Source: Candidatus Nanohaloarchaea archaeon
GTDB taxonomy: Archaea > Nanohalarchaeota > Nanosalinia > Nanosalinales > Nanosalinaceae
Length of the DNA: 60,687 nt
NCBI GenBank assembly: GCA_041639695.1
Contig: JBEQBQ010000006.1
Coordinates: forward strand, 1-60,687
Reading direction: 5' to 3'
Shown here: one piece after another, positions 1 through 60,687 of the stretch
Numbering within the stretch: position 1 is the first letter of the stretch
How the letters are laid out: each line of letters starts with the position of its first letter
Notes under the pieces: generated by a model
Told to the model about the DNA's origin: nothing
What the model saw: the letters and a program-made list of their open reading frames with translations, nothing else
Database searches by the model: none
Program-made: the position numbers and the translations under genes

Positions 1-681
1 TTCCTTTTTTATCCGCTGTTTGACTTCTAGATACTCCTCTATTCCTGAGACTCTTCCTGAAATTACTGCCGCGGCCACGGTTGTCTCCAGCTTATCATTT
101 CTTCTCAAACCCATGACTTTGACGTCCTCTCCTACTTCTTCGATACTTGAGTGTAGCTCTGACTCTATCTTCTTGACTGCGTTTTCAGTTTCAGAAAGTG
201 GGTAATGACCAACGCCAAAACTAGTATCGTTTGACTTAGGTATTTTTTCCTCGAACACGGCCTTGAGGTCTGTTGATGTTTCGCCTATACGGGATTCAAA
301 CTCGATGTCTTCAGGTTCAAGCTGTTTGAAATTATTTTCTATATACTTCTTTGCAGCTTCAATCGCTATACGGTCAACAGGGATTTTTTCGCCGTTGAAT
401 TCTTTAGTCGCCCGTCCTGCTAAAAGAATGTAGATTGGTTCGATAAGTTCTCCTCCACCAAACTCAGGTTCAGAGCTTCCTGCAACCAGCTGCACTTCAT
501 CAGTGTTATGATGTAGAATCTTACCGAATCTTTCTCGATACTCCTTGCTGAGCGCTTTCGATACTGATTCGGCTATACCGTCAGATATAGAGTCCGGATG
601 CCCTTTTCCTTTTCTCTCCACCAATTCAGTTTCTCTTTTTTCAACAGGATCTGATTCAACCTTATTCTTGTCCAAGTGCAT
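1..681 (-). CDS. mat: archaeal S-adenosylmethionine synthetase (5' part; runs off window edge)
   Basis: Manual translation from ATG at 681: [38 protein letters not shown]...[20 protein letters not shown], the archaeal MAT signatures; absent from the ORF track because truncated. Confidence 0.93.
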
Positions 682-694
682 GATTTTTACTCAT

Positions 695-905
695 TCACAG
701 ATTATTTTTAAGGTCCTGTATTAGCTTCTTTGTGCCACAGAAGCACGTAATAGTAGTTTAAAAAGAAATCTATGGACGCTATACCGAGTCCTAGGGTTAG
801 GTAGATATTTTCAATTTGAATTATAGAGTAAGCTGTCGCTAAACCAAATACTATGGCTAATAAAAGTCTTATCTAACGTTCTTTCTAGCTCAAATTCTGT
901 TCCAT
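695..905 (-). pseudogene. decayed DUF2892/YgaP-like small membrane protein
   Basis: Manual translation MEQNLS*KER*IRLLLAIVFG...NYY, then a +1 shift to [17 protein letters not shown]; two in-frame TAG and one frameshift. Confidence 0.55.
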
Positions 906-1016
906 CAAACTGACTAATTGCTGGCTGCTTATCATTATTTTGACATAGTCTTCCGAGATTTTTTGCGGCATTCCTTTTTTATTACTCTCAGTTAGAGTTG
1001 TTGATTATGATTTTTG

Positions 1017-1199
1017 ATGCATTTTGAAATCGACCTTGACTATTACGACAAGATACTAGGAGGAATATCTGTCAGTCTTATTGGAGGTGCCTCTGTCGGC
1101 ATTTTAACAAGTTTTCCGTTACCTCAAGCAGTTGGCGGCGGTGCTTTAATCGCAATAGTTTTGATGTACGATGGAATGTTTCGGAATGGTCTGGAGTGA
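1017..1199 (+). CDS. small two-TM membrane protein upstream of pit
   Basis: DYYDKILG...YDGMFRN hydrophobic ORF ending 7 nt before pit. Confidence 0.65.
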   Translation: MHFEIDLDYYDKILGGISVSLIGGASVGILTSFPLPQAVGGGALIAIVLMYDGMFRNGLE

Positions 1200-1206
1200 C
1201 TAGGTC

Positions 1207-2343
1207 ATGGAGATTATACTATTGCTTGGATTACTGGCCGCAGCATTCGTCGGCGTAAACATAGGAGGTTCTTCGACCGGGGTAGCTTTCGGGCCTTCAG
1301 TAGGTAGTAAACTGGTCTCAAAGCCTGGGGCCGCAGCTCTAATGACAGTTTTTGCTTTAATCGGCGGCTGGACAGTTGGTAGAAATGTTATCCAGACTAT
1401 GGGCGGCAAAATTGTTCCCGCGACACAGTTCTCACTGTCTGCTTCAGTAATTATACTCTTCTTTATCGGTCTAAGTCTATTGATCTCGAATCTTTCAGGT
1501 GTTCCGGCTTCAACATCGATGACTGCAGTAGGAGCTATCGCCGGTCTTGGACTAGCAACTAATACGTTAAACTGGCCGGTTATGGGTGCAATACTTTCAT
1601 GGTGGCTTGTAGCACCGGCCTTCGCTTTCCTTACCGGAGGAATTATAGGCAGATACATCTACGTGCATCTAGATGAATTTTTCAGTATAGAGCAGAGTGA
1701 GGGAAAAATGATCGATTTCAGTCCTTCCAAGAGGAAAATAGGGCTTGGCCCGGGCACCAGTTATAAAGAGCTTTTCAGTAGCATTCTTGTTCTTTCAATT
1801 GCCTGTTATATGGCGTTTTCAGCTGGAGCATCAAATGTTGCAAATGCTGTAGCGCCTTTAATAGGAAGCGAGGTCATCCAAATGAACGCAGGTATTTTGC
1901 TTGCGGTCGGTGCGATGAGCTTGGGAGGCTTTACTATTGCTAGAAGAACTCTGGATACTGTTGGCGATGGTATAACGGATCTTCCTTTGATGGCGGCTCT
2001 AGTCGTATCGGTAGTCTCTGCATCCATAATATCGGTTCTCTCCGCCATGGGGATTCCTGCCAGTCTGGCTATATCAGCTACTATGTGCATAACAGGTCTT
2101 GGCTGGGGCAGAGCCTCAAGAACAGTAAAAGCCAAGGAAGTAGTTGTAGAAGGCGAAAAACCTGCTTTAAAGGCTGGTGCGCTTCACTCCCGTGAGAAAA
2201 AGCGGATAGGTGAGGAAACTGAAAACGATCTTCCCGACAAACGTCTGTTTAAACCAGAAATTATCGCTCACGTTGTCACTTTCTGGATACTTACTCCTGT
2301 AATATCTGCAGCCTCATCCTATGCCGTATTTTTGCTTATTTGA
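1207..2343 (+). CDS. pit: PiT-family inorganic phosphate transporter
   Basis: Duplicated PiT-type motifs GVNIGGSSTGVAFG and AFSAGASNVANAVAPL; GVPASTS/GIPASLA; multiple TM helices. Confidence 0.88.
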   Translation: MEIILLLGLLAAAFVGVNIGGSSTGVAFGPSVGSKLVSKPGAAALMTVFALIGGWTVGRNVIQTMGGKIVPATQFSLSASVIILFFIGLSLLISNLSGVPASTSMTAVGAIAGLGLATNTLNWPVMGAILSWWLVAPAFAFLTGGIIGRYIYVHLDEFFSIEQSEGKMIDFSPSKRKIGLGPGTSYKELFSSILVLSIACYMAFSAGASNVANAVAPLIGSEVIQMNAGILLAVGAMSLGGFTIARRTLDTVGDGITDLPLMAALVVSVVSASIISVLSAMGIPASLAISATMCITGLGWGRASRTVKAKEVVVEGEKPALKAGALHSREKKRIGEETENDLPDKRLFKPEIIAHVVTFWILTPVISAASSYAVFLLI

Positions 2344-2395
2344 GGCTCTCTAATTTTACCTGGGGGTAAGAAGTGTTTGCGGCGACTATTTGAAA

Positions 2396-3454
2396 TTATC
2401 TAAACTCTATTCTTTGGTTTTCTGGGTTGACGCCTATCTTGCTCCCTAGTTGTAGTGGGAGCTTTGGATCGGTGTGTCCGAAGTCTACGTCGAAGACGAC
2501 AGGTGTTTCTGGACTGTATTGCTTGATTTCTTCCTTGATGCGTTCTTTCTGGTCTTCGTGATATTCTTGTTTTTCTTCTTCAGTTCTTTCTTCTCCGTGT
2601 AATGGGTTTCTTATCGGTCTGCCTACAAGAATAGCGGAGAACTTGTCGAGGATACCGTTCTCTCCCAGGCACATCAGCCATCTTTTGACTGTGGTTTCAC
2701 TTGGTGCTTCCTCTGAAGTTTCCAAGGCTAGAATGGTGTCTTCAAGGTCTTTCTGGTCGGGCAAGTATTTCTGGGTTGCCATCTGCCAGTCCATTATCTC
2801 GAAACAACCGCCAAACAGCCTACCTTCGACAGTTTCTTCATCGAAGTTCCAGAACTCCCAGCCAGGATTATCATGTCTTTCTCTGTCATCCACTATCTCG
2901 TCAGCTGTAATATCTATGAACTCGTCTGTGAACTGGTCTGAAGATTCAACTGTGCCTAAACTGTTTTCGAAGAATGCTTTCTCCAGATGTTTGTAGGTGT
3001 ATTCTCCGAGTTCTTCCCCACACATCAGGTCGGCAACTAACTGTCCGCCGTAGAAGCTTTGAATTCCCAGATTCCAGAGATAGATGTGTAGGTTAGTGTT
3101 GTCGCTGATCCCGTAGAATCTTGTAGGGTTGTTCTTCAGTCGTTCTGGATCAAGATGTTTGAGAACTCTTAGTTCTTCATCTCCTCCTGATACAGGTATT
3201 ACTGCTTTGATTTCAGGATCTTCGAATGCCTGCATAAACTCTTCTGCTTTCTCTTTTGGGTTAGCATTCAGGTATTCGGTATTTTTCTGCGCTGTATCAT
3301 AGATTATTGGTTCGAGTTCGAATCTTTGTTCGAGTCTTTCTATTCCTTTTTCGAAAGCTGCCGGAAATCTCTTCTTAATTCCTGCTGATGTAGCCATTAC
3401 CGCTACTTTATCGCCTTTCTCAAGTGCTGGCGGAAGTGTAAACTCCTCGGACAT
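2396..3454 (-). CDS. S66 family peptidase (LD-carboxypeptidase/MccF-like)
   Basis: GDKVAV, GISDNT (Ser), LETSEE (Glu), FGHTDP (His) triad. Confidence 0.9.
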   Translation of the reverse strand: MSEEFTLPPALEKGDKVAVMATSAGIKKRFPAAFEKGIERLEQRFELEPIIYDTAQKNTEYLNANPKEKAEEFMQAFEDPEIKAVIPVSGGDEELRVLKHLDPERLKNNPTRFYGISDNTNLHIYLWNLGIQSFYGGQLVADLMCGEELGEYTYKHLEKAFFENSLGTVESSDQFTDEFIDITADEIVDDRERHDNPGWEFWNFDEETVEGRLFGGCFEIMDWQMATQKYLPDQKDLEDTILALETSEEAPSETTVKRWLMCLGENGILDKFSAILVGRPIRNPLHGEERTEEEKQEYHEDQKERIKEEIKQYSPETPVVFDVDFGHTDPKLPLQLGSKIGVNPENQRIEFR

Positions 3455-3608
3455 AATCTTTTTCCTCCATCTAGTAGTTAAACACAGATTATTCTAAAAC
3501 ATGGTGTGTGAAGACAATAGCTGAAAAAGATTCTTTGAGTATCTAAAGAGTTGTGAGAAAACAGTTAGTTAGAAAAATCCATTTAGAATGCCTGTATAGG
3601 TATTTACT

Positions 3609-3680
3609 TGCGGCGACCGGGATTTGAACCCGGGTCACCGGCTTGGAAGGCCGGGGTCTTAGCCACTGGACCATCGCCGC
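3609..3680 (-). tRNA. tRNA-Gly(TCC)
   Basis: Reverse complement GCGGCGA..CCGGC-CT-TCC-AA-GCCGG..GGTTCAAATCC..TCGCCGCA folds as a cloverleaf. Confidence 0.95.
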
Positions 3681-3789
3681 TTTTACACGATAAGCTGTCT
3701 CCAGCCAATATTGTTGAGTTGACCTGTTAAATTCTTAAAAGGTGGCTTGCTGTGAAGCTTTGAAAAGCTTCGCTCAAGTATCTAAAGGT

Positions 3790-4224
3790 ATGAAAGAAGA
3801 CGACTTGGAACAAAAACTTACTGAACGTGTCAGGAAAGCAATCAACCGCGATCTGTCAGATGTAGGCAGTGGGGATGAAGAGCTCGTGAAACACGAGCCT
3901 AGGGATGAGCATGAGGAAAGATCACTAGACCAGTCTACGAAGAAAAGACCGATGCGCTGGGACCCGAGAGAGTCGGAATTCTTCTTCAACAACAGGGATT
4001 CGATGGGTAACGATGAGCTGAAGAAGTTCTTGGAAGGAGGATCCGAGTTCCAGGAGAAACTTGACGAAAAGGAGGAATGGAACGAGTTCTCCAGAGACGA
4101 GGAAAGAAAGCTTGTAACTTTACAGGGAAGTATGCAGCCTGATCAAATTGCTGAAGAACTTGGTAGAGATGAAGAGGAAGTAAAACTCAAGATGCGTATG
4201 ATGGGAATGAGAGCAGGTTTCTAA
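3790..4224 (+). CDS. hypothetical protein with two Myb/SANT-like HTH repeats
   Basis: RWDPRESEFF..., FSRDEERKL...IAEELGRDEEEV; ATG 3790; ends 2 nt before nop5. Confidence 0.6.
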   Translation: MKEDDLEQKLTERVRKAINRDLSDVGSGDEELVKHEPRDEHEERSLDQSTKKRPMRWDPRESEFFFNNRDSMGNDELKKFLEGGSEFQEKLDEKEEWNEFSRDEERKLVTLQGSMQPDQIAEELGRDEEEVKLKMRMMGMRAGF

Positions 4225-4226
4225 AA

Positions 4227-4976
4227 ATGGATAGAGAAGAAATCAGGGAAAAGGCGTTAGAAGATACGAAGGAAGAGCTGCGTGAAGATGTGGATAGGGA
4301 CCGTTTAATGGTTAAAGCGGTCAAGTTTCTAGACCAGACAACCAGAGACTTCACTAACGAAATGGAGCGGTTCAGGGACTGGTACGCCCTACATTTCCCC
4401 GAACTTGAGAAAGAGATAACGGATGATGAACAGCTTGTAAGCATTCTATCGCGTGGACTTGAGAGAAACAGTCTTGAGGCTTTTTCGGAGATGGCAGAAA
4501 GTTCAACAGGTACAGATTTAACCGACCAAGATCTTGAGATGCTTGAACAAGCCTTCGAAACAGTCAAGAAAAAAGATGATATCAGAGCCGATCTCGAGGA
4601 ATATGTTGAAGGTATAGCGAAGGAAGAGCTACAGAACATGGAAGCGTTACTTGGTCCTCTTCTAACCGCGAGACTTGTTGCATTAGCCGGAAGTCTTGAA
4701 GATATAGCGAAGAAACCGGCCTCGACAGTACAGATGCTTGGAGCCGAGAAAGCACTTTTCAGACACCTGAAAGGGCAGGGTTCCGCACCGAAGCACGGCG
4801 TGCTATTTGAACACAGGTACGTAAACGAGTTGCCTGAGGAGAAGAGAGGTAAGATGGCACGTTTCCTGGCAAACAAGACGGTTATGGCCGCAAGGCTAGA
4901 CCAGTACGGTGACAAGTTCAAGGGCGACGAGCTGAGAGAGGAATGCGAGGAGAAGTTCCGGGAACTCGAGAAGTAA
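4227..4976 (+). CDS. nop5: box C/D sRNP protein Nop5 (Nop56/58)
   Basis: RDWYALHFPEL, PASTVQMLGAEKALFRHL, PKHGVLF, RGKMARFLANK. Confidence 0.95.
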   Translation: MDREEIREKALEDTKEELREDVDRDRLMVKAVKFLDQTTRDFTNEMERFRDWYALHFPELEKEITDDEQLVSILSRGLERNSLEAFSEMAESSTGTDLTDQDLEMLEQAFETVKKKDDIRADLEEYVEGIAKEELQNMEALLGPLLTARLVALAGSLEDIAKKPASTVQMLGAEKALFRHLKGQGSAPKHGVLFEHRYVNELPEEKRGKMARFLANKTVMAARLDQYGDKFKGDELREECEEKFRELEK

Positions 4977-4977
4977 G

Positions 4978-5862
4978 TTATTTCACGTTCTCTACTTCCA
5001 GCCAGGGTACTTCTACGAGCACAGGTATGTGTTTTTCCGCGTGATGTTCCCATACTCCATTTTCTCCAAACGCTTCTCCATGATCCGAGGTAACAACAAC
5101 TTTACCATCCAGCTCTTCCGTGAGATCTGCCGCATGTTTCATCGCTCGCCTCATGTTCTCCCTGTGGTAGTTCATGAACACGTCCCTTGTATCGCCGATC
5201 GCTACCTCTAATAAAGATTTGCCGCTGAGACTCGAGTATAGTCCAAGTTTCATGACGGTTTCAGTATCCTCGATTCTTCCTATGAGATTCGCCATAAAGT
5301 TCCCAAACTTTTCGTTCAGTCCTCTGTCTGTCCCTCTTTTTAGACCGGCGAAGCTATCCCTTAGATGACTGTTTATCCTGCTTTTGCCGTGTCCAATAAA
5401 GGGGGCGTGAGGCTGCATGTAGTGTATTACGGTTCTCCTTTCAGATATGTCATCTATTCTTTCTCTGAACCCCCTGTTGACATCCTCAGGTCGGACGGTT
5501 CCCGTTTCATCGTTCCACGCCTCGTCCCACAGATCAATTATATTTGTTATATGGTCTGAGGGAGCCGTCTCATACTCGACAGAGCCTATCTCGCTGATAG
5601 GTAACCCGGTGCCGTTGATGAACGGATTGGCTGAGAACCAGTTGATGTTCCTGCGTCCTTTAAGGACCTTATCCGCCCACTCCGGTGTTGCGGAGCCAGG
5701 GCTCCTCCGTTTCTCCAGATCGCCCTCAAAAAATTCGTCGTAGATATCTCTGAAAACATCGTAACGAGCCGCGTCCAAGATAATGGCGTAGTCCCAGTCC
5801 TCCTCCAAGAAGTTCTGATCTTTCACGTCTAGAATTGGTGAACGCGATTTTAATTTTTTCAC
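4978..5862 (-). CDS. alkaline phosphatase/sulfatase superfamily protein
   Basis: IILDAARYD, SPGSATPEW, HYMQPHAPF, TSDHGEAFGE..WEH. Confidence 0.82.
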   Translation of the reverse strand: MKKLKSRSPILDVKDQNFLEEDWDYAIILDAARYDVFRDIYDEFFEGDLEKRRSPGSATPEWADKVLKGRRNINWFSANPFINGTGLPISEIGSVEYETAPSDHITNIIDLWDEAWNDETGTVRPEDVNRGFRERIDDISERRTVIHYMQPHAPFIGHGKSRINSHLRDSFAGLKRGTDRGLNEKFGNFMANLIGRIEDTETVMKLGLYSSLSGKSLLEVAIGDTRDVFMNYHRENMRRAMKHAADLTEELDGKVVVTSDHGEAFGENGVWEHHAEKHIPVLVEVPWLEVENVK

Positions 5863-5935
5863 CTCTAGGCGAGCAGGAAAGAAATAGTGGGAGTTCCAAA
5901 GGGTAAGATTCTAGGATGGCTAGTGAACGGAAGGT

Positions 5936-6178
5936 TCAGTCTTCAAGCCTGTCTTTCACCCATTTCAATCCTTCTGCACCTGCCTTGAAGCCGGCGATTG
6001 TCATTAATCCGGTTCCAACAGCCAGTTCTATTGTGCCGGGTGAAGTAAACTCTCCGGAATATGTTCCTATGAACTCGACAACTTCTTCCTCGTAAAGCGC
6101 TGTATAGGTAGAGATCGAGGTAAAGGACAGACCGTATCCCGCAACTTTTCTTTTCGTATCTGATTCGTAGTCTGGCAT
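5936..6178 (-). CDS. small hypothetical membrane protein
   Basis: ORF fills the gap before fibrillarin; hydrophobic segments. Confidence 0.5.
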   Translation of the reverse strand: MPDYESDTKRKVAGYGLSFTSISTYTALYEEEVVEFIGTYSGEFTSPGTIELAVGTGLMTIAGFKAGAEGLKWVKDRLED

Positions 6179-6230
6179 ATTTCTCAAGATACAGTTTAGG
6201 GATAAAACTGTTCGGATAGAACTCTGAAGT

Positions 6231-6875
6231 ATGAAGCAGGTACAACCCGGAATCTTCAGGAAGGACGGAAAGCTCTACACCAAAGCCTCATCTAACCAGA
6301 AAGTCTACGGAGAACAGCATGTCGACGTCGATGGCGTAAGCTACAGAGAGTGGGTGCCAGGAAGATCAAAGGCAGGAGCTGCCGTAATGAACGGAATTGA
6401 CCTTGGAGTAGAGAAAGATTCGGATGTGCTTTATCTTGGTGCTGCTTCCGGGACAACAGTTTCTCACTTCTCCGATATATTAGAAGAGGGATTTGTTCTA
6501 GGGGTAGAGTATTCAGATACCGTTATACGTCAACTTGTTGAATTGGCTGAGGATCGTGAGAATATTGCGCCGGTACTTGGAGACGCCAGAAAGCCTGAGG
6601 AGTATGAGGAAATGGTTGGAAAGGTTGATATTGTATTCCAGGATATCTCACAGAGAGATCAACCCGAAATATTCCTGAAGAACTGCAGAAAGTTCTTGAA
6701 AGATAACGGAACTGCTTTATTAGCTGTAAAAGCCCGTTCAATATCCTCCTCTAAAGACAAGGACGAGATATTTGATCAAGTTCGTTCAAAAGTAAGTGAG
6801 GAGCTAGAAATCGTTGATGAGACTGAATTAGATCCATACGAGAAAGAACATCTTTTCTTGAAGTTGAGGAAATAG
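6231..6875 (+). CDS. flpA: fibrillarin-like rRNA/tRNA 2'-O-methyltransferase
   Basis: VYGE, YREW.P.RSK, VLYLGAASGTTVSH, DARKPE.Y, L.PYEKEH. Confidence 0.96.
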   Translation: MKQVQPGIFRKDGKLYTKASSNQKVYGEQHVDVDGVSYREWVPGRSKAGAAVMNGIDLGVEKDSDVLYLGAASGTTVSHFSDILEEGFVLGVEYSDTVIRQLVELAEDRENIAPVLGDARKPEEYEEMVGKVDIVFQDISQRDQPEIFLKNCRKFLKDNGTALLAVKARSISSSKDKDEIFDQVRSKVSEELEIVDETELDPYEKEHLFLKLRK

Positions 6876-6889
6876 AGTGGAAGGCCTTG

Positions 6890-7087
6890 CTAGGCTTTTC
6901 CCAGCAGGCCTCCCAGATCTTTCGATACTTTGTTTTCTTTGAAGCCTCTGGAGTCGAAGTACTGAGGACTTTTGCAGCATTCTGCGTTTGACTCCAGTCG
7001 GTTTATTGTTCCCAGCACGGCGTGTTTGCCGGGTAAAACGTTTTTCTCTTCCCTCTCCCCACAGTTGTGACACACAAGTTCAATCAT
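6890..7087 (-). CDS. small Cys-rich (zinc-finger-like) protein
   Basis: MIELVCHNCG...ECCKSP; ATG at 7087. Confidence 0.55.
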   Translation of the reverse strand: MIELVCHNCGEREEKNVLPGKHAVLGTINRLESNAECCKSPQYFDSRGFKENKVSKDLGGLLGKA

Positions 7088-7199
7088 CTCTCGACCCTCG
7101 CAACCAGTAATACTCAAGACTCACTTTATAAAGGAGCGAGGATGGTTCCGGAAGTTCCGGTAGAAAAAATCTTTACATCTTCCAAACAAAAGTACTGGT

Positions 7200-7367
7200 A
7201 TGGAAAAGAACTGGGAATGCAACGACTGCGGAAGACAGCTTGAATCTGAGCTGGAACCACAGAACTGTCCATGCGGCTCCGAGGAAATAAAGGCACAGGA
7301 ACAGCTCTCGATGCTTGAACAGATGATGAAGGACTTCATTAAGGACGACAATCAGGGACAAAGCTAG
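7200..7367 (+). CDS. rubredoxin-like/CPxCG-type zinc-finger microprotein (55 aa)
   Basis: Manual translation MEKNWECNDCGRQLESELEPQNCPCGSEEI...; below the ORF-track cutoff. Confidence 0.7.
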   Translation: MEKNWECNDCGRQLESELEPQNCPCGSEEIKAQEQLSMLEQMMKDFIKDDNQGQS

Positions 7368-7417
7368 CGAACCAAAGATTAATCAATATACTAGAATGTA
7401 TACTTTTCGGGGCACCT

Positions 7418-7978
7418 TTGGGAGTTAGACAACTTAACACCGAAGCTTCTGAACCTTACGAAAACCTCGTGAAAGAGGACTACGATACTGATTTCTGGCT
7501 CCGCCGCTCGGACTACGAAGGCGACATACACGATTCTCTTATTGATGCCATGGGACATATGGAGGAAGATGAGCTGGAGGAAATCTTCGGCATAAGAAGT
7601 TTCAACCGACTTCTCGGCGAGGGATACGAGATGCAAAGTAATTTAGAAGTGGAAGACTGGGCCATAACCGGTTCATATAACGGCGGTGAGATCGCTGTAG
7701 GCCAAACTGTCTCCTGCAACGGCAAAGAAGTTATCCCGGGCACCAAGATACCACGAGACTTCCACCAAGCAATAAAATTCGGAGAACAAGTTGAAGAAAA
7801 ACTTGGAATGGGGGTCACAGGATTCTATGTCGTGAGAACATGTTACGAACCTGGTGATGTAAGAAGACAGAGACGGAGAATAGGGGAAGACATAGACTTC
7901 TTCGGATTTGAAAGCGTGGATGTCGAGATATACGAATTAGAGGCAGAGGAAGAGAAAGGACTCTGGAAACACTTCTAG
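7418..7978 (+). CDS. hypothetical acidic protein
   Basis: 186-aa ORF with halophile-type composition; convergent with sufC. Confidence 0.6.
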   Translation: MGVRQLNTEASEPYENLVKEDYDTDFWLRRSDYEGDIHDSLIDAMGHMEEDELEEIFGIRSFNRLLGEGYEMQSNLEVEDWAITGSYNGGEIAVGQTVSCNGKEVIPGTKIPRDFHQAIKFGEQVEEKLGMGVTGFYVVRTCYEPGDVRRQRRRIGEDIDFFGFESVDVEIYELEAEEEKGLWKHF

Positions 7979-8724
7979 GCCTCTTCCCTGACCCAGTCGT
8001 AGCCCTCATTCTCAAGTCTTTCAGCTAATTCAGGTCCACCAGACTTCACGATCTCTCCGTCAACCATGATGTGAACATAATCAGGTTCCACGTAGTCGAG
8101 AATTCGCTGATAGTGTGTAATCATCAGCATACCTCTATCATTTTCCGCCAGTTTGTTGATCCCGTTCGCAACGACTTTCAGCGCATCGATGTCGAGACCT
8201 GAGTCAATCTCGTCTAGGATCGCATATTTTGGCTGCAGAACGGCCATCTGGAGGATCTCGTTTCTCTTTTTCTCTCCACCTGAGAAGCCGTCGTTCAAGT
8301 AACGTCTTGCATACTCCTCATCCATATCAAGCATTTCTAATGCTTCCTCCATTCTTTCACGGAACTCCGACTGCATGATAGGATCCTTGCCTTCCTCTTC
8401 TCTCTGGGCGTTTATAGCTTCCTTCAGAAATTCTGCAACGGAGATACCAGAGATCTCGGAAGGGTACTGGAATCCAAGGAAAAGTCCTTCTCTAGCTCTC
8501 TCATCTGTTTCTTCGTGGGTAACGTCATCTCCATCAACTATGATCTGTCCTCCATCAATACTGTATACAGGGTTACCCATCAAAGACTTGCAGAGTGTTG
8601 ATTTCCCTGAGCCGTTAGGTCCCATAATGGCATGAACCTCTCCAGGTTTTACTTCTAGAGAAACTCCTCTAACAATTTTCTCGTCTTCAACCGAGACTTC
8701 AAGGTCTTTGACTTCAAGTGTCAT
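7975..8724 (-). CDS. sufC: Fe-S assembly ATPase SufC
   Basis: GPNGSGKST, FLGFQYP.EI, FSGGEKKRNEILQ, LDEIDSGLDIDAL, ITHYQRIL. Confidence 0.96.
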   Translation of the reverse strand: MTLEVKDLEVSVEDEKIVRGVSLEVKPGEVHAIMGPNGSGKSTLCKSLMGNPVYSIDGGQIIVDGDDVTHEETDERAREGLFLGFQYPSEISGISVAEFLKEAINAQREEEGKDPIMQSEFRERMEEALEMLDMDEEYARRYLNDGFSGGEKKRNEILQMAVLQPKYAILDEIDSGLDIDALKVVANGINKLAENDRGMLMITHYQRILDYVEPDYVHIMVDGEIVKSGGPELAERLENEGYDWVREEA

Positions 8725-8817
8725 GTAATAATGCACTTTAGCAACTTTCTTATGCTGAACGCTGGCTCCTGTTTTCAGGTTATCTTGGAAAGCGTAGAAC
8801 TTTTCTGGTTGGTTGTC

Positions 8818-9555
8818 CTAGATATGCCATGTAACGTCGTTTGAGGAATTCTTGACCTGTATACTTACCTTGTTAGCGTATTCTGACTCAGGGGATACCT
8901 GAAGAGTATTGCCGTTCCACTGTAGTTGAAGGCCGTTTCCGTTACCGGAATTACCGTGCTGGGTGATACTCGAGGATTTTGAGCCATTTCCGCTAACAGA
9001 CCAGTAAACTTTGTAAACTGCGGTAACATCGGTGTTCGATCCATCTGCCAGACCTACTAGTGCTTCACCTAAACATCTATTGTTGGCTGTAAACATGTCG
9101 TGCCATGAGTTCTGTGGGTTATTTGACTTGTCGAAAGTTACGTTTCTGGCCTCTATGTTAGAGTTTCCCACATTCACCGAGTGAGCTCCTGAAACCTTAA
9201 GCCTAGTGTTTCTGATTTCTACAGGACCGCCATCGTTTACCTTAAAATACGTACTGCCAGAGTCAAGGAAGTTAAATCCGGAAGAACCTGAAATATTGTT
9301 TTTAGTCAGTTTAAGACTTGATGCAGGAGTCATACTTAGTGCGCCGAGGCCTATAGCGCCAACACCGATTTTCTTTAGGAAATCACGCCTAGATACTGAT
9401 TCCTTGCCATTTAGATTATTTTTTTCTCCCAGCTTCTCTTTGAGCGCCTTCTTTTCTTTTTCAAGTCTGCGGGTTCTCCTTTTTAGACGCTCGTTCTGAT
9501 TCTCCAGCTCATTAATCTTGGATTCTATCTCCTGCTTCCATTTTTCCGAAGACAT
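8818..9555 (-). CDS. coiled-coil plus twin-arginine signal exported protein (paralog of 15235..16467)
   Basis: N-terminal heptad coiled coil, SRRDFLKK plus hydrophobic helix, beta-rich Asn/Ser/Gly C-terminal domain. Confidence 0.75.
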   Translation of the reverse strand: MSSEKWKQEIESKINELENQNERLKRRTRRLEKEKKALKEKLGEKNNLNGKESVSRRDFLKKIGVGAIGLGALSMTPASSLKLTKNNISGSSGFNFLDSGSTYFKVNDGGPVEIRNTRLKVSGAHSVNVGNSNIEARNVTFDKSNNPQNSWHDMFTANNRCLGEALVGLADGSNTDVTAVYKVYWSVSGNGSKSSSITQHGNSGNGNGLQLQWNGNTLQVSPESEYANKVSIQVKNSSNDVTWHI

Positions 9556-9634
9556 GTTTAGCGTTGTGCTTGGCTCAATTAAAAAATTCCGTCTATGTTT
9601 TGATCTGGCTTTTGCCGGCCTGTGAGTAACTTGG

Positions 9635-9982
9635 TTACATAGTAGCTTCCTTTACTGTCTCCAGCCCCAGCATCGCGCACTTCATCCTCATCGGAGAAAC
9701 ATCAATACCTAACCTTTCTAGCATCCATTCATCGTCAAGCTCACTTACGTCTTCGGGGTTCATTCCTTCGAGTTCTTCAGATATTATTGAGATTGCTGCT
9801 GTCGATATAGCACAGCCATCGGTCTCGTGCCTGATCTTCCTGATCTCTCCATCCTCAACCTCCACGTAGATGTGTGTTTTGTCGCCACATGAAGGGTTTT
9901 CAGCCTCCGCATCTAGATCGGTTTCAAAGCTGCCCTCGTTCCGTGGATGTTTGTATAGATCAAGGATTTGGTCGCGGTACAT
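9635..9982 (-). CDS. sufU: SufU/IscU-type scaffold or sulfur-transfer protein
   Basis: ILDLYKHPRN, NPSCGD, GCAISTA, RMKCA. Confidence 0.92.
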   Translation of the reverse strand: MYRDQILDLYKHPRNEGSFETDLDAEAENPSCGDKTHIYVEVEDGEIRKIRHETDGCAISTAAISIISEELEGMNPEDVSELDDEWMLERLGIDVSPMRMKCAMLGLETVKEATM

Positions 9983-10036
9983 AGTTTCAAAGTTCTAACT
10001 TAATTCTTAACTAAGGCGTGGAAGAATTGAATTCTC

Positions 10037-10405
10037 ATGATCTGGAATACCGAAGCAGTTCTGGAGGATATCGAGAATGCGATGGAAGAACCTGTTAACT
10101 ACTTTCAGCAAGAGGGGCTGGAGATTGAAGCCTACAATTTAGATGTTGATCCCTCCAGAGGTAGTGGTGAAAGCCTTGAAACGGCTTTTGAAAACCTAGA
10201 TCTTTCCTTCGTCGGTGTTGTAAGATTCCGTTCCGAGGAATTTCCCGATCTTGATATAGAGTTTCTTTACGAACCATCAGAGAACCAGGGTTATTTTGCA
10301 GTAGGAAACATACAGGATGACGAAGACGCGCGTGAAACCGCAGAAGAATACTTTAAGGATGTGGGAGGGTTGGTCGACTATGGTCTTGAGGCAGAGTTCA
10401 GCTGA
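10037..10405 (+). CDS. hypothetical, very acidic protein
   Basis: 122-aa ORF between sufU and sufS on the opposite strand. Confidence 0.6.
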   Translation: MIWNTEAVLEDIENAMEEPVNYFQQEGLEIEAYNLDVDPSRGSGESLETAFENLDLSFVGVVRFRSEEFPDLDIEFLYEPSENQGYFAVGNIQDDEDARETAEEYFKDVGGLVDYGLEAEFS

Positions 10406-11579
10406 AAACTTGTTTGACTTCCTTTACGGCTTCCAAAAATTCTTCTACATCCTCTTCCGTGTTATATAGATAAGGTGATGCTCTCGTAGTACCTGATATA
10501 TCAAGTGACTCCATCAGTGGCTGCGCACAGTGATGTCCGGCCCGTACCGCTACATTTTTCTGGTTAAGAATCTCAGCGACATCATGGGGGTGAGCGAAGT
10601 TTGTGCTAAAGGATACGACAAAGACATCGTCTTCAGGAGCTAAAACATCCACTCCTTCAATCTTCTCTAGACCTTTCCTGATCTTTCTGCAAAGCTTTTG
10701 ATCATGTTCTTGGATCTCTTCCATCCCTATATCTTCTAGATAATCTATTGCAGCTGAAAGACCTACAGCGCCTGCAATATTAGGTGTACCGGCTTCAAAT
10801 CTTTCTGGAACCTTTTCATATTCGACTTTGTTCTTTTTGACCGCTCTGATCATCCCTCCACCAACTTGGTAAGGATCCATCTCCTCAAGCAGGTGTTTCT
10901 TCCCGTAAAGAACTCCTATTCCGGAAGGTCCCAACATTTTGTGGCCTGAAAAAGTAAGGAAATCGACATCAAGCTGTTTCACATTTGTATTCATTCGTGG
11001 TACTGACTGCGCTCCATCCAGAACCACGAGCGCATCGTTTTCATGCGCGAGCGCCACGATCTCCTCGACAGGGTTTCCTACACCGGTGACGTTCGAGACA
11101 TGCGAAAGGCTTACGAGAGCTGTATCTTCGTCAATTATTTCTTCCGCTGAATCAAGATCAAGCTTAAAGTCTTTTGTTGGGATGTATTCGAGTTCCAGGT
11201 TGTCCTGTTCGGCCTTTCTCCTCCAGGGCAATTGTTCGGAGTGATGAGCCATTTCCGGAACAACTATTTTTCCTTCAAGTTCAAGAGAGTGCGCTAGAAG
11301 ATTCATCGCCTCTGAAGTGTTCCGTACAAATATTGTTTCATCAGTTCTGGCATTTATGAACTCTGCTACATTCTTTCTTGCACTACTGTATTCTTTCGTG
11401 GCTTCTCCCGCTAAATCGTATAGTCCGCGGCCTACGTTTGCGTTTGAGTCTTCGTAAAATCTTTTTACGGCCGCAGTCACCTGTTTAGGTTTCTGTGATG
11501 TTGCTGCCGAGTCGAGGTAGACAAGTTCCTCGTGGTTCTGGAAGATGGGAAAGTCTTCTCTCAGTTTTTCGGGTTCCAT
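10398..11579 (-). CDS. sufS: cysteine desulfurase SufS
   Basis: YLDSAATSQKP, DGAQS, FSGHKMLGP (PLP Lys), RAGHHCAQP. Confidence 0.96.
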   Translation of the reverse strand: MEPEKLREDFPIFQNHEELVYLDSAATSQKPKQVTAAVKRFYEDSNANVGRGLYDLAGEATKEYSSARKNVAEFINARTDETIFVRNTSEAMNLLAHSLELEGKIVVPEMAHHSEQLPWRRKAEQDNLELEYIPTKDFKLDLDSAEEIIDEDTALVSLSHVSNVTGVGNPVEEIVALAHENDALVVLDGAQSVPRMNTNVKQLDVDFLTFSGHKMLGPSGIGVLYGKKHLLEEMDPYQVGGGMIRAVKKNKVEYEKVPERFEAGTPNIAGAVGLSAAIDYLEDIGMEEIQEHDQKLCRKIRKGLEKIEGVDVLAPEDDVFVVSFSTNFAHPHDVAEILNQKNVAVRAGHHCAQPLMESLDISGTTRASPYLYNTEEDVEEFLEAVKEVKQVFS

Positions 11580-11615
11580 AAGCCCTAACTCCAAGTCGAA
11601 CTTTTTAAGAACACT

Positions 11616-11792
11616 CTAGGACCTGATCCAGGAGAGAACGCCTGAACCTATAGAGACCACGAGAAACACTGAAATGAACGCACCTATGTTCTTCGGGTTG
11701 ATCCAGCCCGAGGTGTAGATATCGGAGAATATGTATGCCAGGCCTCCGCCTGTGCTTGAAAATGCCAGAAGCCGCCAGCCTTCTCTTTCCAT
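11616..11792 (-). CDS. small two-TM membrane protein (58 aa) between sufD and sufS
   Basis: Manual translation MEREGWRLLAFSSTGGGLAYIF...GVLSWIRS*. Confidence 0.55.
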   Translation of the reverse strand: MEREGWRLLAFSSTGGGLAYIFSDIYTSGWINPKNIGAFISVFLVVSIGSGVLSWIRS

Positions 11793-11833
11793 AAATTGGA
11801 AAATCTAAGCTCCAGACTTAAACTGAATGTTTC

Positions 11834-12910
11834 TCATCTAAGCTTGCATTCGACTTCATCCCTGATATTTTCCTTCAGCTCAGGTAGCTTAATCTCTTCA
11901 AGTACTGGTTCAAAGAAGCCCTTCACAATCAAACGCTGGGCTTTTTCTTCTGAAAGACCTCTTGACTCAAGATAGTGAAGCTCTTTCTCAGGAAGGTTTC
12001 CAGCGGAAGCGGCATGACTGGCCTCAACCTCAGGATCTTCAATCATAAGTTTGGGCGAGGCGTCAACTTCCGCATCGTTGGACAGTGTGAGTACGTTTTC
12101 GTTCTGGAAACTATGTGTATCATCCGCCTGACTTTCTACTTTCTGCAGTCCCTCGTATACTGATCGTGCCTCGTCGTCCACAACTGCACGTGAATCCATG
12201 TCGCACCGTGTGTTGGTTCCTATGTGCCTGACATGGAGGGAAATGTCGATGTGTCGGTCGTCTGTGGGGTACCAGATGCCCTGCATATCGGCTTCGGAGT
12301 TGTCTCCTTTCAGTACAGTTTCGATCTTCGTCCTGTTCAAATCACCCTCGAACTGAGAGTTCAACCACTCAATATTCGCGTCCCGTTCAACTACGGCCTT
12401 TCTCCTCGAGTACGAAAGCTCGGCGTCGCAAGATTCAATATTTCCGTATCTGACCGTGGAGTTCTCTCCCAGGTAAAATTCGTTGAACGAGGTCTGAACA
12501 CTTGTTTCTCCTCTAAACTCTTCGGTTACCGTTATCTCCGCGTTCCGGGAGGTCTCAAGAACCATGTGTGAGAAAACAGGCGAATCATTTTCGTACCGGA
12601 TATTTATCTCAGAAACTCCCTCGGCCTTAACATAGATTACCGCGTTGAGGTTGGCGGCATGGAAGGCATTCATCCGATCCTCCTCCATCTTTATCGAATC
12701 GAAAAGCTTCTCGCCAGCCTCTTCGACAGCTTCTTCGCCGGTCAAAACCGTTACTTCGCCGTCCGAATCAATTTCTGGTTCAAAATCGGAGTCTCCGACT
12801 TCGAATTCCTCAACGTCCGGGTAACGTGTCCATGTTCTTCCCGGCGTTCTAATCGATTCAGGCATCTCAAGCTCCTGAATCTTCCTCTCAGCTTCTTTCT
12901 TCAGATTCAT
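11834..12910 (-). CDS. sufD: SufD
   Basis: SufB/D beta-helix; PKLMIEDPEVEASHAASAG, YLESRGL; ATGA overlap with sufB. Confidence 0.92.
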   Translation of the reverse strand: MNLKKEAERKIQELEMPESIRTPGRTWTRYPDVEEFEVGDSDFEPEIDSDGEVTVLTGEEAVEEAGEKLFDSIKMEEDRMNAFHAANLNAVIYVKAEGVSEINIRYENDSPVFSHMVLETSRNAEITVTEEFRGETSVQTSFNEFYLGENSTVRYGNIESCDAELSYSRRKAVVERDANIEWLNSQFEGDLNRTKIETVLKGDNSEADMQGIWYPTDDRHIDISLHVRHIGTNTRCDMDSRAVVDDEARSVYEGLQKVESQADDTHSFQNENVLTLSNDAEVDASPKLMIEDPEVEASHAASAGNLPEKELHYLESRGLSEEKAQRLIVKGFFEPVLEEIKLPELKENIRDEVECKLR

Positions 12911-14301
12911 CCTAGGCTTCCCTCCATTTCAAGCTGGATCAAACGGTTTAGTTCGACAGCGTATTCAAGCGGAAGCTCCTTCGCAATAGGCTCGATAAAC
13001 CCTCTTACAATCATTTCCTTGGCTTCCTCCTCTTCGATACCTCTCGACATCAGGTAGTGTATTTCTTCGTCCCCAATCGAACCTACTGTGGCTTCGTGAG
13101 CTACGTCAACATCATCCTCTTTCAATTCAACGTAAGGCTCTGTGTCGGAGGTAGCTTCTTCGTCAAACATCAAAGCGTCGCATTCGATCGAAGTCTTAGA
13201 TCCGTGTGCTCCGTTAGCTACTCTTACAAGCCCTCTATAGTTTGTTCTTCCGTTATCCTGCGAAATGCTCTTTGATTCAATAGTTGACTTAGTATTTGGT
13301 GCGTTGTGGATAACTTTTGCGCCCGTGTCAATATCCTGGCCTTCTCCTGCGAAGGAGATCGTGATGTGGTTGGCTTTCGCACCTTCGCCATTCAAATGCG
13401 ATGAAGGATAAAGCATCGTGACCTTCGAACCCATAGATCCGGAAACCCACTCCATCGTACCGTTCTTCTGTACCTTAGCTCTCTTAGTGTTCAGGTTGTA
13501 CGTGTTCTTCGACCAGTTCTGCACCGTCGAATACTGGACGTGGGCATCCTCTTTAACGAATACTTCGACACATCCTGAGTGGAGATTGCTTCTTGTGTAC
13601 TGTGGTGCAGAACAGCCTTCAATATAGTGTACCTTCGAGTTCTTTTCTGCTATAATCAAAGTGTGTTCGAACTGGCCCATTCCCTGCGAGTTCATCCGGA
13701 AATAAGCTTGTACAGGGATCTCGACCTCTACACCTTCAGGTACGTAGACGAAAGAGCCTCCGCTCCAGACTGCTCCGTGTAGAGCTGCGAACTTGTTGTC
13801 CTGAGCCGGAACACACCTCCTCATGAAATACTCTTTAACCAGTTCTTCGTGTTCCTGCAACGCTTTGTCCATGTCGCAGAAGATGACGCCTTTCTCCTCC
13901 CACTCTTCCTTCATGTTTTGGTAGACGACTTCGGAATCGTACTGTGCGCCTACACCGGAAAGAGCATCTCTCTCGGCCTCAGGAATCCCGAGCTTATCGA
14001 AAGTTTCCCTTATCTCGTCGGGTACCTCGTCCCAATCGTTAGATTGTTCTGCGTCGGGCTTGATGAACGCGGTAATTTCTTCGAAGTCAATACCTGAGAG
14101 GTCCGGACCCCAGTCGGGCATAGGACGTTTCTTGAAATGTCTGTAAGCCTTCAAACGTTTTTTCTTCATCCATTCTGGCTCGTCTTTCTGCTCCGAGATT
14201 TCCTCGATTATTTCCTCGGATAGGCCTTTGCCCGAGTCGTATGCAGGTTCGGAATCTACTTTATGATCAAACCTTTCCTGGTTTTTCTCAACTTCAGTCA
14301 T
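12907..14301 (-). CDS. sufB: SufB
   Basis: FAALHGAVWSGGSFVYVP, GQFEHTLII, YIEGCSAP, LHSGCVE, HEATVG. Confidence 0.97.
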   Translation of the reverse strand: MTEVEKNQERFDHKVDSEPAYDSGKGLSEEIIEEISEQKDEPEWMKKKRLKAYRHFKKRPMPDWGPDLSGIDFEEITAFIKPDAEQSNDWDEVPDEIRETFDKLGIPEAERDALSGVGAQYDSEVVYQNMKEEWEEKGVIFCDMDKALQEHEELVKEYFMRRCVPAQDNKFAALHGAVWSGGSFVYVPEGVEVEIPVQAYFRMNSQGMGQFEHTLIIAEKNSKVHYIEGCSAPQYTRSNLHSGCVEVFVKEDAHVQYSTVQNWSKNTYNLNTKRAKVQKNGTMEWVSGSMGSKVTMLYPSSHLNGEGAKANHITISFAGEGQDIDTGAKVIHNAPNTKSTIESKSISQDNGRTNYRGLVRVANGAHGSKTSIECDALMFDEEATSDTEPYVELKEDDVDVAHEATVGSIGDEEIHYLMSRGIEEEEAKEMIVRGFIEPIAKELPLEYAVELNRLIQLEMEGSLG

Positions 14302-14324
14302 ACTACTTGGTTCCGGGATGAACC

Positions 14325-14348
14325 TTTAAATTCTGAGCCAGTTCAGAA
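14325..14348 (-). promoter_or_regulatory. sufB promoter: TATA box (TTTAAA) with an abutting inverted repeat TTCTGA-N6-TCAGAA
   Basis: TTTAAA at 14325-14330 lies 24-29 nt upstream of the sufB ATG; inverted repeat at 14331-14348. Confidence 0.4.
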
Positions 14349-14383
14349 ATCAGCTAGATAAGCTTTAGCACGAAATAGTTGTT

Positions 14384-14782
14384 ATGTCAGAGTCGTACGG
14401 CCAGCAGATTTATGGCGCAGTCTGCCAACTAGATCTTAGAAATTGTCTAGGGCGGCTTAGAAGTCCTGTAAAAGATATTTTGACGGGTCAGACAGAACAA
14501 TATCAGTCTGTTGACTGTTTAGGAGTTGAAGATGCAAGTGAGATAGGAATAATGGAGGAATACCGAGTCTGGTTAGATGAATCTGAGGAGTCTCCGTCTC
14601 TTTGTTTTTCGCTTGCTCTAGCAGAACTGGGAACGGATAGAATGCTTACAACTTCATACAGTCAAGGGGAAGATCAGCTTTTTGAAGACTTTGTTGAGTC
14701 TATAGACGATTCCCTAGAAGATTACGAATTAAAAAGGTGTCATATGGGTTCAAACACAGAAGCCTGGGTATTCAAGATTTGA
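14384..14782 (+). CDS. hypothetical protein
   Basis: 132-aa acidic ORF divergent from sufB. Confidence 0.55.
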   Translation: MSESYGQQIYGAVCQLDLRNCLGRLRSPVKDILTGQTEQYQSVDCLGVEDASEIGIMEEYRVWLDESEESPSLCFSLALAELGTDRMLTTSYSQGEDQLFEDFVESIDDSLEDYELKRCHMGSNTEAWVFKI

Positions 14783-15164
14783 TATCAGAAGACGAGTAGC
14801 CTTCTTTCTCAGTTATTCTAACAACTTCAACATCGTGGCCTGTCGCATCTTCAGCCATCTCTCTGACCTCTTTTTCAGAATGACTCTGGTCATGCCCTAG
14901 GGTGATAATATCCGGATCAACTTCCTTTACGGTCGAGTAGATATCTCCTTCCGAGCCGAGAGTTGCTCTGTCAACAACCTCAAGTGCCTTAAGCATCTCC
15001 TGCCTTTCCTTCTCGTCGAACTCAATATCCTTTCTTTCTTTGACTCTGGAGTCTCTGGCGACGACTACCACAAGCTCATCGCCCTGTTTCGCGGATTCTC
15101 TCAGGTAATGGAGATGTCCCGGATGGAGCACATCGAAAGTTCCTTGGGCCATTACAGTGGTCAT
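14772..15164 (-). CDS. ribL: archaeal FAD synthetase (cytidylyltransferase-like)
   Basis: GTFDVLHPGH, VVVARD, PDIITLGHDQ, YSSS. Confidence 0.85.
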   Translation of the reverse strand: MTTVMAQGTFDVLHPGHLHYLRESAKQGDELVVVVARDSRVKERKDIEFDEKERQEMLKALEVVDRATLGSEGDIYSTVKEVDPDIITLGHDQSHSEKEVREMAEDATGHDVEVVRITEKEGYSSSDIKS

Positions 15165-15234
15165 GTTAGATGATTGAAATACTCAGAATTAAATTAGGAC
15201 ATGGCGAGATCTAACGGATAGACGTCCAATTCCG

Positions 15235-16467
15235 ATGATTTATATGGCTGGAGAGGACTCTAAGGTTATGTCCCAAAATCTTGAGGAGAAGATTGAACTT
15301 CTTGAGCAGAGACTTGGTCGACTTGAAGAAGAAAACCAGGAACTCAAACAAAGGCTTAATGATTCTGTTGATTTTGAGGAGAAGGAAAAATCTCGGGTTT
15401 CGCGACGTGGTTTTCTAAAGAAGCTAGGAGCTGGTGCAATAGGTATAGGAGCACTTTCCTTAACTCCTGCGGCATCTAAGTTAAAAATTAGCAGTAATGG
15501 TATTGAGGGGGGTGCAGGACTGAATTTCTCAGAGTCTGGGTCGAAATATTTCAAGATAAGTGAGGGAGGCCCTGTAAAAGTAAACAACACTCACTTAGAG
15601 ATTAGATCGAATAAAGTGGTGGCAACTGAGCCTGTAGTAGTAGCTGCCGGCAACAGCAAGAAGAAAAACCTTGCTGATTATGTATGCGATGGTACAAACG
15701 ATCAACAAACGATTCAGTCGGCTCTTAACGAATTCAGCCAAGATAGCGGGAAGTTTGTGAGGCTTCTTGATGGAGATTATTACCTATCGGGTCGATTAGA
15801 TATGGAAGGGAGAGGTCTGCGCGGACAATCGATGCACGGCACGGTCTTGCATGCAACTAACGAACTTTCAAACAAAATGATTTTCGGGGGTTCTAATGAT
15901 GCTGCCATAGGTCTGGAATCGCTTCAATTACATGGTCATAGGCGAGATAACTCTGGGTCCTATATCGGTGTACAACCACGGTACCGAGGACCTCTGTACA
16001 TCAATAACGTGGAGGTCCGGTCCTTCCCTGGTAGCGGTATAAGTAACGCTGGGTACGAAGGGCAGAAAGCGACAGCTAGCATAACCAACTCCAAAATACG
16101 TGACAACGGTGAACATGGTATTTTCTTAAGATATTACTACAAGCGTCCTACGAATGGAGCGGGTTCAAGTAATCAATTAATGGCCTCAGGCAGGTTGATT
16201 GCGAACTGCGGTGTGATGAACAACGGTCAGAACGGTTCTGAAGACTATGATAACATATGGATAGGTGATGACAATACGTATGGGAGCAGATGGTTTACTA
16301 TAAAAGGTAACTACATCGAAAAAGGAGGCAATACCCGGTACGGAATCCAGCTTCATGGCAGATCAAATGGAACTCATGTCGTGATAGGGAATAACTTCGA
16401 TGCAGGAGGTAATACAGCTAACCTCTCAGATAACGCGTCAAACACGATAGTAGGAAACAACTACTGA
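15235..16467 (+). CDS. coiled-coil plus twin-arginine signal protein with right-handed beta-helix (tailspike/pectate-lyase-like) head
   Basis: Coiled coil, SRRGFLKK plus hydrophobic helix, ADYVCDGTNDQQTIQSALN...LLDGDYYL, repeated N/G-I beta-helix turns. Confidence 0.78.
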   Translation: MIYMAGEDSKVMSQNLEEKIELLEQRLGRLEEENQELKQRLNDSVDFEEKEKSRVSRRGFLKKLGAGAIGIGALSLTPAASKLKISSNGIEGGAGLNFSESGSKYFKISEGGPVKVNNTHLEIRSNKVVATEPVVVAAGNSKKKNLADYVCDGTNDQQTIQSALNEFSQDSGKFVRLLDGDYYLSGRLDMEGRGLRGQSMHGTVLHATNELSNKMIFGGSNDAAIGLESLQLHGHRRDNSGSYIGVQPRYRGPLYINNVEVRSFPGSGISNAGYEGQKATASITNSKIRDNGEHGIFLRYYYKRPTNGAGSSNQLMASGRLIANCGVMNNGQNGSEDYDNIWIGDDNTYGSRWFTIKGNYIEKGGNTRYGIQLHGRSNGTHVVIGNNFDAGGNTANLSDNASNTIVGNNY

Positions 16468-16481
16468 AAGATGTCTTTCTC

Positions 16482-18317
16482 TCATGAGAAAAATTCCTCT
16501 ATCTCTTTCCACGGAGCTTTAGTACTTCTCAGGTTGGTTCCTGGAGGGAAAACCTTCCTATAGTTGCTCCAGTTGTATCTTTTGTCCATGTAGACGATTA
16601 CACCTTCATCGGTTTTTGAACGTATGCAGCGGCCTGCGGCCTGTATCGCACGGTTCATCGCAGGATAGCTGTAGCCGTAGTCCCATCCTTTGCCGAAAAG
16701 TTCATCGTAGAAATCGATGAGTTCTTTAGTTTCAAGATCCGGTTTCTGAAGAGGCAGTCCAACAACAAAAACACCTTTCAGTACTTCTCCAGGGTAGTCG
16801 ACACCTTCTCCGAATGAACCTGCGGCCACCCCTAGCAGAACGGAGTCTTTCTCGCCTTTCCTAGCAGCGAAGTCATCGAGAACCTCCTGCTTCTCCTCCT
16901 TGTCCATAGAACGATCCTCAATAAACAGCTTTCTGTCGGTTCGGGTTTCAAGCAGTTCCTTTACCTTGTACATCATCGAGTAAGACGGGAAGAAGACGCC
17001 GCAGTTGCCGTCAACGGACTCAAACGATTTTGCAAGGTACCAGGCGTACTTTTGTCTCATAGAATCGTCTCTTTCCTCGTACTTCGTTGTTAACGTAGGG
17101 ATTACTAGGCTGATCTGGTTCTTCTTGGGGAATGGGGATTCGAAGGAAACTGTTTCAGTTTTCTTTTCATCAAGTCCGGTTAGATCGATGTACATCTGCT
17201 GCGGTGTTAGTGTGCCGGACATTAGAACGGAGCTGAATGAGTTGTTCAACGGTTCTTTGGTGGAGATTTGAGGGTCAAGACAGGAGTAGTTTATCCTTAT
17301 TTCGCGGTTTCCTCCGCTTGTCATAGCCCTCTTGATACAGCGCACGAATCCTTTGTCCTCGCCATTCCAGTAGTCAAGGAACTCCGCGACATTTGCGCAG
17401 TAGCTTCTTTCCTGTTCTTCTTCAACCTCTTCAGCAACATTCTCTAGGTCAAGTATAAGTTCGTCGTAGTCATAGAAGCTCTCAACAGGCTCTTTTAGAG
17501 TGCTTTTTTCGAGTGTTTCTTCGTGGCTGGTCTGTCCTAGTTTGTCCCGGGCTATCTTGTTTACTGCTCTATCAAGCTGCTCGAGGTATTCCTGTTCTCT
17601 GTAGTATCCGAATTTTTCGGCTTCTGTCTGAGCCTTCTTGATCATCGGAATCGTTACTGAACTTGAGAAGAGTGAGCGGGTTCTTGATGGAAGGTTGTGT
17701 GCCTCGTCAACGATTATAATGGCGTCATTCAGTTCTATACCGGCTTTTTCAAACACGATCTCTCTAACTCCCGGGTGGAATACGTGGAAGTAGTCCGCAA
17801 CCACTAAGTCGGCTTCAGCAGTCATATGCATCAAGATCTGGTAGGGGCATACATCCGTACATTTTTTCTTTACTTCTTCTGCGGTCAAACCCTGGTTCTT
17901 GAACTGTTTGATCCGGTTCCTGGCTTTGTCTGTAAGCTCGTGTGCCTCTGTAAAGGTGTTGTCATGTCTCGGACAGTCGGGTCCCTCCTGACCTCGTAAA
18001 CCGGCTTCACCCTCACAAAGATGTGACTTACCTATCAGGTCTACTGAAGAGACTGTTTCATCATGTTTGTCGTTAATCTTTCTGGCGGTCTCTATAGCGA
18101 TCTGGTGCTGGCTATGCCGTGGCGTAACAAAGAAAACTTTCTTATCATTCTGCTTAGCGTACTCTAGAGCCGGTGTTATCGATCCAGCGGTCTTTCCGAG
18201 GCCCGTTGGTGCGTGAGCTACTAGTGAGCCTTCTCTTTCTATTGCTTCTTCTACTTTTTCGATTAGTTCATCCTGTTTGTCCCTTACTTCTGAGAACGGG
18301 AAAAGGTCCATAATCAT
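16482..18317 (-). CDS. xpd: XPD/Rad3 Fe-S DNA helicase
   Basis: APTGLGKT, four Fe-S Cys, DEAHNL, SGTL, EGVDYPG, QAAGRCIR. Confidence 0.93.
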   Translation of the reverse strand: MIMDLFPFSEVRDKQDELIEKVEEAIEREGSLVAHAPTGLGKTAGSITPALEYAKQNDKKVFFVTPRHSQHQIAIETARKINDKHDETVSSVDLIGKSHLCEGEAGLRGQEGPDCPRHDNTFTEAHELTDKARNRIKQFKNQGLTAEEVKKKCTDVCPYQILMHMTAEADLVVADYFHVFHPGVREIVFEKAGIELNDAIIIVDEAHNLPSRTRSLFSSSVTIPMIKKAQTEAEKFGYYREQEYLEQLDRAVNKIARDKLGQTSHEETLEKSTLKEPVESFYDYDELILDLENVAEEVEEEQERSYCANVAEFLDYWNGEDKGFVRCIKRAMTSGGNREIRINYSCLDPQISTKEPLNNSFSSVLMSGTLTPQQMYIDLTGLDEKKTETVSFESPFPKKNQISLVIPTLTTKYEERDDSMRQKYAWYLAKSFESVDGNCGVFFPSYSMMYKVKELLETRTDRKLFIEDRSMDKEEKQEVLDDFAARKGEKDSVLLGVAAGSFGEGVDYPGEVLKGVFVVGLPLQKPDLETKELIDFYDELFGKGWDYGYSYPAMNRAIQAAGRCIRSKTDEGVIVYMDKRYNWSNYRKVFPPGTNLRSTKAPWKEIEEFFS

Positions 18318-18395
18318 TCCTCGGGACTACAACTGATTTTAAGGTTAACATATTCGAGAAAACTGGTAAAAAACTCCCGCATTCTATATCTTTTC

Positions 18396-19274
18396 ATGAG
18401 TTGGCATGCTGCAGAAGCTATCGATGAGACTGTAGAGCAAACCAGGAAGTTCCTTACTCCGATAGATACAGGTCTCTGGGCTAGACTAGCTGTAGTAGCA
18501 TTTTTCATCGGAAGTATCAGTCTTAGCATGCCTGTTCCGCCTCTACCTCCGGAAGCATTCGTTGCTTTAACAGAAGTTTCAGGGGTTGCAGTATCAACAG
18601 CATTTGTAGCAGGAATAATCGGTGTCTCGGTAATATTCGGTTTAGGACTTCTTTTTGTTTCAAGCGTGTTCAACTTTGTGCTTTTCCAAGGTTTGATGGA
18701 AGAAAAATTACACTTAGGTGATCTCTTCAGCAGGAATATGGGTAGAGGTGTCCAGTTCATGGCGTTCCAGTTCCTCGCATTTCTAATTGGTATAGGAATT
18801 ATTGCGGGAATAGTAATCCTTGCGATGTTGGAGACTGTACTTCTTATACCTGCAGTAATAGCTTTGATCCCTCTAGCTCTTCTCTCCGGAGTTGTGATGA
18901 CTCTTGTACATGATTTTGTTTTACCAGACATGATAAAGAACGATAGAGGTTTAATTGAATCTCTTAGAACTGTGTTCGGCGGTTTGAGAGGTCAAGGTTT
19001 CCAGGTTGCTGTATACTTTGTCCTGAAGATAGCGATCTCGATGGCGGTAGGTGCAGCGGTCTCATTCGGATCCTTTGCGGCAATCATCCTGCTAGCAATT
19101 CTACTAGGTGTTCCGGCTGCAGTTCTTTCCATGGTAGGTATTCCGGCAGGACTACTGTTCCTTGTATTAGGTATAATAGGGTTCGTGGCGATCATGTTGT
19201 TTGTTGTAGCTGTGCCTGTAAACGTCTTCATGTACTTTTACGCCCTAAACGTCTACGAGAAACTGCTACAGTGA
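18396..19274 (+). CDS. multi-pass membrane protein (haloarchaeal-type hypothetical)
   Basis: MSWHAAEAIDE...WARLAVVAFF; about 6-7 TM helices. Confidence 0.75.
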   Translation: MSWHAAEAIDETVEQTRKFLTPIDTGLWARLAVVAFFIGSISLSMPVPPLPPEAFVALTEVSGVAVSTAFVAGIIGVSVIFGLGLLFVSSVFNFVLFQGLMEEKLHLGDLFSRNMGRGVQFMAFQFLAFLIGIGIIAGIVILAMLETVLLIPAVIALIPLALLSGVVMTLVHDFVLPDMIKNDRGLIESLRTVFGGLRGQGFQVAVYFVLKIAISMAVGAAVSFGSFAAIILLAILLGVPAAVLSMVGIPAGLLFLVLGIIGFVAIMLFVVAVPVNVFMYFYALNVYEKLLQ

Positions 19275-19307
19275 AAAATGAAAATGTAGAAGGGAGGGGG
19301 GAAAGTA

Positions 19308-19460
19308 TTATCTGTCGAGGCTGTAGTCCTCGTACTGAAGTAAGAGTAAGCGCACTGCTTCGTGGAAAGCATCGGTCTTATCCTTGAACAGTCCCTCTTC
19401 AACCATTCGATCAATCTCTTCATTTAATTCGTCCGATAGTCTTACAGAGACTGTTGCCAT
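19308..19460 (-). CDS. ribbon-helix-helix (CopG/MetJ) microprotein, 50 aa
   Basis: Manual translation MATVSVRLSDELNEEIDRMVEEGLFKDKTDAFHEAVRLLL...; TTTATA box upstream. Confidence 0.8.
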   Translation of the reverse strand: MATVSVRLSDELNEEIDRMVEEGLFKDKTDAFHEAVRLLLLQYEDYSLDR

Positions 19461-19561
19461 CCACTTTCTGTACTACAATTCCAGCAGCTTGTTTATAAAG
19501 ACTCGGTTGTTTTGTGTTACAGAAACTGAAATCTGTAGAAAATGTAATTCATTCGTATTAT

Positions 19562-20737
19562 TCAGAAGTCTCCAAGATTTGACTGTCTTCCGCCAATCAT
19601 CTTAGACCTCTTTCTCAAACGGTTGTATAAGAACTTGAACTTGTTAGATATCTCGAACTTCACCTGCCTAAAGCTATCAAGCTCTTGGGGTTCATCAAAA
19701 GCATCTCTTACCGTTTCACGGATAACCCAGACTCCGAGCGGAGCCCAGTAATCAGGATGAACCTCCCTTAAAACCAAGGCTTTTGCCTGTCTCTTCCTAT
19801 TAATCAAATGTTCAACGATTCCAAGTCTTGCAGCGTAGAAAGCTCCTGAGGTCTCTTGCGCATACTTTGTTCTCCCGCCGTAAGGTTCATGGTCGATACC
19901 TACGTGCGTGTTTTCTGCGGCGTTCCAGACCGATCCAGGACGCTTCATCTCAATCAATTCGTACTCCCACTTTCCAGGTATCAGGAAGATGTGGAAGTCG
20001 TTTCCAACATAGCTGTTTTTGTAGTACTCTATCTGTCCAAGCTCTTGATAGTTCTTAATTCTGGAACGCATCTTCTTCGAGATCATGTCGTCCGAGGCCG
20101 TGATGCTCCAGCGTGTAGGAACTAGTTTCCTGTTATCTTCTTGGCCGAGCATGCCCGTACTCAGGGACTGCTGGATCTTGTAGTTGTCGATTCCTTTGTC
20201 GTGCAGCTCCTCTACAGCGGTCTCGGCTTTTACATCCGTGTCGTAAAACTTTTTCTCGATCTTCTTCTCCACACTCGGGTTTTCGTTGAGCATGAATCGG
20301 TCGATATCGCCCGAAGCCGAGACAGGTTTCACCCGTCCTCCAGAAATACTGCTTCCCGGTTTCTTATCCAATTCAACCTCGATATCAACAGGTTTTTTCG
20401 ACATCGCTACCTCTCTAGTATTCATCACGAAGTTTCCGGTGTTTTCGACCTTGTACTTCTTTTTCGAGTTAACCAGCGAAGTTCTTAGAGAAGCCACTTT
20501 CTCGACGTTGTAGCTGTTCTTGTACCAGTCTTTCGGTGAGTCAAGCAAACTCGAGTCGCCTGGGTGCTGTGGTGAGAGAACGCCGGTGTTAACTTTCGGG
20601 TAGGTGTGGGAGCCGATAAAGACAGAAGGTGCCTTGCCTTGGAACTGTTTCGCTCTCTCAATTGAAGGCATCACGTCTTGAAGCTTTCTCTTCGCCTCCT
20701 CCGCACTCATCCCTTTCGCGAGTTTGCCGTATCCCAT
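19562..20737 (-). CDS. nreA: Nre family PCNA-interacting DNA repair protein
   Basis: PSVFIG..YPKV, LVPTRWSITASDD, GAFYAARL, YWAPLGVWVIRETVR, C-terminal PIP box QSNLGDF. Confidence 0.92.
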   Translation of the reverse strand: MGYGKLAKGMSAEEAKRKLQDVMPSIERAKQFQGKAPSVFIGSHTYPKVNTGVLSPQHPGDSSLLDSPKDWYKNSYNVEKVASLRTSLVNSKKKYKVENTGNFVMNTREVAMSKKPVDIEVELDKKPGSSISGGRVKPVSASGDIDRFMLNENPSVEKKIEKKFYDTDVKAETAVEELHDKGIDNYKIQQSLSTGMLGQEDNRKLVPTRWSITASDDMISKKMRSRIKNYQELGQIEYYKNSYVGNDFHIFLIPGKWEYELIEMKRPGSVWNAAENTHVGIDHEPYGGRTKYAQETSGAFYAARLGIVEHLINRKRQAKALVLREVHPDYWAPLGVWVIRETVRDAFDEPQELDSFRQVKFEISNKFKFLYNRLRKRSKMIGGRQSNLGDF

Positions 20738-20832
20738 ACATTTCTTATTGGAGAGAAATGATTTGAAACTGGTTCTGAAAGGAATCTACCGGGAACACAA
20801 ATGTTTATCTTCTTCCTTGAGACACTAAAATT

Positions 20833-21573
20833 ATGGTTTTGGATTTCCTCAAATCCTTTTTTGGCTCAGAAAGCTCGACAACTAAAGTGGAAAAAGGAAG
20901 TGTTGAGACCAGTGTCGAAGAAGGAGTAGAACAGGCGGCAGACGTAGTTAGGTGCTTGGGTTTTGAGAACGAGGATGTCAAGAAGTCGTACGAAAATTAT
21001 CTTGGGACTGATCTGGAGGAAGGAAGACCGATGGAGAGCTATATGATAGAAAACGATGTATTGATACACGATCTTGGACCTGAAGATAGTGTTCCCGTAG
21101 CAGGCATCGTGAGAAATATAATCAGGTACTCGGATAACGGATTTCATACAGATTTCTCTTATACGGAGAGGGATGTGCAGAGAAAGCTTACGAATGCTCT
21201 GCCTGGGGACTTCGCTTTGAGACTTGAAACTCTTGACGGCGTAAAGCTTGATTCCAGAGAAGAAGGAGTTGAGTACCACTATGTTGAGGAGGGTGATCCA
21301 TTCTGTGTGGTTCTGAACGTAAACGAAAGTGAAAGTAGATCAGAAAAATTCAGTTATCCCGAAGATCATTACGGTAAGAGCAGCCTTGACAGACTTGTTG
21401 AATGTATAAATACTGAATTGCTTGATGACGAATCTTTCAGCATCTACCGGCTCAAGCGATTTGGGGATTACTGGCTCTTTTCGGTTTTAGAAGATAGGAA
21501 TGCAGAAAACTTCAGGCAGTGCTATGGTTCAGACGCCCAGGTTGCAGGCGAAACACTTATTGAGTTTTCCTAG
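20833..21573 (+). CDS. hypothetical protein
   Basis: 246-aa acidic ORF. Confidence 0.65.
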   Translation: MVLDFLKSFFGSESSTTKVEKGSVETSVEEGVEQAADVVRCLGFENEDVKKSYENYLGTDLEEGRPMESYMIENDVLIHDLGPEDSVPVAGIVRNIIRYSDNGFHTDFSYTERDVQRKLTNALPGDFALRLETLDGVKLDSREEGVEYHYVEEGDPFCVVLNVNESESRSEKFSYPEDHYGKSSLDRLVECINTELLDDESFSIYRLKRFGDYWLFSVLEDRNAENFRQCYGSDAQVAGETLIEFS

Positions 21574-21659
21574 TGGTCAGGAAGGCTTTCAGAAACTCTT
21601 GAGACCTTGAATCCTTGTGTCCTGATGAAAGCTTGATAAAACAAAAAATAGAGTTTGGG

Positions 21660-22082
21660 TTACTGAGAACCCGACTTCCGCAGCTTAAAGAAAGAGTAAA
21701 GACCGGACGTGTAGGTTACGATCCAAGCTGCCAGGAAAGCGTAGTAAAGCAGGTTGATCCTGGTTGTGTAGAGGGAAACTAGGAAAGCTGCCAGGAAGAT
21801 GTATGCCAGGGCTCCTGAGCCGACGTGAAGCCTCATGAACAGTTTGGGTCTTGAAAGCCGCTGAAAAGTGCCAGAAATAACTCCGCTGTGCACGAAGTAG
21901 ACTGTGCTGAAGTCAAACATCCCTGCAACTATTATCAAACCTGTAAGCGTTGTCGCGGATCGATCAAACAGCAGTAAAGCTCCGAAAAAGATTAAGCCGG
22001 AGATAGTGGATCCGGTCTGATTCATTATTCTTGCGTTTGATTCTGAAACCTTGTCCAGCTTTTCTTTTATTCTATTAATCAT
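21660..22082 (-). CDS. four-TM membrane protein
   Basis: Hydrophobic ORF starting immediately downstream of tRNA-Ala. Confidence 0.65.
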   Translation of the reverse strand: MINRIKEKLDKVSESNARIMNQTGSTISGLIFFGALLLFDRSATTLTGLIIVAGMFDFSTVYFVHSGVISGTFQRLSRPKLFMRLHVGSGALAYIFLAAFLVSLYTTRINLLYYAFLAAWIVTYTSGLYSFFKLRKSGSQ

Positions 22083-22087
22083 TTTTA

Positions 22088-22162
22088 TGGACTCTCTGGG
22101 ATTTGAACCCAGGGCCTTCTCCTTGCGAGGGAGACGTTCTCGCCAGACTGAACTAAGAGCCC
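22088..22162 (-). tRNA. tRNA-Ala(CGC)
   Basis: Reverse complement GGGCTCT...TCTCC-CT-CGC-AA-GGAGA...GGTTCAAATCC..AGAGTCCA with the G3:U70 Ala identity pair. Confidence 0.95.
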
Positions 22163-22199
22163 GTCTGTAAAAAATAGAACTAATGGAAAAGTTAAAAAC

Positions 22200-22823
22200 T
22201 CAGTTCCGATCTTCCTGAATCTCAAGAGGAAGTTCTTTATCTTCGTGGATTCCGGTTGTCATTACTAGCTTGAGTCCTTCCTTGACCTTGAGATCAACAT
22301 CTTCCACATCGTCCTCCTCCACTATTATCAGGTGTCCTGAGGTAGGGTTAGGGCTCTGCGGAATAAAGATGTTCAGTTTTCCCTCACCTAGTTCTTCAGG
22401 TGCGTCTCCTGTAACAAATCCGATGCTTTCAACTCCTTCTCTCGGGTATTCAACTAGTACTACGCGTTGGTACCTGCTTTTCTCAACCATGGAGTTTGCC
22501 AAGTGTCTTACTGAGAAGTAAATTGTGCGTACCAGCGGTATGAGGTTGATTGCGCGGCCTCCACCTCCAAGCAGTTTCTTTCCGTACCTGCTTGATGCGG
22601 TAAGGCCTACAAGCGTTACTAGGACACCTAAAGTTGCGACTGTGACTAGTTGTGCCACGAGATCGATGTTGGCGGTGTACTGAGCGAGTCCAAGGTTGAC
22701 TACTATAGGATCTATGATGCTTAGCATCCAGCCGTAGACAAGTTTCAGTACGAATATAGTTACGGCAAGCGGCGTGAGGATTATCGCACCGGTTATAAAG
22801 TAGTTTTTCAAACGCTGCTTCAT
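22200..22823 (-). CDS. DUF502 family membrane protein
   Basis: YFITG...P..VT, IPLVRTIY, VVLVEYPREG..IGFVT, FIPQSPNPTSG. Confidence 0.9.
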   Translation of the reverse strand: MKQRLKNYFITGAIILTPLAVTIFVLKLVYGWMLSIIDPIVVNLGLAQYTANIDLVAQLVTVATLGVLVTLVGLTASSRYGKKLLGGGGRAINLIPLVRTIYFSVRHLANSMVEKSRYQRVVLVEYPREGVESIGFVTGDAPEELGEGKLNIFIPQSPNPTSGHLIIVEEDDVEDVDLKVKEGLKLVMTTGIHEDKELPLEIQEDRN

Positions 22824-22863
22824 ACTAACAAGAGAGGGGTTCTATATGGTATAAACCTTGTGA

Positions 22864-23049
22864 TTAAGTTGCGTGCTTTGAGTAGTATTTCGAGATAATA
22901 CTGACGAGAGCAACCATCAAAACCATGAAAACGACTACTCCTTCAATAAGACCTATCGTGGTGATCGTTACAGCTGTCAAAACAATAATGGAGAAGTTGA
23001 GAACTGAGAACACGACGAAAAGTTTCGACGCCCTCCGGTCTATATCCAT
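22864..23049 (-). CDS. small two-TM membrane protein
   Basis: 61-aa hydrophobic ORF. Confidence 0.55.
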   Translation of the reverse strand: MDIDRRASKLFVVFSVLNFSIIVLTAVTITTIGLIEGVVVFMVLMVALVSIISKYYSKHAT

Positions 23050-23103
23050 ACTTCAACATTAGACATGCCGGGGTTTAAATCTCTAAAACCAACTTAAGGA
23101 ATT

Positions 23104-23313
23104 ATGAGCTTATTACATGCAGCTATCGGCTTCTTCGCAGGAACCTTTGTAGGTGTCGGACTATCTATCTTCTACATAAGATGGAAGATAAGATCCCAGC
23201 TAGGAGCTATGCAGCAACAAATGGATTCGATGTTTGAAGCTACGGAAGCGATGAACGAATCATTTGATGATATCGAGGAAGCTGATTTCGAAGAAAAAGA
23301 AGAGAAAGAGTAA
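23104..23313 (+). CDS. small single-TM protein with acidic tail
   Basis: N-terminal TM, helical acidic C-terminus, TATA box upstream. Confidence 0.6.
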   Translation: MSLLHAAIGFFAGTFVGVGLSIFYIRWKIRSQLGAMQQQMDSMFEATEAMNESFDDIEEADFEEKEEKE

Positions 23314-23323
23314 ACGAGGGCTT

Positions 23324-23557
23324 TTAAGCAGTCTCTGATAGCTTGTAGCCGAACCATATCTGGTAAAGTCCGGAAAGACCTACAAGCAGGTAGATCGTGG
23401 CCTCCAAGGCCCCCTCCATGATATCGCTGAAGAGGATGTCCACGAGGTTCCAGTTGCCCTCGAAGAAGAATCCTAGGCCTATCAGACCCCAGGTTATCGC
23501 ACCTATGATTACAAGGGTCAATGTGGCCCAGTCAACGAAGTTTACATCATCGGTCAT
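23324..23557 (-). CDS. DUF378 family membrane protein
   Basis: LVIIGAITWGLIG...NLVD.LF...IYLLVGLSGLY. Confidence 0.85.
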   Translation of the reverse strand: MTDDVNFVDWATLTLVIIGAITWGLIGLGFFFEGNWNLVDILFSDIMEGALEATIYLLVGLSGLYQIWFGYKLSETA

Positions 23558-23625
23558 TAAGGTTTATCACCTGTCAAGACAACGCCTCTCCCAAGTTAAA
23601 AGCAACGCTGTACTCCATCTAACTA

Positions 23626-23985
23626 TTACTGGTTCTCAAGCCTTTCCGCTGTCTTCTCCATCTCGTCCGAGATTGAATGAAGCTGCTCGATAAATGCTTC
23701 AGTCTTCGCGTTGTACTGCTCGTCTATCTCAATATTTCGTAGCGACTTCCTGACATGTGCTTCTTTGACCTTCGCCATCATCTCAGCATCGTCCATGGTC
23801 TGGTCGATAATCTCGTCCAGTAGTTCGGACAGAACACAGTTTATTACGTGGGGAACATCTCCGTCAAGGGTTTGTTCCTCGTCCATGTTTTCTCTTAGTA
23901 GTCGTGCGATCCTTCCCTCTGAAAGAGCTAGATCCGAGTTTTCCAATTGGCCGTAGTTGTCAGGTACAAGCTTCTCCAAGTTCAT
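23626..23985 (-). CDS. histone-fold protein with C-terminal coiled coil
   Basis: LSEGRIARLLRENM...long helix 2...KVKEAHVRKSL histone-fold pattern followed by a heptad helix. Confidence 0.65.
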   Translation of the reverse strand: MNLEKLVPDNYGQLENSDLALSEGRIARLLRENMDEEQTLDGDVPHVINCVLSELLDEIIDQTMDDAEMMAKVKEAHVRKSLRNIEIDEQYNAKTEAFIEQLHSISDEMEKTAERLENQ

Positions 23986-24019
23986 AGATATTTTTTAACA
24001 AGAAAGATTTAAACGGGTT

Positions 24020-24454
24020 TCAGGCCCCGACTCCGCCATTACCATTTCTCCAGTTCTCCTCATTTCTCTCTAAAGGATCCGCTACGATTTCATCGTCCCT
24101 CATTTGATGGCACTCAAGTATGAAGTCCGATCTTATATCGGCGTATGCATCATATGCCTCCTTAGCCATTTCTCTTACTTCAGAGGCATTTACTCCATCA
24201 TCTGGGGATTCAAGATGATCGGAAGTATCCTCAAGCTCCTCTATAATTCCGCTAAGCTGCCTCATTCTCTCTTCTGTTTCGATAAGTGTTTCTGCTGCTT
24301 TTTCTGTTTCTTCACAGTACTGACCGGTTTCAACTTTAGTGGTCTGTTTGTACTGCTCCAAGGTATCCAGATAGGTATCGAAAACATGTTCTGCGATACC
24401 AAGTTCGGCTTTTGCTGTGTCAACTTTGCTGTAAAGCTCTGAGACGTCCGTCAA
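24020..24454 (-). CDS. hypothetical coiled-coil protein
   Basis: 144-aa acidic helical ORF. Confidence 0.6.
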   Translation of the reverse strand: MTDVSELYSKVDTAKAELGIAEHVFDTYLDTLEQYKQTTKVETGQYCEETEKAAETLIETEERMRQLSGIIEELEDTSDHLESPDDGVNASEVREMAKEAYDAYADIRSDFILECHQMRDDEIVADPLERNEENWRNGNGGVGA

Positions 24455-24522
24455 GTATAGAACCCTTCAAAGTCTTGGTTTGGATCAAGTTAAATAATTA
24501 AGGGCGGAATCCAAGGATACAA

Positions 24523-24597
24523 GCCCGAATGGTGTAGTCTGGCCAATCATTTTGCCCTCTCGAGGCAAAGACCCGAGTTCAAATCTCGGTTCGGGCA
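24523..24597 (+). tRNA. tRNA-Glu(CTC)
   Basis: GCCCGAA..TTGCC-CT-CTC-GA-GGCAA..GTTCAAAT..TTCGGGCA cloverleaf. Confidence 0.95.
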
Positions 24598-24635
24598 TCT
24601 TCGATTTTGGAAAAAAGAAGAAAGAAAAGGAATTT

Positions 24636-24941
24636 TTACTGTCTCTTTCCTACCTTCTCTGAGAGTGTTTCCTTAGTGTACTCCTCAGGAGGCCTTTCCA
24701 TAAAACCAAAGAGTATGACTTCTTGGCCTTGAATGTCGAATAGCGCTCTGTAGCTTAAATCTTCGATCTCAACTTTCTTTCTGAAGATCTCAAATCCATA
24801 TCGACAGACTAGTTCGACATCGTCTCTTGAAAGAGGTGCTGTGTCGAGGTTCTCCACTTCGTCGATAACTTTCTGTTTCTGCTCGGCACTTAGTTTCTTA
24901 AGGTCGTAGTTGATTGCTTTTTTCTTGATTTTGACTTCCAT
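24636..24941 (-). CDS. RelE/ParE-like toxin
   Basis: V.IKKKA..DLKKL N-terminus, YRALFDI....V.L; overlaps the upstream RHH gene. Confidence 0.65.
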   Translation of the reverse strand: MEVKIKKKAINYDLKKLSAEQKQKVIDEVENLDTAPLSRDDVELVCRYGFEIFRKKVEIEDLSYRALFDIQGQEVILFGFMERPPEEYTKETLSEKVGKRQ

Positions 24942-25149
24942 CTTTTTCCCTTACAAATTCTCTTGCCTGTTCGATCGTTATGGCGTCTCCTTCGTCGTCT
25001 TCGATTCGAGTTACTACCATATCTCCTTCTACTTTCTCTCTGATTGCTGTCCTGACGTACTCTGAAGTGTTCTGGTAGCCTCTTTCTTCTGCCATCTCTT
25101 CTGCTTGATCTTTTAGGCTTTCAGGGATTTTGATTGTTAGACTCGTCAT
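24898..25149 (-). CDS. RHH (CopG-type) antitoxin
   Basis: LTIKIPESLK...GYQNTSEYVRTAIRE, acidic tail with TIEQARE; GGTGA SD-like sequence upstream. Confidence 0.78.
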   Translation of the reverse strand: MTSLTIKIPESLKDQAEEMAEERGYQNTSEYVRTAIREKVEGDMVVTRIEDDEGDAITIEQAREFVREKDGSQNQEKSNQLRP

Positions 25150-25151
25150 GC

Positions 25152-25294
25152 TCTCACCGCTTTCTTGTGTTGGACACGAGTTCAGCGAAACCTATCTGAA
25201 CCAGCCCTATGAGGTTTTTGGGTGGGAGCGGATCTAAGGCCCAAGGTGGGTTCACACTGATCAGATCCCTTCCCGTGCCAAAATATTGGTGAGA
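25152..25294 (-). ncRNA. putative structured RNA leader of the TA operon
   Basis: Consecutive hairpins at 25164-25180, 25180-25201 and about 25216-25283, enclosed by TCTCACC/GGTGAGA. Confidence 0.35.
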
Positions 25295-25397
25295 AAATCT
25301 TTAATATCTTACCTTTGTAAGATGTTTGAATTATCTGACCGTTCTTCTGTTCTAAAAAACCAAGTTGGAATTAAAAATAATGGAAAAAGAAGAGCGA

Positions 25398-26999
25398 CTA
25401 GTCTCTCTTCTCAAACCTCACTGATTGGTTCTCCCCGATTTCTACCCTGTCAACTACTTCACCGTCCTCCATTACGACAACGTTCCAAACTCCTTCAGTT
25501 GCTTCTCCGGATGTCTGGTTTCCATCGGTTACTGCCCCATTCTGGACTTCTTCGTTTTCGAGGAAGTCGATGAACTGCTGGTCGGTCTCCGCGTTTATGA
25601 CATCACCTGATTGTGCGTTGACGAATGAGGTGAATGCGATTCCGGCTGAGTCAAGTGGTACGACTCTTACCTGCCAGTAGAGCTGGTCGTTTACAACCAC
25701 AGGTATTGGTTCGGATGGCTGGAAGCCGGTTTGGACTGTTTGTTCGCCACTTGTTCTGTCAGCCCAGTTAACTTTCGAGTTTGCTTTCCTGACGTAGTTT
25801 GTGGCTTTGTTCGCTCCCAAAAGTGCTTCGCTCCTGTTAAGTTTGAGTACGGAGTAGTCTCCGGTTGAGGCATCGACTGTCCAGATCTGGAATAGTCCCT
25901 GTGCGTTTCCGTAAGGTTCTGCGGCCACGAACAGTTTCACGCCTTCCTCTGTCAGGATGGTGAATGGCTGGTCGTTTCCTTCGCCCGGTACTTCAGCGAC
26001 TTCTAGCTGGTCGCGGTGGGTGAACCAGGCGTTGATGATTCCGTGTTTGTAGGCTAGTGAGGATACTTTCTTTCTTGCTAGATCGTACGGGTAAAGTCTC
26101 TGGTCCTGAAGAACTTCGTTCTGTGCTGCCTCTTCTGGTTCGAGGAATTCTATGTTTCCTTCGGGATCTACTAAAGCGACTCCGGCCCATTCAGGAGTTG
26201 TGTAGAAGATTGGGGATCCGAAGTGGAACTCGTAGTCCTTGTAAGGTACCGCGATGTATGTTTTCCCGTTGTGTTCTAGGTTGATTGGATCTTCGTAGTC
26301 GACCCAGAACTTTTCTTTCTTTAACTGCCACATCACGTTGTCGGTAACACCCATACCAAGTCCTGCTTCCATCCTGTCCTCTGTGTAGCTGATTTTCTTG
26401 TTCTGTGTGGTCATGTCCACGAAGGTTGCGCCTCGCTGTTTTAACGCGAAGTAGTTGTATAATCCGTCAGGTTTTTTCGGCATCGACCAGTAAGGCTTTC
26501 CTTCGTCCGAGATTGAGATATCTGCCTCACCTAAAGTGTATCTAGGTGTCTGAAGCGAGTTTGATGCGTATTCCTGTGCCACGGATTTTGGCAGTACTCG
26601 AGGCCGGTTGGGATCGATGTCAGGAAGATTCTGGAGCTCCGATGCATCTGCTTCTACCTCTCCTGCTAGCTCTTCCATCTCAAAAGCGTTTGAGAGAGGC
26701 ATTCCGAATACGAGTAAAGGAACAAGCAGTACTGAGATTCCTAGCATCCAGATATTAGCTTTACCCGAGTCAAACTGTTCGTTCGAGTCCAAGGCTTCAA
26801 GTTTTTCTACGAGTGTTTTGCCGGCGATAACTACGCCGAGAACTGTTAACCCGATTACTTGCCACAGGTAAGGGTTCCTATATATTCCCAGTAGGGCTCC
26901 GTGTAACCATGGTCTGAAGAAGTAGGCCAGCCCCCCAAGTAGTAGTAAAGGTGTTAGCAATCCGATTATCTTTCCGGCATTAAGCTCTTTTAGTTTCAT
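25398..26999 (-). CDS. membrane-anchored hypothetical protein (3 N-terminal TM, large extracellular beta domain)
   Basis: 533-aa ORF. Confidence 0.75.
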   Translation of the reverse strand: MKLKELNAGKIIGLLTPLLLLGGLAYFFRPWLHGALLGIYRNPYLWQVIGLTVLGVVIAGKTLVEKLEALDSNEQFDSGKANIWMLGISVLLVPLLVFGMPLSNAFEMEELAGEVEADASELQNLPDIDPNRPRVLPKSVAQEYASNSLQTPRYTLGEADISISDEGKPYWSMPKKPDGLYNYFALKQRGATFVDMTTQNKKISYTEDRMEAGLGMGVTDNVMWQLKKEKFWVDYEDPINLEHNGKTYIAVPYKDYEFHFGSPIFYTTPEWAGVALVDPEGNIEFLEPEEAAQNEVLQDQRLYPYDLARKKVSSLAYKHGIINAWFTHRDQLEVAEVPGEGNDQPFTILTEEGVKLFVAAEPYGNAQGLFQIWTVDASTGDYSVLKLNRSEALLGANKATNYVRKANSKVNWADRTSGEQTVQTGFQPSEPIPVVVNDQLYWQVRVVPLDSAGIAFTSFVNAQSGDVINAETDQQFIDFLENEEVQNGAVTDGNQTSGEATEGVWNVVVMEDGEVVDRVEIGENQSVRFEKRD

Positions 27000-27072
27000 A
27001 CCAATTATTTGTGGCGGGGCTTGTTTTATTCTTCCGGAAAGCTTATTGAAGGTGAGACATCATTCAGGAAGT

Positions 27073-27837
27073 ATGATTCTCGAAAAGATACTTTTCAGCA
27101 CATCGATTTATTTCCAGACAATACGTTTTGGAGCCGCCTTCGTTCTTGGAATGGTTTTAACTAGAGCTGTATTGATGCCGGTATCAAAGAGACTTTTCTC
27201 CAAAAGGCCGGGGAAGAAAGCAAGCCACTCGGCAGAAAACATTACGGGCCTAGTAGGATTATTCGTTACGATGGTTCTAGCTCTACAGGTTGGAGGTTTC
27301 GGAAATCTTCTAACACTTGTAGGAACTTTAGCCGCCGCAGCCACAGTTGCGATAGGTTTCGGAATGAGAGACCAGGTTTCAAGTGTCATAGCCGGTTTCT
27401 TCCTATATACGGATAATCCGTTTCTCAAGGGAGACTACATCAAAGTAAACGATATCGAAGGCAGAGTAAGAGAGGTAAACCTCAGGACCACAATACTTAA
27501 CGGCCATAACTCCGAGAAACAGGTAGTGCCTAACAGCATTCTTACAACAAACAACGTGAAGAACTTCACCAAGTCGGATAGAACCAAGATAAGCCTGGAG
27601 TTTAAAGCTAAACCTGAAGAAGGCCTGGAAGAGAAAGTTTTAGAGCTTGTGAAATCGGAAAAAGAAATTCTAGAAAAACCTGAGCCCGAGATAGTTTACA
27701 CCGGTGTTGAAGATGGCAAAGCAATTTTACAGTTGCATGCCTGGGTAAAAGAGTCAGCAAACTACAGAGCTATTAGATCCAACCTCTTTGAACTTATTGC
27801 CCCGGTTATTAAAGAACCCGAAGAAGACAAGGAATAA
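27073..27837 (+). CDS. mscS: MscS-family mechanosensitive channel
   Basis: AIGFGMRDQVSSVIAG, PFLKGDYI, EGRVREVNLRTT, VPNS. Confidence 0.9.
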   Translation: MILEKILFSTSIYFQTIRFGAAFVLGMVLTRAVLMPVSKRLFSKRPGKKASHSAENITGLVGLFVTMVLALQVGGFGNLLTLVGTLAAAATVAIGFGMRDQVSSVIAGFFLYTDNPFLKGDYIKVNDIEGRVREVNLRTTILNGHNSEKQVVPNSILTTNNVKNFTKSDRTKISLEFKAKPEEGLEEKVLELVKSEKEILEKPEPEIVYTGVEDGKAILQLHAWVKESANYRAIRSNLFELIAPVIKEPEEDKE

Positions 27838-27881
27838 TTAAGAACTCCCTTGGCTTGAGGTCTTAATTCAGTATTGCTCTC

Positions 27882-28144
27882 TTATTCGTCAGTTCCCTGA
27901 TCCTCAACTAAAAGCTCGTACTCCTGCTCCCGGAAAGTCTGGTCTGCCCTTACAACAGGGTCGTCGATCCCCATCTCGTCTATAATTACTTCAAGAGTCT
28001 CATAGAGGCTTACCAGTCCACTAACTTTCTCATAATTAACAGTTAGTTCGGCTCTACCAGGCTCTATATCTGCTCTGCTTCATAGTTTGGATTGAGATCC
28101 TCGACCTTTGTCTCAATCAAATCTTCAAGGTCTCTCAGATACAT
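27882..28144 (-). pseudogene. frameshifted acidic hypothetical ORF
   Basis: MYLRDLEDLIETKVEDLNPNYE continues as ADIEPGRAELTVNY...DQGTDE* only if one base is restored near 28080. Confidence 0.45.
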
Positions 28145-28235
28145 AGTGGACTAATTGTCGCTGAAAACTTATTCATCTGGAACATTATTTGATAGAGGGA
28201 CTGGGCTTAAATTCTGCAAACACTAGTTTGATTTT

Positions 28236-28778
28236 ATGGAGAAGGCCAGTTTCGGTATGGGCTGCTTCTGGGGGCCTGAAGCGGTTTTCGGTTCCCTGGA
28301 AGGAGTGAAGAGAACGAAGGTAGGTTACTCCGGTGGAGAGAAAGACGATCCGGACTACCACCACTTAGGAAAACATACTGAGACAGTACAGATAGAATAC
28401 GACCCGGAACAGATATCCTTCGAGAAACTTCTGAAAGTGTTTTGGGCCCACCATGATTACGCTGAGAAAAGGAAGCCTCAGTACAGATCGGTTATATTCT
28501 TTCATTCTGAGTCCCAGAGACAGAAAGCTGAAGAATCAGTTAAAGAGGGGGCTGTAACCGATATTGAACCTATGACTGTTTTTTACGATGCTGAGAACTA
28601 TCATCAAAAGTTCAGACTTCGACACTCTCCCCTAGCTGATTATTTCGACAGTTCTGAGGAGATAAAGAACTCGGGGCTTGCTGCTCGCTTAAACGCATTT
28701 GCTGGAGGAGAGCTAGGTAAGAAGGAACTTGATGACCTAGTTGAACTTCCGACTGAGATCATGGATAAGCTGGACTGA
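28236..28778 (+). CDS. msrA: peptide methionine sulfoxide reductase A
   Basis: GCFWG, GYSGG, HTETVQIEYDP, QYRSVIF, AENYHQK. Confidence 0.95.
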   Translation: MEKASFGMGCFWGPEAVFGSLEGVKRTKVGYSGGEKDDPDYHHLGKHTETVQIEYDPEQISFEKLLKVFWAHHDYAEKRKPQYRSVIFFHSESQRQKAEESVKEGAVTDIEPMTVFYDAENYHQKFRLRHSPLADYFDSSEEIKNSGLAARLNAFAGGELGKKELDDLVELPTEIMDKLD

Positions 28779-28814
28779 AAAACCTATTTAGGTAGGTCTA
28801 ACTGAAACTAGGAT

Positions 28815-29999
28815 GTGAAAAGAATAGAGGTCACGGTTCCGAAGAAAAACAAGAAAGACGTTCTAGAAGTTTTAGAGGATCATGATCATTCGGCTACAGT
28901 CTTAGAGGCTGAAAGAGACGGTGATAAACTTGTCAGATGCGAGTTTGTCCAGGATTCTGCTGAAGTTGACCAAATAATACAGGATTTGAAGGATATTAAG
29001 GAAGTAGATTCTGGAGATTTAACCGTAGAGATCTTAGACCAAAAAGCTTACGTTGAGAAGGGTAAACGGCGTGAAGGCGGCAGTTCCTCTATATCCGCAA
29101 ATGAAATGTATTCTAAAGCCTTTGATTTTTCCACTTTCGATGTCAAGTCTTGGTCTCTGATTGGTCTGGCTTCCGCGATAGCGGTAATGGGTATCGCCGC
29201 AGAAAACGTAATAGTTGTTATCGGAGCGATGGTTATAGCGCCTATGTTAGGTCCGTTCATGTCCAGCTCTTTCGGACTTGTTGTCGGTGACAGGAAGGTC
29301 ATAAGGCAAAGCATGGTTTACGGTGCTGGTAGCATACTTATGGCAGTCTTTTTCTCAGCCCTGATATCTTTGCCTTTCAATATTGAAACAAATAGCTTGA
29401 TGTCGCTGATAGCTGACCCAGGATTTACCACGGTGCCTCTGTCACTGTTTGTTGGAAGTGCTTCGGCTGTTGCTTTTTCGACCGAGGCAAGGGAAACCCT
29501 GGCAGGTGTTGCTGTTGCGATCGCTCTAGTACCGCCTTCAGCTGTTGCGGGAATTGCTTTGTCTGCCTTGAACACCGATTTATTGTTTAACGTATCTCTT
29601 GTGATTCTGAGTAACGTGATGGCGTTGATACTTGCAGGTTCGATTACATTCAAGCTTCTTGGTGTTTCACCGGCCACTTACTACCGTAAAAAGGTTTCAA
29701 AGGAGAAGATGAGGAAGGCAGTTGCAATATCGGGAATTTCGCTGATTTTGATTGGCGGAATCGTAGGTTTTCTTTCGTACCAAGAACTTCAACAATCGAG
29801 ACAGGTAGAAACAGTTCAGAAACAGTTGGATGAGCAGTTTGGACATAAACTTCTTTCAAGTAACGTAGAAACCGATTCAGAATCTTTAGGGGTGACTGCT
29901 GTAGTTGTTGAACCAGATATTAATTCTACAGAGTTGGAAACAAGCCTGGAAAAAAGTACAAGAACGGATGTGGCGCTGGAGTTCTATTCTGTTTCCTAG
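28815..29999 (+). CDS. DUF389/TIGR00341-type membrane protein
   Basis: VIGAMVIAPMLGP, LAGVAVAIALVPP. Confidence 0.88.
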   Translation: MKRIEVTVPKKNKKDVLEVLEDHDHSATVLEAERDGDKLVRCEFVQDSAEVDQIIQDLKDIKEVDSGDLTVEILDQKAYVEKGKRREGGSSSISANEMYSKAFDFSTFDVKSWSLIGLASAIAVMGIAAENVIVVIGAMVIAPMLGPFMSSSFGLVVGDRKVIRQSMVYGAGSILMAVFFSALISLPFNIETNSLMSLIADPGFTTVPLSLFVGSASAVAFSTEARETLAGVAVAIALVPPSAVAGIALSALNTDLLFNVSLVILSNVMALILAGSITFKLLGVSPATYYRKKVSKEKMRKAVAISGISLILIGGIVGFLSYQELQQSRQVETVQKQLDEQFGHKLLSSNVETDSESLGVTAVVVEPDINSTELETSLEKSTRTDVALEFYSVS

Positions 30000-30355
30000 A
30001 TCCCTGGTATGCCTATAGCTCCGAAGCTGGCTAGGTCAAGCGCTCCCAGTATGTAGAATATCACTATCACTGTTATCCATGCGATAATTGATATCAGTAT
30101 TGCTGAGATGAGGCCGCCTTCATAACGTGCGTTGATGAAGCCTAGCCAGATAAGGAATGCTAGTAGAGGTCCTAGTAGCGGAATCCATCCAAGGAAGAAT
30201 CCTGCGATCGCCCAGACCAATCCTCCTATCAAGGCTGTAAGTAAAGCATAGCCGAAGTCTTCTTCGCCGGTTACCAGTCTCGCTCCCGTGTAGATTCCTA
30301 GGGTTCCTATAGCGAGACTGACCGCAAAGACCACGAGCGAATCAATTAAGGCCAT
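29996..30355 (-). CDS. four-TM membrane protein
   Basis: Hydrophobic; GWIPLLGP, GIPG C-terminus. Confidence 0.75.
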   Translation of the reverse strand: MALIDSLVVFAVSLAIGTLGIYTGARLVTGEEDFGYALLTALIGGLVWAIAGFFLGWIPLLGPLLAFLIWLGFINARYEGGLISAILISIIAWITVIVIFYILGALDLASFGAIGIPGI

Positions 30356-30402
30356 ATCAAGCTATTCGAGTCTTACGTTAAAGTTTTTGTTGGTACTTTC
30401 TA

Positions 30403-30666
30403 TTATAGTTCTTTTTCAAGGTCCAAAACGGTTTTTTCAGCGTGCTCTATTATCCTCAAAGGATTGTTTTCGATTTCAACAAGCCCGTTTTCTCTTTGAT
30501 GGATCTTACCGTAAGTCTCCCTACTAACACTAAAATGCATTAACCGGTCAGTCGATCTATAGATAAACTCGTAGAAGTAAAGCTCCGTCACTACATGTAC
30601 AACATAGCGGTTATCGTAGTTCTTCGAGTCCTGGCTTCTAAACTCTAGTTCAAGTATATCCGACAT
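30403..30666 (-). CDS. hypothetical protein
   Basis: Short ORF filling an intergenic gap. Confidence 0.5.
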   Translation of the reverse strand: MSDILELEFRSQDSKNYDNRYVVHVVTELYFYEFIYRSTDRLMHFSVSRETYGKIHQRENGLVEIENNPLRIIEHAEKTVLDLEKEL

Positions 30667-30748
30667 CTTCTCCAAGTTGAATAATTTCTATAACCGGTTT
30701 TGAAACCCACAATTCTTTTTGAGGGACAGACTCGACTAAAACCTTGTT

Positions 30749-31360
30749 ATGGACAAGAAAATCCTAACCGCTTTAACTACATTAACTCTACTTATAACGC
30801 CGGTATTGGCTGAAAACTATGTTAATTACTCATCAAGCTACAGCTACTCCACATCAAGCAGTACTTCAAACCAGTCTTGGAGCTTCAAAATAGACAAAAG
30901 AGGGTCTAAATGTTCAAACAATTCAGAGAGACTACGTAACGTAAGTTTTCGCGAAAACGGTGTAAGCTTTGTAGGATCTCTTGAGGTCCCTACCCCATGC
31001 AGAATGTTAGAAACAGAGGTTCAGGAGACAGGTGACCGGATTTATGCGGTAAAAATTAGTTCTGAACCTGCAAAAGTGCCTTGTGTACAGTGTATAGGAA
31101 AGATAAATTATAAAGCCTCTTTTAACTCATCCGAACCATACAAACTGCGGTTGTACCATGAAGGAACTCTTGTAGAAACGTTTGAACATCCTGAATTCGA
31201 TAACAACTCTAGAGAGTTTAACCAGACATCGATTACCCCGTTAAACGAAACACAGGTTAATGATTCACAGAGTTCGCTTAACCAGACTGTTGAAGCGAGT
31301 CCTGAAAACCCTGGGGGATTGTTTGAAAGGATTTTCTCATGGTTTGGAGCTTTTTTCTAG
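30749..31360 (+). CDS. secreted/surface protein with VPTPC and CVQC motifs
   Basis: Sec signal (VLA|E), several N-x-S/T sequons, amphipathic C-terminal GLFERIFSWF. Confidence 0.7.
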   Translation: MDKKILTALTTLTLLITPVLAENYVNYSSSYSYSTSSSTSNQSWSFKIDKRGSKCSNNSERLRNVSFRENGVSFVGSLEVPTPCRMLETEVQETGDRIYAVKISSEPAKVPCVQCIGKINYKASFNSSEPYKLRLYHEGTLVETFEHPEFDNNSREFNQTSITPLNETQVNDSQSSLNQTVEASPENPGGLFERIFSWFGAFF

Positions 31361-32550
31361 TTGCTTGAAACGATCTCGATAACGTCCCGATGCTCAAGCT
31401 CGTGATCCGAACCAATCTGTCTGTTCTCTCTACAATCGATTCCGTGTAGAAATCCTTCTCCAAGATCGGAGTGGATTGTATAGGCAAAATCTTCTGCCGT
31501 TGAATTATCTGGTACTAGGAAGCAATCAGGCAAAATGTTTCCATGCTCGTCTCCAAGTCCATCAGCTCCGCCAGGAAAGACAGCCATAACACCAAGTTCA
31601 TCGAACAAAGCGGTTTCTAAAGCTTGCTGCACTCCTGTACCGCCATACTTGTCTATAAATTCTCGGATTTTTTCTAATCCTTCCTGTTTTTTCTCCGGTA
31701 TATCTTCGAGAACCTCAAAATCTTCATCGCCAGGATGATAGTCTACAACATCCTTCTCCGCTGCGTTCTTTAATGCTTTCTCGGCATGTGCAGATGCAGG
31801 AACAATCTCAAGGTGTTCATAATCAGGATCTGAGGTAATCTCCTCAAAGTTTTCCCTGGCTTTCTCTGTATCCATTTTGTTGGCGGCTATAATCATCGGC
31901 TTTGTTTCCTTCCTTATCTTCCTCGCCAATCTTTCACGATCCTCTTCAGCCCATGTATCAGGATCTAGATCTAAATCTAAGGATAGAATTATCTGTTTGA
32001 TCTCATTCTTGTTGGTCTTGAAAGCACTCATCTGTTCCGCTAATTCTTCCTCAAGTTTCACGTCTTGAGGCCCTTTCTTCGACTCGTAACGCTCAATACC
32101 TTTCTCAAGGATCTCAAGATACCACATGTCAAGCTCTTCCTCCAAGAAATCGATGTCTTTTCTTGGATCGTGGCCTTCCGTAGGTTCTCCTTCAATATCG
32201 GTCTCTCCTGAAAAATCAACTATGTGAATCAGGACGTCTGCCTCGTTTAAGTCGGTCAGGAACTTGTTTCCCAGGCCTTTTCCTTCGTGGGCGCCGGGAA
32301 TCAATCCTGCGACGTCGACAAGCTTTACAGGTACGTAACGTGTCCCGTGGTTACAGTAACCTACTCTTGGATCACAGCTTTCATCGAAGTCGGGTGCAGC
32401 ACACTGAACTCTTACGTAGGCTTCTCCGACACTGGGATCGATCGTGGTGAAGGGATAGTTTCCTTCATCGACCGAGTTCATGGTGGCTGCGTTGAAGAAC
32501 GTTGATTTTCCGACCGAAGGCTTTCCGACAAGCCCGATTTTGTAAGGCAT
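31357..32550 (-). CDS. ychF: OBG-family ATPase/GTPase YchF (archaeal type)
   Basis: [35 protein letters not shown]-terminal TGS domain. Confidence 0.93.
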
Positions 32551-32634
32551 AACTCGAACTGGATTTGAAAGCTTAAAAATCGGTTCAGAGTATGATCGGT
32601 TCTCCCTTAAAGTTCGTGCCAAAACCATTTACGT

Positions 32635-33000
32635 ATGCGAAAGTTCAAACTCCCCGGAAGAGATCCTTCAAGGCCTAGGCTCGACGAAAACGATATCGAT
32701 CTCATAAGTCAGAAAGGCATCGAACATATCAAACAGATAGCCTATGCTGTGGTCGAAGATAAACTTGTCAACGGAAAAAGTATTCCGGCCGGCGGAAACC
32801 CTGTCTACAAAGCTATGCATGCATGCAACGTTTCTAATCGTGATGATCTTGAAGGCGCACATAGAATCAGGAAAGACCGAGAACTTAAGCAGAGCGATAT
32901 CGAATCGGTTGTTGACGTGATTATGCGCTGGATCGTACGAGAGTACAACTTCTATATGGAAGAGGAAAAGAAGAAGCAGAAAAGCCTCCAAGAGTTCTAG
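32635..33000 (+). CDS. DUF4186-like protein with C-terminal PIP-like motif
   Basis: GKSIP..GNPVYKAMHA...R..L...H.I pattern; ends KQKSLQEF. Confidence 0.65.
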   Translation: MRKFKLPGRDPSRPRLDENDIDLISQKGIEHIKQIAYAVVEDKLVNGKSIPAGGNPVYKAMHACNVSNRDDLEGAHRIRKDRELKQSDIESVVDVIMRWIVREYNFYMEEEKKKQKSLQEF

Positions 33001-34298
33001 ATCAATCCCTCGGACTCAAGATGCTCGATTACGTTGTCTTTATCTAAGCTTTCTTCCTCTCCTGAGTCCATGTGCTTCATCGTAACCTCTTCGTTTTCAA
33101 GGTCTCTTTCCCCGACAATAAGAGTTCTCTTCGCATTTATGGAATCGGCGTAGCCAAGCTGTTGGCCGAAACCTCTTCCGGAAAGATCGGATTCTACAGA
33201 AAGGCCATTATCCCTCAACTTTGTAGCGTAATCAAGTGCAACGTCTCTGACCGACTCAGACACTGAGAGAACATAGACATCTGTCTCAATCTCTTTCAGA
33301 GGGTAGCGGTCCTCCTTCTTAAGCAGTTCAATAGTAGTGGAGTAACCGAACGCAAAACCTACTGCAGGAACCTCTCTATCGCCAAACGTTCCAACAAGTT
33401 CATCGTAACGTCCACCTCCGAATAGTGCTCGGAGCTCTCCTTCGGAGTCGAAGGCCTCGAAAACTAGACCGGTGTAGTAGGCCAGTCCTCTAACGATCGA
33501 GAGATCGAACCGGCACATATCAGTGACACCATACGAGTCAAGCGCCTCACCAAGGCTCTCTATCCGATCAACAGACTCCTGTACTACCTGCGGCGCTTTT
33601 TCTCTTAACTCATCTATCTGATCAAGTATAGGCCCGGAAATATCCGTCAGCTCGTCCACCTGCTCAGCGTCCTCCCGGGAAAGACCTCTTTCCTCGAGAT
33701 CCTCAAGGAACTCCTCACGGGAAAGCTTCTCCTTATCATCTACGACCTTCATAGCTTCCTCGGTTTTCTCGATTCCATGGGATTCAAGGATCGATTCCAA
33801 GAGCTCCCGGTCGTTTATCAGAAACTTCACGCGGTTATCCAGATCAAGTTTCCGGTAGATGGTGGCTGCCGCTGCGATAACTTCTGCGTCAGCCTCAACA
33901 GACTCGATACCGAAGATATCGAAATCGGTCTGGAGGAACTCTCTATCCCTTCCCCTAGTAACGTCCTCGTATCTCCATCTTTTCGAGGTGTTGTACCACT
34001 TGACTGGTGTTTTCAGATCCTTCCTCTTCTGGATCAGTCGGGCTCGGGTAGGTGTCTGCTCCGGCACCAGTGTGATCTCGTTGTCACCTTTATCCGTGAA
34101 TGCGTACATCTCGTCGGTAACTGAGTCCTCCTCTTTTTCAGTCCAGAGTTCCTGTCTCTCGATGCTTGGCGGTTCGATTTGCCTAAAACCAAACTCCTCC
34201 GCAGTCTCTTCGACTGTTTCGATCAGGTGTTTCCATGTCGCCCATTCATTAGGGTAACGGTCGTAGGTACCTTTCAGACTCTCCAGATTGATTGCCAT
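32997..34298 (-). CDS. hisS: histidyl-tRNA synthetase
   Basis: PEQT, WRYE..GRDREFLQ, RGLAYYTG, GGGRYD, anticodon-binding domain. Confidence 0.96.
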   Translation of the reverse strand: MAINLESLKGTYDRYPNEWATWKHLIETVEETAEEFGFRQIEPPSIERQELWTEKEEDSVTDEMYAFTDKGDNEITLVPEQTPTRARLIQKRKDLKTPVKWYNTSKRWRYEDVTRGRDREFLQTDFDIFGIESVEADAEVIAAAATIYRKLDLDNRVKFLINDRELLESILESHGIEKTEEAMKVVDDKEKLSREEFLEDLEERGLSREDAEQVDELTDISGPILDQIDELREKAPQVVQESVDRIESLGEALDSYGVTDMCRFDLSIVRGLAYYTGLVFEAFDSEGELRALFGGGRYDELVGTFGDREVPAVGFAFGYSTTIELLKKEDRYPLKEIETDVYVLSVSESVRDVALDYATKLRDNGLSVESDLSGRGFGQQLGYADSINAKRTLIVGERDLENEEVTMKHMDSGEEESLDKDNVIEHLESEGLI

Positions 34299-34313
34299 TT
34301 TTAACTCGTCCTC

Positions 34314-35087
34314 TTAAATAGGGCTTTTATCCGAGTTTTTATACTGGTTTTGAGTTCTTTCAAACCTTCCAAGCCGGCTGGTCATTCCCTCCACAGCTTC
34401 GTAGTCAAGCCCTACATCTTCAGCTGAACTGCCGGAAACGAACATGTAGACGCCGGCAACCTCTTTAGGTATTTCTGCCAGCAGCTCTTCCTCCTCACCG
34501 AAATCAGCGAAGTCGGAAAAAGAGATGTAATCGGGATCGGAGTCCCAGTACCTCTCAGCGGCTGTTTTCCCAACCGACTGAAACTCATCGGGCAGCAGAA
34601 CAGTCTCCGGCACTACATTTAGATCTGTGTTCATTACACCCCATTTCACCTCGTCGCCATACGCCTCCTCAAGCCGATAACCTTTTTCTTCGGCAGTTTC
34701 CTCGATCAGTTCTTCAAATGGCCTATCGATCTCATCTGCTGTGTAGTTTCCTTCTACTAGCCAATCAAAGCCTTGGTAGAACCTGTCTGGGTTGAAAGCT
34801 AGAGGGTTCTGATCGAAGGACTGGATTTTTACGTCTCCGAAGCCTGTCTCGGTAAAAACAGGTCTGTTGAAAGCTCGACCGGTATCCTTGAAATCGACGC
34901 AGTCAAGTTTCACTACCGCCCTTTCAATCCAGTGACGGTTTAACCCGGTTTTTGCATACATCTTTCCCACGCCGTTCAGGACGTCCAGTATGTAATCTTT
35001 ATCGTATTCTCCGGGTAATTCCTCTCTTAGGGCTGTTCCTGCATTTCTACCTTTCTCCGGAACTCCGATAATGTACTTAGCTGTCAC
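34314..35087 (-). CDS. divergent ATP phosphoribosyltransferase (HisG)-like protein
   Basis: IGVPEKGR N-terminus, GFGDVKI, FVSGSSAEDVGL resembling HisG DIVxTGxTLxxNGL; adjacent to hisS. Confidence 0.5.
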   Translation of the reverse strand: MTAKYIIGVPEKGRNAGTALREELPGEYDKDYILDVLNGVGKMYAKTGLNRHWIERAVVKLDCVDFKDTGRAFNRPVFTETGFGDVKIQSFDQNPLAFNPDRFYQGFDWLVEGNYTADEIDRPFEELIEETAEEKGYRLEEAYGDEVKWGVMNTDLNVVPETVLLPDEFQSVGKTAAERYWDSDPDYISFSDFADFGEEEELLAEIPKEVAGVYMFVSGSSAEDVGLDYEAVEGMTSRLGRFERTQNQYKNSDKSPI

Positions 35088-35340
35088 TGAGAACCACCTC
35101 TAGTACTTCTCCATCAAAGCTGAACTCTTTCACATCTTTGATGCCTGAAACAATTTCCAGGGCCTCAGATTTTGATGAAACCTTTTCTCTAACTACTCTG
35201 GTAGACCGGAGTGCAATTGAAACCCTGTCTCCTTTTTTCAGGTTAAATTTGTCTCTGATTCTGGCGGGGACCGTTATACGGCCTTTAGAATCTATTTTGC
35301 CTGAAAAAGATACGCCAGAGCTGCATGTGAACCCGGTCAC
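35077..35340 (-). CDS. AbrB/MazE/MraZ-type DNA-binding protein
   Basis: KIDSKGRITVPARIRDKFNLKKGDRV. Confidence 0.85.
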   Translation of the reverse strand: MTGFTCSSGVSFSGKIDSKGRITVPARIRDKFNLKKGDRVSIALRSTRVVREKVSSKSEALEIVSGIKDVKEFSFDGEVLEVVLSDS

Positions 35341-35580
35341 CCTTAGTTGATCGGATCTGAGAGCTAGAATTATCTAGAAGATTTTGAGAGCTATTCGAAA
35401 CTTGTTCGTCTTCCCTGTCTAGGGAGATGATCGTATCCACCTTGCATTAGTGATCGCCTATCCACCAAAAAATCACTGAATGATATAAATACAAGTGGGA
35501 TATGAGTGGGAGAATCGGTCTGTTAGTCGTTGTGAACGATTACACGAATCGATAAAAAGCAGTCGAACGCCGAGAGTTAC

Positions 35581-36009
35581 ATGCAGTTCGGCATGAGAAG
35601 CTTCAAGGCCTCCAAACCGATCGATGAATATCGGGAGTTCAGAGAGGTCTACGCAGAATTGACATCCTCCTTGATACACCATGGTTTCGATTTTGAGGCC
35701 CGGCCCGAGTTCGATGAGGACGAAAGACATAGCTCGGCCTGTATATACGGCGACGACTTCAGGTTTGAAATCGACTATTACCCTGCGGAAGCCCATTTCG
35801 ATTCATGGCGCGAACAGCTGGATGCCGAATTATGGGCAACCCTTGAAGCGGATCTCAGAGTTTCTAAAGATCTAAGCTCTGCTAGAGAGTACATGGAGTC
35901 CAACTTCGGCACCGATAACATGGAGGAGAGTGACGAATCTCTCAAAGAGTACGTTGAGAGAAGATTTGAGGAGCTGGAGCGAATGTTTGACGGACTCGGA
36001 ACTAACTAA
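35581..36009 (+). CDS. hypothetical acidic protein
   Basis: 142-aa ORF. Confidence 0.6.
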   Translation: MQFGMRSFKASKPIDEYREFREVYAELTSSLIHHGFDFEARPEFDEDERHSSACIYGDDFRFEIDYYPAEAHFDSWREQLDAELWATLEADLRVSKDLSSAREYMESNFGTDNMEESDESLKEYVERRFEELERMFDGLGTN

Positions 36010-36032
36010 AACGCCGGAGTGAAACCGGAACC

Positions 36033-36503
36033 ATGGGAGACTTCTCTGAACATGTGCTGTTCGGAATGCTATCTGCATCGGTCGCATTCTACCTCGTAAG
36101 CGACTTCGTCAACCTGACCGGTGCAGAGACAGTGATGGCGGGAACCATGCTTTTTATTGGTTCGGTACTTCCTGACATAGACCACAAAAATTCGTATGTG
36201 CATAGAGCCGCGAAAGCAACCCTAAGTATTTCAACAGGAATATTTCTAGCTCTGCTTGCACCTTTCGGAATCAAGGATAGATTCTTACTTGGTATAGCAG
36301 GTTTTACCGCCGTATACATAGGGTTTTCCTTGCTGAAGATGAAGCACCGAGGTTTTACACACTCTGTTCTGTTTGCCTTTACAGTTACTATGTTGGTGGC
36401 TGCTTTCGGGCTTTACTCAGCATCTACTTTAGCTCCGGCGGTAGCAGTGCTTCTGGGGATAAGCTCCCATCTGATCTTGGACGGAGAGTTTAAGTTCCGC
36501 TAG
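36033..36503 (+). CDS. membrane-bound metal-dependent hydrolase (YdjM/DUF457-like)
   Basis: H, LPDIDH, HRGFTHS, SHLILD. Confidence 0.88.
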   Translation: MGDFSEHVLFGMLSASVAFYLVSDFVNLTGAETVMAGTMLFIGSVLPDIDHKNSYVHRAAKATLSISTGIFLALLAPFGIKDRFLLGIAGFTAVYIGFSLLKMKHRGFTHSVLFAFTVTMLVAAFGLYSASTLAPAVAVLLGISSHLILDGEFKFR

Positions 36504-36949
36504 TTTATGTCGGCTACATCTTCCATCGTAGCTTTTCTTGAGTCGGCGTTATCGTTCCTTGAGTAGTCAGCTACTTCGGGATTCGTGTAAAGCGTGATGT
36601 TGAACTTCTTTGAGATTTTTTTCGCTAAAGGCTTGTCAGGTTTCAATTGCTCCTGTTCAAGCTTCTTCAGAAGCGATTCCTTTTCATTTATGTCTTCTGC
36701 GACCTCTGCGATCGAGAGCTGTTTTGATTCACGTGCTTCCTTGATTTTCTCGCCGTAGCCGTTTACTAAAACGTCTTTGCTTGACGATTTCTTCTTTCTT
36801 TTCTTCTTTTTCCTCTTCTTGCTGCTTGAGGATGAGCCTACTTCGTCGCCCATCGATGCACATGATTTGCAAGCCTTAAGGATTGTTCCTTCGATTTTAA
36901 CTTTCTTCAGAGAATCGGATTCTTGTCCACATAGTTCACACGATGACAT
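36500..36949 (-). CDS. mbf1: archaeal multiprotein bridging factor aMBF1
   Basis: CELCG...C..C zinc ribbon, basic linker, HTH (IKEARE...LSIAEVA), ATMEDVA; ATG at 36949. Confidence 0.9.
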   Translation of the reverse strand: MSSCELCGQESDSLKKVKIEGTILKACKSCASMGDEVGSSSSSKKRKKKKRKKKSSSKDVLVNGYGEKIKEARESKQLSIAEVAEDINEKESLLKKLEQEQLKPDKPLAKKISKKFNITLYTNPEVADYSRNDNADSRKATMEDVADIN

Positions 36950-37098
36950 TCTTGGTTCACGGATAGATAATCGCTTAATGGTGTTTGTACTAGGTTCAAA
37001 ATCTTTCCCGAGGTTTAATATCTTTACCCTATTTCTCTTCATTCCCGGTTTTTCTATTCCGTTAGATTATTCACTTTTCCCGATCAAATGTTGTTTGT

Positions 37099-37350
37099 AT
37101 GGGAAGGGAACTTAATCTTTACAGGCAGGAGATGGATCCGGAAAGGTTCGAAGAGCTACGAGAAGAGATACTAAAGGATTATGACCTCGAGGAAGGGATA
37201 GACTACAATTTAGGGGAAACACCTCAGAACCCTAAGCTAGTAATGAGTTCTGACGACCCGGTATTAGAAGTTGACTTTGTGGGCTCAGACCTCGTAGTTA
37301 CTCATTACGGCGAAGAGGATGTTATCGAGGCACTTGAGAGCTTAGAATAG
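37099..37350 (+). CDS. hypothetical acidic protein
   Basis: 83-aa ORF. Confidence 0.55.
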   Translation: MGRELNLYRQEMDPERFEELREEILKDYDLEEGIDYNLGETPQNPKLVMSSDDPVLEVDFVGSDLVVTHYGEEDVIEALESLE

Positions 37351-37893
37351 CTAGTTTCCTAGTTTCCTCATCGTGTAGCCGTATACAAAGCTGATAAACG
37401 AGATTCCGAACAGTCCTAATGCCAGAAACAGAAATAGGTCTGCTGAAACAAGACCCGACTCCGCAGCAGCTTTAGGTGCCTTAGCTGCATCCATAGCCCC
37501 CATCTGATCCATGGCGTTCATGGCAGTTACTGCCTCTTCCTGGGCCTTCTGTTTGCCGATTTGATTAAGCGAGTAAGCACCTATGCCGACAGCGGCCAGA
37601 CCGGAAATAGCTGAACCGGTAAGCGAGAACTTGACCTTTCTTTCCTTCCCATTTACAATTGTCTCGGCCTTCTTTGTAGGTCTGTAAACCACTCGCTTTC
37701 TGCCATCCTCCTCATCCTTCTCGACAAGGCCGGCTTCATGAAGTTTGGTTAGGTGGGAAGAAACTGTTGACTTTGACTTTCCTACCTTATCGCTTATCCC
37801 TGTAGGCGTAGCATCTTTCTCCATAACGCTGTTTAGTATTCTGATACGTGTTGGGGATGAAAGAGCTTTAACGGCGTCAAAGTCAAGTTCCAT
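37351..37893 (-). CDS. ArsR-type wHTH regulator with two C-terminal TM segments
   Basis: KALSSPTRIRIL, SKSTVSSHL.KL.EAGLV, then hydrophobic helices. Confidence 0.85.
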   Translation of the reverse strand: MELDFDAVKALSSPTRIRILNSVMEKDATPTGISDKVGKSKSTVSSHLTKLHEAGLVEKDEEDGRKRVVYRPTKKAETIVNGKERKVKFSLTGSAISGLAAVGIGAYSLNQIGKQKAQEEAVTAMNAMDQMGAMDAAKAPKAAAESGLVSADLFLFLALGLFGISFISFVYGYTMRKLGN

Positions 37894-37934
37894 AAGTTAG
37901 TTTTGCTGATAGTATCTTTTATTTTTGGTATCTG

Positions 37935-37958
37935 TTTGTTCGGCTTCCATCGAACAAA
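37935..37958. promoter_or_regulatory. perfect inverted repeat TTTGTTCG-N8-CGAACAAA, putative operator
   Basis: Lies 42-65 nt upstream of the ArsR-type gene. Confidence 0.45.
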
Positions 37959-38144
37959 GAAGGTATGCTCTCGAATAGTTTTTTCCTACAGCTAGATGGT
38001 TGAGCTGGCTTAAACTCTTCTCGGGCTTGTTTTTAAGGGTTTCGGCGAGAACACGGTTTTTAGACCTCAGTAGTAAAGATTTCAGGCAGTATCGCCCCTA
38101 CCTATAAAAAAGAGGCTCGACAATCTTTCCTTGGTGATCAGAAC

Positions 38145-38312
38145 ATGGTAGACGTACTTAAGAAGTCTGGCGTCCGTGACGCAGCTGACGGAGTCAACGT
38201 AGGCTCCGATTTCTATGAAGCTCTAGACGACGAGGTAAAGGACCTTGTAGAAAGAGCAGTAGAAAGAGCACAGGAAAACGGACGAAAGACCGTCAAGGCA
38301 AGAGACGTTTAA
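38145..38312 (+). CDS. small archaeal histone-like protein (DUF1931-like, 55 aa)
   Basis: Manual translation MVDVLKKSGVRDAADGVNVGSDFYEALDDEVKDLVERAVERAQENGRKTVKARDV; GGTGATC SD and TATAAAA upstream; T-rich tract downstream. Confidence 0.9.
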   Translation: MVDVLKKSGVRDAADGVNVGSDFYEALDDEVKDLVERAVERAQENGRKTVKARDV

Positions 38313-38382
38313 AATACGTTCTCTAGCTTTCTAATTTCCCAACTGTTTCTTTTTATTTTGATTAAAAAATAAGAATAATTGA

Positions 38383-38598
38383 TTAGAGCTCTTCGCCCCG
38401 TCTCTCGACTTCCTCAAGATACATTTCGATCTCCTGAAGTGCATCTCTAAGTTCCTCCACGGTCTCAATATTCTCTATAGGGAGTCTTCCAAGATCGCCC
38501 TCGTTAATTGTAATTACGGCTTTGCCATCATCGGCCTCAACCTTAAACTCTAGGACGTCGTGAGGCCCTTCCTTGAACTCGTGTAGAATCTCGGTCAT
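38383..38598 (-). CDS. hypothetical protein
   Basis: 71-aa ORF 3 nt after the mutase gene. Confidence 0.6.
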   Translation of the reverse strand: MTEILHEFKEGPHDVLEFKVEADDGKAVITINEGDLGRLPIENIETVEELRDALQEIEMYLEEVERRGEEL

Positions 38599-38601
38599 AA
38601 C

Positions 38602-39936
38602 CTATACAGGTTTCGAGAAGGTTTTATGGTTTCCGGGAACTTTCAAACTGATTTTTTGAAGAAGCTTCTTCATCTTTTCCTTGTTTTTGCCTTCGACTGT
38701 AACCCTTACTATCGGTTCAGAGCCAGAAGATCTTATCTTTGCTTCAAGCTGTTCCTTACGTATTATAACAGTATCTAGTTTCTTCTCTATAGTTCCCTTG
38801 ATATCCATTTTCTCAATCCTTCTTACAGCTTTGTTTTTCTGTTCGGTTTCCAGGTTAGATTTTATTATACGTCTTTTCGGTAATGCTGCTTGCATATTAG
38901 ATAATTTCTTACCTTTTTCAGCTATCAAGCCGGCCATCACTGTTGCAAACAGACTTCCGCTATCATAAGGAACAAATTCTGAGTCCATAAGGTGTCCGTT
39001 CGGTTCTCCGCCGAAAACAACACCTTCATCTGTCAAAATATCTCCTACCTCTACGTAATTTATTCGGTCTCTGCCCACTAATTCTTCGACTAATCCGCTT
39101 GAATTAATCGTTAGAACTATTTTTTCAGACTTATTAAGATATTTCTCAGCAAAGAGCGCTAAAGCATGATCGCCGGGAACATATTCTCCTTTCTCGTTCA
39201 CGAAGACAGCTCTATCTGCATCTCCGTCAGTAGCAACGCCCATATCCGCGTCAGAGTTTTCAACTTTGTTTTTTAGCATTTCTATGTTGTCTTTTCCGGG
39301 TTCCGGAGATCTTCCCGGGAACTGTGGATGTATGTTCTCATTAACAGTTGTGACATCGGCGCCAAGTCTCTGAAGTACTTCAGGTAGGAAGGGTGCAGAT
39401 ACCGAATGCCCGGGGTCCACTACTATGTTCAAACCTTTGAGATCATTCTCAAACAGCTGTCTGTAACGCTTAATGATGCCTTCTATATATTCCTGATCCA
39501 AATCTTTCCGGATTATCTTGCCTTCTCCGGTTTTGTGATCTTTCCGGGAGTAAATACGTTCTAGTTCCTGTTTTTTAGGTCCGTGGAATATTTTTCCGTC
39601 CTCATCGATGGCTTTTAGGCCTCCAAAATTGGGTGGCATGTGGGATGCTGTGATATTTGCTCCGCCTTTGAAGTCTTTTTCTTGTACTAGGTAGGCGATC
39701 ATGTCGGTTGTTGCAATCCCTACGTTAGTTACTTCGCAACCCCCGTCTTTCAGTCCTTCACTCAATTTCTTGTAAAATCTTGGTGATGATTCACGGCCAT
39801 CACGTCCTACAATTATACTTCCGGTGTTGTTGTGGTAGTCTGCGAGCGATCTTCCCAGCCTGTGTACTTTTTCTGTATTTATCTCTTCTGGGACTTTACC
39901 TCTGATGTCGTATCTTTGGAAGAATTTTTCTGTCAT
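38602..39936 (-). CDS. phosphomannomutase/phosphoglucosamine mutase family
   Basis: YDIRG, ITASHMP, DGDADR, GGEPNGH, RSSGSEP. Confidence 0.92.
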   Translation of the reverse strand: MTEKFFQRYDIRGKVPEEINTEKVHRLGRSLADYHNNTGSIIVGRDGRESSPRFYKKLSEGLKDGGCEVTNVGIATTDMIAYLVQEKDFKGGANITASHMPPNFGGLKAIDEDGKIFHGPKKQELERIYSRKDHKTGEGKIIRKDLDQEYIEGIIKRYRQLFENDLKGLNIVVDPGHSVSAPFLPEVLQRLGADVTTVNENIHPQFPGRSPEPGKDNIEMLKNKVENSDADMGVATDGDADRAVFVNEKGEYVPGDHALALFAEKYLNKSEKIVLTINSSGLVEELVGRDRINYVEVGDILTDEGVVFGGEPNGHLMDSEFVPYDSGSLFATVMAGLIAEKGKKLSNMQAALPKRRIIKSNLETEQKNKAVRRIEKMDIKGTIEKKLDTVIIRKEQLEAKIRSSGSEPIVRVTVEGKNKEKMKKLLQKISLKVPGNHKTFSKPV

Positions 39937-39985
39937 TTCGGCATTCCAATACTCAACAGCTGAACATTAAATTCTATGTGTTAAA

Positions 39986-40507
39986 TTACAGATGTTTTCT
40001 GGTATATGTTTCCTTGTTCTCTCTTATTCTATGTATAAGCTGTTTGATATCCATAGAATCTCTCTCGAATAGAATTCCGGGGATGTCCACGCGATGAAGT
40101 TCCTCCTCCGAATCATCAACTAACACATCCATCTCGTGTATGTCCTTAGGCTCTTCCTGGACGATGAAAAAATCGCTGAAATACTTCAAAACCCCTGAAC
40201 TTTCAAGTTTCCTGCGCTGGAACTGAGGATCCCCTCTCGTAACAATAATCTTCTCATGATCCAGCTTATCCAAGAGTTTAACATCGCTGAACAGAAACTT
40301 TTCTGCATTCTCCATCTCTGAGAGAAGAGTCTCAGGTTCAACGCCTAAAATTTCTGCATGTTTTCTGAAATCGTAACCTTGCTCGTTTCTTGCACGCGAA
40401 TAGGTCTCGGAAAAACGGGAGAAGCGGCTTTCAAGCTCCTGTTTGAAAGCATCTGTATCAAACAACACCCGGTCAAAATCAACGCCAATCCTCAAAGAGT
40501 TCACCAT
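39986..40507 (-). CDS. HAD-superfamily hydrolase
   Basis: VDFDRVLFDT motif I, VTRGD...Q..K, LVDD motif IV. Confidence 0.8.
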   Translation of the reverse strand: MVNSLRIGVDFDRVLFDTDAFKQELESRFSRFSETYSRARNEQGYDFRKHAEILGVEPETLLSEMENAEKFLFSDVKLLDKLDHEKIIVTRGDPQFQRRKLESSGVLKYFSDFFIVQEEPKDIHEMDVLVDDSEEELHRVDIPGILFERDSMDIKQLIHRIRENKETYTRKHL

Positions 40508-41699
40508 CCTTCAAAAGAGTTCCCTCCGGGATGTTGCCAGTCACTTTTTCGTTGCTGTCGGTAGCTGCTTTGAAACCTATCTTCCTGCCAGGCTTCACAG
40601 TCGAGTTAACACCAACTTTTGCCTGAGAAGCTACTATTCCCCCAAGTTTTGTTCTGCCGGTATCGTACATCTCTTCTTTCACTTCCATCTTCACGTTCTT
40701 AGGGTCATTCCTAAGGTTTGCTGTCTTAGAGCCTGCACCAAGGTTAACTTTTTGTCCGATGTAAGAATCGCCTACATAGTTGAAATGGGGGATGCTGGTT
40801 TTCTTTCTTATTATAGAGTTCTTTACCTCGGATTTCCCTATCTCAACACCTTGATGAAGTACTGTATTAGGTCTGATGTAGCTGTCCGGTCCAACTTCGC
40901 AATCCGACTTAATTATCGCAGGGCCCTCAATTATCGATTGTGGACCTACTCTGGCGTCCTCCTCCACAATTACCTGTCCCTTGATCTCAGCTGAATCAGC
41001 TATCTCTCCTTCAAGCTTGGTTTCTTCTACCTGTTCAGGCATAAGCACTTCGTTGGCGTCGATCAACTGCCATGGATAGCTGCAGGGAAGCCATCTGTCC
41101 GCCTCAACGTATTCAACCTCTTCCATGCTAATATACTGGTTCAGTGCGTCGGTGATCTCATATTCGCCTCGTTCCGATTTCTCTACCTTCTCTAGAAGCT
41201 CAAAGAACTTTTCCTCAACCATATAACAACCTATGTTTACCTTATCGGACTTGGGGTTCTCCGGCTTTTCCTCAACATCTACTATCTCGCCGTCCTCTGT
41301 CTCAAATACTCCAAAGTTTTCAGGTTTCTCTGCCCTTTTTGCAAGGATAGCTGAACCGTTATCTAAAACATCCTTAACTGACTTCCCGTATATGTCATCG
41401 CCGTTCAAGATCAGTGTTTTCCCTTCCACAACCTCTTTGGCTTGAAACGCTGCATCGGCGGTTCCCCGGGCCTTTTCCTGTTCAACTATGGTTATATTAC
41501 TGTTTTCTCCGTAACGGTCTTCGAACTCTTCAATCATGTAACCGGCTACGATCACTATCTCATCGACTTTGTCTTTCACCAGGTCGATATTGTGCTGGAT
41601 GATGGGTTTGCCTGCTACAGGTAGAAGAGGTTTTGGAGTGTCGCGGGTAAGAGGCCTCATCCGTGTTCCCTCTCCCGCTGCCAGTATAACGGCCTTCAT
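40479..41699 (-). CDS. glmU: bifunctional sugar-1-phosphate nucleotidylyltransferase/acetyltransferase (GlmU-like)
   Basis: ILAAGEGTRMRPLT..PKPLL, EKP, RGEYEITD, hexapeptide repeats, HFNYVGDS, NLGAG. Confidence 0.9.
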   Translation of the reverse strand: MKAVILAAGEGTRMRPLTRDTPKPLLPVAGKPIIQHNIDLVKDKVDEIVIVAGYMIEEFEDRYGENSNITIVEQEKARGTADAAFQAKEVVEGKTLILNGDDIYGKSVKDVLDNGSAILAKRAEKPENFGVFETEDGEIVDVEEKPENPKSDKVNIGCYMVEEKFFELLEKVEKSERGEYEITDALNQYISMEEVEYVEADRWLPCSYPWQLIDANEVLMPEQVEETKLEGEIADSAEIKGQVIVEEDARVGPQSIIEGPAIIKSDCEVGPDSYIRPNTVLHQGVEIGKSEVKNSIIRKKTSIPHFNYVGDSYIGQKVNLGAGSKTANLRNDPKNVKMEVKEEMYDTGRTKLGGIVASQAKVGVNSTVKPGRKIGFKAATDSNEKVTGNIPEGTLLKDGELFEDWR

Positions 41700-41747
41700 T
41701 AAGATAGGATAAACAGGAGAACTTCTTTATGAGTTAAGGTTTGTGCG

Positions 41748-42848
41748 CTATTTGCTGATTTCTGATAGATCTGTTCTTGCATCAGGCACAAATTTTATAC
41801 CGTAAATAGAGTTGTTGACCTCGACAAAGCTTCTAGGCCCTATGAAAGACTCCCTGATAGAGGTATTGGATTTTATATCTGATTCCTCCCCTATAACTGA
41901 TTGTTCTATAACTGTTGAAGGGTCAACGATATTTTCTTCGAAAATTAGCGAAGATTCAATATTGCATGAACGAAGCTGGCTACCTCTTGAAACTGTCGAA
42001 TCTGAAACAACAGTATTAGGACCCACAATTGCGTTCTCTCCTATGAAACAGTTTCCTTCAAGAACTGTTCCTGGCTTCAGTTCTGCATCTTTCTCGATTA
42101 CGGCATCGCCCATAACCTCAACGTTTTCATGGACTTCAGCATCGTCGCTTATCTCTGTCTCCTCTATTTCCTCGTTCCGCATAATCCGGTCTGCCTCCCA
42201 CAGTTTTCTTGGAGAGCCAATATCGATCCAGTAGTGCTCCGCCAGTTCGAAACGCGCGTTACCCTTATCTACAATTTTTTCCACGGCATCCGTCAAGTTT
42301 TTCCCGTTTTCCATATCAGCTAGAACATCGAATACGGAAGGTTTGAACGCGTAAATCCCGGTATTGACCAGAGTGTTTTCAGGTTCTTCCGGTTTCTCCG
42401 CAATCGAGTCAATCCTGTCGTTGGTAATGCTTAGAACTCCGAACTTTCTAGGACTGGAGCTGTCATTTCCAAGCACAGTAACCTCGGAACCTGAACTTTC
42501 GTGTTTCTCAATAAGTTTCTCAAGATTCTTTTCAGATGTTGCGACATCGCCATTTACTACGAGAAAATCGTCTTCAATAAAACTGCACTGATTTACTGCA
42601 GATCCTGTGCCTTCAACTTGTTCCTGAGTCACGATATTTACATCTGTGAACTCTTCGAACTCGTTCCTGAACATTTCCTCCCGGTAGTTGGTAACCAGAA
42701 ATATGTCGTTTACTCCTGCTGACTTCAGTTTCCTCACAAGATGTTTGACTAACGGTTGACCCATTACTGGCATGAGACCTGTAGGTTTCGATTCAATTAA
42801 CGGGAACAAGGACTCTTCTTTCTTTGCGCACGGGATAACTGCTTTCAT
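41748..42848 (-). CDS. sugar-phosphate nucleotidyltransferase paralog with degenerate active-site loop
   Basis: NTase fold (VNGD, EKP, NTGIY, WIDIG) plus hexapeptide tail, but CAKKEESL replaces AAGxGTR. Confidence 0.8.
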   Translation of the reverse strand: MKAVIPCAKKEESLFPLIESKPTGLMPVMGQPLVKHLVRKLKSAGVNDIFLVTNYREEMFRNEFEEFTDVNIVTQEQVEGTGSAVNQCSFIEDDFLVVNGDVATSEKNLEKLIEKHESSGSEVTVLGNDSSSPRKFGVLSITNDRIDSIAEKPEEPENTLVNTGIYAFKPSVFDVLADMENGKNLTDAVEKIVDKGNARFELAEHYWIDIGSPRKLWEADRIMRNEEIEETEISDDAEVHENVEVMGDAVIEKDAELKPGTVLEGNCFIGENAIVGPNTVVSDSTVSRGSQLRSCNIESSLIFEENIVDPSTVIEQSVIGEESDIKSNTSIRESFIGPRSFVEVNNSIYGIKFVPDARTDLSEISK

Positions 42849-44095
42849 CCTGCCAAAGTCTCAGAACCTTCAGCTTCAATAAGCTTTCCATCCTCTACAA
42901 CCATGGACTTCAGTTTCTTGTTCGCTTCCTTAACTTTATCCATGTAGTCTCCGTTTACATGTTCTTTTACATCGAAGACAGCCTCCATAAAGACATTTGT
43001 TTCTTTTTCTACGTCTTCAGGCTCTCTCTTCCCGGCTGCTTCAAGTACTGCCTTCTCTAGAACCCTATATAGCTGGTCGTGCATGAAGTAGTCTGTCTCA
43101 ATTTCCTCGCCTGTCTCGAGGTCGTAAAGCTTGTTATGCAGTAGATCGCCGGCCAGTTCTCTATCACCTTCAACTACGACCAGCCTTGCCTCCTCATCAA
43201 CGTATGCAGTGTCATCTAAGTGAGAGAAACCTCTTTCAAAAGGCCTGTGGCCTGTTTTCTCTTCGATTCTTTTGGCTTCCAGAAGAAGTTCCTGGCTCAA
43301 CCCGAACCAGCTTGAATGCATCTCAACTTTACACTGGTTTGAGTTGAAGGTTGCTTTGGTCATCGCTGTAGCCGTCTCTTCATCAATATATTCGGTTCGG
43401 CCGCCATGAATCGACATTAACTTGTCCGAACATATCTTCACAGGCATCAGATATTCTGTCTCCACATTATCTAAGTCCATGGAGATGCTGCCAGCATTTT
43501 TCTCAAGGAAATCTAGTATATAGGCTTCGTGCACCATTTTGTCGAGTACGTCACCGCCTTTCACGCCTGCACGTTTGACAGGTTCGAGAGCTTTTTCAAC
43601 TCCTACAGAGCTTTCTCTGTATGTCCTGATTTCCTCAACGTTTTTCGTAATATCCAGCATCTTCTTGACTACGGGACTTTCTCTCTCAATAAAGTCTGTC
43701 TTCCACATCAGTCTCTCGTTCTGCGCAAGTCTCTTCTCCTCTAGATGTTGTTCTCTAGTGAGTGAGGCAGGTTTTTCAGCTAGATGGAAGAAACCGTGTC
43801 TTATCGACTCCATAACGTGTTCGGGATGTGTCTCGGTAGGCCCCGAGTCATATATCATAACGTTTTCGTGGTTTTCGGCCTCCCTGTACATCTCCTCAGG
43901 TTCCTGAAATGTCTGTATCTCAAGTCCGTTAGCTTCAGCGAACTTTTCCGCCTTCTCAAGCCTCTCGAAGTCAGTATCGCATACCGCCTCGAGTTCCACA
44001 TCGACGCCCTCATAGTTTCTTGTCATCCTTACCAGTTTCTCGAAGCCGTAACGACCGAAACTTCCGACACCGATCTGGAATATTTTGAGCTTCAT
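42845..44095 (-). CDS. Gfo/Idh/MocA-family oxidoreductase
   Basis: IGVGSFG, AVCDTD, EKP, GGDVLDKMVH; ATG at 44095. Confidence 0.8.
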   Translation of the reverse strand: MKLKIFQIGVGSFGRYGFEKLVRMTRNYEGVDVELEAVCDTDFERLEKAEKFAEANGLEIQTFQEPEEMYREAENHENVMIYDSGPTETHPEHVMESIRHGFFHLAEKPASLTREQHLEEKRLAQNERLMWKTDFIERESPVVKKMLDITKNVEEIRTYRESSVGVEKALEPVKRAGVKGGDVLDKMVHEAYILDFLEKNAGSISMDLDNVETEYLMPVKICSDKLMSIHGGRTEYIDEETATAMTKATFNSNQCKVEMHSSWFGLSQELLLEAKRIEEKTGHRPFERGFSHLDDTAYVDEEARLVVVEGDRELAGDLLHNKLYDLETGEEIETDYFMHDQLYRVLEKAVLEAAGKREPEDVEKETNVFMEAVFDVKEHVNGDYMDKVKEANKKLKSMVVEDGKLIEAEGSETLAG

Positions 44096-44231
44096 AGTTG
44101 AGGATGGCCTTTCCTCGTATAAAAACAGGGGCTGTGTTAACCCTCTGTGTGGAGCCCTAGATTTTGATACTTCTAGGTACAAAAATAGATTTAAGGTTTC
44201 CGTTAACTACTACTTGGAGAGGGGGAGGAAA

Positions 44232-44561
44232 TTGAGCACTCAGACGCCAGATGCAAACTCATATGAAATAGAAGGTTATGACGAAAAAGAGATAGTCTCG
44301 ATTAGAATTGATGAGGACGATCTTCAAACTGTAGACAGGATGATTGAAGACGGGATTTTCGATACCCGGACAGAAGCAATCTGTTACTCTCTTGAGCATC
44401 ATTTAAGCCCTAGATCGGCTGAAACGGACTATGAAATGCTTGAAGAGAAGGGTTACGAAGCGATGAACCGGCTTGAAGAAAAAGGCATGGAGGACACGGA
44501 GATGTACTTCCACCTGGGAAAACACCTGGGCATGATCGAGGTTCTCAGCCAGTTAGACTAG
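44232..44561 (+). CDS. RHH-domain protein
   Basis: VSIRIDEDDLQTVDRMIEDGIFDTRTEAI; probable TTG start after GGAGG. Confidence 0.65.
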   Translation: MSTQTPDANSYEIEGYDEKEIVSIRIDEDDLQTVDRMIEDGIFDTRTEAICYSLEHHLSPRSAETDYEMLEEKGYEAMNRLEEKGMEDTEMYFHLGKHLGMIEVLSQLD

Positions 44562-44634
44562 GAGCGAGGCTGTATTTACGGCTACCCTATTTAAAACTTA
44601 ACTTCCAGCGTTTCTACAAGAGGTTTTCAAAACA

Positions 44635-45156
44635 ATGGGAGATAGACCTGCACGAATCTACAGGGAGCATCCTGGCCAGCCATACACCAGGAAGTCACAG
44701 CAAGGAAAAGATAACTACATCAAGGGAGCTCCAGCTCCAAGAGTAACTCAGTACGAACAGGGCGCCAAGAAGAAGGAGTTCGAGAAAAAAGTCGTTCTCA
44801 GAATCGGAGAGGACTGCAACGTAAGATCAGAGGCACTTGAAGCCGGAAGAGTTGCAGCCAACTCACACCTGTCAAAGGTAATGGATCCTGAAGAGGACTA
44901 CTTCCTCCAGATCAGACCTTACCCACACCACGTCCTCAGATACCACCCACTAGCTGGTGTAGCACAGGCAGACCGTTACTACGAAGGTATGCGTAAGCCT
45001 TTCGGACGACCGATCGGAAGAGCCGCAATCGTTGACGACGACCAGATCATCTACGAGATCAACGTCGATCAGGGCGATGTCCAGGAAGCCAAGAAGGCTC
45101 TTGAGAGAGCGAACCACAAGATGCCGGTACCTTGCAGGGTACTGGTAGAGGAATAA
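44635..45156 (+). CDS. rpl10e: 50S ribosomal protein uL16 (L10e)
   Basis: RPARIYR, EALEAGRVAAN, RPYPHHVLR, ADRYYEGMRKPFGRPIG. Confidence 0.97.
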   Translation: MGDRPARIYREHPGQPYTRKSQQGKDNYIKGAPAPRVTQYEQGAKKKEFEKKVVLRIGEDCNVRSEALEAGRVAANSHLSKVMDPEEDYFLQIRPYPHHVLRYHPLAGVAQADRYYEGMRKPFGRPIGRAAIVDDDQIIYEINVDQGDVQEAKKALERANHKMPVPCRVLVEE

Positions 45157-45260
45157 ATTTTCTCACCCTCCACTTTATTTTGTCTAACTAGTTTTTCCTG
45201 TTGAGGTTCTTTACCACTAAAAACCTAACCTTTAAATAGTTGCAACTATAACATAACAAC

Positions 45261-45980
45261 ATGAAAGACAATACTTACACTGAAGATATTCGAGATTTCG
45301 GGAAGGGTCTCGGAAAAGATCTTAAGGAGGAGGCGCACTATCAATCTGAAAGACTAGATACTGATACAGGCAGAGTTGCAGAGAAGCTCCTTGACCCCAA
45401 GACAGGCATAGCTGTGGCAGCAGGAACTGCTGCAGGAGGAATTCTATCAGGGAATAATGCACTGTTTGAACTAGGTGGGGTTGCTGCTACCTCACAGGTA
45501 GGCGCAAACATTCTTTCTATGGATGAAACAGGTGAAAACCTGGCAGAAAGAGCACGCGATTTGAGAGGTTATCAGGGAGATTCCGAGACAGCCGCCTATC
45601 TAGACCATTCAGGTATCGGAGTTACCAGAGTTGATGGAGACTCTACAGGAGACCTGCAGAATGCCGGAGTTAAAAATGGATTCCAGTCCTGGTACGATGG
45701 AGGGATCGAATCCGGACTCGAGTTTACAGGAGATACAGTCCTCTTTGAAGATGGAGGCGATATACTGGGAGTATATGGAGTTGAGAATGAGGGAAAGTGC
45801 CTTGAAGTCGATGAAAGTGCTGAAGCTTTCAGGATAAGTGATTATTCCGGTCAGAACACTGCAGCTGTCACAGTCGATGATGAAATCGATTCGGGAACTT
45901 ACTCTGCTGATGAACTCTACGATTCAGCAAGAGAAGTCTCGGCTGATATGAATGAGGTATCAGGCGTAGTAGAATTCTAA
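45261..45980 (+). CDS. hypothetical protein with Gly/Ala-rich hydrophobic hairpin
   Basis: 239-aa ORF with TATA box upstream. Confidence 0.65.
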   Translation: MKDNTYTEDIRDFGKGLGKDLKEEAHYQSERLDTDTGRVAEKLLDPKTGIAVAAGTAAGGILSGNNALFELGGVAATSQVGANILSMDETGENLAERARDLRGYQGDSETAAYLDHSGIGVTRVDGDSTGDLQNAGVKNGFQSWYDGGIESGLEFTGDTVLFEDGGDILGVYGVENEGKCLEVDESAEAFRISDYSGQNTAAVTVDDEIDSGTYSADELYDSAREVSADMNEVSGVVEF

Positions 45981-46058
45981 TTCTTTCTCCTATTTTCTCT
46001 AGTTTGTTGCCTTTTCATTCCCTCAGTTATTAATTTGTGAAGTTTCCAGTAAATAGTA

Positions 46059-47627
46059 ATGGTAGAGTGGAAAGGAAAACTCGAAGGTAATGTTGGAGAG
46101 AAAGCATCACTTCTCGATAGAATTGATTCGTTCCCGGTACCCAACTTTTTTGTCATAACTCCGGACGAAGTATCACAGCTCTTCAAAAATGTTAGAGATC
46201 ATGAACGCGTACTGAACGCTCAAGTCAAAGGAGAGGCAAAAAACGATATTAAAGATGCGTATGAAGACATCGGAATGAGCTCAGAAGTCCGTACTGCTGC
46301 AGGACGGGCTAAAAACCTTGTTGGAGGTCAGAGAAACAACCAACTAGTGTCTATAAGAATTTCTGGTAGAGGCCAGTACGAATACAGACTGAATGTTGGC
46401 TCTTCAAACCTCTTCCGCTCTATAAAAGAAGTCGCTGCATCTTACTACGAAGAAAACGATGATGACCCGGCAATTATAGTACAGAAAATGGTGGAAGCCG
46501 ACTACTCCGGTGCAGCAATAGATTCCAACAGGAGAAGCATCCTTGAAGTTGTAGAAGGCCTTGGAAAATCCCTGGAGGAAGGGATCTCAACACCTCACAT
46601 CTACATGCTGGAGAGAAATGAGATAATAGAGAAGAGAAAGGCGGAAAGACAGCTTAAAGTCACTAGAAATCCGATTAATGGCGATGAGAAAAGGAAGAAT
46701 ACTGAACCGCGAAGCATGCCGTTCTCCGATCAAGAGGTTGAGGATCTGTTCGAAAAAATTTCAAGCTCAGGGATGAATCTCAAGTTCGCCTACAAGAGAG
46801 GGGACTTTCACATAGTTGACGTCTGGAGAGACAATCCGGAGATAGCCCAGAACGGCTTAAACGGTTTGAGGGTTTCAGAAGGAGAAATTAAAGGCCAGGT
46901 GGGTAGGGAGGTCGAGTTTTCGGACGCTACAATATCTCCAGAGCAGTACAATCAGGCTTTGATTTCGCGTAAAGGCGGTTACAGTTCCCGTGACGCAGAG
47001 AAAGCCCGTGAAACAGGTAAACCCGCTATTTTCAGCTTTGAAGGCGAATTGGAGAACGGACAGCAAATCGAGATAACTGAGAACTCCGTAGATGTTAACG
47101 AAGACAAAGGATCGAAACTTCAGGATATCAATCCCTTCAGCTCGAAGAAATCTGGCCAGGAAAAAGATGAACGCCCTCAGAGAGAACAGCAGACCGGTGA
47201 ACAAGTACAGAAGAAGGTAGGGATTAATGCAACAGAAGTGTTGCCGGTAAACCCTTCCCGGGGCAAAGGATTACATCTCTCTCCACCTTACGGCGAAGGA
47301 TATACACTGGGAAGCTCAGGTAAGCGAAATGTGGAAAGACAAGGATATATCAACAGTTACCGCGAACTATTCGTGTTTGAAGGCGAAAGACTAATCTTCG
47401 ATATCAGAGGTCTTGAACCTGAGGGATTAGAAAAAGCGTTAGATTATGCCGAGGCAGATCTAAAGATTCTTGTTGTCGAAGACCCTTCGAACAGTTTACT
47501 TAGGAAATCGGTTGAGAAAGGTTTCGATGTGATAGCGGCGGATGGAAGATCTCTTGATTCCTTGAAAAGTAAAGTAGCAAAGGTGGAGAAAAAGTTCATA
47601 CTCGACCGGCTACGTGATCTGGACTAA
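46059..47627 (+). CDS. degenerate PEP synthase (PpsA)-like protein
   Basis: VGEKAS...PVPNFFVIT, IIVQKMV..DYSG, GLGKSL..G, KGGYSSRDAEKARE.GKPAI (phospho-His absent). Confidence 0.75.
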   Translation: MVEWKGKLEGNVGEKASLLDRIDSFPVPNFFVITPDEVSQLFKNVRDHERVLNAQVKGEAKNDIKDAYEDIGMSSEVRTAAGRAKNLVGGQRNNQLVSIRISGRGQYEYRLNVGSSNLFRSIKEVAASYYEENDDDPAIIVQKMVEADYSGAAIDSNRRSILEVVEGLGKSLEEGISTPHIYMLERNEIIEKRKAERQLKVTRNPINGDEKRKNTEPRSMPFSDQEVEDLFEKISSSGMNLKFAYKRGDFHIVDVWRDNPEIAQNGLNGLRVSEGEIKGQVGREVEFSDATISPEQYNQALISRKGGYSSRDAEKARETGKPAIFSFEGELENGQQIEITENSVDVNEDKGSKLQDINPFSSKKSGQEKDERPQREQQTGEQVQKKVGINATEVLPVNPSRGKGLHLSPPYGEGYTLGSSGKRNVERQGYINSYRELFVFEGERLIFDIRGLEPEGLEKALDYAEADLKILVVEDPSNSLLRKSVEKGFDVIAADGRSLDSLKSKVAKVEKKFILDRLRDLD

Positions 47628-47653
47628 AAAAGATTCCGCACCAACCTAATCCT

Positions 47654-48655
47654 ATGTCCGAACAAGAAAACCAGGAGCGGGAACAGTACAACTATGAAAG
47701 CCTTGATGAAATTCTTGAGGAAGTCAAGCAGGAAGACTATGAAAAGTTAGGGCTTCAGGGCCCTGACGGTATCAAGCCCGAACTAATTGAGATAGCTGAT
47801 GAGTTGAGAGAACACGATATTGAGCCGGTCATGGTCGGTGCATCCACTTTTGGGGCCTGCGGGATCGCCAATAAGAAGGTTGAAAGGATGGGTGCTGATG
47901 CTCTGATTCACGTCGGACACACAAGATTTCTTCACCCTGAAAAAGCCGACATGAAGGACTTTGATGTATACTACCTTCCTTACAGGGAGGATAGGGACAT
48001 AATGGGTGTTCTCGAGGAACATTATGAGGAAATTGAAGCTGACACGGTTGGACTTGTCGGCGTTACACAGTATATGGACCGTGCGGATAAAGCAAGAGAG
48101 TTCCTTAGAGACAAAGGTTTCGAAGTAGTTGAGGGCAAGACAGGTCTTAGGACAACAGAACCCGGACAGGTTCTAGGCTGTGATGCCGGAGCTGCACATA
48201 ATATTGCGCATAAAGTTGATGCTTTTGTTTTTCTAGGTTCTGGACATTTCCATCCTTCACAGGTCTCCGAAACAGGGAAAGATGTTTACGTGGTTGATCC
48301 TTACGAGAAGCATATCTGGGTCGAGCCCGCAAATAGTCTTGGGGACGAGATGCAGGCTGAAATTGCCCGTGTGATGAAGCATAAGGACAAGAAGAAGTGG
48401 GGTATCGTAACCTCGAGTAAGAAAGGACAGAACTATATGAGAGCTGTCGAGATAGCGAAGGAAAAGCTTGAAGCTCATGGGAAAGATGTGTACGTTTTTG
48501 TCGAAGATAGAATTTTCGAAGCCGATTACAAAGGATACGGTATTGATATCTACGTTAACTGTGCTTGTCCGAGGATGACGAAGGACTGGCAGGATCTTGC
48601 TTTCGTGTCTCCGAAGGCTTTAGACACGCTGGATGAAGTCGAGGAAATGGAATAA
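47654..48655 (+). CDS. dph2: diphthamide biosynthesis radical-SAM enzyme Dph2
   Basis: LQGPDGIK, FGAC, HVGH, GQVLGCD, GSGHFH, KKGQ, ACPR. Confidence 0.93.
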   Translation: MSEQENQEREQYNYESLDEILEEVKQEDYEKLGLQGPDGIKPELIEIADELREHDIEPVMVGASTFGACGIANKKVERMGADALIHVGHTRFLHPEKADMKDFDVYYLPYREDRDIMGVLEEHYEEIEADTVGLVGVTQYMDRADKAREFLRDKGFEVVEGKTGLRTTEPGQVLGCDAGAAHNIAHKVDAFVFLGSGHFHPSQVSETGKDVYVVDPYEKHIWVEPANSLGDEMQAEIARVMKHKDKKKWGIVTSSKKGQNYMRAVEIAKEKLEAHGKDVYVFVEDRIFEADYKGYGIDIYVNCACPRMTKDWQDLAFVSPKALDTLDEVEEME

Positions 48656-48691
48656 TCTATAAGAATTTATTGTTCGATAGTACCTACATTA

Positions 48692-49426
48692 ATGTATCTA
48701 GAAAGGGTCGTGGAGACGGATGATGAGTTCTTGGTTGAAGATCTCAAAGGCGTGTATGAACAACTAGAAGTTATGGAAGGCGAGAACAAAGTAGTTTTCA
48801 GCTCTTTTAGAGATAGCGTGTTTAAAGCGACTCTTCACGAACCCTCGGAATATAATGTGTTTGAAGAAGCTGAAAAAACCAAGGATATTGATCCTCTGCC
48901 TTGGACCTACACCTTAGGGACGATTGAAGTACCGGATGAAGACGAGGAGTTGGCTATATTCAAACAAGAGATGGCCGATAAAAATCATAGTGAGGTCCTG
49001 GAGGAGTATGGTTGGAGAAAAACCCTTCAAGCAACAACTGCCATGTTCGACAGGTTATTGGATCATGGATTTGCTTACAGGGACTCGAAACCTGAGAATA
49101 TTGGATTCTTCGAAGAAGACGGTTTCTGGGTTCCAAAACCTATTGATTTCCTTGACAAGGTCGGGTATATTATGTACGAAGGCAGAATGAGCGAGGATGA
49201 ACTATATTTCTTAGGTGAAGATGTGGTTTCCCAGTTTCAGCACTACCTAGAGGGTTCGACTAAGGAAGACGGTTTGATCGATCTTGTTGACGCAGATCAT
49301 GAAGATGCTGATGAAATGTTGCGTGCTCTGACCGAAAATTCTAGGTATATGAAGGAGACAGGTGTTGTTGAAGGTAGCGTCAATAGAATAAGAGGAACTT
49401 TAAACGAAGCGGTCGTAATTAAATAA
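48692..49426 (+). CDS. protein-kinase-like fold protein
   Basis: EGENKVVF..VFK, FKQE hinge, YRDSKPENIG catalytic loop, PIDF. Confidence 0.7.
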   Translation: MYLERVVETDDEFLVEDLKGVYEQLEVMEGENKVVFSSFRDSVFKATLHEPSEYNVFEEAEKTKDIDPLPWTYTLGTIEVPDEDEELAIFKQEMADKNHSEVLEEYGWRKTLQATTAMFDRLLDHGFAYRDSKPENIGFFEEDGFWVPKPIDFLDKVGYIMYEGRMSEDELYFLGEDVVSQFQHYLEGSTKEDGLIDLVDADHEDADEMLRALTENSRYMKETGVVEGSVNRIRGTLNEAVVIK

Positions 49427-49490
49427 TTGAGTTAGTAATTTTTCACCGGTTAATAATAAATTAATTCTTGTTATATTACTGAATAGGACG

Positions 49491-50825
49491 ATGGGGGATC
49501 GACCGTCAAAGATATTAGAGGGGGAAGCTGAATCATTCGCTGGTATTGAAGATGAAAGTATACCTCTTGAACCGAAGACCTTAGGCAGTCATCCATCAAA
49601 GACTTTGTTGTCTGAAGCCGAATTGTTTACAGATATCGGGAGAAAAGGTATTGAGCCGCCAGAGATGTCAGAGGGAGTCCTCATCAAGACTAGAAATGGA
49701 GAATTCTATTTCGAAGAAGATCCTGTTCTCTTTGCTGAGTCGGCTTCGATGGCTGGAGGATTTCTGCCGGACGAATATGGAGATTACGATTCTTCTGCAA
49801 TCAGAGGGTTTCTTTCGGTTGCAGATATTGACATAGACGAGGTCTATATAGGAGCAAAGGACGGCTCAGCTGATGCTGAGAAAACGCATATGATTGTTGA
49901 GGATAGGTTCGTTGGGAATGTGGAGCCGCAGACAGCGCTTCTCTACGGATTTAACTCTGAGGCACAGTTGTCAATAGATGATAAACTTCTCATGGGTGCA
50001 TCCGAAGTTAATAACGAGTATCCGAACCTGACAGCGTGGAACGGCCTTGAATCGGATGAAAGAAACTGGGTGAATCTAGAAGACTCTGGAGCTGAAAACG
50101 ATTATGGATTAACAGAGTGGAACGAAGCCGAAACTGGTGTAGGTCAAAAAAGCCAACAGAATCTAGAGACAAGCAATACTTTTAAGCTGGATGGCGGGTC
50201 TAATGCTAAGATAAACTCTTACGGTACTAAGTCTTTGAGGTTGGGTTCAGAAACTGAACATGTTCCGGGGTACGAGGTTCAAGTTGGGTCGAGTGAGGCT
50301 TTTGTGTCCGAAGATCCTCTTAGCAAACAGTTGAGTTCGAAAGCTCATAGACGGTTTAAGGGAGCTGATACAGAGATAAAACAGAAGGATAATACTTCGC
50401 TTCCGGCTTTCTTGATAGAACAGTTTGATTTGGATGTGACTCCGGTTGTTGAGTTATCCAAGGCGAAATTTAGTTATGGGGATGTTGAGGCGGAAGTGGA
50501 TGAACTTAGGGCTCCTGTAGGATTACATTTGAGAAACTCGGAAGGTGAGGCAGTTAGTATTCCGTTTTCTGATAGGACTAATGAGGGTACGGGATGGCCT
50601 TATTCTGGAAGGGCATCACAGTTCCTTACCTGGTTTGATTCTGATGCAGAAGTGAGGCTTAGGGACGATTATACGTTAGATCCTGGTCTTGAGAATCTTC
50701 TTCAGGACAGAGAGGCTTCGATGTATATGAAAGAGGACGGAGATCTAGGCAGAGTTGAGGCAGATATTTCTACTGCATATGAGAGACGTACCTTAGAAGA
50801 TGACTTCGATGGAATGTACAGATAA
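49491..50825 (+). CDS. large acidic hypothetical protein with short internal repeats
   Basis: 444-aa ORF. Confidence 0.7.
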   Translation: MGDRPSKILEGEAESFAGIEDESIPLEPKTLGSHPSKTLLSEAELFTDIGRKGIEPPEMSEGVLIKTRNGEFYFEEDPVLFAESASMAGGFLPDEYGDYDSSAIRGFLSVADIDIDEVYIGAKDGSADAEKTHMIVEDRFVGNVEPQTALLYGFNSEAQLSIDDKLLMGASEVNNEYPNLTAWNGLESDERNWVNLEDSGAENDYGLTEWNEAETGVGQKSQQNLETSNTFKLDGGSNAKINSYGTKSLRLGSETEHVPGYEVQVGSSEAFVSEDPLSKQLSSKAHRRFKGADTEIKQKDNTSLPAFLIEQFDLDVTPVVELSKAKFSYGDVEAEVDELRAPVGLHLRNSEGEAVSIPFSDRTNEGTGWPYSGRASQFLTWFDSDAEVRLRDDYTLDPGLENLLQDREASMYMKEDGDLGRVEADISTAYERRTLEDDFDGMYR

Positions 50826-50886
50826 ACGGCCGTGTTATTACCAAATGTTAATAAATCTTTTTCTAATTATGTAGTGTTGTATAACT

Positions 50887-52104
50887 ATGGCAAATGACGA
50901 AGATGGAAGTAATGGCATCGCAGGCCACTCGGGACTCGACCCAGAGGTAACCGATGCCAGAAGAGCCGAAGAATGGGCGGAAAACTTTGAAGGTGTTGAA
51001 GAAGCAAAGGAAGAGGTAAATACTGCCAAAGCAGACGTCGCATCTGCTATGCAGTCCGAATCTGGACCTCAATCGGCCGATATAGGGCCTTCAATAGATG
51101 AAACACCGGAAAGAAATCCCGGGATCCATACAATAGATTCAGTAACGGTAGAAAAAGAATCTGAGAGCTCTAATCCCGACATACCATATGACTTGGATGT
51201 CATGGATCGTGTTGGAGAAGCTCTAGGATCAGTAGCGCTACATAAGGGGGGTAATAGAGCAGAGATATTCGACGATATAGCAGGGACTGTAGAGGAAGTA
51301 GATGGTCACGACGAACTTGTCAATAAGCTTAGTGAAGACTACAGTTCGGGAAGAATTGACCGAATGATTGGAGAAGAAGGTGTCTTGAGAGACTCTGAAG
51401 TCTATTCAGGAGACGGAAATCTTACGGCTCTAGGAGAGGATGTCTCGTCGATGATAAGTGATGTAGAACACTACTTCCAGGGCCTCTACGGAGAGACTGT
51501 AGATGAGTTCAACTTCGATAACTCGATTGAATCAGCTTCAATAAACCTCTCGGAAGAAATCGCTGGACCCGTAAATGTTCCGGTAAAGGTTGGAAAAGGC
51601 CAGGAAATGGAAGACTGGGTGAATCAGGCTAAGGCTGCCGCAGTCACAGGAATCTCTAAGAAAGGCAGCGAAGGTTCAAACAGATTGCTCGCCTTGATGA
51701 ACTATGTTGAAGACTTCGGTATAGACAACGAGAAGATGGCTGAAGAACTCGGATATGGAAGCGCAGCATCTTTAAGCGCCACTATGTCTGCACTAAAGGC
51801 TGATCGATCGGGCCAAGGGGGATATCTAGACACTGATGGAGAGATTACGAAGTTCGGTGATTTCATGGTCAGTAAGGCTCTTGAGCTCTATGAAAGTGAA
51901 AAGGCCAGAGTGGACAAACAGAGTAGGGCTGAACGGTTGATGGAACATACTGATTATATGGATGTTTCGGAGATCGATAGGAGGAAGGCAGAAGAGGTAG
52001 ATGAAGCTATCCTAGGCCTTGAGCCGAGTGACGTTGATGGATTTGTCGATTCACTAGGCACATCTGATCTCGTTAGAATGTACTCTGAAGAAGCAGAGTA
52101 TTAG
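50887..52104 (+). CDS. hypothetical protein with winged-helix-like segments
   Basis: EKMAEELGYGSAASLSATMSALK...GYLD..GEITKFG and an earlier GNLTALGEDV wing. Confidence 0.65.
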   Translation: MANDEDGSNGIAGHSGLDPEVTDARRAEEWAENFEGVEEAKEEVNTAKADVASAMQSESGPQSADIGPSIDETPERNPGIHTIDSVTVEKESESSNPDIPYDLDVMDRVGEALGSVALHKGGNRAEIFDDIAGTVEEVDGHDELVNKLSEDYSSGRIDRMIGEEGVLRDSEVYSGDGNLTALGEDVSSMISDVEHYFQGLYGETVDEFNFDNSIESASINLSEEIAGPVNVPVKVGKGQEMEDWVNQAKAAAVTGISKKGSEGSNRLLALMNYVEDFGIDNEKMAEELGYGSAASLSATMSALKADRSGQGGYLDTDGEITKFGDFMVSKALELYESEKARVDKQSRAERLMEHTDYMDVSEIDRRKAEEVDEAILGLEPSDVDGFVDSLGTSDLVRMYSEEAEY

Positions 52105-52186
52105 CCCATCTTTTTTCTTATTTATCTAACTGAGTTGTTGCTGGTTAGCCAAAACTTTTATATTGTTACGACCATAAGGTAACACT

Positions 52187-53152
52187 ATGCCTTCTGCAAA
52201 ACAGAGAAAAGCCGATCATGACAGCTGGTTAATGAACCAGCACTTTGTCGAATCCGGATTAGACCAATTATTTGAGGAAGCCAAACAGGAATACGGTGAG
52301 AATTTCGAAAAACTAGACAACAACTTCCCGAAGCCAGGAGATGAAACAACAGCCCATAACCAGTTCCGAACCCTTTGTGCTAGCATGGGCCTAACTACTG
52401 AACTTGAAGAAGCAGATATAGAGCATACAGAGATGGGAGGATGGACTATCTTTGCACGTTTGTATGAAACAGTGGAGGAATATACGGACCGAAACGGTAT
52501 TGAAGTATTTGAAAGTTGGAGAGGTACTGATGACACTGACAAATACCTAAAGGCCGAACAGTTTGAAGACTACAGCTCGGTCATCAGAGAACTTGAATCC
52601 AAAGGTCCTTATCAAGAAAGCACCTTTCGTGAATCTAGAACGGATAACCATCAAAACAAGAAGAAGTTTACGGGAACTCTCAACGGCAGTCAGTCCAGTC
52701 CAACTGAAAGCGTTAAAATCGACGTTGTCGAGCCTGAAAGAAGAGAGGATGAGATCTTCGACTTTGAAAACCTGGATTCTGTCGCTATAGGAGATACTGA
52801 ACTTCCAATTCCTAGTATAGAACAGCAGATAAGTTCAAAATTGGATGCTTACAACAGCGCTCCTGAGAAGAGACCTCACGATCTCCAGGATATAGAAAAC
52901 CTTATCTACGCAGCAGAAAAACGTTACGAGGCCGGAGAAATGGAATTCAGCCCCGATAATCTCTACAAATCTGTTGCAGATCAAGGTCCACAGAACCAGC
53001 TTCAAAACTGTCTAGGGCGTGAAATTCGGGGAATGGGGGATATGCTAGATGCTGCTGTTGATAGAATAAGGTCTAGTTTTGCCCAGAGAAAATCTTCAAA
53101 CAGTTACACTCCAAGCGGAGAATATCTTAATAGTTTGGCGAGAAACAGGTGA
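52187..53152 (+). CDS. AbiEii/MenT-like nucleotidyltransferase
   Basis: MGGW, RGTDDTD, KIDVV, IPSIEQQISSKL, KRPHDLQDI. Confidence 0.7.
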   Translation: MPSAKQRKADHDSWLMNQHFVESGLDQLFEEAKQEYGENFEKLDNNFPKPGDETTAHNQFRTLCASMGLTTELEEADIEHTEMGGWTIFARLYETVEEYTDRNGIEVFESWRGTDDTDKYLKAEQFEDYSSVIRELESKGPYQESTFRESRTDNHQNKKKFTGTLNGSQSSPTESVKIDVVEPERREDEIFDFENLDSVAIGDTELPIPSIEQQISSKLDAYNSAPEKRPHDLQDIENLIYAAEKRYEAGEMEFSPDNLYKSVADQGPQNQLQNCLGREIRGMGDMLDAAVDRIRSSFAQRKSSNSYTPSGEYLNSLARNR

Positions 53153-53592
53153 GTATGATGCAGGACTTTGAAACCTATAAAGTAGACTGGGAAGAACTTC
53201 CATCAGGAGTAAAGAACCAGCTCAAGCTTTCTGGTTCCGCTGCAGTAGATTACTTAATGACGGGTGATCCGGATCTGCTTGAAGATCGGGATAGTATACT
53301 GGCTTATGCAGACACGCCAGTAGATGAAGGAATGCTTTCTGAAGGAGAACAGGAACTACATGTAATCTACGAAGAGGTGAATGCGGTTAAGTGTCCGGAA
53401 GTTCAGGTTGCAGAGCCTGAAGTGATAATTGACGACTATTTAGAGGCAGAACCCCGGATCTTTACTGACCGTGTGAGACATGAACAAGAGTTCCGCGATT
53501 TTCTTTCTGCAAATCTACCCAAATCTAAACTTAATGAGGTCGAAAGCATCTATAATAAGAATGAGTACATGGATTTCGAAGTTGAACTCTAA
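53149..53592 (+). CDS. AbiEi C-terminal-domain-like partner protein
   Basis: LSGSAAVDYL, ILAY, VAEPEVIIDDYL; GTGA overlap with the NTase gene. Confidence 0.5.
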   Translation: MSMMQDFETYKVDWEELPSGVKNQLKLSGSAAVDYLMTGDPDLLEDRDSILAYADTPVDEGMLSEGEQELHVIYEEVNAVKCPEVQVAEPEVIIDDYLEAEPRIFTDRVRHEQEFRDFLSANLPKSKLNEVESIYNKNEYMDFEVEL

Positions 53593-54776
53593 TCCCAGTA
53601 GCTCTTCTCAAGTAAACTCTCTCTGTCCTCTACTTCCTCTTTATCCTTGATCATACGCTTTAACTCTTCTTGACCTCTTGTGTACCCAATCAAAACAGCT
53701 CCTACCAGTCTATCTTCCTCGAAGAAAAGCCTTCTGTAATGATTTTCTTCGTCGTAGTTTTTCGAGATTGGTTCGCCGGTCCAGTCGCCGATTGCTAGGA
53801 ACTGTGCCTGGAAATGTCCTACGCCATAGGTGTTTACGAAGTTGAACTCTTCTTTTTCTCCCGCCATGTTCTTTCCTGCGGTTCTTCCCATCGCCTCGGA
53901 ATGATCCCATGAACCGTTAAAGTTACGTTTTTCGAACACAGGAGAGTGGTATTCGACCATGTTTCCTGCTGCGTAAACATTCTCTATAGATGTCTCTAGT
54001 TGTTCGTCTGTTTTCAACATTCCTGCGTTGTTTTTATCCGCGTTTAGAATGTCGGAGTTAGGTGTTTGGCCGATCGCAACTGCTATGGTGTCGCAGTCAA
54101 ATTTTTCGCCGTTTTTGTCTATTACTCTGCTAATATTGCCATTCTCTGATTCTAATTCTTTGACTTCGGAGTTGTTTACAATATTAACTCCTTTCTCTTC
54201 TAGCTTCCTGTGGATGATCTCCGCACCTTCCTGGTCGAGTCCACGCTGCCACCAGTTATCTCCCCTGATAAGGTAGTGTGTTTCTGTATCATTTTCTGCG
54301 AAGGCGACAGCAAGATCGATTCCAAGGAGTCCTCCGCCTACAACTAAAGCTTCGTCCGAGTCTTCTGCAGCAGCTTTAATCCTTTCAGCATCATCCATCG
54401 TCCACATGTAGTAAAGGTTGTCAAAGTCGTTGTCCTGAGGAAGTTTCCTAGATGAGCCACCTGTCGCAACCAGTAGTCTGTCATAGTCGTACCGGTCCCC
54501 GTTCTCGGTTTCCACCTCTTTGTCCTCGGGCAGAACTTCTTCGATCTTGGTCTCTAGATGTAGCTGGATGTCTCTCTTGTCGTACCAGTTTTCATCGTGC
54601 AGACGGGTGTACTGTTTGGGCAAACTTCCCTTCATGTAGGTCTTCAGCATGATTCTATTGTAAAGAGGCTCCGTTTCATCGGTGAAGATATGGATTTCTG
54701 CATCTTCGTCCTTCTTTCTTATCTCCTCCGCTGCTGTGGCTCCGGCTACACCGTCTCCAACTATTATGTGTTTCAT
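53589..54776 (-). CDS. FAD/NAD(P)-dependent oxidoreductase (rubredoxin/ferredoxin reductase-like)
   Basis: IVGDGVAG, LLVATG, VVGGGLLG, TSIENVYAAGN. Confidence 0.9.
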   Translation of the reverse strand: MKHIIVGDGVAGATAAEEIRKKDEDAEIHIFTDETEPLYNRIMLKTYMKGSLPKQYTRLHDENWYDKRDIQLHLETKIEEVLPEDKEVETENGDRYDYDRLLVATGGSSRKLPQDNDFDNLYYMWTMDDAERIKAAAEDSDEALVVGGGLLGIDLAVAFAENDTETHYLIRGDNWWQRGLDQEGAEIIHRKLEEKGVNIVNNSEVKELESENGNISRVIDKNGEKFDCDTIAVAIGQTPNSDILNADKNNAGMLKTDEQLETSIENVYAAGNMVEYHSPVFEKRNFNGSWDHSEAMGRTAGKNMAGEKEEFNFVNTYGVGHFQAQFLAIGDWTGEPISKNYDEENHYRRLFFEEDRLVGAVLIGYTRGQEELKRMIKDKEEVEDRESLLEKSYWD

Positions 54777-54870
54777 GTCAGAAGTTTCGGAACTAAAGAT
54801 TATAACTCCCTGCAAAAGGTATACTCCAATATATAAATCCTATTTAGTTCATTTTAATTGATTCAAGTTT

Positions 54871-55689
54871 ATGGCTTCATCTACTCCTATGTTGGTTAAC
54901 GGGAGCAACTCTGGAAATCTGGAAAACGCCGAAGAGATTCTTGATCTAAACTTCATACAGACAGAGGATGAATGGGAGCCAAATCACCTAGAAGGTGCGG
55001 AAAAAGTAGAGGAGAATATTGAGAAATACAGGAAAAACGTTATTGAAGAAGACTCAACAAAACACGACGGCGAACTACCCTTCATAAAACATATAGAAAG
55101 GTATAGCGGCCATATGGACGTATACCTTGGTAAAACCACCTTTTCGGAATACATGCACGCTGTGCAGTCACCTACAGTTGTGGGAAGAACTGTTACCTCT
55201 GATAACAAACTTCTAATGGGTGTAAGAGGAGAAGATGTCTCAAGCGAAAACGGCAAAACAGCTTTCCCCGGGGGATTTATCGATATATATGAGGAGCCTC
55301 TTGAAGCAGTAAGAAGAGAGGTTGCGGAAGAGATATCGCCTGAAATTGATATAGAGTCTACAGAACTACTGGGATTTGTTTATCCTGATGTCAATCAAAC
55401 CGATGGGACTTTGGTGGAGGATCCTCAGCCACCTGTCTTCATGTATGATGTCTTCATCGACCAGGATATGCAACAAGTCAGAAAGGCATACACGGGAGAC
55501 GAATTTGAAGAACTTGAATTTATCGAACCGGCTGAACCCGTAGAATCCGGAAAATTCTCGCCCAACAGTCGAAGAACTATGAAAGCAGGCAGATATGGTA
55601 TAGCAACACAGCCACAGGAACCGCTCGAAGCATCACGGACTGGCTGGAGATCAAGCCTCAAGGCCGTAGGAAACTATCTCGCACCATAA
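54871..55689 (+). CDS. NUDIX hydrolase
   Basis: FPGGFID..EEPLEAVRREVAEE Nudix box. Confidence 0.85.
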   Translation: MASSTPMLVNGSNSGNLENAEEILDLNFIQTEDEWEPNHLEGAEKVEENIEKYRKNVIEEDSTKHDGELPFIKHIERYSGHMDVYLGKTTFSEYMHAVQSPTVVGRTVTSDNKLLMGVRGEDVSSENGKTAFPGGFIDIYEEPLEAVRREVAEEISPEIDIESTELLGFVYPDVNQTDGTLVEDPQPPVFMYDVFIDQDMQQVRKAYTGDEFEELEFIEPAEPVESGKFSPNSRRTMKAGRYGIATQPQEPLEASRTGWRSSLKAVGNYLAP

Positions 55690-55727
55690 CCTCTGGTTTT
55701 TAAACCGATTTCACTAAAGAATTCTCT

Positions 55728-56492
55728 GTGATATTAGAGCTTTTTCTTATTTGCTCTGCTGTATTGGCGGGCGGCTTAATGAAAGGTTTGAACGGCTTTG
55801 GATATGCCGTGATTGCAACATCCATTCTTTCGTTCTTTTTGCCGGCTTCAGAAGCCGTTGTAGTAGCTATAATTCCTTTAATGGCAGCACAGATCGATTT
55901 GGTTTTCGAACTAGATTCTTCATCCTTCAAGAGGTGTTTCAAGCGTTTTTATCCTTATGTCTTCTCTGCTATGGCAGGGACATTTCTGGGCGTCCTTATG
56001 CTCGACATGGTGCCGGAAAGATTTATTGCAACAGGTCTTGGAGTTTTCATAATTTTGTTCAGTGTTTCAAGAACCGGTTACGGCAATAAGATCTCTGAAA
56101 TAATATCGGACAAATGTTTCGAGGAAAAAACCATTTTTAAGACAGCTCTAGGATTTATTTCGGGCCTGATTTTTGGCTCGACTAATATAGGTGTTCAGGT
56201 GGTCGCATACCTTGAATCGCTCGAACTTGATAGAGAACTATTTATTGGCGTTCTCGCCATGATCTTCCTGTTTATCTCCGGTCTTAGAGTAGTCATGTCG
56301 TTTACTTTAGGTTTATACAGTTCGGGCAACATGCTCATGATATCAGCACTAGCAGCACTACCCGGGTTAGCAGGTATTGCTATAGGACAGAGAATAGCCG
56401 ACTTTATTCAGGAAGGCCGACTTGAGAAAATAACTTTGTTGATGCTTTTCCTGATTGGATTACGTCTATTATCCAAAGCATTTATTGGTTAA
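55728..56492 (+). CDS. TauE/SafE (TSUP) family transporter
   Basis: AGGLMKGLNGFG; repeated GFISGLIFG; about 8 TM. Confidence 0.85.
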   Translation: MILELFLICSAVLAGGLMKGLNGFGYAVIATSILSFFLPASEAVVVAIIPLMAAQIDLVFELDSSSFKRCFKRFYPYVFSAMAGTFLGVLMLDMVPERFIATGLGVFIILFSVSRTGYGNKISEIISDKCFEEKTIFKTALGFISGLIFGSTNIGVQVVAYLESLELDRELFIGVLAMIFLFISGLRVVMSFTLGLYSSGNMLMISALAALPGLAGIAIGQRIADFIQEGRLEKITLLMLFLIGLRLLSKAFIG

Positions 56493-56508
56493 ACCAATCG
56501 TGTTATCT

Positions 56509-57024
56509 ATGAATCCTTTAAATGGAAATGTTGGAAAGGTTGATGAGGCCGCAGAACTACTGGAAGAGAACGGGTATACTGTAGATAACACCTGGGCTTT
56601 TCTAGAAAGAAGGAACGAACATCCTGTATACGGAGAGACAGCAACCGAAGCAGTCCAGGGACTTCTCGAGGACGATGATACATCCTTCTCGATAAACATG
56701 GATGTCTATCCGGATGGCGTCACAGACAGAAAAGGCGAGGTCAAAATCTCTTATTCTCCGGAAAAGGACTACTTCAGCGTTCAGAGCGTAAGACCTTCCA
56801 ACGAAGTTGAAGACACTCAAGGACTCAAACATCTTGCACAAACAAGTCCGGAACAACTAGGATCAGAAAATAACAGGATCATACTCAACCAAATTCCTGA
56901 AGATGCAATATTCGAGATGGACCGTGTAGACGCAGCAGTAGAAAGACTGTTAACGGACGCAGGATACAGAGTCCAAGTCGGTAACAACTACGTAGACAAC
57001 CCGGCTGTCAAAGAGTTTCCATAG
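56509..57024 (+). CDS. hypothetical acidic protein
   Basis: ATG at 56509 after tauE. Confidence 0.6.
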   Translation: MNPLNGNVGKVDEAAELLEENGYTVDNTWAFLERRNEHPVYGETATEAVQGLLEDDDTSFSINMDVYPDGVTDRKGEVKISYSPEKDYFSVQSVRPSNEVEDTQGLKHLAQTSPEQLGSENNRIILNQIPEDAIFEMDRVDAAVERLLTDAGYRVQVGNNYVDNPAVKEFP

Positions 57025-57091
57025 TATTCGCTCAAAAACCGGGGTTCGATATGGTTTAAAAGAATTTACGTTTAATCCAACGATACAGGAT

Positions 57092-57198
57092 GCGGAGCTA
57101 GTGTAGTCTGGCCCATCATACCACCCTGTCATCCACTGAAAACTCTGTTTTTGGTGGACGGAGCGGTGGTAACGCGGGTTCAAATCCCGCGCTCCGCG
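57092..57198 (+). tRNA. tRNA-Asp(GTC) with 32-nt intron at 37/38 (57132-57163)
   Basis: GCGGAGC/GCTCCGC acceptor stem, G73, CCACC-CT-GTC-A|intron|C-GGTGG; BHB helix CUGU:ACGG with 3-nt bulges; TTTAAA upstream. Confidence 0.93.
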
Positions 57199-57223
57199 TT
57201 CCAACGTTTTCTCGAGACTTCCT

Positions 57224-57978
57224 TTAGTTTCCTAGGTCGTTATATTGCTTTTTGGGATGTCTTGGCTTGATTCTGTTGTTGAATTCTCTGGCTGAATCGC
57301 CGGATATACGGAGTTTATACATATCCCTCCAGTTCTGTTTTCTGGCCTTTTCGCAATAATTGGTGTGTTCAATCCCAAGTTCGGTTAGGATTTCTGAAAA
57401 ATTATCTCTCAGTTTCGGACTAATAGTGCCATATATGTACCTCCTGAATTTGGTCTCTTTGTGGCCGTCTGTGTCGATTAAACCTCTAATAAATCCTTTC
57501 TTAAACTCTCTAGAAAGCTGTTTTTCTGTATCAAGCATTACAGTTGCCGTTTTGTCTTTTTTCCAGCTGAGGTTCTGTTTCAAAACTAGGTAAATCTTCT
57601 TAGAGTTAATCTAAGGGTGGTGAGCGACTTATTCTTGTCATGAAATATTATTGGTTTCTTTCCTAATTTGCTAGTAAAAAACTCTTCCAGTACTTCCCAG
57701 TAGGAATCTTGGTAATTTAGTAAAAACTGGATTCTGTAATGACCTTCCTTCTGTTTATGAAAGTTTCCGTCTCCTGCGAATATTCCGCAGAGCTCGCCTT
57801 TAAACTCTTCACATTCCAGTATCTCTGGCTGGTTCTCTTTCTGTTTCTGCCCTACCTCCTTCCGGAAATGGTAGTAGACAGTTGATTTAGGTATATCCAG
57901 TTCTTCCTTGATCTGGTTTACGGATTTGCCGTTTGACGCCATCGACTTTATCTTCCGGATATCTTTATCGGAAGCCAT
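57224..57978 (-). pseudogene. free-standing HTH plus two-motif LAGLIDADG endonuclease, split by a 1-nt frameshift
   Basis: N-terminal HTH (SVNQIKEELDIPKSTVYYH), motif 1 ELCGIFAGDG, motif 2 GFIRGLIDTDG; frames join near 57607-57611 (TTLR.NSKKIYLVLK). Confidence 0.82.
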
Positions 57979-58068
57979 CAGGACACGAAGTCACGGATAC
58001 ATTTTAAGTAGTGTTAGAGCATCTTTCCGCTAGTTCCGGTTAGAATGAAATTCGACTTTTTATCGATT

Positions 58069-58710
58069 TCAACTCTCCATTACCGCCTCTATCTTGCCGC
58101 GGATCTCGTCTATGAAACCGGTTAGATAAATTTCTCCTCCGACAGCGACTACAACCCCGCCCAAAGTGTCGAACACTAAGTCTTTCATCGTATCGTTAAG
58201 ACCGTGTTGCGTAAGAACTGTATCGGTTCCAAGCACTTCGGCAAGTAGCGAGATTCCGTACTCCAAGAGCTCCCAGACAACTCCGAATGCCAGTATAAAG
58301 ATCATCAGAAAGGCAAACATGTACTTTCCAGGAAGCTTTATCTCGTCATAGTGTTCATCGATCGCTCTCACCGTGGAGTAGCCTGCTGCTGCAACTACAG
58401 ACGATGAAAGAGTATGTGTCAAATGGTCCCACCAAGAAATCGTTGAGTAGGGGCCTAGTGTTCCTGCCGCGTGTAAGAATACTGCGAGTGTCAGCCATAA
58501 GACTAGAGCAGGATCCATAACAATCTCGTAATCTCTTTCCAGTATTCCCGGGATAAAGGTTACCAGGAAGCTGACAAGCGAGTTTACAAACAGTCCCATG
58601 TTCTGTCTGTAAGCTCCGAAAAGAACCATGAAAAGCAGTGATATCTGCATCAACCGACTAGCTCTCTTCTGGTTCTTTTTGCTGATTCCTAGACGGTCTC
58701 TAATTTTCAT
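58069..58710 (-). CDS. membrane protein (DUF2238-like, WWDHLTH/WELLE/DT..DL motifs)
   Basis: Conserved His/Glu/Asp in TM helices. Confidence 0.78.
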   Translation of the reverse strand: MKIRDRLGISKKNQKRASRLMQISLLFMVLFGAYRQNMGLFVNSLVSFLVTFIPGILERDYEIVMDPALVLWLTLAVFLHAAGTLGPYSTISWWDHLTHTLSSSVVAAAGYSTVRAIDEHYDEIKLPGKYMFAFLMIFILAFGVVWELLEYGISLLAEVLGTDTVLTQHGLNDTMKDLVFDTLGGVVVAVGGEIYLTGFIDEIRGKIEAVMES

Positions 58711-59285
58711 ACGTCTTTCAACCTCCTGTCCCTCCTTCTGAAGTAAGTATTAAACACTAGTCCTGCGAAGATTCCGGCGAACAGGGCTGCCGTGAACTCA
58801 TGCATCAGTACTTCGTTTGAATTGATGAATGATGAACCCAGGTAGATGTCGTGGATCCATCTTGCGATAGACCATAGAGCGGCGACCGCCAGAGTTGAAA
58901 GGGTTACAAGTAAAACAGAGAAGCCGGTGTTGGTCTTGAAACCGGTATATGTATCTATCTCGGTTATTATGAGTAGTGAAACTGTTGCTGCAGTGATATA
59001 ATTGAGTGTATTGGAGGCTATGAAGCCTAACTCCATTCCTTGTAAGGTAAACGGCACTGAGAGAAGTAACAATATTTCGAATGGAGGCATTACAAGATGG
59101 TTGCTTCTAATTATGGCGGGTAAAAGTATCAGTCCTAAAACGGTTAGAGAGAAAATGCTCCAGAGCCTGTTACCGTCCAAAAGAATGTTGGCTGTCGTAA
59201 CAAGCATGTAGCCTGAGAGAATCCATGAGAGAGCTGCGTTTTTCTTCCGCCCAAGAAATATCGATGATTCCAGATATTCGCGCAT
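58707..59285 (-). CDS. membrane protein, apparent divergent paralog of the downstream gene
   Basis: Similar TM layout; ATGA overlap. Confidence 0.72.
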   Translation of the reverse strand: MREYLESSIFLGRKKNAALSWILSGYMLVTTANILLDGNRLWSIFSLTVLGLILLPAIIRSNHLVMPPFEILLLLSVPFTLQGMELGFIASNTLNYITAATVSLLIITEIDTYTGFKTNTGFSVLLVTLSTLAVAALWSIARWIHDIYLGSSFINSNEVLMHEFTAALFAGIFAGLVFNTYFRRRDRRLKDV

Positions 59286-59346
59286 AAGGAATAATTTTTC
59301 CCTCTATAAGCTTGTTCTGCTGCATGTTAAAAAAAGGCCACCTGTT

Positions 59347-60282
59347 TTAGAAGAGAAGCAGAACGAATGAAAACGCTGCTAAACTTGCTGTCATCGAAAC
59401 CACGAAGTTAAGCGCCACCGTTTCAAAGTTGTAGTTTTCATGGTTATCCTTCCATATATCGAGCCCTACCTGCAGTGTTACCGCTGTAATGGAAATCAGT
59501 AAAACCGAAAATACGTAGACTGACGCGTTCGAAATACTTGGCCGTATAAAGAATGCAGCTGGACCGAAAGCAAGGCCGATCAGGCTTGAAAGCCTTACAG
59601 AGTCAGTAATACTTCTTTGATTAAGGTAGAAGATTGTCAGTAAACCTGCCCAAATAATAGCAAGTTCCAGGGTGAAGACAGCAAGAAAGTTCAGAACAGG
59701 GCCCTGAAAGATCTGTAGTCTTTCAGTCAGAAAAACTACACCTAGAGGTTCAAAGAAGTTAGGTGGAACGCCGGTGAAAACATCGCCGAAAGGATGAGAA
59801 AGAAGGCCTAAAGTTGGAGCCATTAAAAATTCTCTTGCAGAAAAATCAAAGTAGGTTGATGCGAGCTCAGTTAATAAAAGTCCTGTAAGGCCGAAAAGCG
59901 CTACAAGTGTTGAGATCAAGGCGCCGCCGAAAAAGAAGCCGAAACCTGTTAGGATACTTACAGAGGCTACAGCTGTAAAGATATTTCTGTACCGGTAATG
60001 GAGAGTGAACAGACTTGTGCCTAGAACCGCTGTTACAAGGCTGTGGGTGAGGTTTCTGTGAGTTACTGTGGATGCAGCCCAGAATGACTCAAAGATTTCC
60101 TGGCTTCCGGGAGAAAGAATCCCGGCAATCTCTTTGAAAGCATAAATAATGTCTATGTCGGGCATCGCAGCAAATAATCCTGCAAACACGGCTAAGACCA
60201 GAGCCTTTTCTCTGTCTATACCTATTGCTAGGGAAAGTATGCCTGTGAGTGCGATTGCTAGAAAGGAGTGTCCTACAAACAT
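59347..60282 (-). CDS. membrane-bound metal-dependent hydrolase (DUF457-like)
   Basis: MFVGH, PDID, HRNLTHS, SHPFGDVFTG.PP. Confidence 0.85.
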   Translation of the reverse strand: MFVGHSFLAIALTGILSLAIGIDREKALVLAVFAGLFAAMPDIDIIYAFKEIAGILSPGSQEIFESFWAASTVTHRNLTHSLVTAVLGTSLFTLHYRYRNIFTAVASVSILTGFGFFFGGALISTLVALFGLTGLLLTELASTYFDFSAREFLMAPTLGLLSHPFGDVFTGVPPNFFEPLGVVFLTERLQIFQGPVLNFLAVFTLELAIIWAGLLTIFYLNQRSITDSVRLSSLIGLAFGPAAFFIRPSISNASVYVFSVLLISITAVTLQVGLDIWKDNHENYNFETVALNFVVSMTASLAAFSFVLLLF

Positions 60283-60330
60283 CTAAAACTAGACTCGTAA
60301 GCAGAATAAATAAAGCCCGGGCCAGGCCAC

Positions 60331-60603
60331 TTAATCGTCTAGATAGGCTTCCATGTTGCTACTGTAAGAAACCCGTGCGTAGGCTCTGACCTCTTCGCTG
60401 TCTCCGTGTTTGTTAGAGTCCACGGCTGTAAGTTCTGTCCTGCTGGAAAACCAGTATGGCTCTTCGTGAATAATAATGTTTTCTTCAGTCTCAAAATCAG
60501 GTCTAAGTATGTTAGCAGCCGCTTCAAGGCTTTCAAGTTCTGGTACTTTATCTGTAAAATTTTTCAAGTATGCTTCATCCAGAAGGTAATCGGACATAAT
60601 CAA
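60331..60603 (-). CDS. hypothetical protein
   Basis: 90-aa acidic ORF. Confidence 0.5.
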   Translation of the reverse strand: MIMSDYLLDEAYLKNFTDKVPELESLEAAANILRPDFETEENIIIHEEPYWFSSRTELTAVDSNKHGDSEEVRAYARVSYSSNMEAYLDD

Positions 60604-60687
60604 ATTTATCTTTCAGAAAAGTAATAAATTAAGGGGAGAATCTCAACTGTTGAAGGTTGAGACAAGTTCTCCGAACTTCTCGCTCAC

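What the first reader, a model, noticed from the sequence alone, without database searches (positions are those of the whole stretch)
8818..16467. Modular 'coiled coil - internal Tat motif - conserved neck - variable head' protein family
Seen: 8818..9555 and 15235..16467 both start with a ~45-aa coiled coil BEFORE a canonical SRRxFLKK motif. They then share about 70 similar residues (GAIG.GALS.TPA.S.LK...G.NF..SGS.YFK...GGPV...NT.L) and diverge completely into unrelated beta-rich heads. Both exported parts are Asn/Gly/Ser-rich rather than acidic, unlike neighbouring proteins. Established: Tat exports folded, even oligomeric, proteins, and constant-stem/variable-tip architecture typifies phage tail fibres and trimeric adhesins. 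Inference: an undescribed family of oligomeric surface fibres whose cytoplasmic coiled coil nucleates assembly before Tat export, with swappable tips for host recognition by this presumed ectosymbiont.
Basis: partly seen in the sequence, partly recalled or inferred. Interest (0 to 1): 0.72.

Follow-up and report, generated by a model that had tools for sequence, protein, structure and literature searches.

The report
Tat-exported tail-fibre-like proteins, nanohaloarchaeon
Two genes in this tiny salt-loving symbiotic archaeon belong to a large family of virus-tail-fibre-like surface proteins whose export signal for folded proteins is preceded by a long conserved helix, making them good candidates for how the cell grips its host.

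Summary
Genes A (8818..9555, -) and B (15235..16467, +) share a leader-plus-neck module (52% identity over 108 aa) and then diverge completely.

They are 2 of about 30 paralogs in this 0.97-Mb genome. The wider family has 456 clusters at 50% identity. Full-module relatives were seen only in Nanohaloarchaea MAGs.

The helix before the twin-arginine motif must be translated. 20 of 28 paralogs, A and B included, have no start codon within 25 codons of RR, and a TATA-like AT peak lies about 30 nt upstream of the helix ATG.

tatA and tatC sit inside a cluster of family genes. Across 70 genomes of the phylum, TatC and the family co-occur: 17 both, 6 family only, 3 TatC only, 44 neither.

Some heads are homologous to phage tail fibres. 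B's head weakly resembles tailspikes. The exported part of A models as a homotrimer (ipSAE 0.89, best control 0.01).

The idea that the coiled coil nucleates trimers is not supported. The zippers of A and B look dimer-like, and much of the family has no clear heptads.

A and B are lineage-specific insertions between housekeeping genes. This scan had already noted the family on another contig of this genome. Five literature searches found no description in print.

The parts
9577..9586 (-). TATA-like AT-rich box of gene A, 22-31 nt upstream of its ATG (putative promoter; leaderless or short-leader mRNA)
   Evidence: Sequence. Across 28 paralogs the AT fraction peaks at 0.86 at -30..-26 from the helix ATG, against about 0.55-0.67 around it. 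Function is inferred.
9412..9555 (-). Gene A, aa 1-48: N-terminal charged helix, a leucine zipper (d = I10, L17, L24, L31, L38; a = I14, N21, T28, K35, L42), placed before the Tat motif
   Evidence: AF2 helix 2-48, pLDDT 95-98. The only start codon upstream of RR is the ATG at 9555. The heptads were read directly from the sequence.
9316..9396 (-). Gene A, aa 54-80: twin-arginine signal (S55-R-R-D-F-L-K-K, Gly/Ala-rich h-region 63-75, T-P-A-S-S c-region with a putative signal peptidase I site after S80)
   Evidence: TIGR01409 22.9 bits vs cut-off 16.7 at aa 54-75. Family logo. Cleavage is inferred, not shown.
9193..9315 (-). Gene A, aa 81-121: conserved neck (LKLTKNNISGSSGFNFLDSGSTYFKVNDGGPVEIRNTRLKV)
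   Evidence: Shared with B and with the family. Residues 79-136 form inter-chain contacts in the trimer model. No PDB relative by sequence.
8821..9192 (-). Gene A, aa 122-245: variable head, an orphan beta-rich domain (stop codon 8818-8820)
   Evidence: No Pfam, PHROG, PDB or phage match. One related head among 135 (P0080). Residues 160-239 lie in the trimer interface.
15187..15196 (+). AT-rich TATA-like box upstream of gene B (39-48 nt before the first ATG; putative)
   Evidence: Sequence. It lies further upstream than in most paralogs. Inferred.
15235..15387 (+). Gene B, aa 1-51: N-terminal helix with a GCN4-like leucine zipper (d = L16, L23, L30, L37; a = I20, L27, N34, L41)
   Evidence: AF2 helix 5-51. 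The ATGs lie at 55, 52 and 44 codons before the S of the SRR motif, and there is no ATG, GTG or TTG within 25 codons of RR.
15397..15477 (+). Gene B, aa 55-81: twin-arginine signal (S56-R-R-G-F-L-K-K, h-region 64-76, T-P-A-A-S c-region)
   Evidence: TIGR01409 20.2 bits vs cut-off 16.7 at aa 55-75. Logo.
15478..15603 (+). Gene B, aa 82-123: conserved neck (KLKISSNGIEGGAGLNFSESGSKYFKISEGGPVKVNNTHLEI)
   Evidence: Similarity to A ends at aa 123. AF2 pLDDT is 73-83 for aa 101-130.
15604..16464 (+). Gene B, aa 124-410: variable head, probably a tailspike-like right-handed beta-helix (stop codon 16465-16467)
   Evidence: phrog_11699 minor tail protein, E 4e-4, aa 133-204. tblastn finds 16 phage records, all Streptomyces phages; of the 10 listed, the feature under the match is a tailspike or minor tail protein in 7 and 'hypothetical protein' in 3. 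Best hit E 2e-5, 45% identity over 62 aa. ESM-Atlas neighbours are pectate-lyase/beta-helix clusters, score 0.95 (a lead only). No other homologue found. The AF2 head is unusable.

Best explanation
A and B are two members of a nanohaloarchaeal family of modular, secreted, tail-fibre-like proteins. Each gene carries its own promoter and encodes four parts in order.
1. A 40-60-aa highly charged N-terminal helix. In A and B it is a leucine zipper.
2. A canonical twin-arginine signal with an unusually conserved Gly/Ala h-region and a Pro-small-small-small c-region.
3. A conserved beta-rich neck of about 45 aa.
4. A variable head.

Proposed mechanism. The protein folds and trimerises in the high-salt cytoplasm. 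The RR motif docks on TatC while the N-terminal helix stays on the cytoplasmic side. TatA/TatC carry the folded neck and head across the membrane. The leader is then probably removed by the archaeal signal peptidase I at the conserved small-x-small site. The fibre is held at the cell surface through the conserved neck, and the variable head binds surface structures of the haloarchaeal host. B's head, as a tailspike-like beta-helix, may also cut them.

The helix is a family-specific addition to the Tat leader. I think it is a docking, holding or timing element for export rather than the trimerisation device.

Shown here: the architecture, translation of the helix, the size of the family, the linkage with tatAC, tail-fibre homology of some heads, and mosaic combinations of parts.

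Supported by a model only: the trimer.

Inferred: export itself, cleavage, surface retention, host binding and the role of the helix.
For: Module and family:
-.
- All 150 listed relatives have the RR motif, at median position 50; 140 of 150 have it at position 30 or later.

Translation of the helix:
- The only ATG lies 39-61 codons before RR in most paralogs.
- 20 of 28 paralogs have no ATG, GTG or TTG within 25 codons of RR.
- There is an AT peak at -30..-26 from the helix ATG.
- AF2 predicts the helix with pLDDT 95-98.

Tat link:
- tatA is at C2:40515-40655 and tatC at C2:40757-41374, flanked by family genes.
- Across 70 genomes of the phylum: both 17, family only 6, TatC only 3, neither 44. 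Among the 28 genomes at least 90% complete: 10, 3, 0, 15.
- A family gene lies within about 5 kb of tatC in 12 of the 17 genomes that have both (read).
- In a crude motif scan, 30 of 45 RR-plus-hydrophobic candidates are family members, and only about five of the other 15 look like plausible Tat signals; the rest look like off-frame noise.

Cleavage plausibility:
- Pro at +21 in 68%, followed by A/S, A/S, S/A/G. The uncharged stretch is 19-20 aa with mean hydropathy 1.35.
- Signal peptidase I (TIGR02228) is present.

Fibre nature:
- PHROG tail-fibre hits of paralogs: 3.5e-29, 8.8e-22, 5.8e-9.
- Pfam Collar, Peptidase_S74, Gp10_C and Laminin_G_3 in a few of the 150.
- B's head resembles phage tailspikes.
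- Trimer model of A aa 76-245: ipSAE 0.89, 0.90, 0.89 against a best control of 0.01; partner pLDDT at least 83; runs share at least 89% of contacts. The mark was reached by 20 of 30 solved pairs and 1 of 23 single chains, and the calibration used two copies, not three.
- pLDDT of the same region in the monomer was only about 35-70.

Modularity:
- Of 378 paralog pairs, signal plus neck are similar in 371, the extension in 148 and the head in 23. Several head-related pairs combine different leader types.
Against: - No experimental or RNA evidence exists for expression, export, cleavage or location; no RNA run was listed.
- A's head has no homologue of known function.
- B's head evidence is weak: E 2e-5 over 62 aa, a feature-based lead, and a failed fold.
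- Most of the 150 relatives have no Pfam hit in the head.
- The trimer result is a model's own confidence, and its calibration was for two copies.
- No anchor is visible, so surface retention is an assumption.
- Six genomes have family hits but no TatC hit: G063 77% complete, G035 90%, G043 97%, G052 86%, G055 75%, G003 92% with one weak hit. Three have TatC but no family hit: G062 79%, G066 77%, G020 71%.
- Genomes of one phylum are not independent, so the Fisher p values overstate the link.
Confidence: 0.65

Rival explanations
1. Signal-anchor version. The Tat signal is not cleaved. Its Gly/Ala-rich h-region stays in the membrane as an N-terminal anchor and the charged helix remains as a small cytoplasmic domain. 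This would make the proteins Tat class III/V-like type II membrane fibres, with the cytoplasmic helix available for oligomerisation or for contact with cytoplasmic partners.
For: - No C-terminal hydrophobic anchor or other anchoring signal exists in any of 28 paralogs.
- The helix and the h-region are far more conserved than a disposable leader usually is; Gly is present at four h-region positions in 84-99% of 158 sequences.
- The uncharged stretch is 19-20 aa, just long enough to span a membrane.
- Uncleaved N-terminal and internal Tat signals are established classes: Rieske proteins and FecR (PMC13673990, section 6 read).
Against: - The h-region has low hydropathy (mean 1.35).
- It ends in a helix-breaking Pro (68%) followed by small residues at -3 and -1, the usual signal peptidase I site (the site rule is stated in PMC7317946 and PMC13673990).
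- Signal peptidase I is encoded in the genome.
Confidence: 0.35
2. First reader's mechanism. The N-terminal coiled coil forms the same oligomer as the fibre (a trimer) in the cytoplasm and nucleates its assembly before Tat export.
For: - The helix is conserved, translated and confidently helical.
- The exported part models as a trimer.
- Tat can carry oligomers (established knowledge, recalled).
- Solved TatC-based complexes are described as trimeric (PMC13673990, passages seen), so three linked signals are conceivable.
Against: - The zippers of A and B have Leu at d and Asn or polar residues at a. By recalled coiled-coil rules this is the pattern of parallel dimers.
- The nearest PDB matches are GCN4 constructs, though not significant at E about 0.03.
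- Only 63 of 147 extensions have at least 5 of 6 hydrophobic core positions, and 63 carry a KVEERV-type charged helix.
- Three paralogs have short or non-helical extensions (C8:26344, C8:27734, C2:42287).
- The trimer model of A needed no helix.
- From recalled knowledge, tail fibres usually trimerise from the C-terminal end. One paralog has a C-terminal S74-type chaperone hit.
Confidence: 0.2
3. The proteins are released enzymes or toxins rather than cell-bound adhesins. Examples would be glycan depolymerases that open the host envelope, or receptor-binding killing factors.
For: - A cleavable-looking signal with no anchor.
- B's head resembles tailspike and pectate-lyase-type beta-helices, many of which are depolymerases (the enzymatic role is recalled).
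Against: - The conserved neck directly after the signal, shared by unrelated heads (371 of 378 pairs), suggests a common attachment point. The same argument was made for the Bdellovibrio MAT fibres (PMC10769870, passages seen).
- Most heads that do have homologues match receptor-binding fibre tips, not enzymes.
Confidence: 0.15
4. The genes are remnants of a virus or provirus, that is, genuine tail-fibre genes, and not cellular genes.
For: Homology of several heads to phage tail fibres. A and B are insertions relative to congeners.
Against: - About 30 dispersed single genes, each with its own promoter.
- A lies between sufC and a NifU-type gene, and B between a cytidylyltransferase and an XPD-type helicase. 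No other viral gene is adjacent.
- Every copy carries a Tat export signal, which virion parts assembled in the cytoplasm would not need.
- The family is linked to tatAC.
- No relative was confirmed among 207 candidate stretches in the viral contig collection.
Confidence: 0.03

Closest known systems
Mosaic adhesive trimer (MAT) fibre proteins of Bdellovibrio bacteriovorus (PMC10769870; abstract and passages seen)
   Same: - A multi-copy family (21 members there, about 30 here) in a small cell that lives on other prokaryotes.
- A signal peptide followed directly by a conserved beta-rich N-terminal domain.
- Phage-tail-fibre-like trimeric shafts and diverse, swappable tips.
- A subset with an S74 chaperone domain: 13 of 21 there; weak Peptidase_S74 hits in 2 of 150 here.
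   Different: - Archaeal, not bacterial.
- Much shorter: 140-675 aa among the 150 relatives, against constructs of about 1000 aa quoted in that paper.
- Twin-arginine signal preceded by a long conserved helix, whereas the passages I saw of that paper mention only 'the signal peptide'.
- Linked to tatAC.
- Sequence homology between the two conserved N-terminal domains was not tested.
- Surface location and glycan binding are shown for MATs and are only inferred here.
Receptor-binding tail fibres and tailspikes of tailed phages (PHROG tail-fibre families; Pfam Collar PF07484, Peptidase_S74 PF13884, Gp10_C PF21939)
   Same: - Constant proximal part and variable distal tip.
- Homotrimer, by model for A.
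- Direct sequence homology of some paralog heads and weak homology of B's head to Streptomyces-phage tailspikes.
   Different: - Cellular genes scattered among housekeeping genes.
- Each carries an export signal.
- Not part of a virion gene set.
- A's head has no phage match.
Twin-arginine (Tat) signal peptides, TIGR01409 / PF10518; substrate classes I-V (PMC13673990, section 6 read)
   Same: S-R-R-x-F-L-K-K motif, moderately hydrophobic h-region and small-x-small c-region. Tat machinery is present.
   Different: - The RR motif lies at about position 50 behind a conserved 40-60-aa helix.
- The n-region is strongly charged, with an excess of acidic residues: E 23%, D 6%, K 16%, R 6%. It is not simply basic.
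- The h-region is conserved almost residue by residue across a family with unrelated passenger domains.
- The family fits neither class I (short N-terminal signal) nor class V (folded globular N-domain, uncleaved) cleanly.
Extended signal peptide region (ESPR) of autotransporters and trimeric autotransporter adhesins (recalled; no paper read here)
   Same: A conserved N-terminal extension placed in front of an otherwise normal signal peptide, found on large surface adhesins.
   Different: ESPR is a short extension on Sec signals of Gram-negative bacteria (recalled). No ESPR Pfam match appeared in A, B or the 150 relatives. Here the pathway is Tat and the extension is a long charged helix.
GCN4-type leucine zippers (bZIP)
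   Same: Four to five heptads with Leu at d and a central Asn at a. Sub-threshold Pfam bZIP_1 hits in 6 of 150 relatives. GCN4 chains are the top PDB profile matches, E about 0.03, not significant.
   Different: No basic DNA-binding region precedes the zipper. It is followed by an export signal, so this is a resemblance of coiled-coil type only.

Membership tests
Tat substrate (twin-arginine signal, TIGR01409) | S/T-R-R-x-F-L-K consensus motif | tested here: met
   TIGR01409 is above its cut-off in A (22.9 bits) and B (20.2 bits) against 16.7. R-R-x-F is invariant in 27 paralogs and in 150 relatives.
Tat substrate (twin-arginine signal, TIGR01409) | Uncharged, moderately hydrophobic h-region of at least 12 residues followed by a c-region with small residues at -3/-1 | tested here: met
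   The uncharged stretch has a median of 20 aa and hydropathy 1.35. Pro at +21 in 68%, then A/S, A/S, S/A/G.
Tat substrate (twin-arginine signal, TIGR01409) | Signal located at the extreme N-terminus with a short basic n-region | tested here: not met
   RR lies at aa 56-57 (A) and 57-58 (B), and at median position 50 in 150 relatives. The n-region is a 40-60-aa helix with E 23% and K 16%.
Tat substrate (twin-arginine signal, TIGR01409) | TatA and TatC encoded by the organism | tested here: met
   PF00902 184 bits at C2:40757-41374. PF02416 44 bits at C2:40515-40655.
Tat substrate (twin-arginine signal, TIGR01409) | Export depends on Tat and on the RR pair | not testable with these tools
   This needs RR-to-KK variants or a tat mutant in an expression host.
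Phage tail fibre / tailspike-like receptor-binding protein | Sequence homology of the distal part to tail-fibre or tailspike families | tested here: inconclusive
   A: no hit. B: phrog_11699 E 4e-4 and tblastn to Streptomyces-phage tailspikes, best E 2e-5 over 62 aa. Paralogs: clear hits, 3.5e-29 and 5.8e-9.
Phage tail fibre / tailspike-like receptor-binding protein | Homotrimeric, intertwined beta-structure | tested here: inconclusive
   Model only. A aa 76-245 in three copies gives ipSAE 0.89 against a best control of 0.01, partner pLDDT at least 83 and at least 89% shared contacts. 20 of 30 solved pairs and 1 of 23 single chains reach the mark, and the calibration was for two copies. B was not tested.
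Phage tail fibre / tailspike-like receptor-binding protein | Encoded within a virion structural gene module | tested here: not met
   The neighbours are sufC, a NifU-type gene, a cytidylyltransferase and an XPD-type helicase. No relative was confirmed in viral contigs.
Bdellovibrio MAT fibre superfamily | Conserved beta-rich domain immediately after the signal peptide, shared by all members | tested here: met
   Met as an architecture only. Signal plus neck are similar in 371 of 378 paralog pairs. Homology to the MAT domain itself was not tested.
Bdellovibrio MAT fibre superfamily | Sequence or fold homology to MAT proteins | not tested
   No MAT sequence was fetched or compared.
bZIP / GCN4 leucine zipper | Heptad repeat with Leu at d and Asn at a central a position | tested here: met
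   Read from the sequences of A and B. The motif occurs in 48 of 147 extensions.
bZIP / GCN4 leucine zipper | Basic DNA-binding region N-terminal of the zipper, and a Pfam bZIP match above cut-off | tested here: not met
   The zippers start within 10-16 residues of the N-terminus. All bZIP_1 hits are below the 27.6-bit cut-off.
ESPR (extended signal peptide region) | Match to the ESPR model | tested here: not met
   No ESPR family appears among the Pfam hits of A, B or the 150 relatives.

The most novel reading that the evidence does not exclude
In Nanohaloarchaeota the Tat translocase may be kept chiefly as a dedicated secretion system for one mosaic family of trimeric, tail-fibre-like host-binding proteins. 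The conserved leader (charged helix or zipper, RR motif, glycine-patterned h-region) would then be a new kind of bipartite targeting and assembly signal. It could, for example, hold folded trimers at TatC, bind a dedicated cytoplasmic partner, or stay behind as a membrane-embedded stalk. The genes would spread as self-contained promoter-gene cassettes into intergenic gaps of housekeeping operons, giving each lineage its own repertoire of heads and hence its host range.
Probability: 0.3. Interest if true: 0.85.

Novelty: new variant of a known kind. Interest (0 to 1): 0.7.

Why it matters
How DPANN archaea recognise and hold their hosts is largely unknown. For nanohaloarchaea, the papers I looked at discuss giant SPEARE-type proteins and LamG/PKD-domain secreted proteins (PMC10266531, PMC7443923; passages only).

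This family gives a concrete, testable set of candidates. There are about 30 small genes with exchangeable heads, some clearly related to viral receptor-binding tips, and all are tied to one export machine. The patchy distribution of that machine in the phylum, noted in PMC9765267 and PMC10266531, is mirrored by the family.

It also offers the Tat field an unusual substrate type. The passenger is a probably trimeric fibre, and the signal carries a long conserved helix in front of the RR motif.

The fact that A and B are lineage-specific insertions suggests rapid turnover of the repertoire, as expected for host-range determinants.

Tried and rejected
- Fold of A: the AF2 monomer has mean pLDDT 62.6. 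Foldseek against the PDB and BFVD gave nothing at E <= 0.001, and the weak rows were ignored.
- Fold of B: the head has pLDDT 30-55, too poor for a fold search, so none was made.
- B's head: only itself was found in the 5.8-billion-protein search. No PDB sequence match at E <= 5. No relative in 70 genomes of the phylum.
- A's head: one non-significant PDB row, an adhesin at E 0.22, and no phage match. The whole-protein search found only a 171-aa version of itself and P0013.
- Flanks: no conserved motif or repeat around the 28 paralogs apart from the TATA-like box, so an integron-like or transposon-like cassette structure was not supported.
- Viral origin: 207 pattern matches in viral contigs, none confirmed.
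- Neighbours in the tatAC cluster: five unknown ORFs have no Pfam hit; RNase J and DUF192 genes are nearby. No partner was identified.
- The search for related loci with the 27-row alignment failed for lack of a conserved stretch. It was repeated with a 5-row alignment.
- Literature: searches found no description of this family, and one search was used to find the MAT paper. Supplementary tables of the nanohaloarchaeal papers were not opened and may list such proteins as hypothetical or Tat-signal proteins.

Full report
OBSERVATION

A is 8818..9555 on the minus strand and encodes 245 aa. B is 15235..16467 on the plus strand and encodes 410 aa.

BLASTP aligns A 17-121 with B 16-123 at 52% identity (E 4e-32) and finds nothing significant after that. 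The NCBIfam twin-arginine signal model TIGR01409 is above its cut-off in both, at aa 54-75 and 55-75, so the RR motif is internal.

AlphaFold2 gives one long N-terminal helix: aa 2-48 in A (pLDDT 95-98) and aa 5-51 in B. Read from the sequence, both helices are leucine zippers of four to five heptads.
- A has I10, L17, L24, L31, L38 at position d and I14, N21, T28, K35, L42 at position a.
- B has L16, L23, L30, L37 at d and I20, L27, N34, L41 at a.

The exported parts are poor in acidic residues and rich in Asn, Gly, Ser and Thr.
- A: D+E 7%, NGST 45%, pI 8.1.
- B: D+E 9%, NGST 40%, pI 8.4.
- Medians for 574 other long ORFs of the genome: 19%, 23%, pI 4.7.

THE HELIX IS TRANSLATED

In the window's genome (0.97 Mb, 38 contigs, 89% complete) a motif scan found 28 family ORFs. 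In most of them the only in-frame ATG lies 39-61 codons before RR, at the start of the helix.

20 of the 28, A and B included, have no ATG, GTG or TTG at all within 25 codons upstream of RR. In those genes the Tat signal can only be made if the helix is made.

Aligned on that ATG, the upstream regions show an AT-rich peak at -30 to -26 (AT fraction 0.86, against 0.55-0.67 nearby). This is the place of an archaeal TATA box for a leaderless or short-leader mRNA (function inferred).

In the 150 best relatives from a profile search, the RR motif is present in all 150. It lies at median position 50, and at position 30 or later in 140 of them.

One public gene call of A does start at Met75 and lacks helix and signal (171 aa). 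Given the above I regard it as a mis-call.

A LARGE FAMILY

Several searches agree on the size of the family in this genome.
- tblastn with B's first 127 residues finds about 30 places.
- A profile of 27 leader-plus-neck modules (alignment A1) finds 30 places at E <= 1e-5.
- The same profile finds 456 clusters (50% identity representatives) at E <= 1e-3 among 1.84 billion proteins, 217 of them at E <= 1e-10.

In a scan of genome contigs with one peptide pattern, 12 loci were confirmed. The four that match the whole module are all titled 'Candidatus Nanohaloarchaea archaeon' MAGs. The other eight match only the Tat-signal part, in unrelated organisms.

Among 70 species genomes of the phylum, 23 have the family. 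The window's genome has 30 hits and no other genome has more than 10.

ANATOMY OF THE CONSTANT PART

The extension is very charged (E 23%, K 16%) and comes in two flavours. Of 147 extensions of at least 30 aa:
- 48 have the zipper motif with Asn at position a, as in A and B;
- 63 have a KVEERV-type charged helix;
- 12 have both and 48 have neither;
- only 63 have at least 5 of 6 consecutive hydrophobic core positions.

The signal itself is conserved almost residue by residue: RRxFLKK-[LIA]-G-[AL]-G-A-x-G-L-G-A-L-S-L-x-P-[AS]-[AS]-[SAG]. The uncharged stretch is 19-20 aa with mean hydropathy 1.35.

The Pro plus small-x-small ending is what signal peptidase I sites look like (rule as stated in PMC7317946 and PMC13673990). 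An archaeal signal peptidase I gene is present (TIGR02228, 117 bits).

The neck (LKLTxNGI...SG.xF.DSGSxYFK.N.GGPVE.xNTxL) follows directly. It has no relative among solved structures by profile search.

LINK WITH THE TAT MACHINE

tatA (C2:40515-40655) and tatC (C2:40757-41374) lie in the middle of a cluster of family genes on another contig.

Across the 70 genomes, TatC was found in 20. The cross-tabulation is:
- both TatC and the family: 17;
- family only: 6 (G063 77% complete, G035 90%, G043 97%, G052 86%, G055 75%, G003 92% with a single weak hit);
- TatC only: 3 (G062 79%, G066 77%, G020 71%);
- neither: 44.

Among the 28 genomes at least 90% complete the counts are 10, 3, 0 and 15. The Fisher p values are 1e-8 and 2e-5, but related genomes are not independent, so these overstate the link.

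Reading the coordinates together, a family gene lies within about 5 kb of tatC in 12 of the 17 genomes that have both.

In a crude scan for RR plus a hydrophobic stretch in this genome, 30 of 45 candidates are family members. Only about five of the other 15 look like plausible Tat signals, two of them lipoprotein-like. The rest look like off-frame noise.

Two papers had noted that TatC is patchy in this phylum, and one suggested it may be inactive (PMC9765267, PMC10266531; passages only).

THE HEADS

Heads are extremely diverse.
- Of 378 paralog pairs in this genome, signal plus neck are similar in 371, the extension in 148 and the head in only 23.
- Several head-related pairs combine a zipper-type with a KVEERV-type extension, which is evidence of mosaic evolution.
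- Among 135 heads from this genome and the 150 relatives, single-linkage clustering gives 57 groups, one of them with 65 members.

Some heads are clearly viral in type.
- One paralog (C2:38145-39023) matches PHROG tail-fibre families at 3.5e-29 and 8.8e-22.
- Another (C13:29358-30449) matches at 5.8e-9 and has a sub-threshold Peptidase_S74 chaperone hit.
- Among the 150 relatives, Pfam finds only a few head domains: Laminin_G_3 in 2, Collar in 2, Peptidase_S74 in 2, Gp10_C in 1.

B's head has weak but consistent support as a tailspike-like domain.
- It has a weak PHROG minor-tail hit (E 4e-4, aa 133-204).
- tblastn finds 16 phage records, all Streptomyces phages. Of the 10 listed, the match lies in tailspike or minor tail genes in 7 and in genes annotated 'hypothetical protein' in 3. 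The best hit is E 2e-5, 45% identity over 62 aa.
- Its ESM-Atlas neighbours are pectate-lyase or right-handed beta-helix clusters, score 0.95 (a lead only).
- No other homologue was found, and its fold prediction failed.

A's head is an orphan, with one relative among the 135 heads.

OLIGOMER

Three copies of A aa 76-245, with the family alignment, gave ipSAE 0.89, 0.90 and 0.89 against a best control of 0.01.
- The partner pLDDT was at least 83.
- The runs shared at least 89% of their contacts.
- There were about 400 contacts, spanning the neck (79-136) and the head (160-239).
- The mark was reached by 20 of 30 proteins solved as pairs and by 1 of 23 solved as single chains. The calibration held two copies, not three.

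The same region was poorly predicted as a monomer (pLDDT about 35-70). This is model support for an intertwined homotrimer, not proof.

The evidence here does not favour that.
- Leu at d with Asn at a is, by recalled coiled-coil rules, the signature of parallel dimers such as GCN4.
- GCN4 constructs are also the top, non-significant, PDB matches of the profile.
- Much of the family lacks a clear heptad pattern.
- The exported part trimerises in the model without the helix.

I could not test the helix's oligomeric state. I think it is a family-specific docking, holding or timing element of the leader. This is inference.

CLEAVED OR ANCHORED

No paralog has a C-terminal hydrophobic tail. There are two possibilities.
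- The leader is cut and the conserved neck holds the fibre on an envelope partner. The same is proposed for the conserved N-terminal domain of the Bdellovibrio MAT fibres (PMC10769870).
- The signal stays as an N-terminal anchor with the helix in the cytoplasm, as in Tat classes III and V (PMC13673990).

The peptidase-site pattern and the low hydropathy favour cleavage. The unusual conservation of helix and h-region favours retention. I put cleavage at roughly 60:40.

GENOMIC CONTEXT

A sits between sufC and a NifU-type gene, inside a string of Fe-S assembly genes: sufB, sufD, a class-V aminotransferase and the NifU-type gene. B sits between a cytidylyltransferase and an XPD-type helicase.

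In the two same-genus genomes, sufC and the NifU-type gene are 24 and 31 bp apart and A is absent. In G064 the cytidylyltransferase and the helicase are 65 bp apart and B is absent; G063, 77% complete, gave no match.

So A and B, each with its own promoter, are lineage-specific insertions, or less likely precise losses elsewhere. No repeats or shared flank motifs were found. This fits a fast-turnover repertoire.

COMPARISON AND NOVELTY

The closest functional analogue is the Bdellovibrio MAT family. The heads relate to phage receptor-binding proteins. The leader is a Tat signal with an addition, and its logic recalls the extended signal peptide region of autotransporter adhesins (recalled).

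No paper describing this family was found in five searches. Supplements were not opened.

Earlier notes of this scan (e1-3907725, e1-3907734, e1-3907726) had already described the same family at the tatAC cluster of this genome. My results agree with them and add:
- the two outlying members A and B;
- the phylum-wide TatC co-occurrence;
- the start-codon and promoter evidence;
- the trimer model;
- the insertion evidence.

VERDICT

This is a real and interesting family, best filed as a new variant of known kinds: a Tat substrate and a tail-fibre-like adhesin repertoire.

Noticed in passing
window 8775-9633 and 15165-16481: Genes A and B are absent from the syntenic gaps of same-genus genomes. 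sufC and the NifU-type gene are 24-31 bp apart in G064 and G063, and the cytidylyltransferase and XPD-type helicase are 65 bp apart in G064. Both genes are therefore lineage-specific insertions carrying their own promoters. No flanking repeats were seen.
   Followed up: partly
window 8818-9333 (protein P0151): A public gene call of A is 171 aa long and starts at Met75, so it omits the helix and the Tat signal. Automated annotation may systematically truncate this family.
   Followed up: partly
G000:C12:18429-18513 (L003 843-927): A tRNA-Leu (anticodon TAA) gene lies 7 bp from the 3' end of family gene C12:18520-19449. The sequence downstream of C4:11048-11815 also looks tRNA-like, but ARAGORN called nothing there.
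   Followed up: partly
G000:C4 ORFs found (frame offsets 41550 and 43167): Two neighbouring non-family ORFs have an RR motif (ERRELLQSIGAGAG, GRRAVLQTAAAGTG) preceded by 38-74 acidic residues. They may be further Tat substrates with long N-terminal extensions.
   Followed up: no
window 10037-10405 (+) and 14384-14782 (+): Two small, very acidic ORFs (122 and 132 aa) without any Pfam match sit among the Fe-S assembly genes.
   Followed up: no
G000:C2:36500-47500 (L065): The tatA-tatC pair is flanked by intact and fragmentary family genes, some without a start codon or only 87-94 aa long, and by small ORFs without Pfam hits directly downstream of two family genes (L065 2528-2947 and 3613-3918). 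These may be helper genes.
   Followed up: partly
G000:C13:29358-30449 (L044): This paralog ends in a sub-threshold Peptidase_S74 (intramolecular chaperone of endosialidase) match followed by a short C-terminal coiled-coil-like tail. It parallels the S74 subclass of the Bdellovibrio MAT fibres.
   Followed up: no

Follow-up and report, generated by a model that had tools for sequence, protein, structure and literature searches.

A free-standing LAGLIDADG endonuclease gene, apparently of the active type, lies beside the intron-containing tRNA-Asp(GUC) gene of Candidatus Nanohaloarchaea archaeon. We propose, with slightly better than even confidence, that it is a mobile tRNA-homing gene: its product would cut uninterrupted tRNA-Asp genes, the intron or an anticodon-stem variant would provide an escape, and the tRNA allele would be copied along with the nuclease gene. 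The stretch of DNA analyzed, hereafter the window, comprises 60,687 nucleotides of contig JBEQBQ010000006.1 from this genome (G000; codes in G, L, and P denote the compared genomes and loci). An earlier note on this DNA had described a gene with an HTH and two LAGLIDADG motifs located 25 nt from the only intron-bearing tRNA in the window, an arrangement confirmed by the coordinates and by matches to RF00005 and PF14528. The features of the locus are as follows:

57092..57131, + strand: 5′ exon of tRNA-Asp(GUC), positions 1–37 (RF00005, hand parse, and tRNA-Asp(gtc) orthologues)
57132..57163, + strand: intron of 32 nt at the canonical 37/38 site, a strict bulge-helix-bulge (fold parse and contigs of run X1)
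57164..57198, + strand: tRNA-Asp 3′ exon, position 38 to discriminator G, CCA not encoded (sequence reading)
57199..57223, no strand: spacer of 25 nt from the tRNA 3′ end to the endonuclease stop codon, the two genes being convergent (coordinates)
57126..57760, no strand: block of ~635 bp that is 40–60% identical to congener G002 (sliding identity)
57224..57978, − strand: free-standing HTH plus double-motif LAGLIDADG gene (two frames in the window; a single frame of 251 aa with the extra base)
57461..57493, − strand: LAGLIDADG motif 2 (FIRGLIDTDGH) with acidic residue (PF14528)
57606..57610, − strand: one-base frame break (extra T behind 57608 in an independent contig)
57757..57792, − strand: LAGLIDADG motif 1 (LCGIFAGDGNFH) with acidic residue, also the right crossover point of the exchanged block
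57835..57978, − strand: N-terminal three-helix HTH, aa 1–48 (alignment, sub-cut-off Pfam HTH, and G022 model)

The tRNA-Asp intron and the adjacent nuclease gene

The segment 57092–57198 (+) matches RF00005 in Rfam at 47.2 bits (gathering score 29) and is the sole tRNA-Asp(GUC) of the genome, with no second among 43 ARAGORN calls. ARAGORN overlooks it at default settings and, when introns are allowed, reports a tRNA-Ser(gga) i(38,32). That call is wrong on four counts: a variable region of 4 nt, G as discriminator, a loop sequence of CU-GUC-A, and orthologues called tRNA-Asp(gtc) in five relatives.

The intron forms a strict hBHBh′ motif, with all four pairs present in the central helix CUGU/ACGG, splice bulges of 3 nt each (CA/U and AG/C, the stroke marking the splice site), and an outer helix of 11 bp; both the 37/38 position and the 3-nt bulges around a 4-bp helix that characterize archaeal bulge-helix-bulge tRNA introns are thus found here. 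Contigs of run X1, the likely source run, for which Logan contigs were used, omit precisely 57132–57163. Homologous introns of 27–39 nt occupy the same site in seven other genomes and seven metagenome loci. Twelve of these were parsed, excluding G067 and L115, in which an internal CGGT misled the splice-motif parse; five have four or three of the four central pairs with a 3-nt 3′ bulge, and the other seven need a 4-nt 3′ bulge. The remaining tRNAs in the window (Gly-TCC, Ala-CGC, and Glu-CTC) have no intron, so tRNA-Asp is indeed the only intron-bearing one there. Genome-wide, ARAGORN calls introns in 13 of 43 tRNAs, three of them implausible (160–2089 nt).

In the window the nuclease gene is read in two parts. 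The N-terminal part (57586–57978, −; 130 aa) contains the HTH and motif 1, LCGIFAGDGNF, and the C-terminal part (57224–57583, −; 119 aa), with its stop codon at 57224–57226, contains motif 2, FIRGLIDTDGH, and matches PF14528 LAGLIDADG_3 (E 1.1e-15; 58.1 bits, cut-off 22.5). There is one copy of the gene in the genome by tblastn. The earlier note had treated the gene as frameshifted; the break is present in the window but is probably an assembly error, because an additional T stands behind 57608 in the sole X1 contig over it, an independent sequence of 2112 nt at depth 9.65. Including this base yields an uninterrupted frame of 251 aa that encodes RY.SK, a motif conserved in the family, at the break. 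A candidate explanation of the break as a lost A in TTAAAC was dropped; the contig places the additional base elsewhere, at the position just given.

Pfam HTH matches to the N-terminal part are weak (best E 1e-4, under the cut-off), and in the alignment no part of the family is more strongly conserved than the HTH (KSTVYYHF.KEVGQKQK). The acidic residue of both motifs is retained in 22 of 22 aligned sequences, in which G-D-G in motif 1 and D-T-D-G in motif 2 are near-invariant. Two motifs with acidic residues and membership in a curated family are the marks of a single-chain LAGLIDADG endonuclease, and the window protein has both. The closest solved relative is I-DmoI (family profile match, E 1.3e-6). 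A predicted model of the G022 orthologue, which is not the window's own protein (pLDDT 90.8), has HTH helices at residues 4–15, 20–27, and 31–48 and the order H-E-E-H-E-E-H twice, which is the two-domain alpha-beta-beta-alpha-beta-beta-alpha saddle of LAGLIDADG enzymes. The model superposes on I-DmoI, I-Tsp061I, and intein endonucleases (Foldseek against I-DmoI: E about 2e-8, TM about 0.7, target-normalized).

Genomic setting and mobility of the nuclease family

Judging from its genomic positions, the nuclease belongs to a DPANN-wide family whose home is tRNA genes. In our sample of the phylum (70 genomes, all metagenome assemblies), all 11 family copies adjoin a tRNA, eight of them tRNA-Asp (one a remnant) and three tRNA-Gly(GCC), compared with 0 of 13 intein-type LAGLIDADG loci in the same search. 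At 34 of 47 metagenome loci the match ends no more than 60 nt from a tRNA, and for the 21 long matches from other DPANN genomes the distance to a tRNA is at most 20 nt in 13 and at most 150 nt in 19. This adjacency greatly exceeds chance. Within the Nanohaloarchaeota, the positions and relationships of the copies indicate that tRNA-Asp(GUC) is home to one nuclease lineage and tRNA-Gly(GCC) to its sister. The tRNA-Gly of G068 is called Leu by ARAGORN -i, an assignment discarded after sequence reading. In G000, just one of about 10–13 intron-bearing tRNAs adjoins such a nuclease gene.

The comparisons between genomes further indicate that the nuclease gene is mobile: it is present or absent among congeners, its side relative to the tRNA varies, and its tree runs against genus. 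At tRNA-Asp it occurs in seven of the 45 genomes in which this tRNA could be scored. Endonuclease-sized indels between conserved flanks separate congeners by 734 nt (G021 vs. G058), 709 nt (G024 vs. G008), and 778 nt (G002 vs. G001). The G015 copy is located upstream of tRNA-Asp, on the same strand, and the flank downstream matches the empty-site type. AU tests reject same-genus nuclease clades for G000 with G002 (p 8e-4) and for G022 with G046 (p 2e-7), so presence and absence at one homologous site is combined with a host-discordant phylogeny, as in mobile elements. A remnant of the gene (aa 1–89) persists in G060, and a copy with an in-frame stop occurs in G067.

Integration could also place the gene beside tRNA-Asp, if the nuclease were the cargo of a larger integrative element with an attachment site in this tRNA. 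In archaea, tRNA genes often serve as integration sites (PMC3293823), and a segment downstream of the nuclease gene in G000 (58069–60282) is missing from G002. Against this, the indel in all three congener pairs is only 709–778 nt and holds the nuclease gene alone between conserved genes; moreover, no integrase was seen, and a duplicated or left-behind tRNA-Asp 3′ half was sought in G000 and not found. We therefore consider cargo status extremely improbable.

The rate at which the gene diverges bears on a different alternative. Its dN/dS is 0.06–0.16 in four pairs, a fifth pair (G022 vs. L114) being saturated at synonymous sites, and by this measure the coding sequence is under strong purifying selection. 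For G022 vs. L112, nuclease dN is 0.071 and that of the neighboring oxidoreductase 0.058; for G021 vs. L125, the corresponding pN values are 0.118 and 0.147, the oxidoreductase dS being saturated. Slow, oxidoreductase-like divergence in these two pairs fits long vertical maintenance and recurrent homing equally. It also favors a domesticated protein that serves the host, is maintained by selection, and is inherited mainly vertically with occasional replacement of alleles. Such a protein could be a DNA-binding nuclease that, for example, cuts intact att sites derived from tRNA-Asp in integrating plasmids or viruses while the intron masks the host gene, or it could be a regulator at the tRNA locus. 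The G022 and L112 loci, which are collinear and uniformly diverged (83.9% over 3957 nt), and the very strong conservation of the N-terminal HTH point the same way. This is nonetheless improbable in our judgment: the gene is confined to a minority of the scored genomes and is lost or absent in congeners, decayed copies exist, and same-genus clades are rejected. The search of viral contigs yielded only three weak matches (26–29% identity), none beside a tRNA, and has no bearing on the defense idea.

A purely regulatory role deserves separate mention, since the earlier note had named a vertically inherited WhiA-like regulator as the case that would overturn it. WhiA is a LAGLIDADG-derived transcription regulator with a C-terminal HTH, and its catalytic residues have been lost. 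The window protein shares with it a LAGLIDADG-type fold joined to an HTH, but its HTH is N-terminal, and its gene has a patchy, mobile distribution. Both acidic residues are also kept, which speaks against a purely regulatory protein. The nuclease protein has no WhiA Pfam match at E≤1. Neither the C-terminal HTH and degenerate motifs of a WhiA-like regulator nor its vertical inheritance is found, and this reading fails because of the patchy distribution, the clean congener indel, the occurrence on either tRNA side, and the conflict between tree and genus.

Allele exchange and the association of intron and nuclease

Compared with G002, the block at 57126..57760 is bounded by far more similar sequence, with 85–95% identity on the left up to tRNA position ~34 and 93–95% on the right over codons ~30–72. 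The block spans the 3′ side of the anticodon arm, the intron, the 3′ exon, the spacer, and the C-terminal ~3/4 of the endonuclease. Accordingly divided, the N-terminal part of the G000 nuclease is nearest to G002 (84%), and the C-terminal part is 60–61% identical to other lineages and 43% to G002, whose own nuclease gene is coherent with P0013. The window lineage thus looks like a recombinant that gained its intron through a block carrying part of the nuclease gene. L114 and L118, from one metagenome and with flanks 93–100% identical, display a cassette pattern like that of G000 vs. G002, and in L121 vs. G022 the swap is confined to the C-terminal part of the nuclease. From these three genome pairs we conclude that a cassette is repeatedly exchanged that begins at the tRNA (its anticodon arm, whether or not an intron is present) and extends to nuclease motif 1. 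One X1 contig joins the G000 upstream flank to an intronless tRNA-Asp, so the window's join across the 5′ exon, a widely shared sequence (summed depth 5052 in that bin), could be chimeric.

Spread of intron and nuclease by co-conversion, as envisaged in the earlier note, would account for part of these cases. In G000 vs. G002 and L114 vs. L118 the two moved as a single block, and this exchange between lineages looks like co-conversion. They are often uncoupled elsewhere, as G022 and L121 have near-identical tRNA-plus-intron alleles beside nuclease genes from different clades, and sister nuclease genes adjoin opposite alleles, one intron-bearing (G021) and the other intronless (L124–126).

Among the 45 of 70 genomes with a scorable tRNA-Asp, the intron is present in 5/7 nuclease carriers vs. 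3/38 non-carriers (Fisher p 8e-4, uncorrected for kinship). When kinship is controlled, by taking independent pairs on supported branches of the tree of the neighboring oxidoreductase, this association does not persist: only three supported pairs are available, too few to reveal it, and for the intron alone they change the same way 1.3 times vs. 1.0 for the opposite. The Gly-linked nuclease copies (three genomes and six metagenome loci, two of them identical) all lie beside an intron-bearing tRNA-Gly(GCC), and none of the four intronless tRNA-Gly genes seen has a nuclease beside it. The correlation of tRNA-adjacent LAGLIDADG genes with introns is seen, before correction for kinship, at Asp and Gly(GCC) and does not extend to distant family members, which are mostly next to intronless tRNAs.

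An obligate pairing of intron and nuclease is contradicted. Besides the sister genes at both alleles, intact nuclease genes adjoin an intronless tRNA-Asp in five lineages (G002, G046/L119, L118, L127, and L124–126), which speaks against the intron as sole or strict shield, and three genomes (G018, G057, and G067) keep the tRNA-Asp intron without a nuclease gene. No nuclease remnant was detected beside the tRNA-Asp of these three at tblastn E≤1, and the local ORFs are unrelated. The intronless carriers have a further peculiarity: a rare anticodon stem, GATACC/GACACC, is found in four of the five nuclease-linked intronless lineages, the fifth, G002, having the common ATCACC stem, vs. 1/35 intronless non-carriers (Fisher p 3e-4). 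Taking both changes together, the anticodon arm is modified, by an intron or by the G26-A27 stem, in 6/7 nuclease carriers vs. 4/38 non-carriers.

If the nuclease homes beside tRNA-Asp by cutting elsewhere, at the tRNA end or in its flank, the intron would confer no immunity and would be a neutral linked marker, carried along at times through co-conversion or ordinary recombination. The five intronless carrier lineages, the two uncoupled comparisons, and the distant family members lying flush with intronless tRNAs all favor such neutrality. So do the varying left edges of the exchanged blocks (tRNA ~10–30, about 40 nt upstream of the tRNA, or the tRNA 3′ end), as expected if crossing-over can occur in whatever stretch is conserved. 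Other observations weigh against it. The side of the tRNA on which the nuclease lies differs between G015 and the other carriers, which is easier to reconcile with cleavage within the tRNA than with cleavage in a flank, and the flanks beyond the tRNA are not conserved between genera, so that a site in them could not support spread. Pure linkage also fails to predict the excess of modified anticodon arms, because two different modifications of one arm are enriched. On balance a neutral intron seems rather unlikely to us.

In the homing mechanism that we prefer, the target of the nuclease would be an uninterrupted tRNA-Asp gene, cut within or close to the anticodon stem-loop, and repair templated by the carrier would copy the nuclease gene together with the neighboring tRNA allele. 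A resident tRNA-Asp could escape by either of two routes, a 37/38 intron that would split the cut site or the rare anticodon-stem variant (G26-A27...U43-C44). The intron would then both shield its tRNA gene and travel in trans as a passenger, making this an archaeal bulge-helix-bulge counterpart of collaborative homing; as a whole, the collaborative-homing interpretation of the earlier note is partly supported. More tentatively, and with rather more doubt than conviction, we suggest that tRNA-cutting LAGLIDADG genes may drive tRNA introns across DPANN, with the intron or stem change being selected because it would split or spoil the nuclease site, and the intron-bearing allele then reaching naive genomes by double-strand-break repair.

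How archaeal protein-spliced tRNA introns arrive remains open, according to a recent account (10.64898/2026.10.13.758758). A nuclease family tied to tRNA genes is a concrete candidate for the engine of such intron gain, and the locus described here offers a testable route for it, as single genera hold all four states (with and without intron, with and without nuclease) and thus form a natural series. If the proposal is correct, mini-introns lacking an ORF would have a trans-acting mobility engine, which would explain the clustering of introns at the anticodon loop and their turnover between close relatives. The family would also supply new meganucleases specific for tRNA genes.

Comparison with known systems

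A literature search, with subscription-only papers outside it, returned no account of a free-standing LAGLIDADG gene next to an archaeal tRNA gene with a bulge-helix-bulge intron. Among characterized LAGLIDADG enzymes, those of the I-DmoI type are encoded within archaeal rRNA bulge-helix-bulge introns and drive intron homing. Like I-DmoI and I-Tsp061I, the window enzyme is archaeal, has two motifs per chain, and is associated with a bulge-helix-bulge intron; unlike I-DmoI, it carries an additional N-terminal HTH and its gene lies outside the tRNA, the 32-nt intron being too small to contain it.

Intron gain has been tied to a mobile element at another archaeal tRNA locus, the tRNA-Thr(GGU) of Caldiarchaeum subterraneum, for which a mobile-element model of tRNA gene disruption was proposed (Sugahara et al. 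2012, PMC3293823). In both cases the link comes from population heterogeneity at a single locus. The Caldiarchaeum element is a putative transposable element of 1.8 kb that bears a recombinase and leaves tRNA fragments, whereas the window has neither recombinase nor tRNA fragment and instead combines a homing-endonuclease gene with allele replacement.

Phage T4 provides two free-standing enzymes for comparison. SegB, a GIY-YIG homing endonuclease encoded in a tRNA gene cluster, favors inheritance of its own gene and the flanking tRNA region (PMC2330249). It resembles the window nuclease in lying amid tRNA genes and differs in its phage origin, its GIY-YIG family, and having no intron; its immunity, which comes from sequence differences, resembles that proposed here for the G26-A27 stem variants. 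The mobE endonuclease acts in trans in the homing of the defunct I-TevIII intron (PMC2790892). This parallels the role proposed for the window nuclease, in that a free-standing enzyme moves a neighboring intron that is immobile alone, although mobE belongs to the HNH enzymes and its target is a group I intron that interrupts a protein-coding gene of the phage.

F-CphI of cyanophage S-PM2 is a free-standing endonuclease encoded beside the intron-containing psbA gene; the intron blocks self-cleavage, the nuclease gives the intron mobility, and cleavage has been demonstrated (Zeng, Bonocora and Shub 2009, as described in PMC6083498). The layout of the window is similar, with a free-standing nuclease gene adjoining a gene that has an ORF-less intron (spacer 25 nt, intron 32 nt). 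In the phage system the intron is a self-splicing group I intron at the nuclease cut site and the enzyme is of the Endo VII type. The window differs in presenting a cellular archaeal tRNA whose bulge-helix-bulge intron is spliced by proteins, together with a LAGLIDADG enzyme, in being known from sequence, and in having relatives that carry the nuclease beside an intronless tRNA.

The tRNA-Asp gene, its intron and the neighbouring nuclease gene

The features of the locus are as follows:

57092-57198, + strand: tRNA-Asp gene
57132-57163, + strand: tRNA-Asp intron with a strict bulge-helix-bulge motif
57586-57978 and 57224-57583, - strand: ORF pair of the nuclease gene (HTH, motif 1, frame break, PF14528, motif 2)
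58069-60282, - strand: three membrane-protein genes directly behind the nuclease gene (DUF2238-like, no family, YdjM-like)

The tRNA scores 47.2 bits against the Rfam tRNA model. Default ARAGORN makes no call at 57092-57198, and its intron-allowing mode calls a tRNA-Ser(gga) with i(38,32), which was overruled by reading the sequence: acceptor GCGGAGC/GCUCCGC, discriminator G, a 4-nt variable region and an anticodon loop of CU-GUC-A, 32 nt and then C38 were read as tRNA-Asp. In five relatives the orthologue is called as tRNA-Asp(gtc), either intronless or interrupted by 31-33 nt. In the window intron, the central helix pairs CUGU (positions 32-35) with ACGG (4/4 pairs), and the splice sites lie inside 3-nt bulges (CA/U and AG/C, slash at the cut), followed by an outer helix of 11 bp. 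To retain a 4-bp central helix, 7 of 12 parsed homologous tRNA-Asp introns need a 4-nt bulge at the 3' splice site, which would require a splicing endonuclease of relaxed specificity.

The window is the entire contig C6 of its source genome G000 (971 kb, 38 contigs), and tRNA-Asp is single among the 43 ARAGORN calls of that genome. Introns are called in 13 of the 43, three of them implausibly long (471, 2089 and 160 nt with ARAGORN -i at Ile-aat, Gln-ttg and Phe-aaa, on C3, C7 and C33); these 160-2089-nt calls are probably false or mis-parsed. ARAGORN also misnames an intron-bearing tRNA-Gly of genome G068 as Leu, like the window Asp as Ser, and its intron-bearing calls across these genomes need a visual check.

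The nuclease gene, present in one copy genome-wide, encodes an N-terminal HTH, LAGLIDADG motif 1 and, past a frame break, motif 2 within a PF14528 domain (E 1.1e-15). Its stop codon is separated from the 3' end of the tRNA by 25 nt, the distance given in the earlier note, and the two genes are convergent. The break falls at a conserved RY.SK stretch in an alignment with 20 intact relatives (245-269 aa). Only one sequencing run, a hypersaline-lake metagenome (X1), contains the window stretch (0.94 of sampled words), and it is probably the source sample. Its sole contig over the break (2112 nt, depth 9.65) carries one extra T behind 57608, giving a 251-aa open frame to the normal stop, in which the site reads ...LRYNSKK.... 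Because this contig restores the frame, the break most likely reflects an error in the assembly or consensus, or else a minor variant, and the population's gene is taken to be intact.

The family profile matches I-DmoI (E 1.3e-6, positions 60-209). An AlphaFold model (pLDDT 90.8) was obtained for the orthologue in genome G022, which is 71% (N part) and 50% (C part) identical to the window protein; in the model, three helices form the N-terminal domain, followed by a low-confidence linker and then by two alpha-beta-beta-alpha-beta-beta-alpha domains, and its Foldseek matches are I-DmoI, I-Tsp061I, I-SceI and intein endonucleases. All aligned sequences keep an acidic residue in both LAGLIDADG motifs, and conservation within the family is highest in the HTH segment KSTVYYHF.KEVGQKQK.

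Association of the family with tRNA genes and introns

Searching the phylum collection (70 genomes) with the family profile yielded full-length copies in G000, G002, G015, G021, G022 (two), G024, G046, G067 and G068 and a remnant in G060; the homologous proteins P0011 and P0012 are named Nanohaloarchaea by their sources. A tRNA adjoins 11/11 copies, tRNA-Asp in eight and tRNA-Gly(GCC) in three, and in the Gly-linked copies 0-2 nt separate the stop codon from the 3' end of the tRNA. Intein-type LAGLIDADG loci from the same search (frames of 449-2013 aa, ~3.5-kb loci) served as a control, and 0/13 of them contain a tRNA; the weaker free-standing LAGLIDADG genes have one in 4/5. Of 47 loci examined on metagenome contigs, 34 have a tRNA at most 60 nt from the match end and 3 more stop at a contig end. 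None of three weak matches on viral contigs has a tRNA.

In other DPANN genomes (by record title Nanoarchaeia, Woese-, Pace-, Aenigmat- and Micrarchaeota), 13 of 21 long matches have a tRNA within 20 nt and 19 within 150 nt. These distant members (loci L170-L190 and L134-L156; 28-40% identity) mostly stop directly at the 5' end of a tRNA on the same strand or run a few bases into it, as against the convergent layout in nanohaloarchaea; the tRNA is frequently Gly(CCC), and others found there are Ala, Pro, Glu, Val and Phe.

A second, more distant free-standing LAGLIDADG group (261-287-aa frames, profile E 1e-13 to 1e-17) comprises L072 (G007), L073 (G004), L075 (G061) and L077 (G069), loci with intron-bearing tRNAs for Leu, Ser/Met, Leu and Ser/Gln/Leu, in that order.

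Of the 70 genomes, 45 allowed tRNA-Asp to be scored. It has no intron in 37 and a 27-33-nt intron at 37/38 in eight (G000, G015, G018, G021, G022, G024, G057, G067). The intron occurs in five of seven genomes with the nuclease gene at this tRNA (exceptions G002 and G046) and in three of 38 without it (G018, G057 and G067; the other 35 have neither), for a Fisher p of 8e-4 that overstates the case, the genomes being kin. At tRNA-Asp these counts (5/7 vs 3/38, uncorrected for kinship) go in the direction of the intron correlation that the earlier note proposed to look for across DPANN; many of the distant members adjoin intronless tRNAs. All states occur inside single genera: in g1, G000 has both elements, G002 the nuclease gene only and G001 neither; in g20, G021 has both, G057 the intron only and G058 neither; and in g7, G024 has both and G008 neither. 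On contig C12 of G057, a 199-aa P-loop kinase-like ORF lies ~158-757 nt after tRNA-Asp, where relatives have an endonuclease gene or an empty spacer.

An intron interrupts every nuclease-linked tRNA-Gly(GCC), in 3 genomes and in 6 metagenome loci of which two are identical. The intron is also found without the nuclease gene in G000, G002, G012 and G020, and none of the four intronless tRNA-Gly(GCC) genes seen has a nuclease gene beside it.

Mobility and block exchange at tRNA-Asp

A 408-aa pyridine-nucleotide-disulphide oxidoreductase gene precedes tRNA-Asp in 20/20 related loci first examined, so the locus is orthologous across these genomes. Congener flanks align on both sides and differ by an endonuclease-sized piece (734 nt in G021 vs G058, 709 nt in G024 vs G008, 778 nt in G002 vs G001). 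In G015, the nuclease gene lies on the same strand, 84 nt upstream of tRNA-Asp, and the downstream flank is of the type found in genomes without the gene, which suggests that this copy inserted independently, on the opposite side of the tRNA. Of the G060 copy only aa 1-89 survive, at a distance of 25 nt from an intronless tRNA, and the Gly-linked copy of G067 has an in-frame TAA. In the protein tree, G000 and G022 share a clade (100/99) that leaves their congeners G002 and G046 outside; AU tests on groups set by genus code, named after the tree was seen, reject the clades G000+G002 (p 8e-4) and G022+G046 (p 2e-7). Gly-linked copies are nested within the Asp clade, and hence the family has switched tRNA at least once. 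We consider it very probable that this is a mobile homing-endonuclease gene of a family that homes at tRNA genes.

Nuclease dN/dS is 0.089 (G022 vs L112), 0.057 (G021 vs L125), 0.085 (G022b vs L120) and 0.159 (G046 vs L121); in the first pair, dN is 0.071 and dS 0.80, and the neighbouring oxidoreductase has 0.058 and 0.95. These low ratios indicate that protein function has been maintained over long spans, which fits recurrent homing in recombining populations and fits a host-serving role of the nuclease equally well.

Downstream of tRNA-Asp lies what looks like a variable island: the three membrane-protein genes are absent from G002, where the next shared gene, ~75 nt after the endonuclease start, has 44% identity vs 85-91% for the upstream genes.

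G000 and G002 are 85-95% identical from ~55030 to 57125 (inside the 5' exon), 40-60% from 57126 to ~57760 (intron, 3' exon, spacer and the C-terminal three quarters of the nuclease), 93-95% again over 57763-57882 (motif 1 toward the N terminus) and unalignable past 57973. The N part of the G000 nuclease (73 aa) is nearest to G002 (84%) and P0013 (77%), and the C part to P0001, P0002 and P0005 (60-61%, vs 43% to G002); the whole G002 protein groups with P0013 (96/98). Since its N part is G002-like, its C part foreign and the G002 protein coherent with P0013, G000 looks like the recombinant. Before the exchange the locus would have been G002-like, its tRNA intronless and its nuclease gene of the other clade, and an incoming foreign block would have brought the intron and a different nuclease C-terminal part into the G000 lineage.

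The same architecture is seen in L114 and L118 from one metagenome, where flanks 93-100% identical enclose a block that starts ~40 nt ahead of the tRNA and ends at nuclease codon ~75; of the two alleles, one has the intron and the other is intronless with a rare anticodon stem. Between L121 and G022 the difference is limited to the nuclease C part. Crossovers fall where the sequence is conserved, in the tRNA and in the N-terminal region of the nuclease, so these cassettes prove horizontal exchange of intron and nuclease sequence without locating the break.

An X1 contig with the G000 upstream flank (3639 nt, depth 15.8; 9.65 for the nuclease-bearing contig) has no mismatch over 56700-57131 and a joint that skips exactly 57132-57163. 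The flank could be shared by intron-less and intron-bearing forms, but an equally likely explanation is a graph cross-over, because the 5' exon is common to many organisms of the sample (summed bin depth 5052). The window's own join across the 5' exon could likewise be chimeric. Contigs also end inside or just after tRNA-Asp in G013 (C40 and C3, flanking the anticodon stem-loop on either side), G010 (C39), G006 (C2) and G050 (C20 and C113, two alternative continuations after the tRNA), which suggests strain-level variation at the site in those samples. With these assembly caveats included, the window lineage likely gained its tRNA-Asp intron through block exchange involving the nuclease gene.

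Intronless carriers and comparison with known systems

Intact nuclease genes lie beside intronless tRNA-Asp in the metagenome loci L118, L119 (identical to that of G046), L124-126 (mutually identical) and L127. Nuclease-linked tRNA-Asp lineages number 11 with the intron and five without, and four of those five have the rare stem GATACC...GGTATC or GACACC...GGTGTC (26-44 G-C, 27-43 A-U); the fifth, G002, has the common ATCACC stem. Among intronless non-carriers the rare stem occurs in 1/35 (G001; Fisher p 3e-4, kinship uncorrected). Beside the nuclease gene, two distinct alterations of one anticodon arm are therefore enriched, and this is the strongest indirect hint of a putative target in the anticodon stem-loop.

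The main rival holds that the nuclease gene is mobile and the intron a mere linked passenger. Sister nuclease genes sit at an intron-bearing allele in G021 and an intronless one in L124-126, and the nuclease genes of G022 and L121 belong to different clades although the two have flank and tRNA in common and nearly identical introns (86%); both speak against a tight intron-nuclease unit. A kinship-controlled pairs test on the oxidoreductase tree had no power, with only 3 pairs on supported branches; in it the intron alone gives 1.3 in the same direction vs 1.0 opposite, and 'intron or rare stem' gives 1.8 vs 0. Two further steps, that the enzyme would cut the uninterrupted anticodon region and that the intron or the rare stem would act as a shield, are plausible, and we give them an even chance; toward the combined mechanism we lean slightly.

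The enzyme type here is that of I-DmoI, which is encoded within an archaeal rRNA intron. In the openly accessible literature we found no description of a free-standing LAGLIDADG gene with an archaeal tRNA gene and a mini-intron; what is new is this combination, with a cellular tRNA gene and a protein-spliced mini-intron. A recent preprint treats the arrival route of archaeal tRNA introns as open (10.64898/2026.10.13.758758). The proposed logic of the locus is like that of collaborative homing by F-CphI with psbA (PMC6083498); two further parallels are mobE, which acts in trans homing (PMC2790892), and SegB of the T4 tRNA cluster (PMC2330249).
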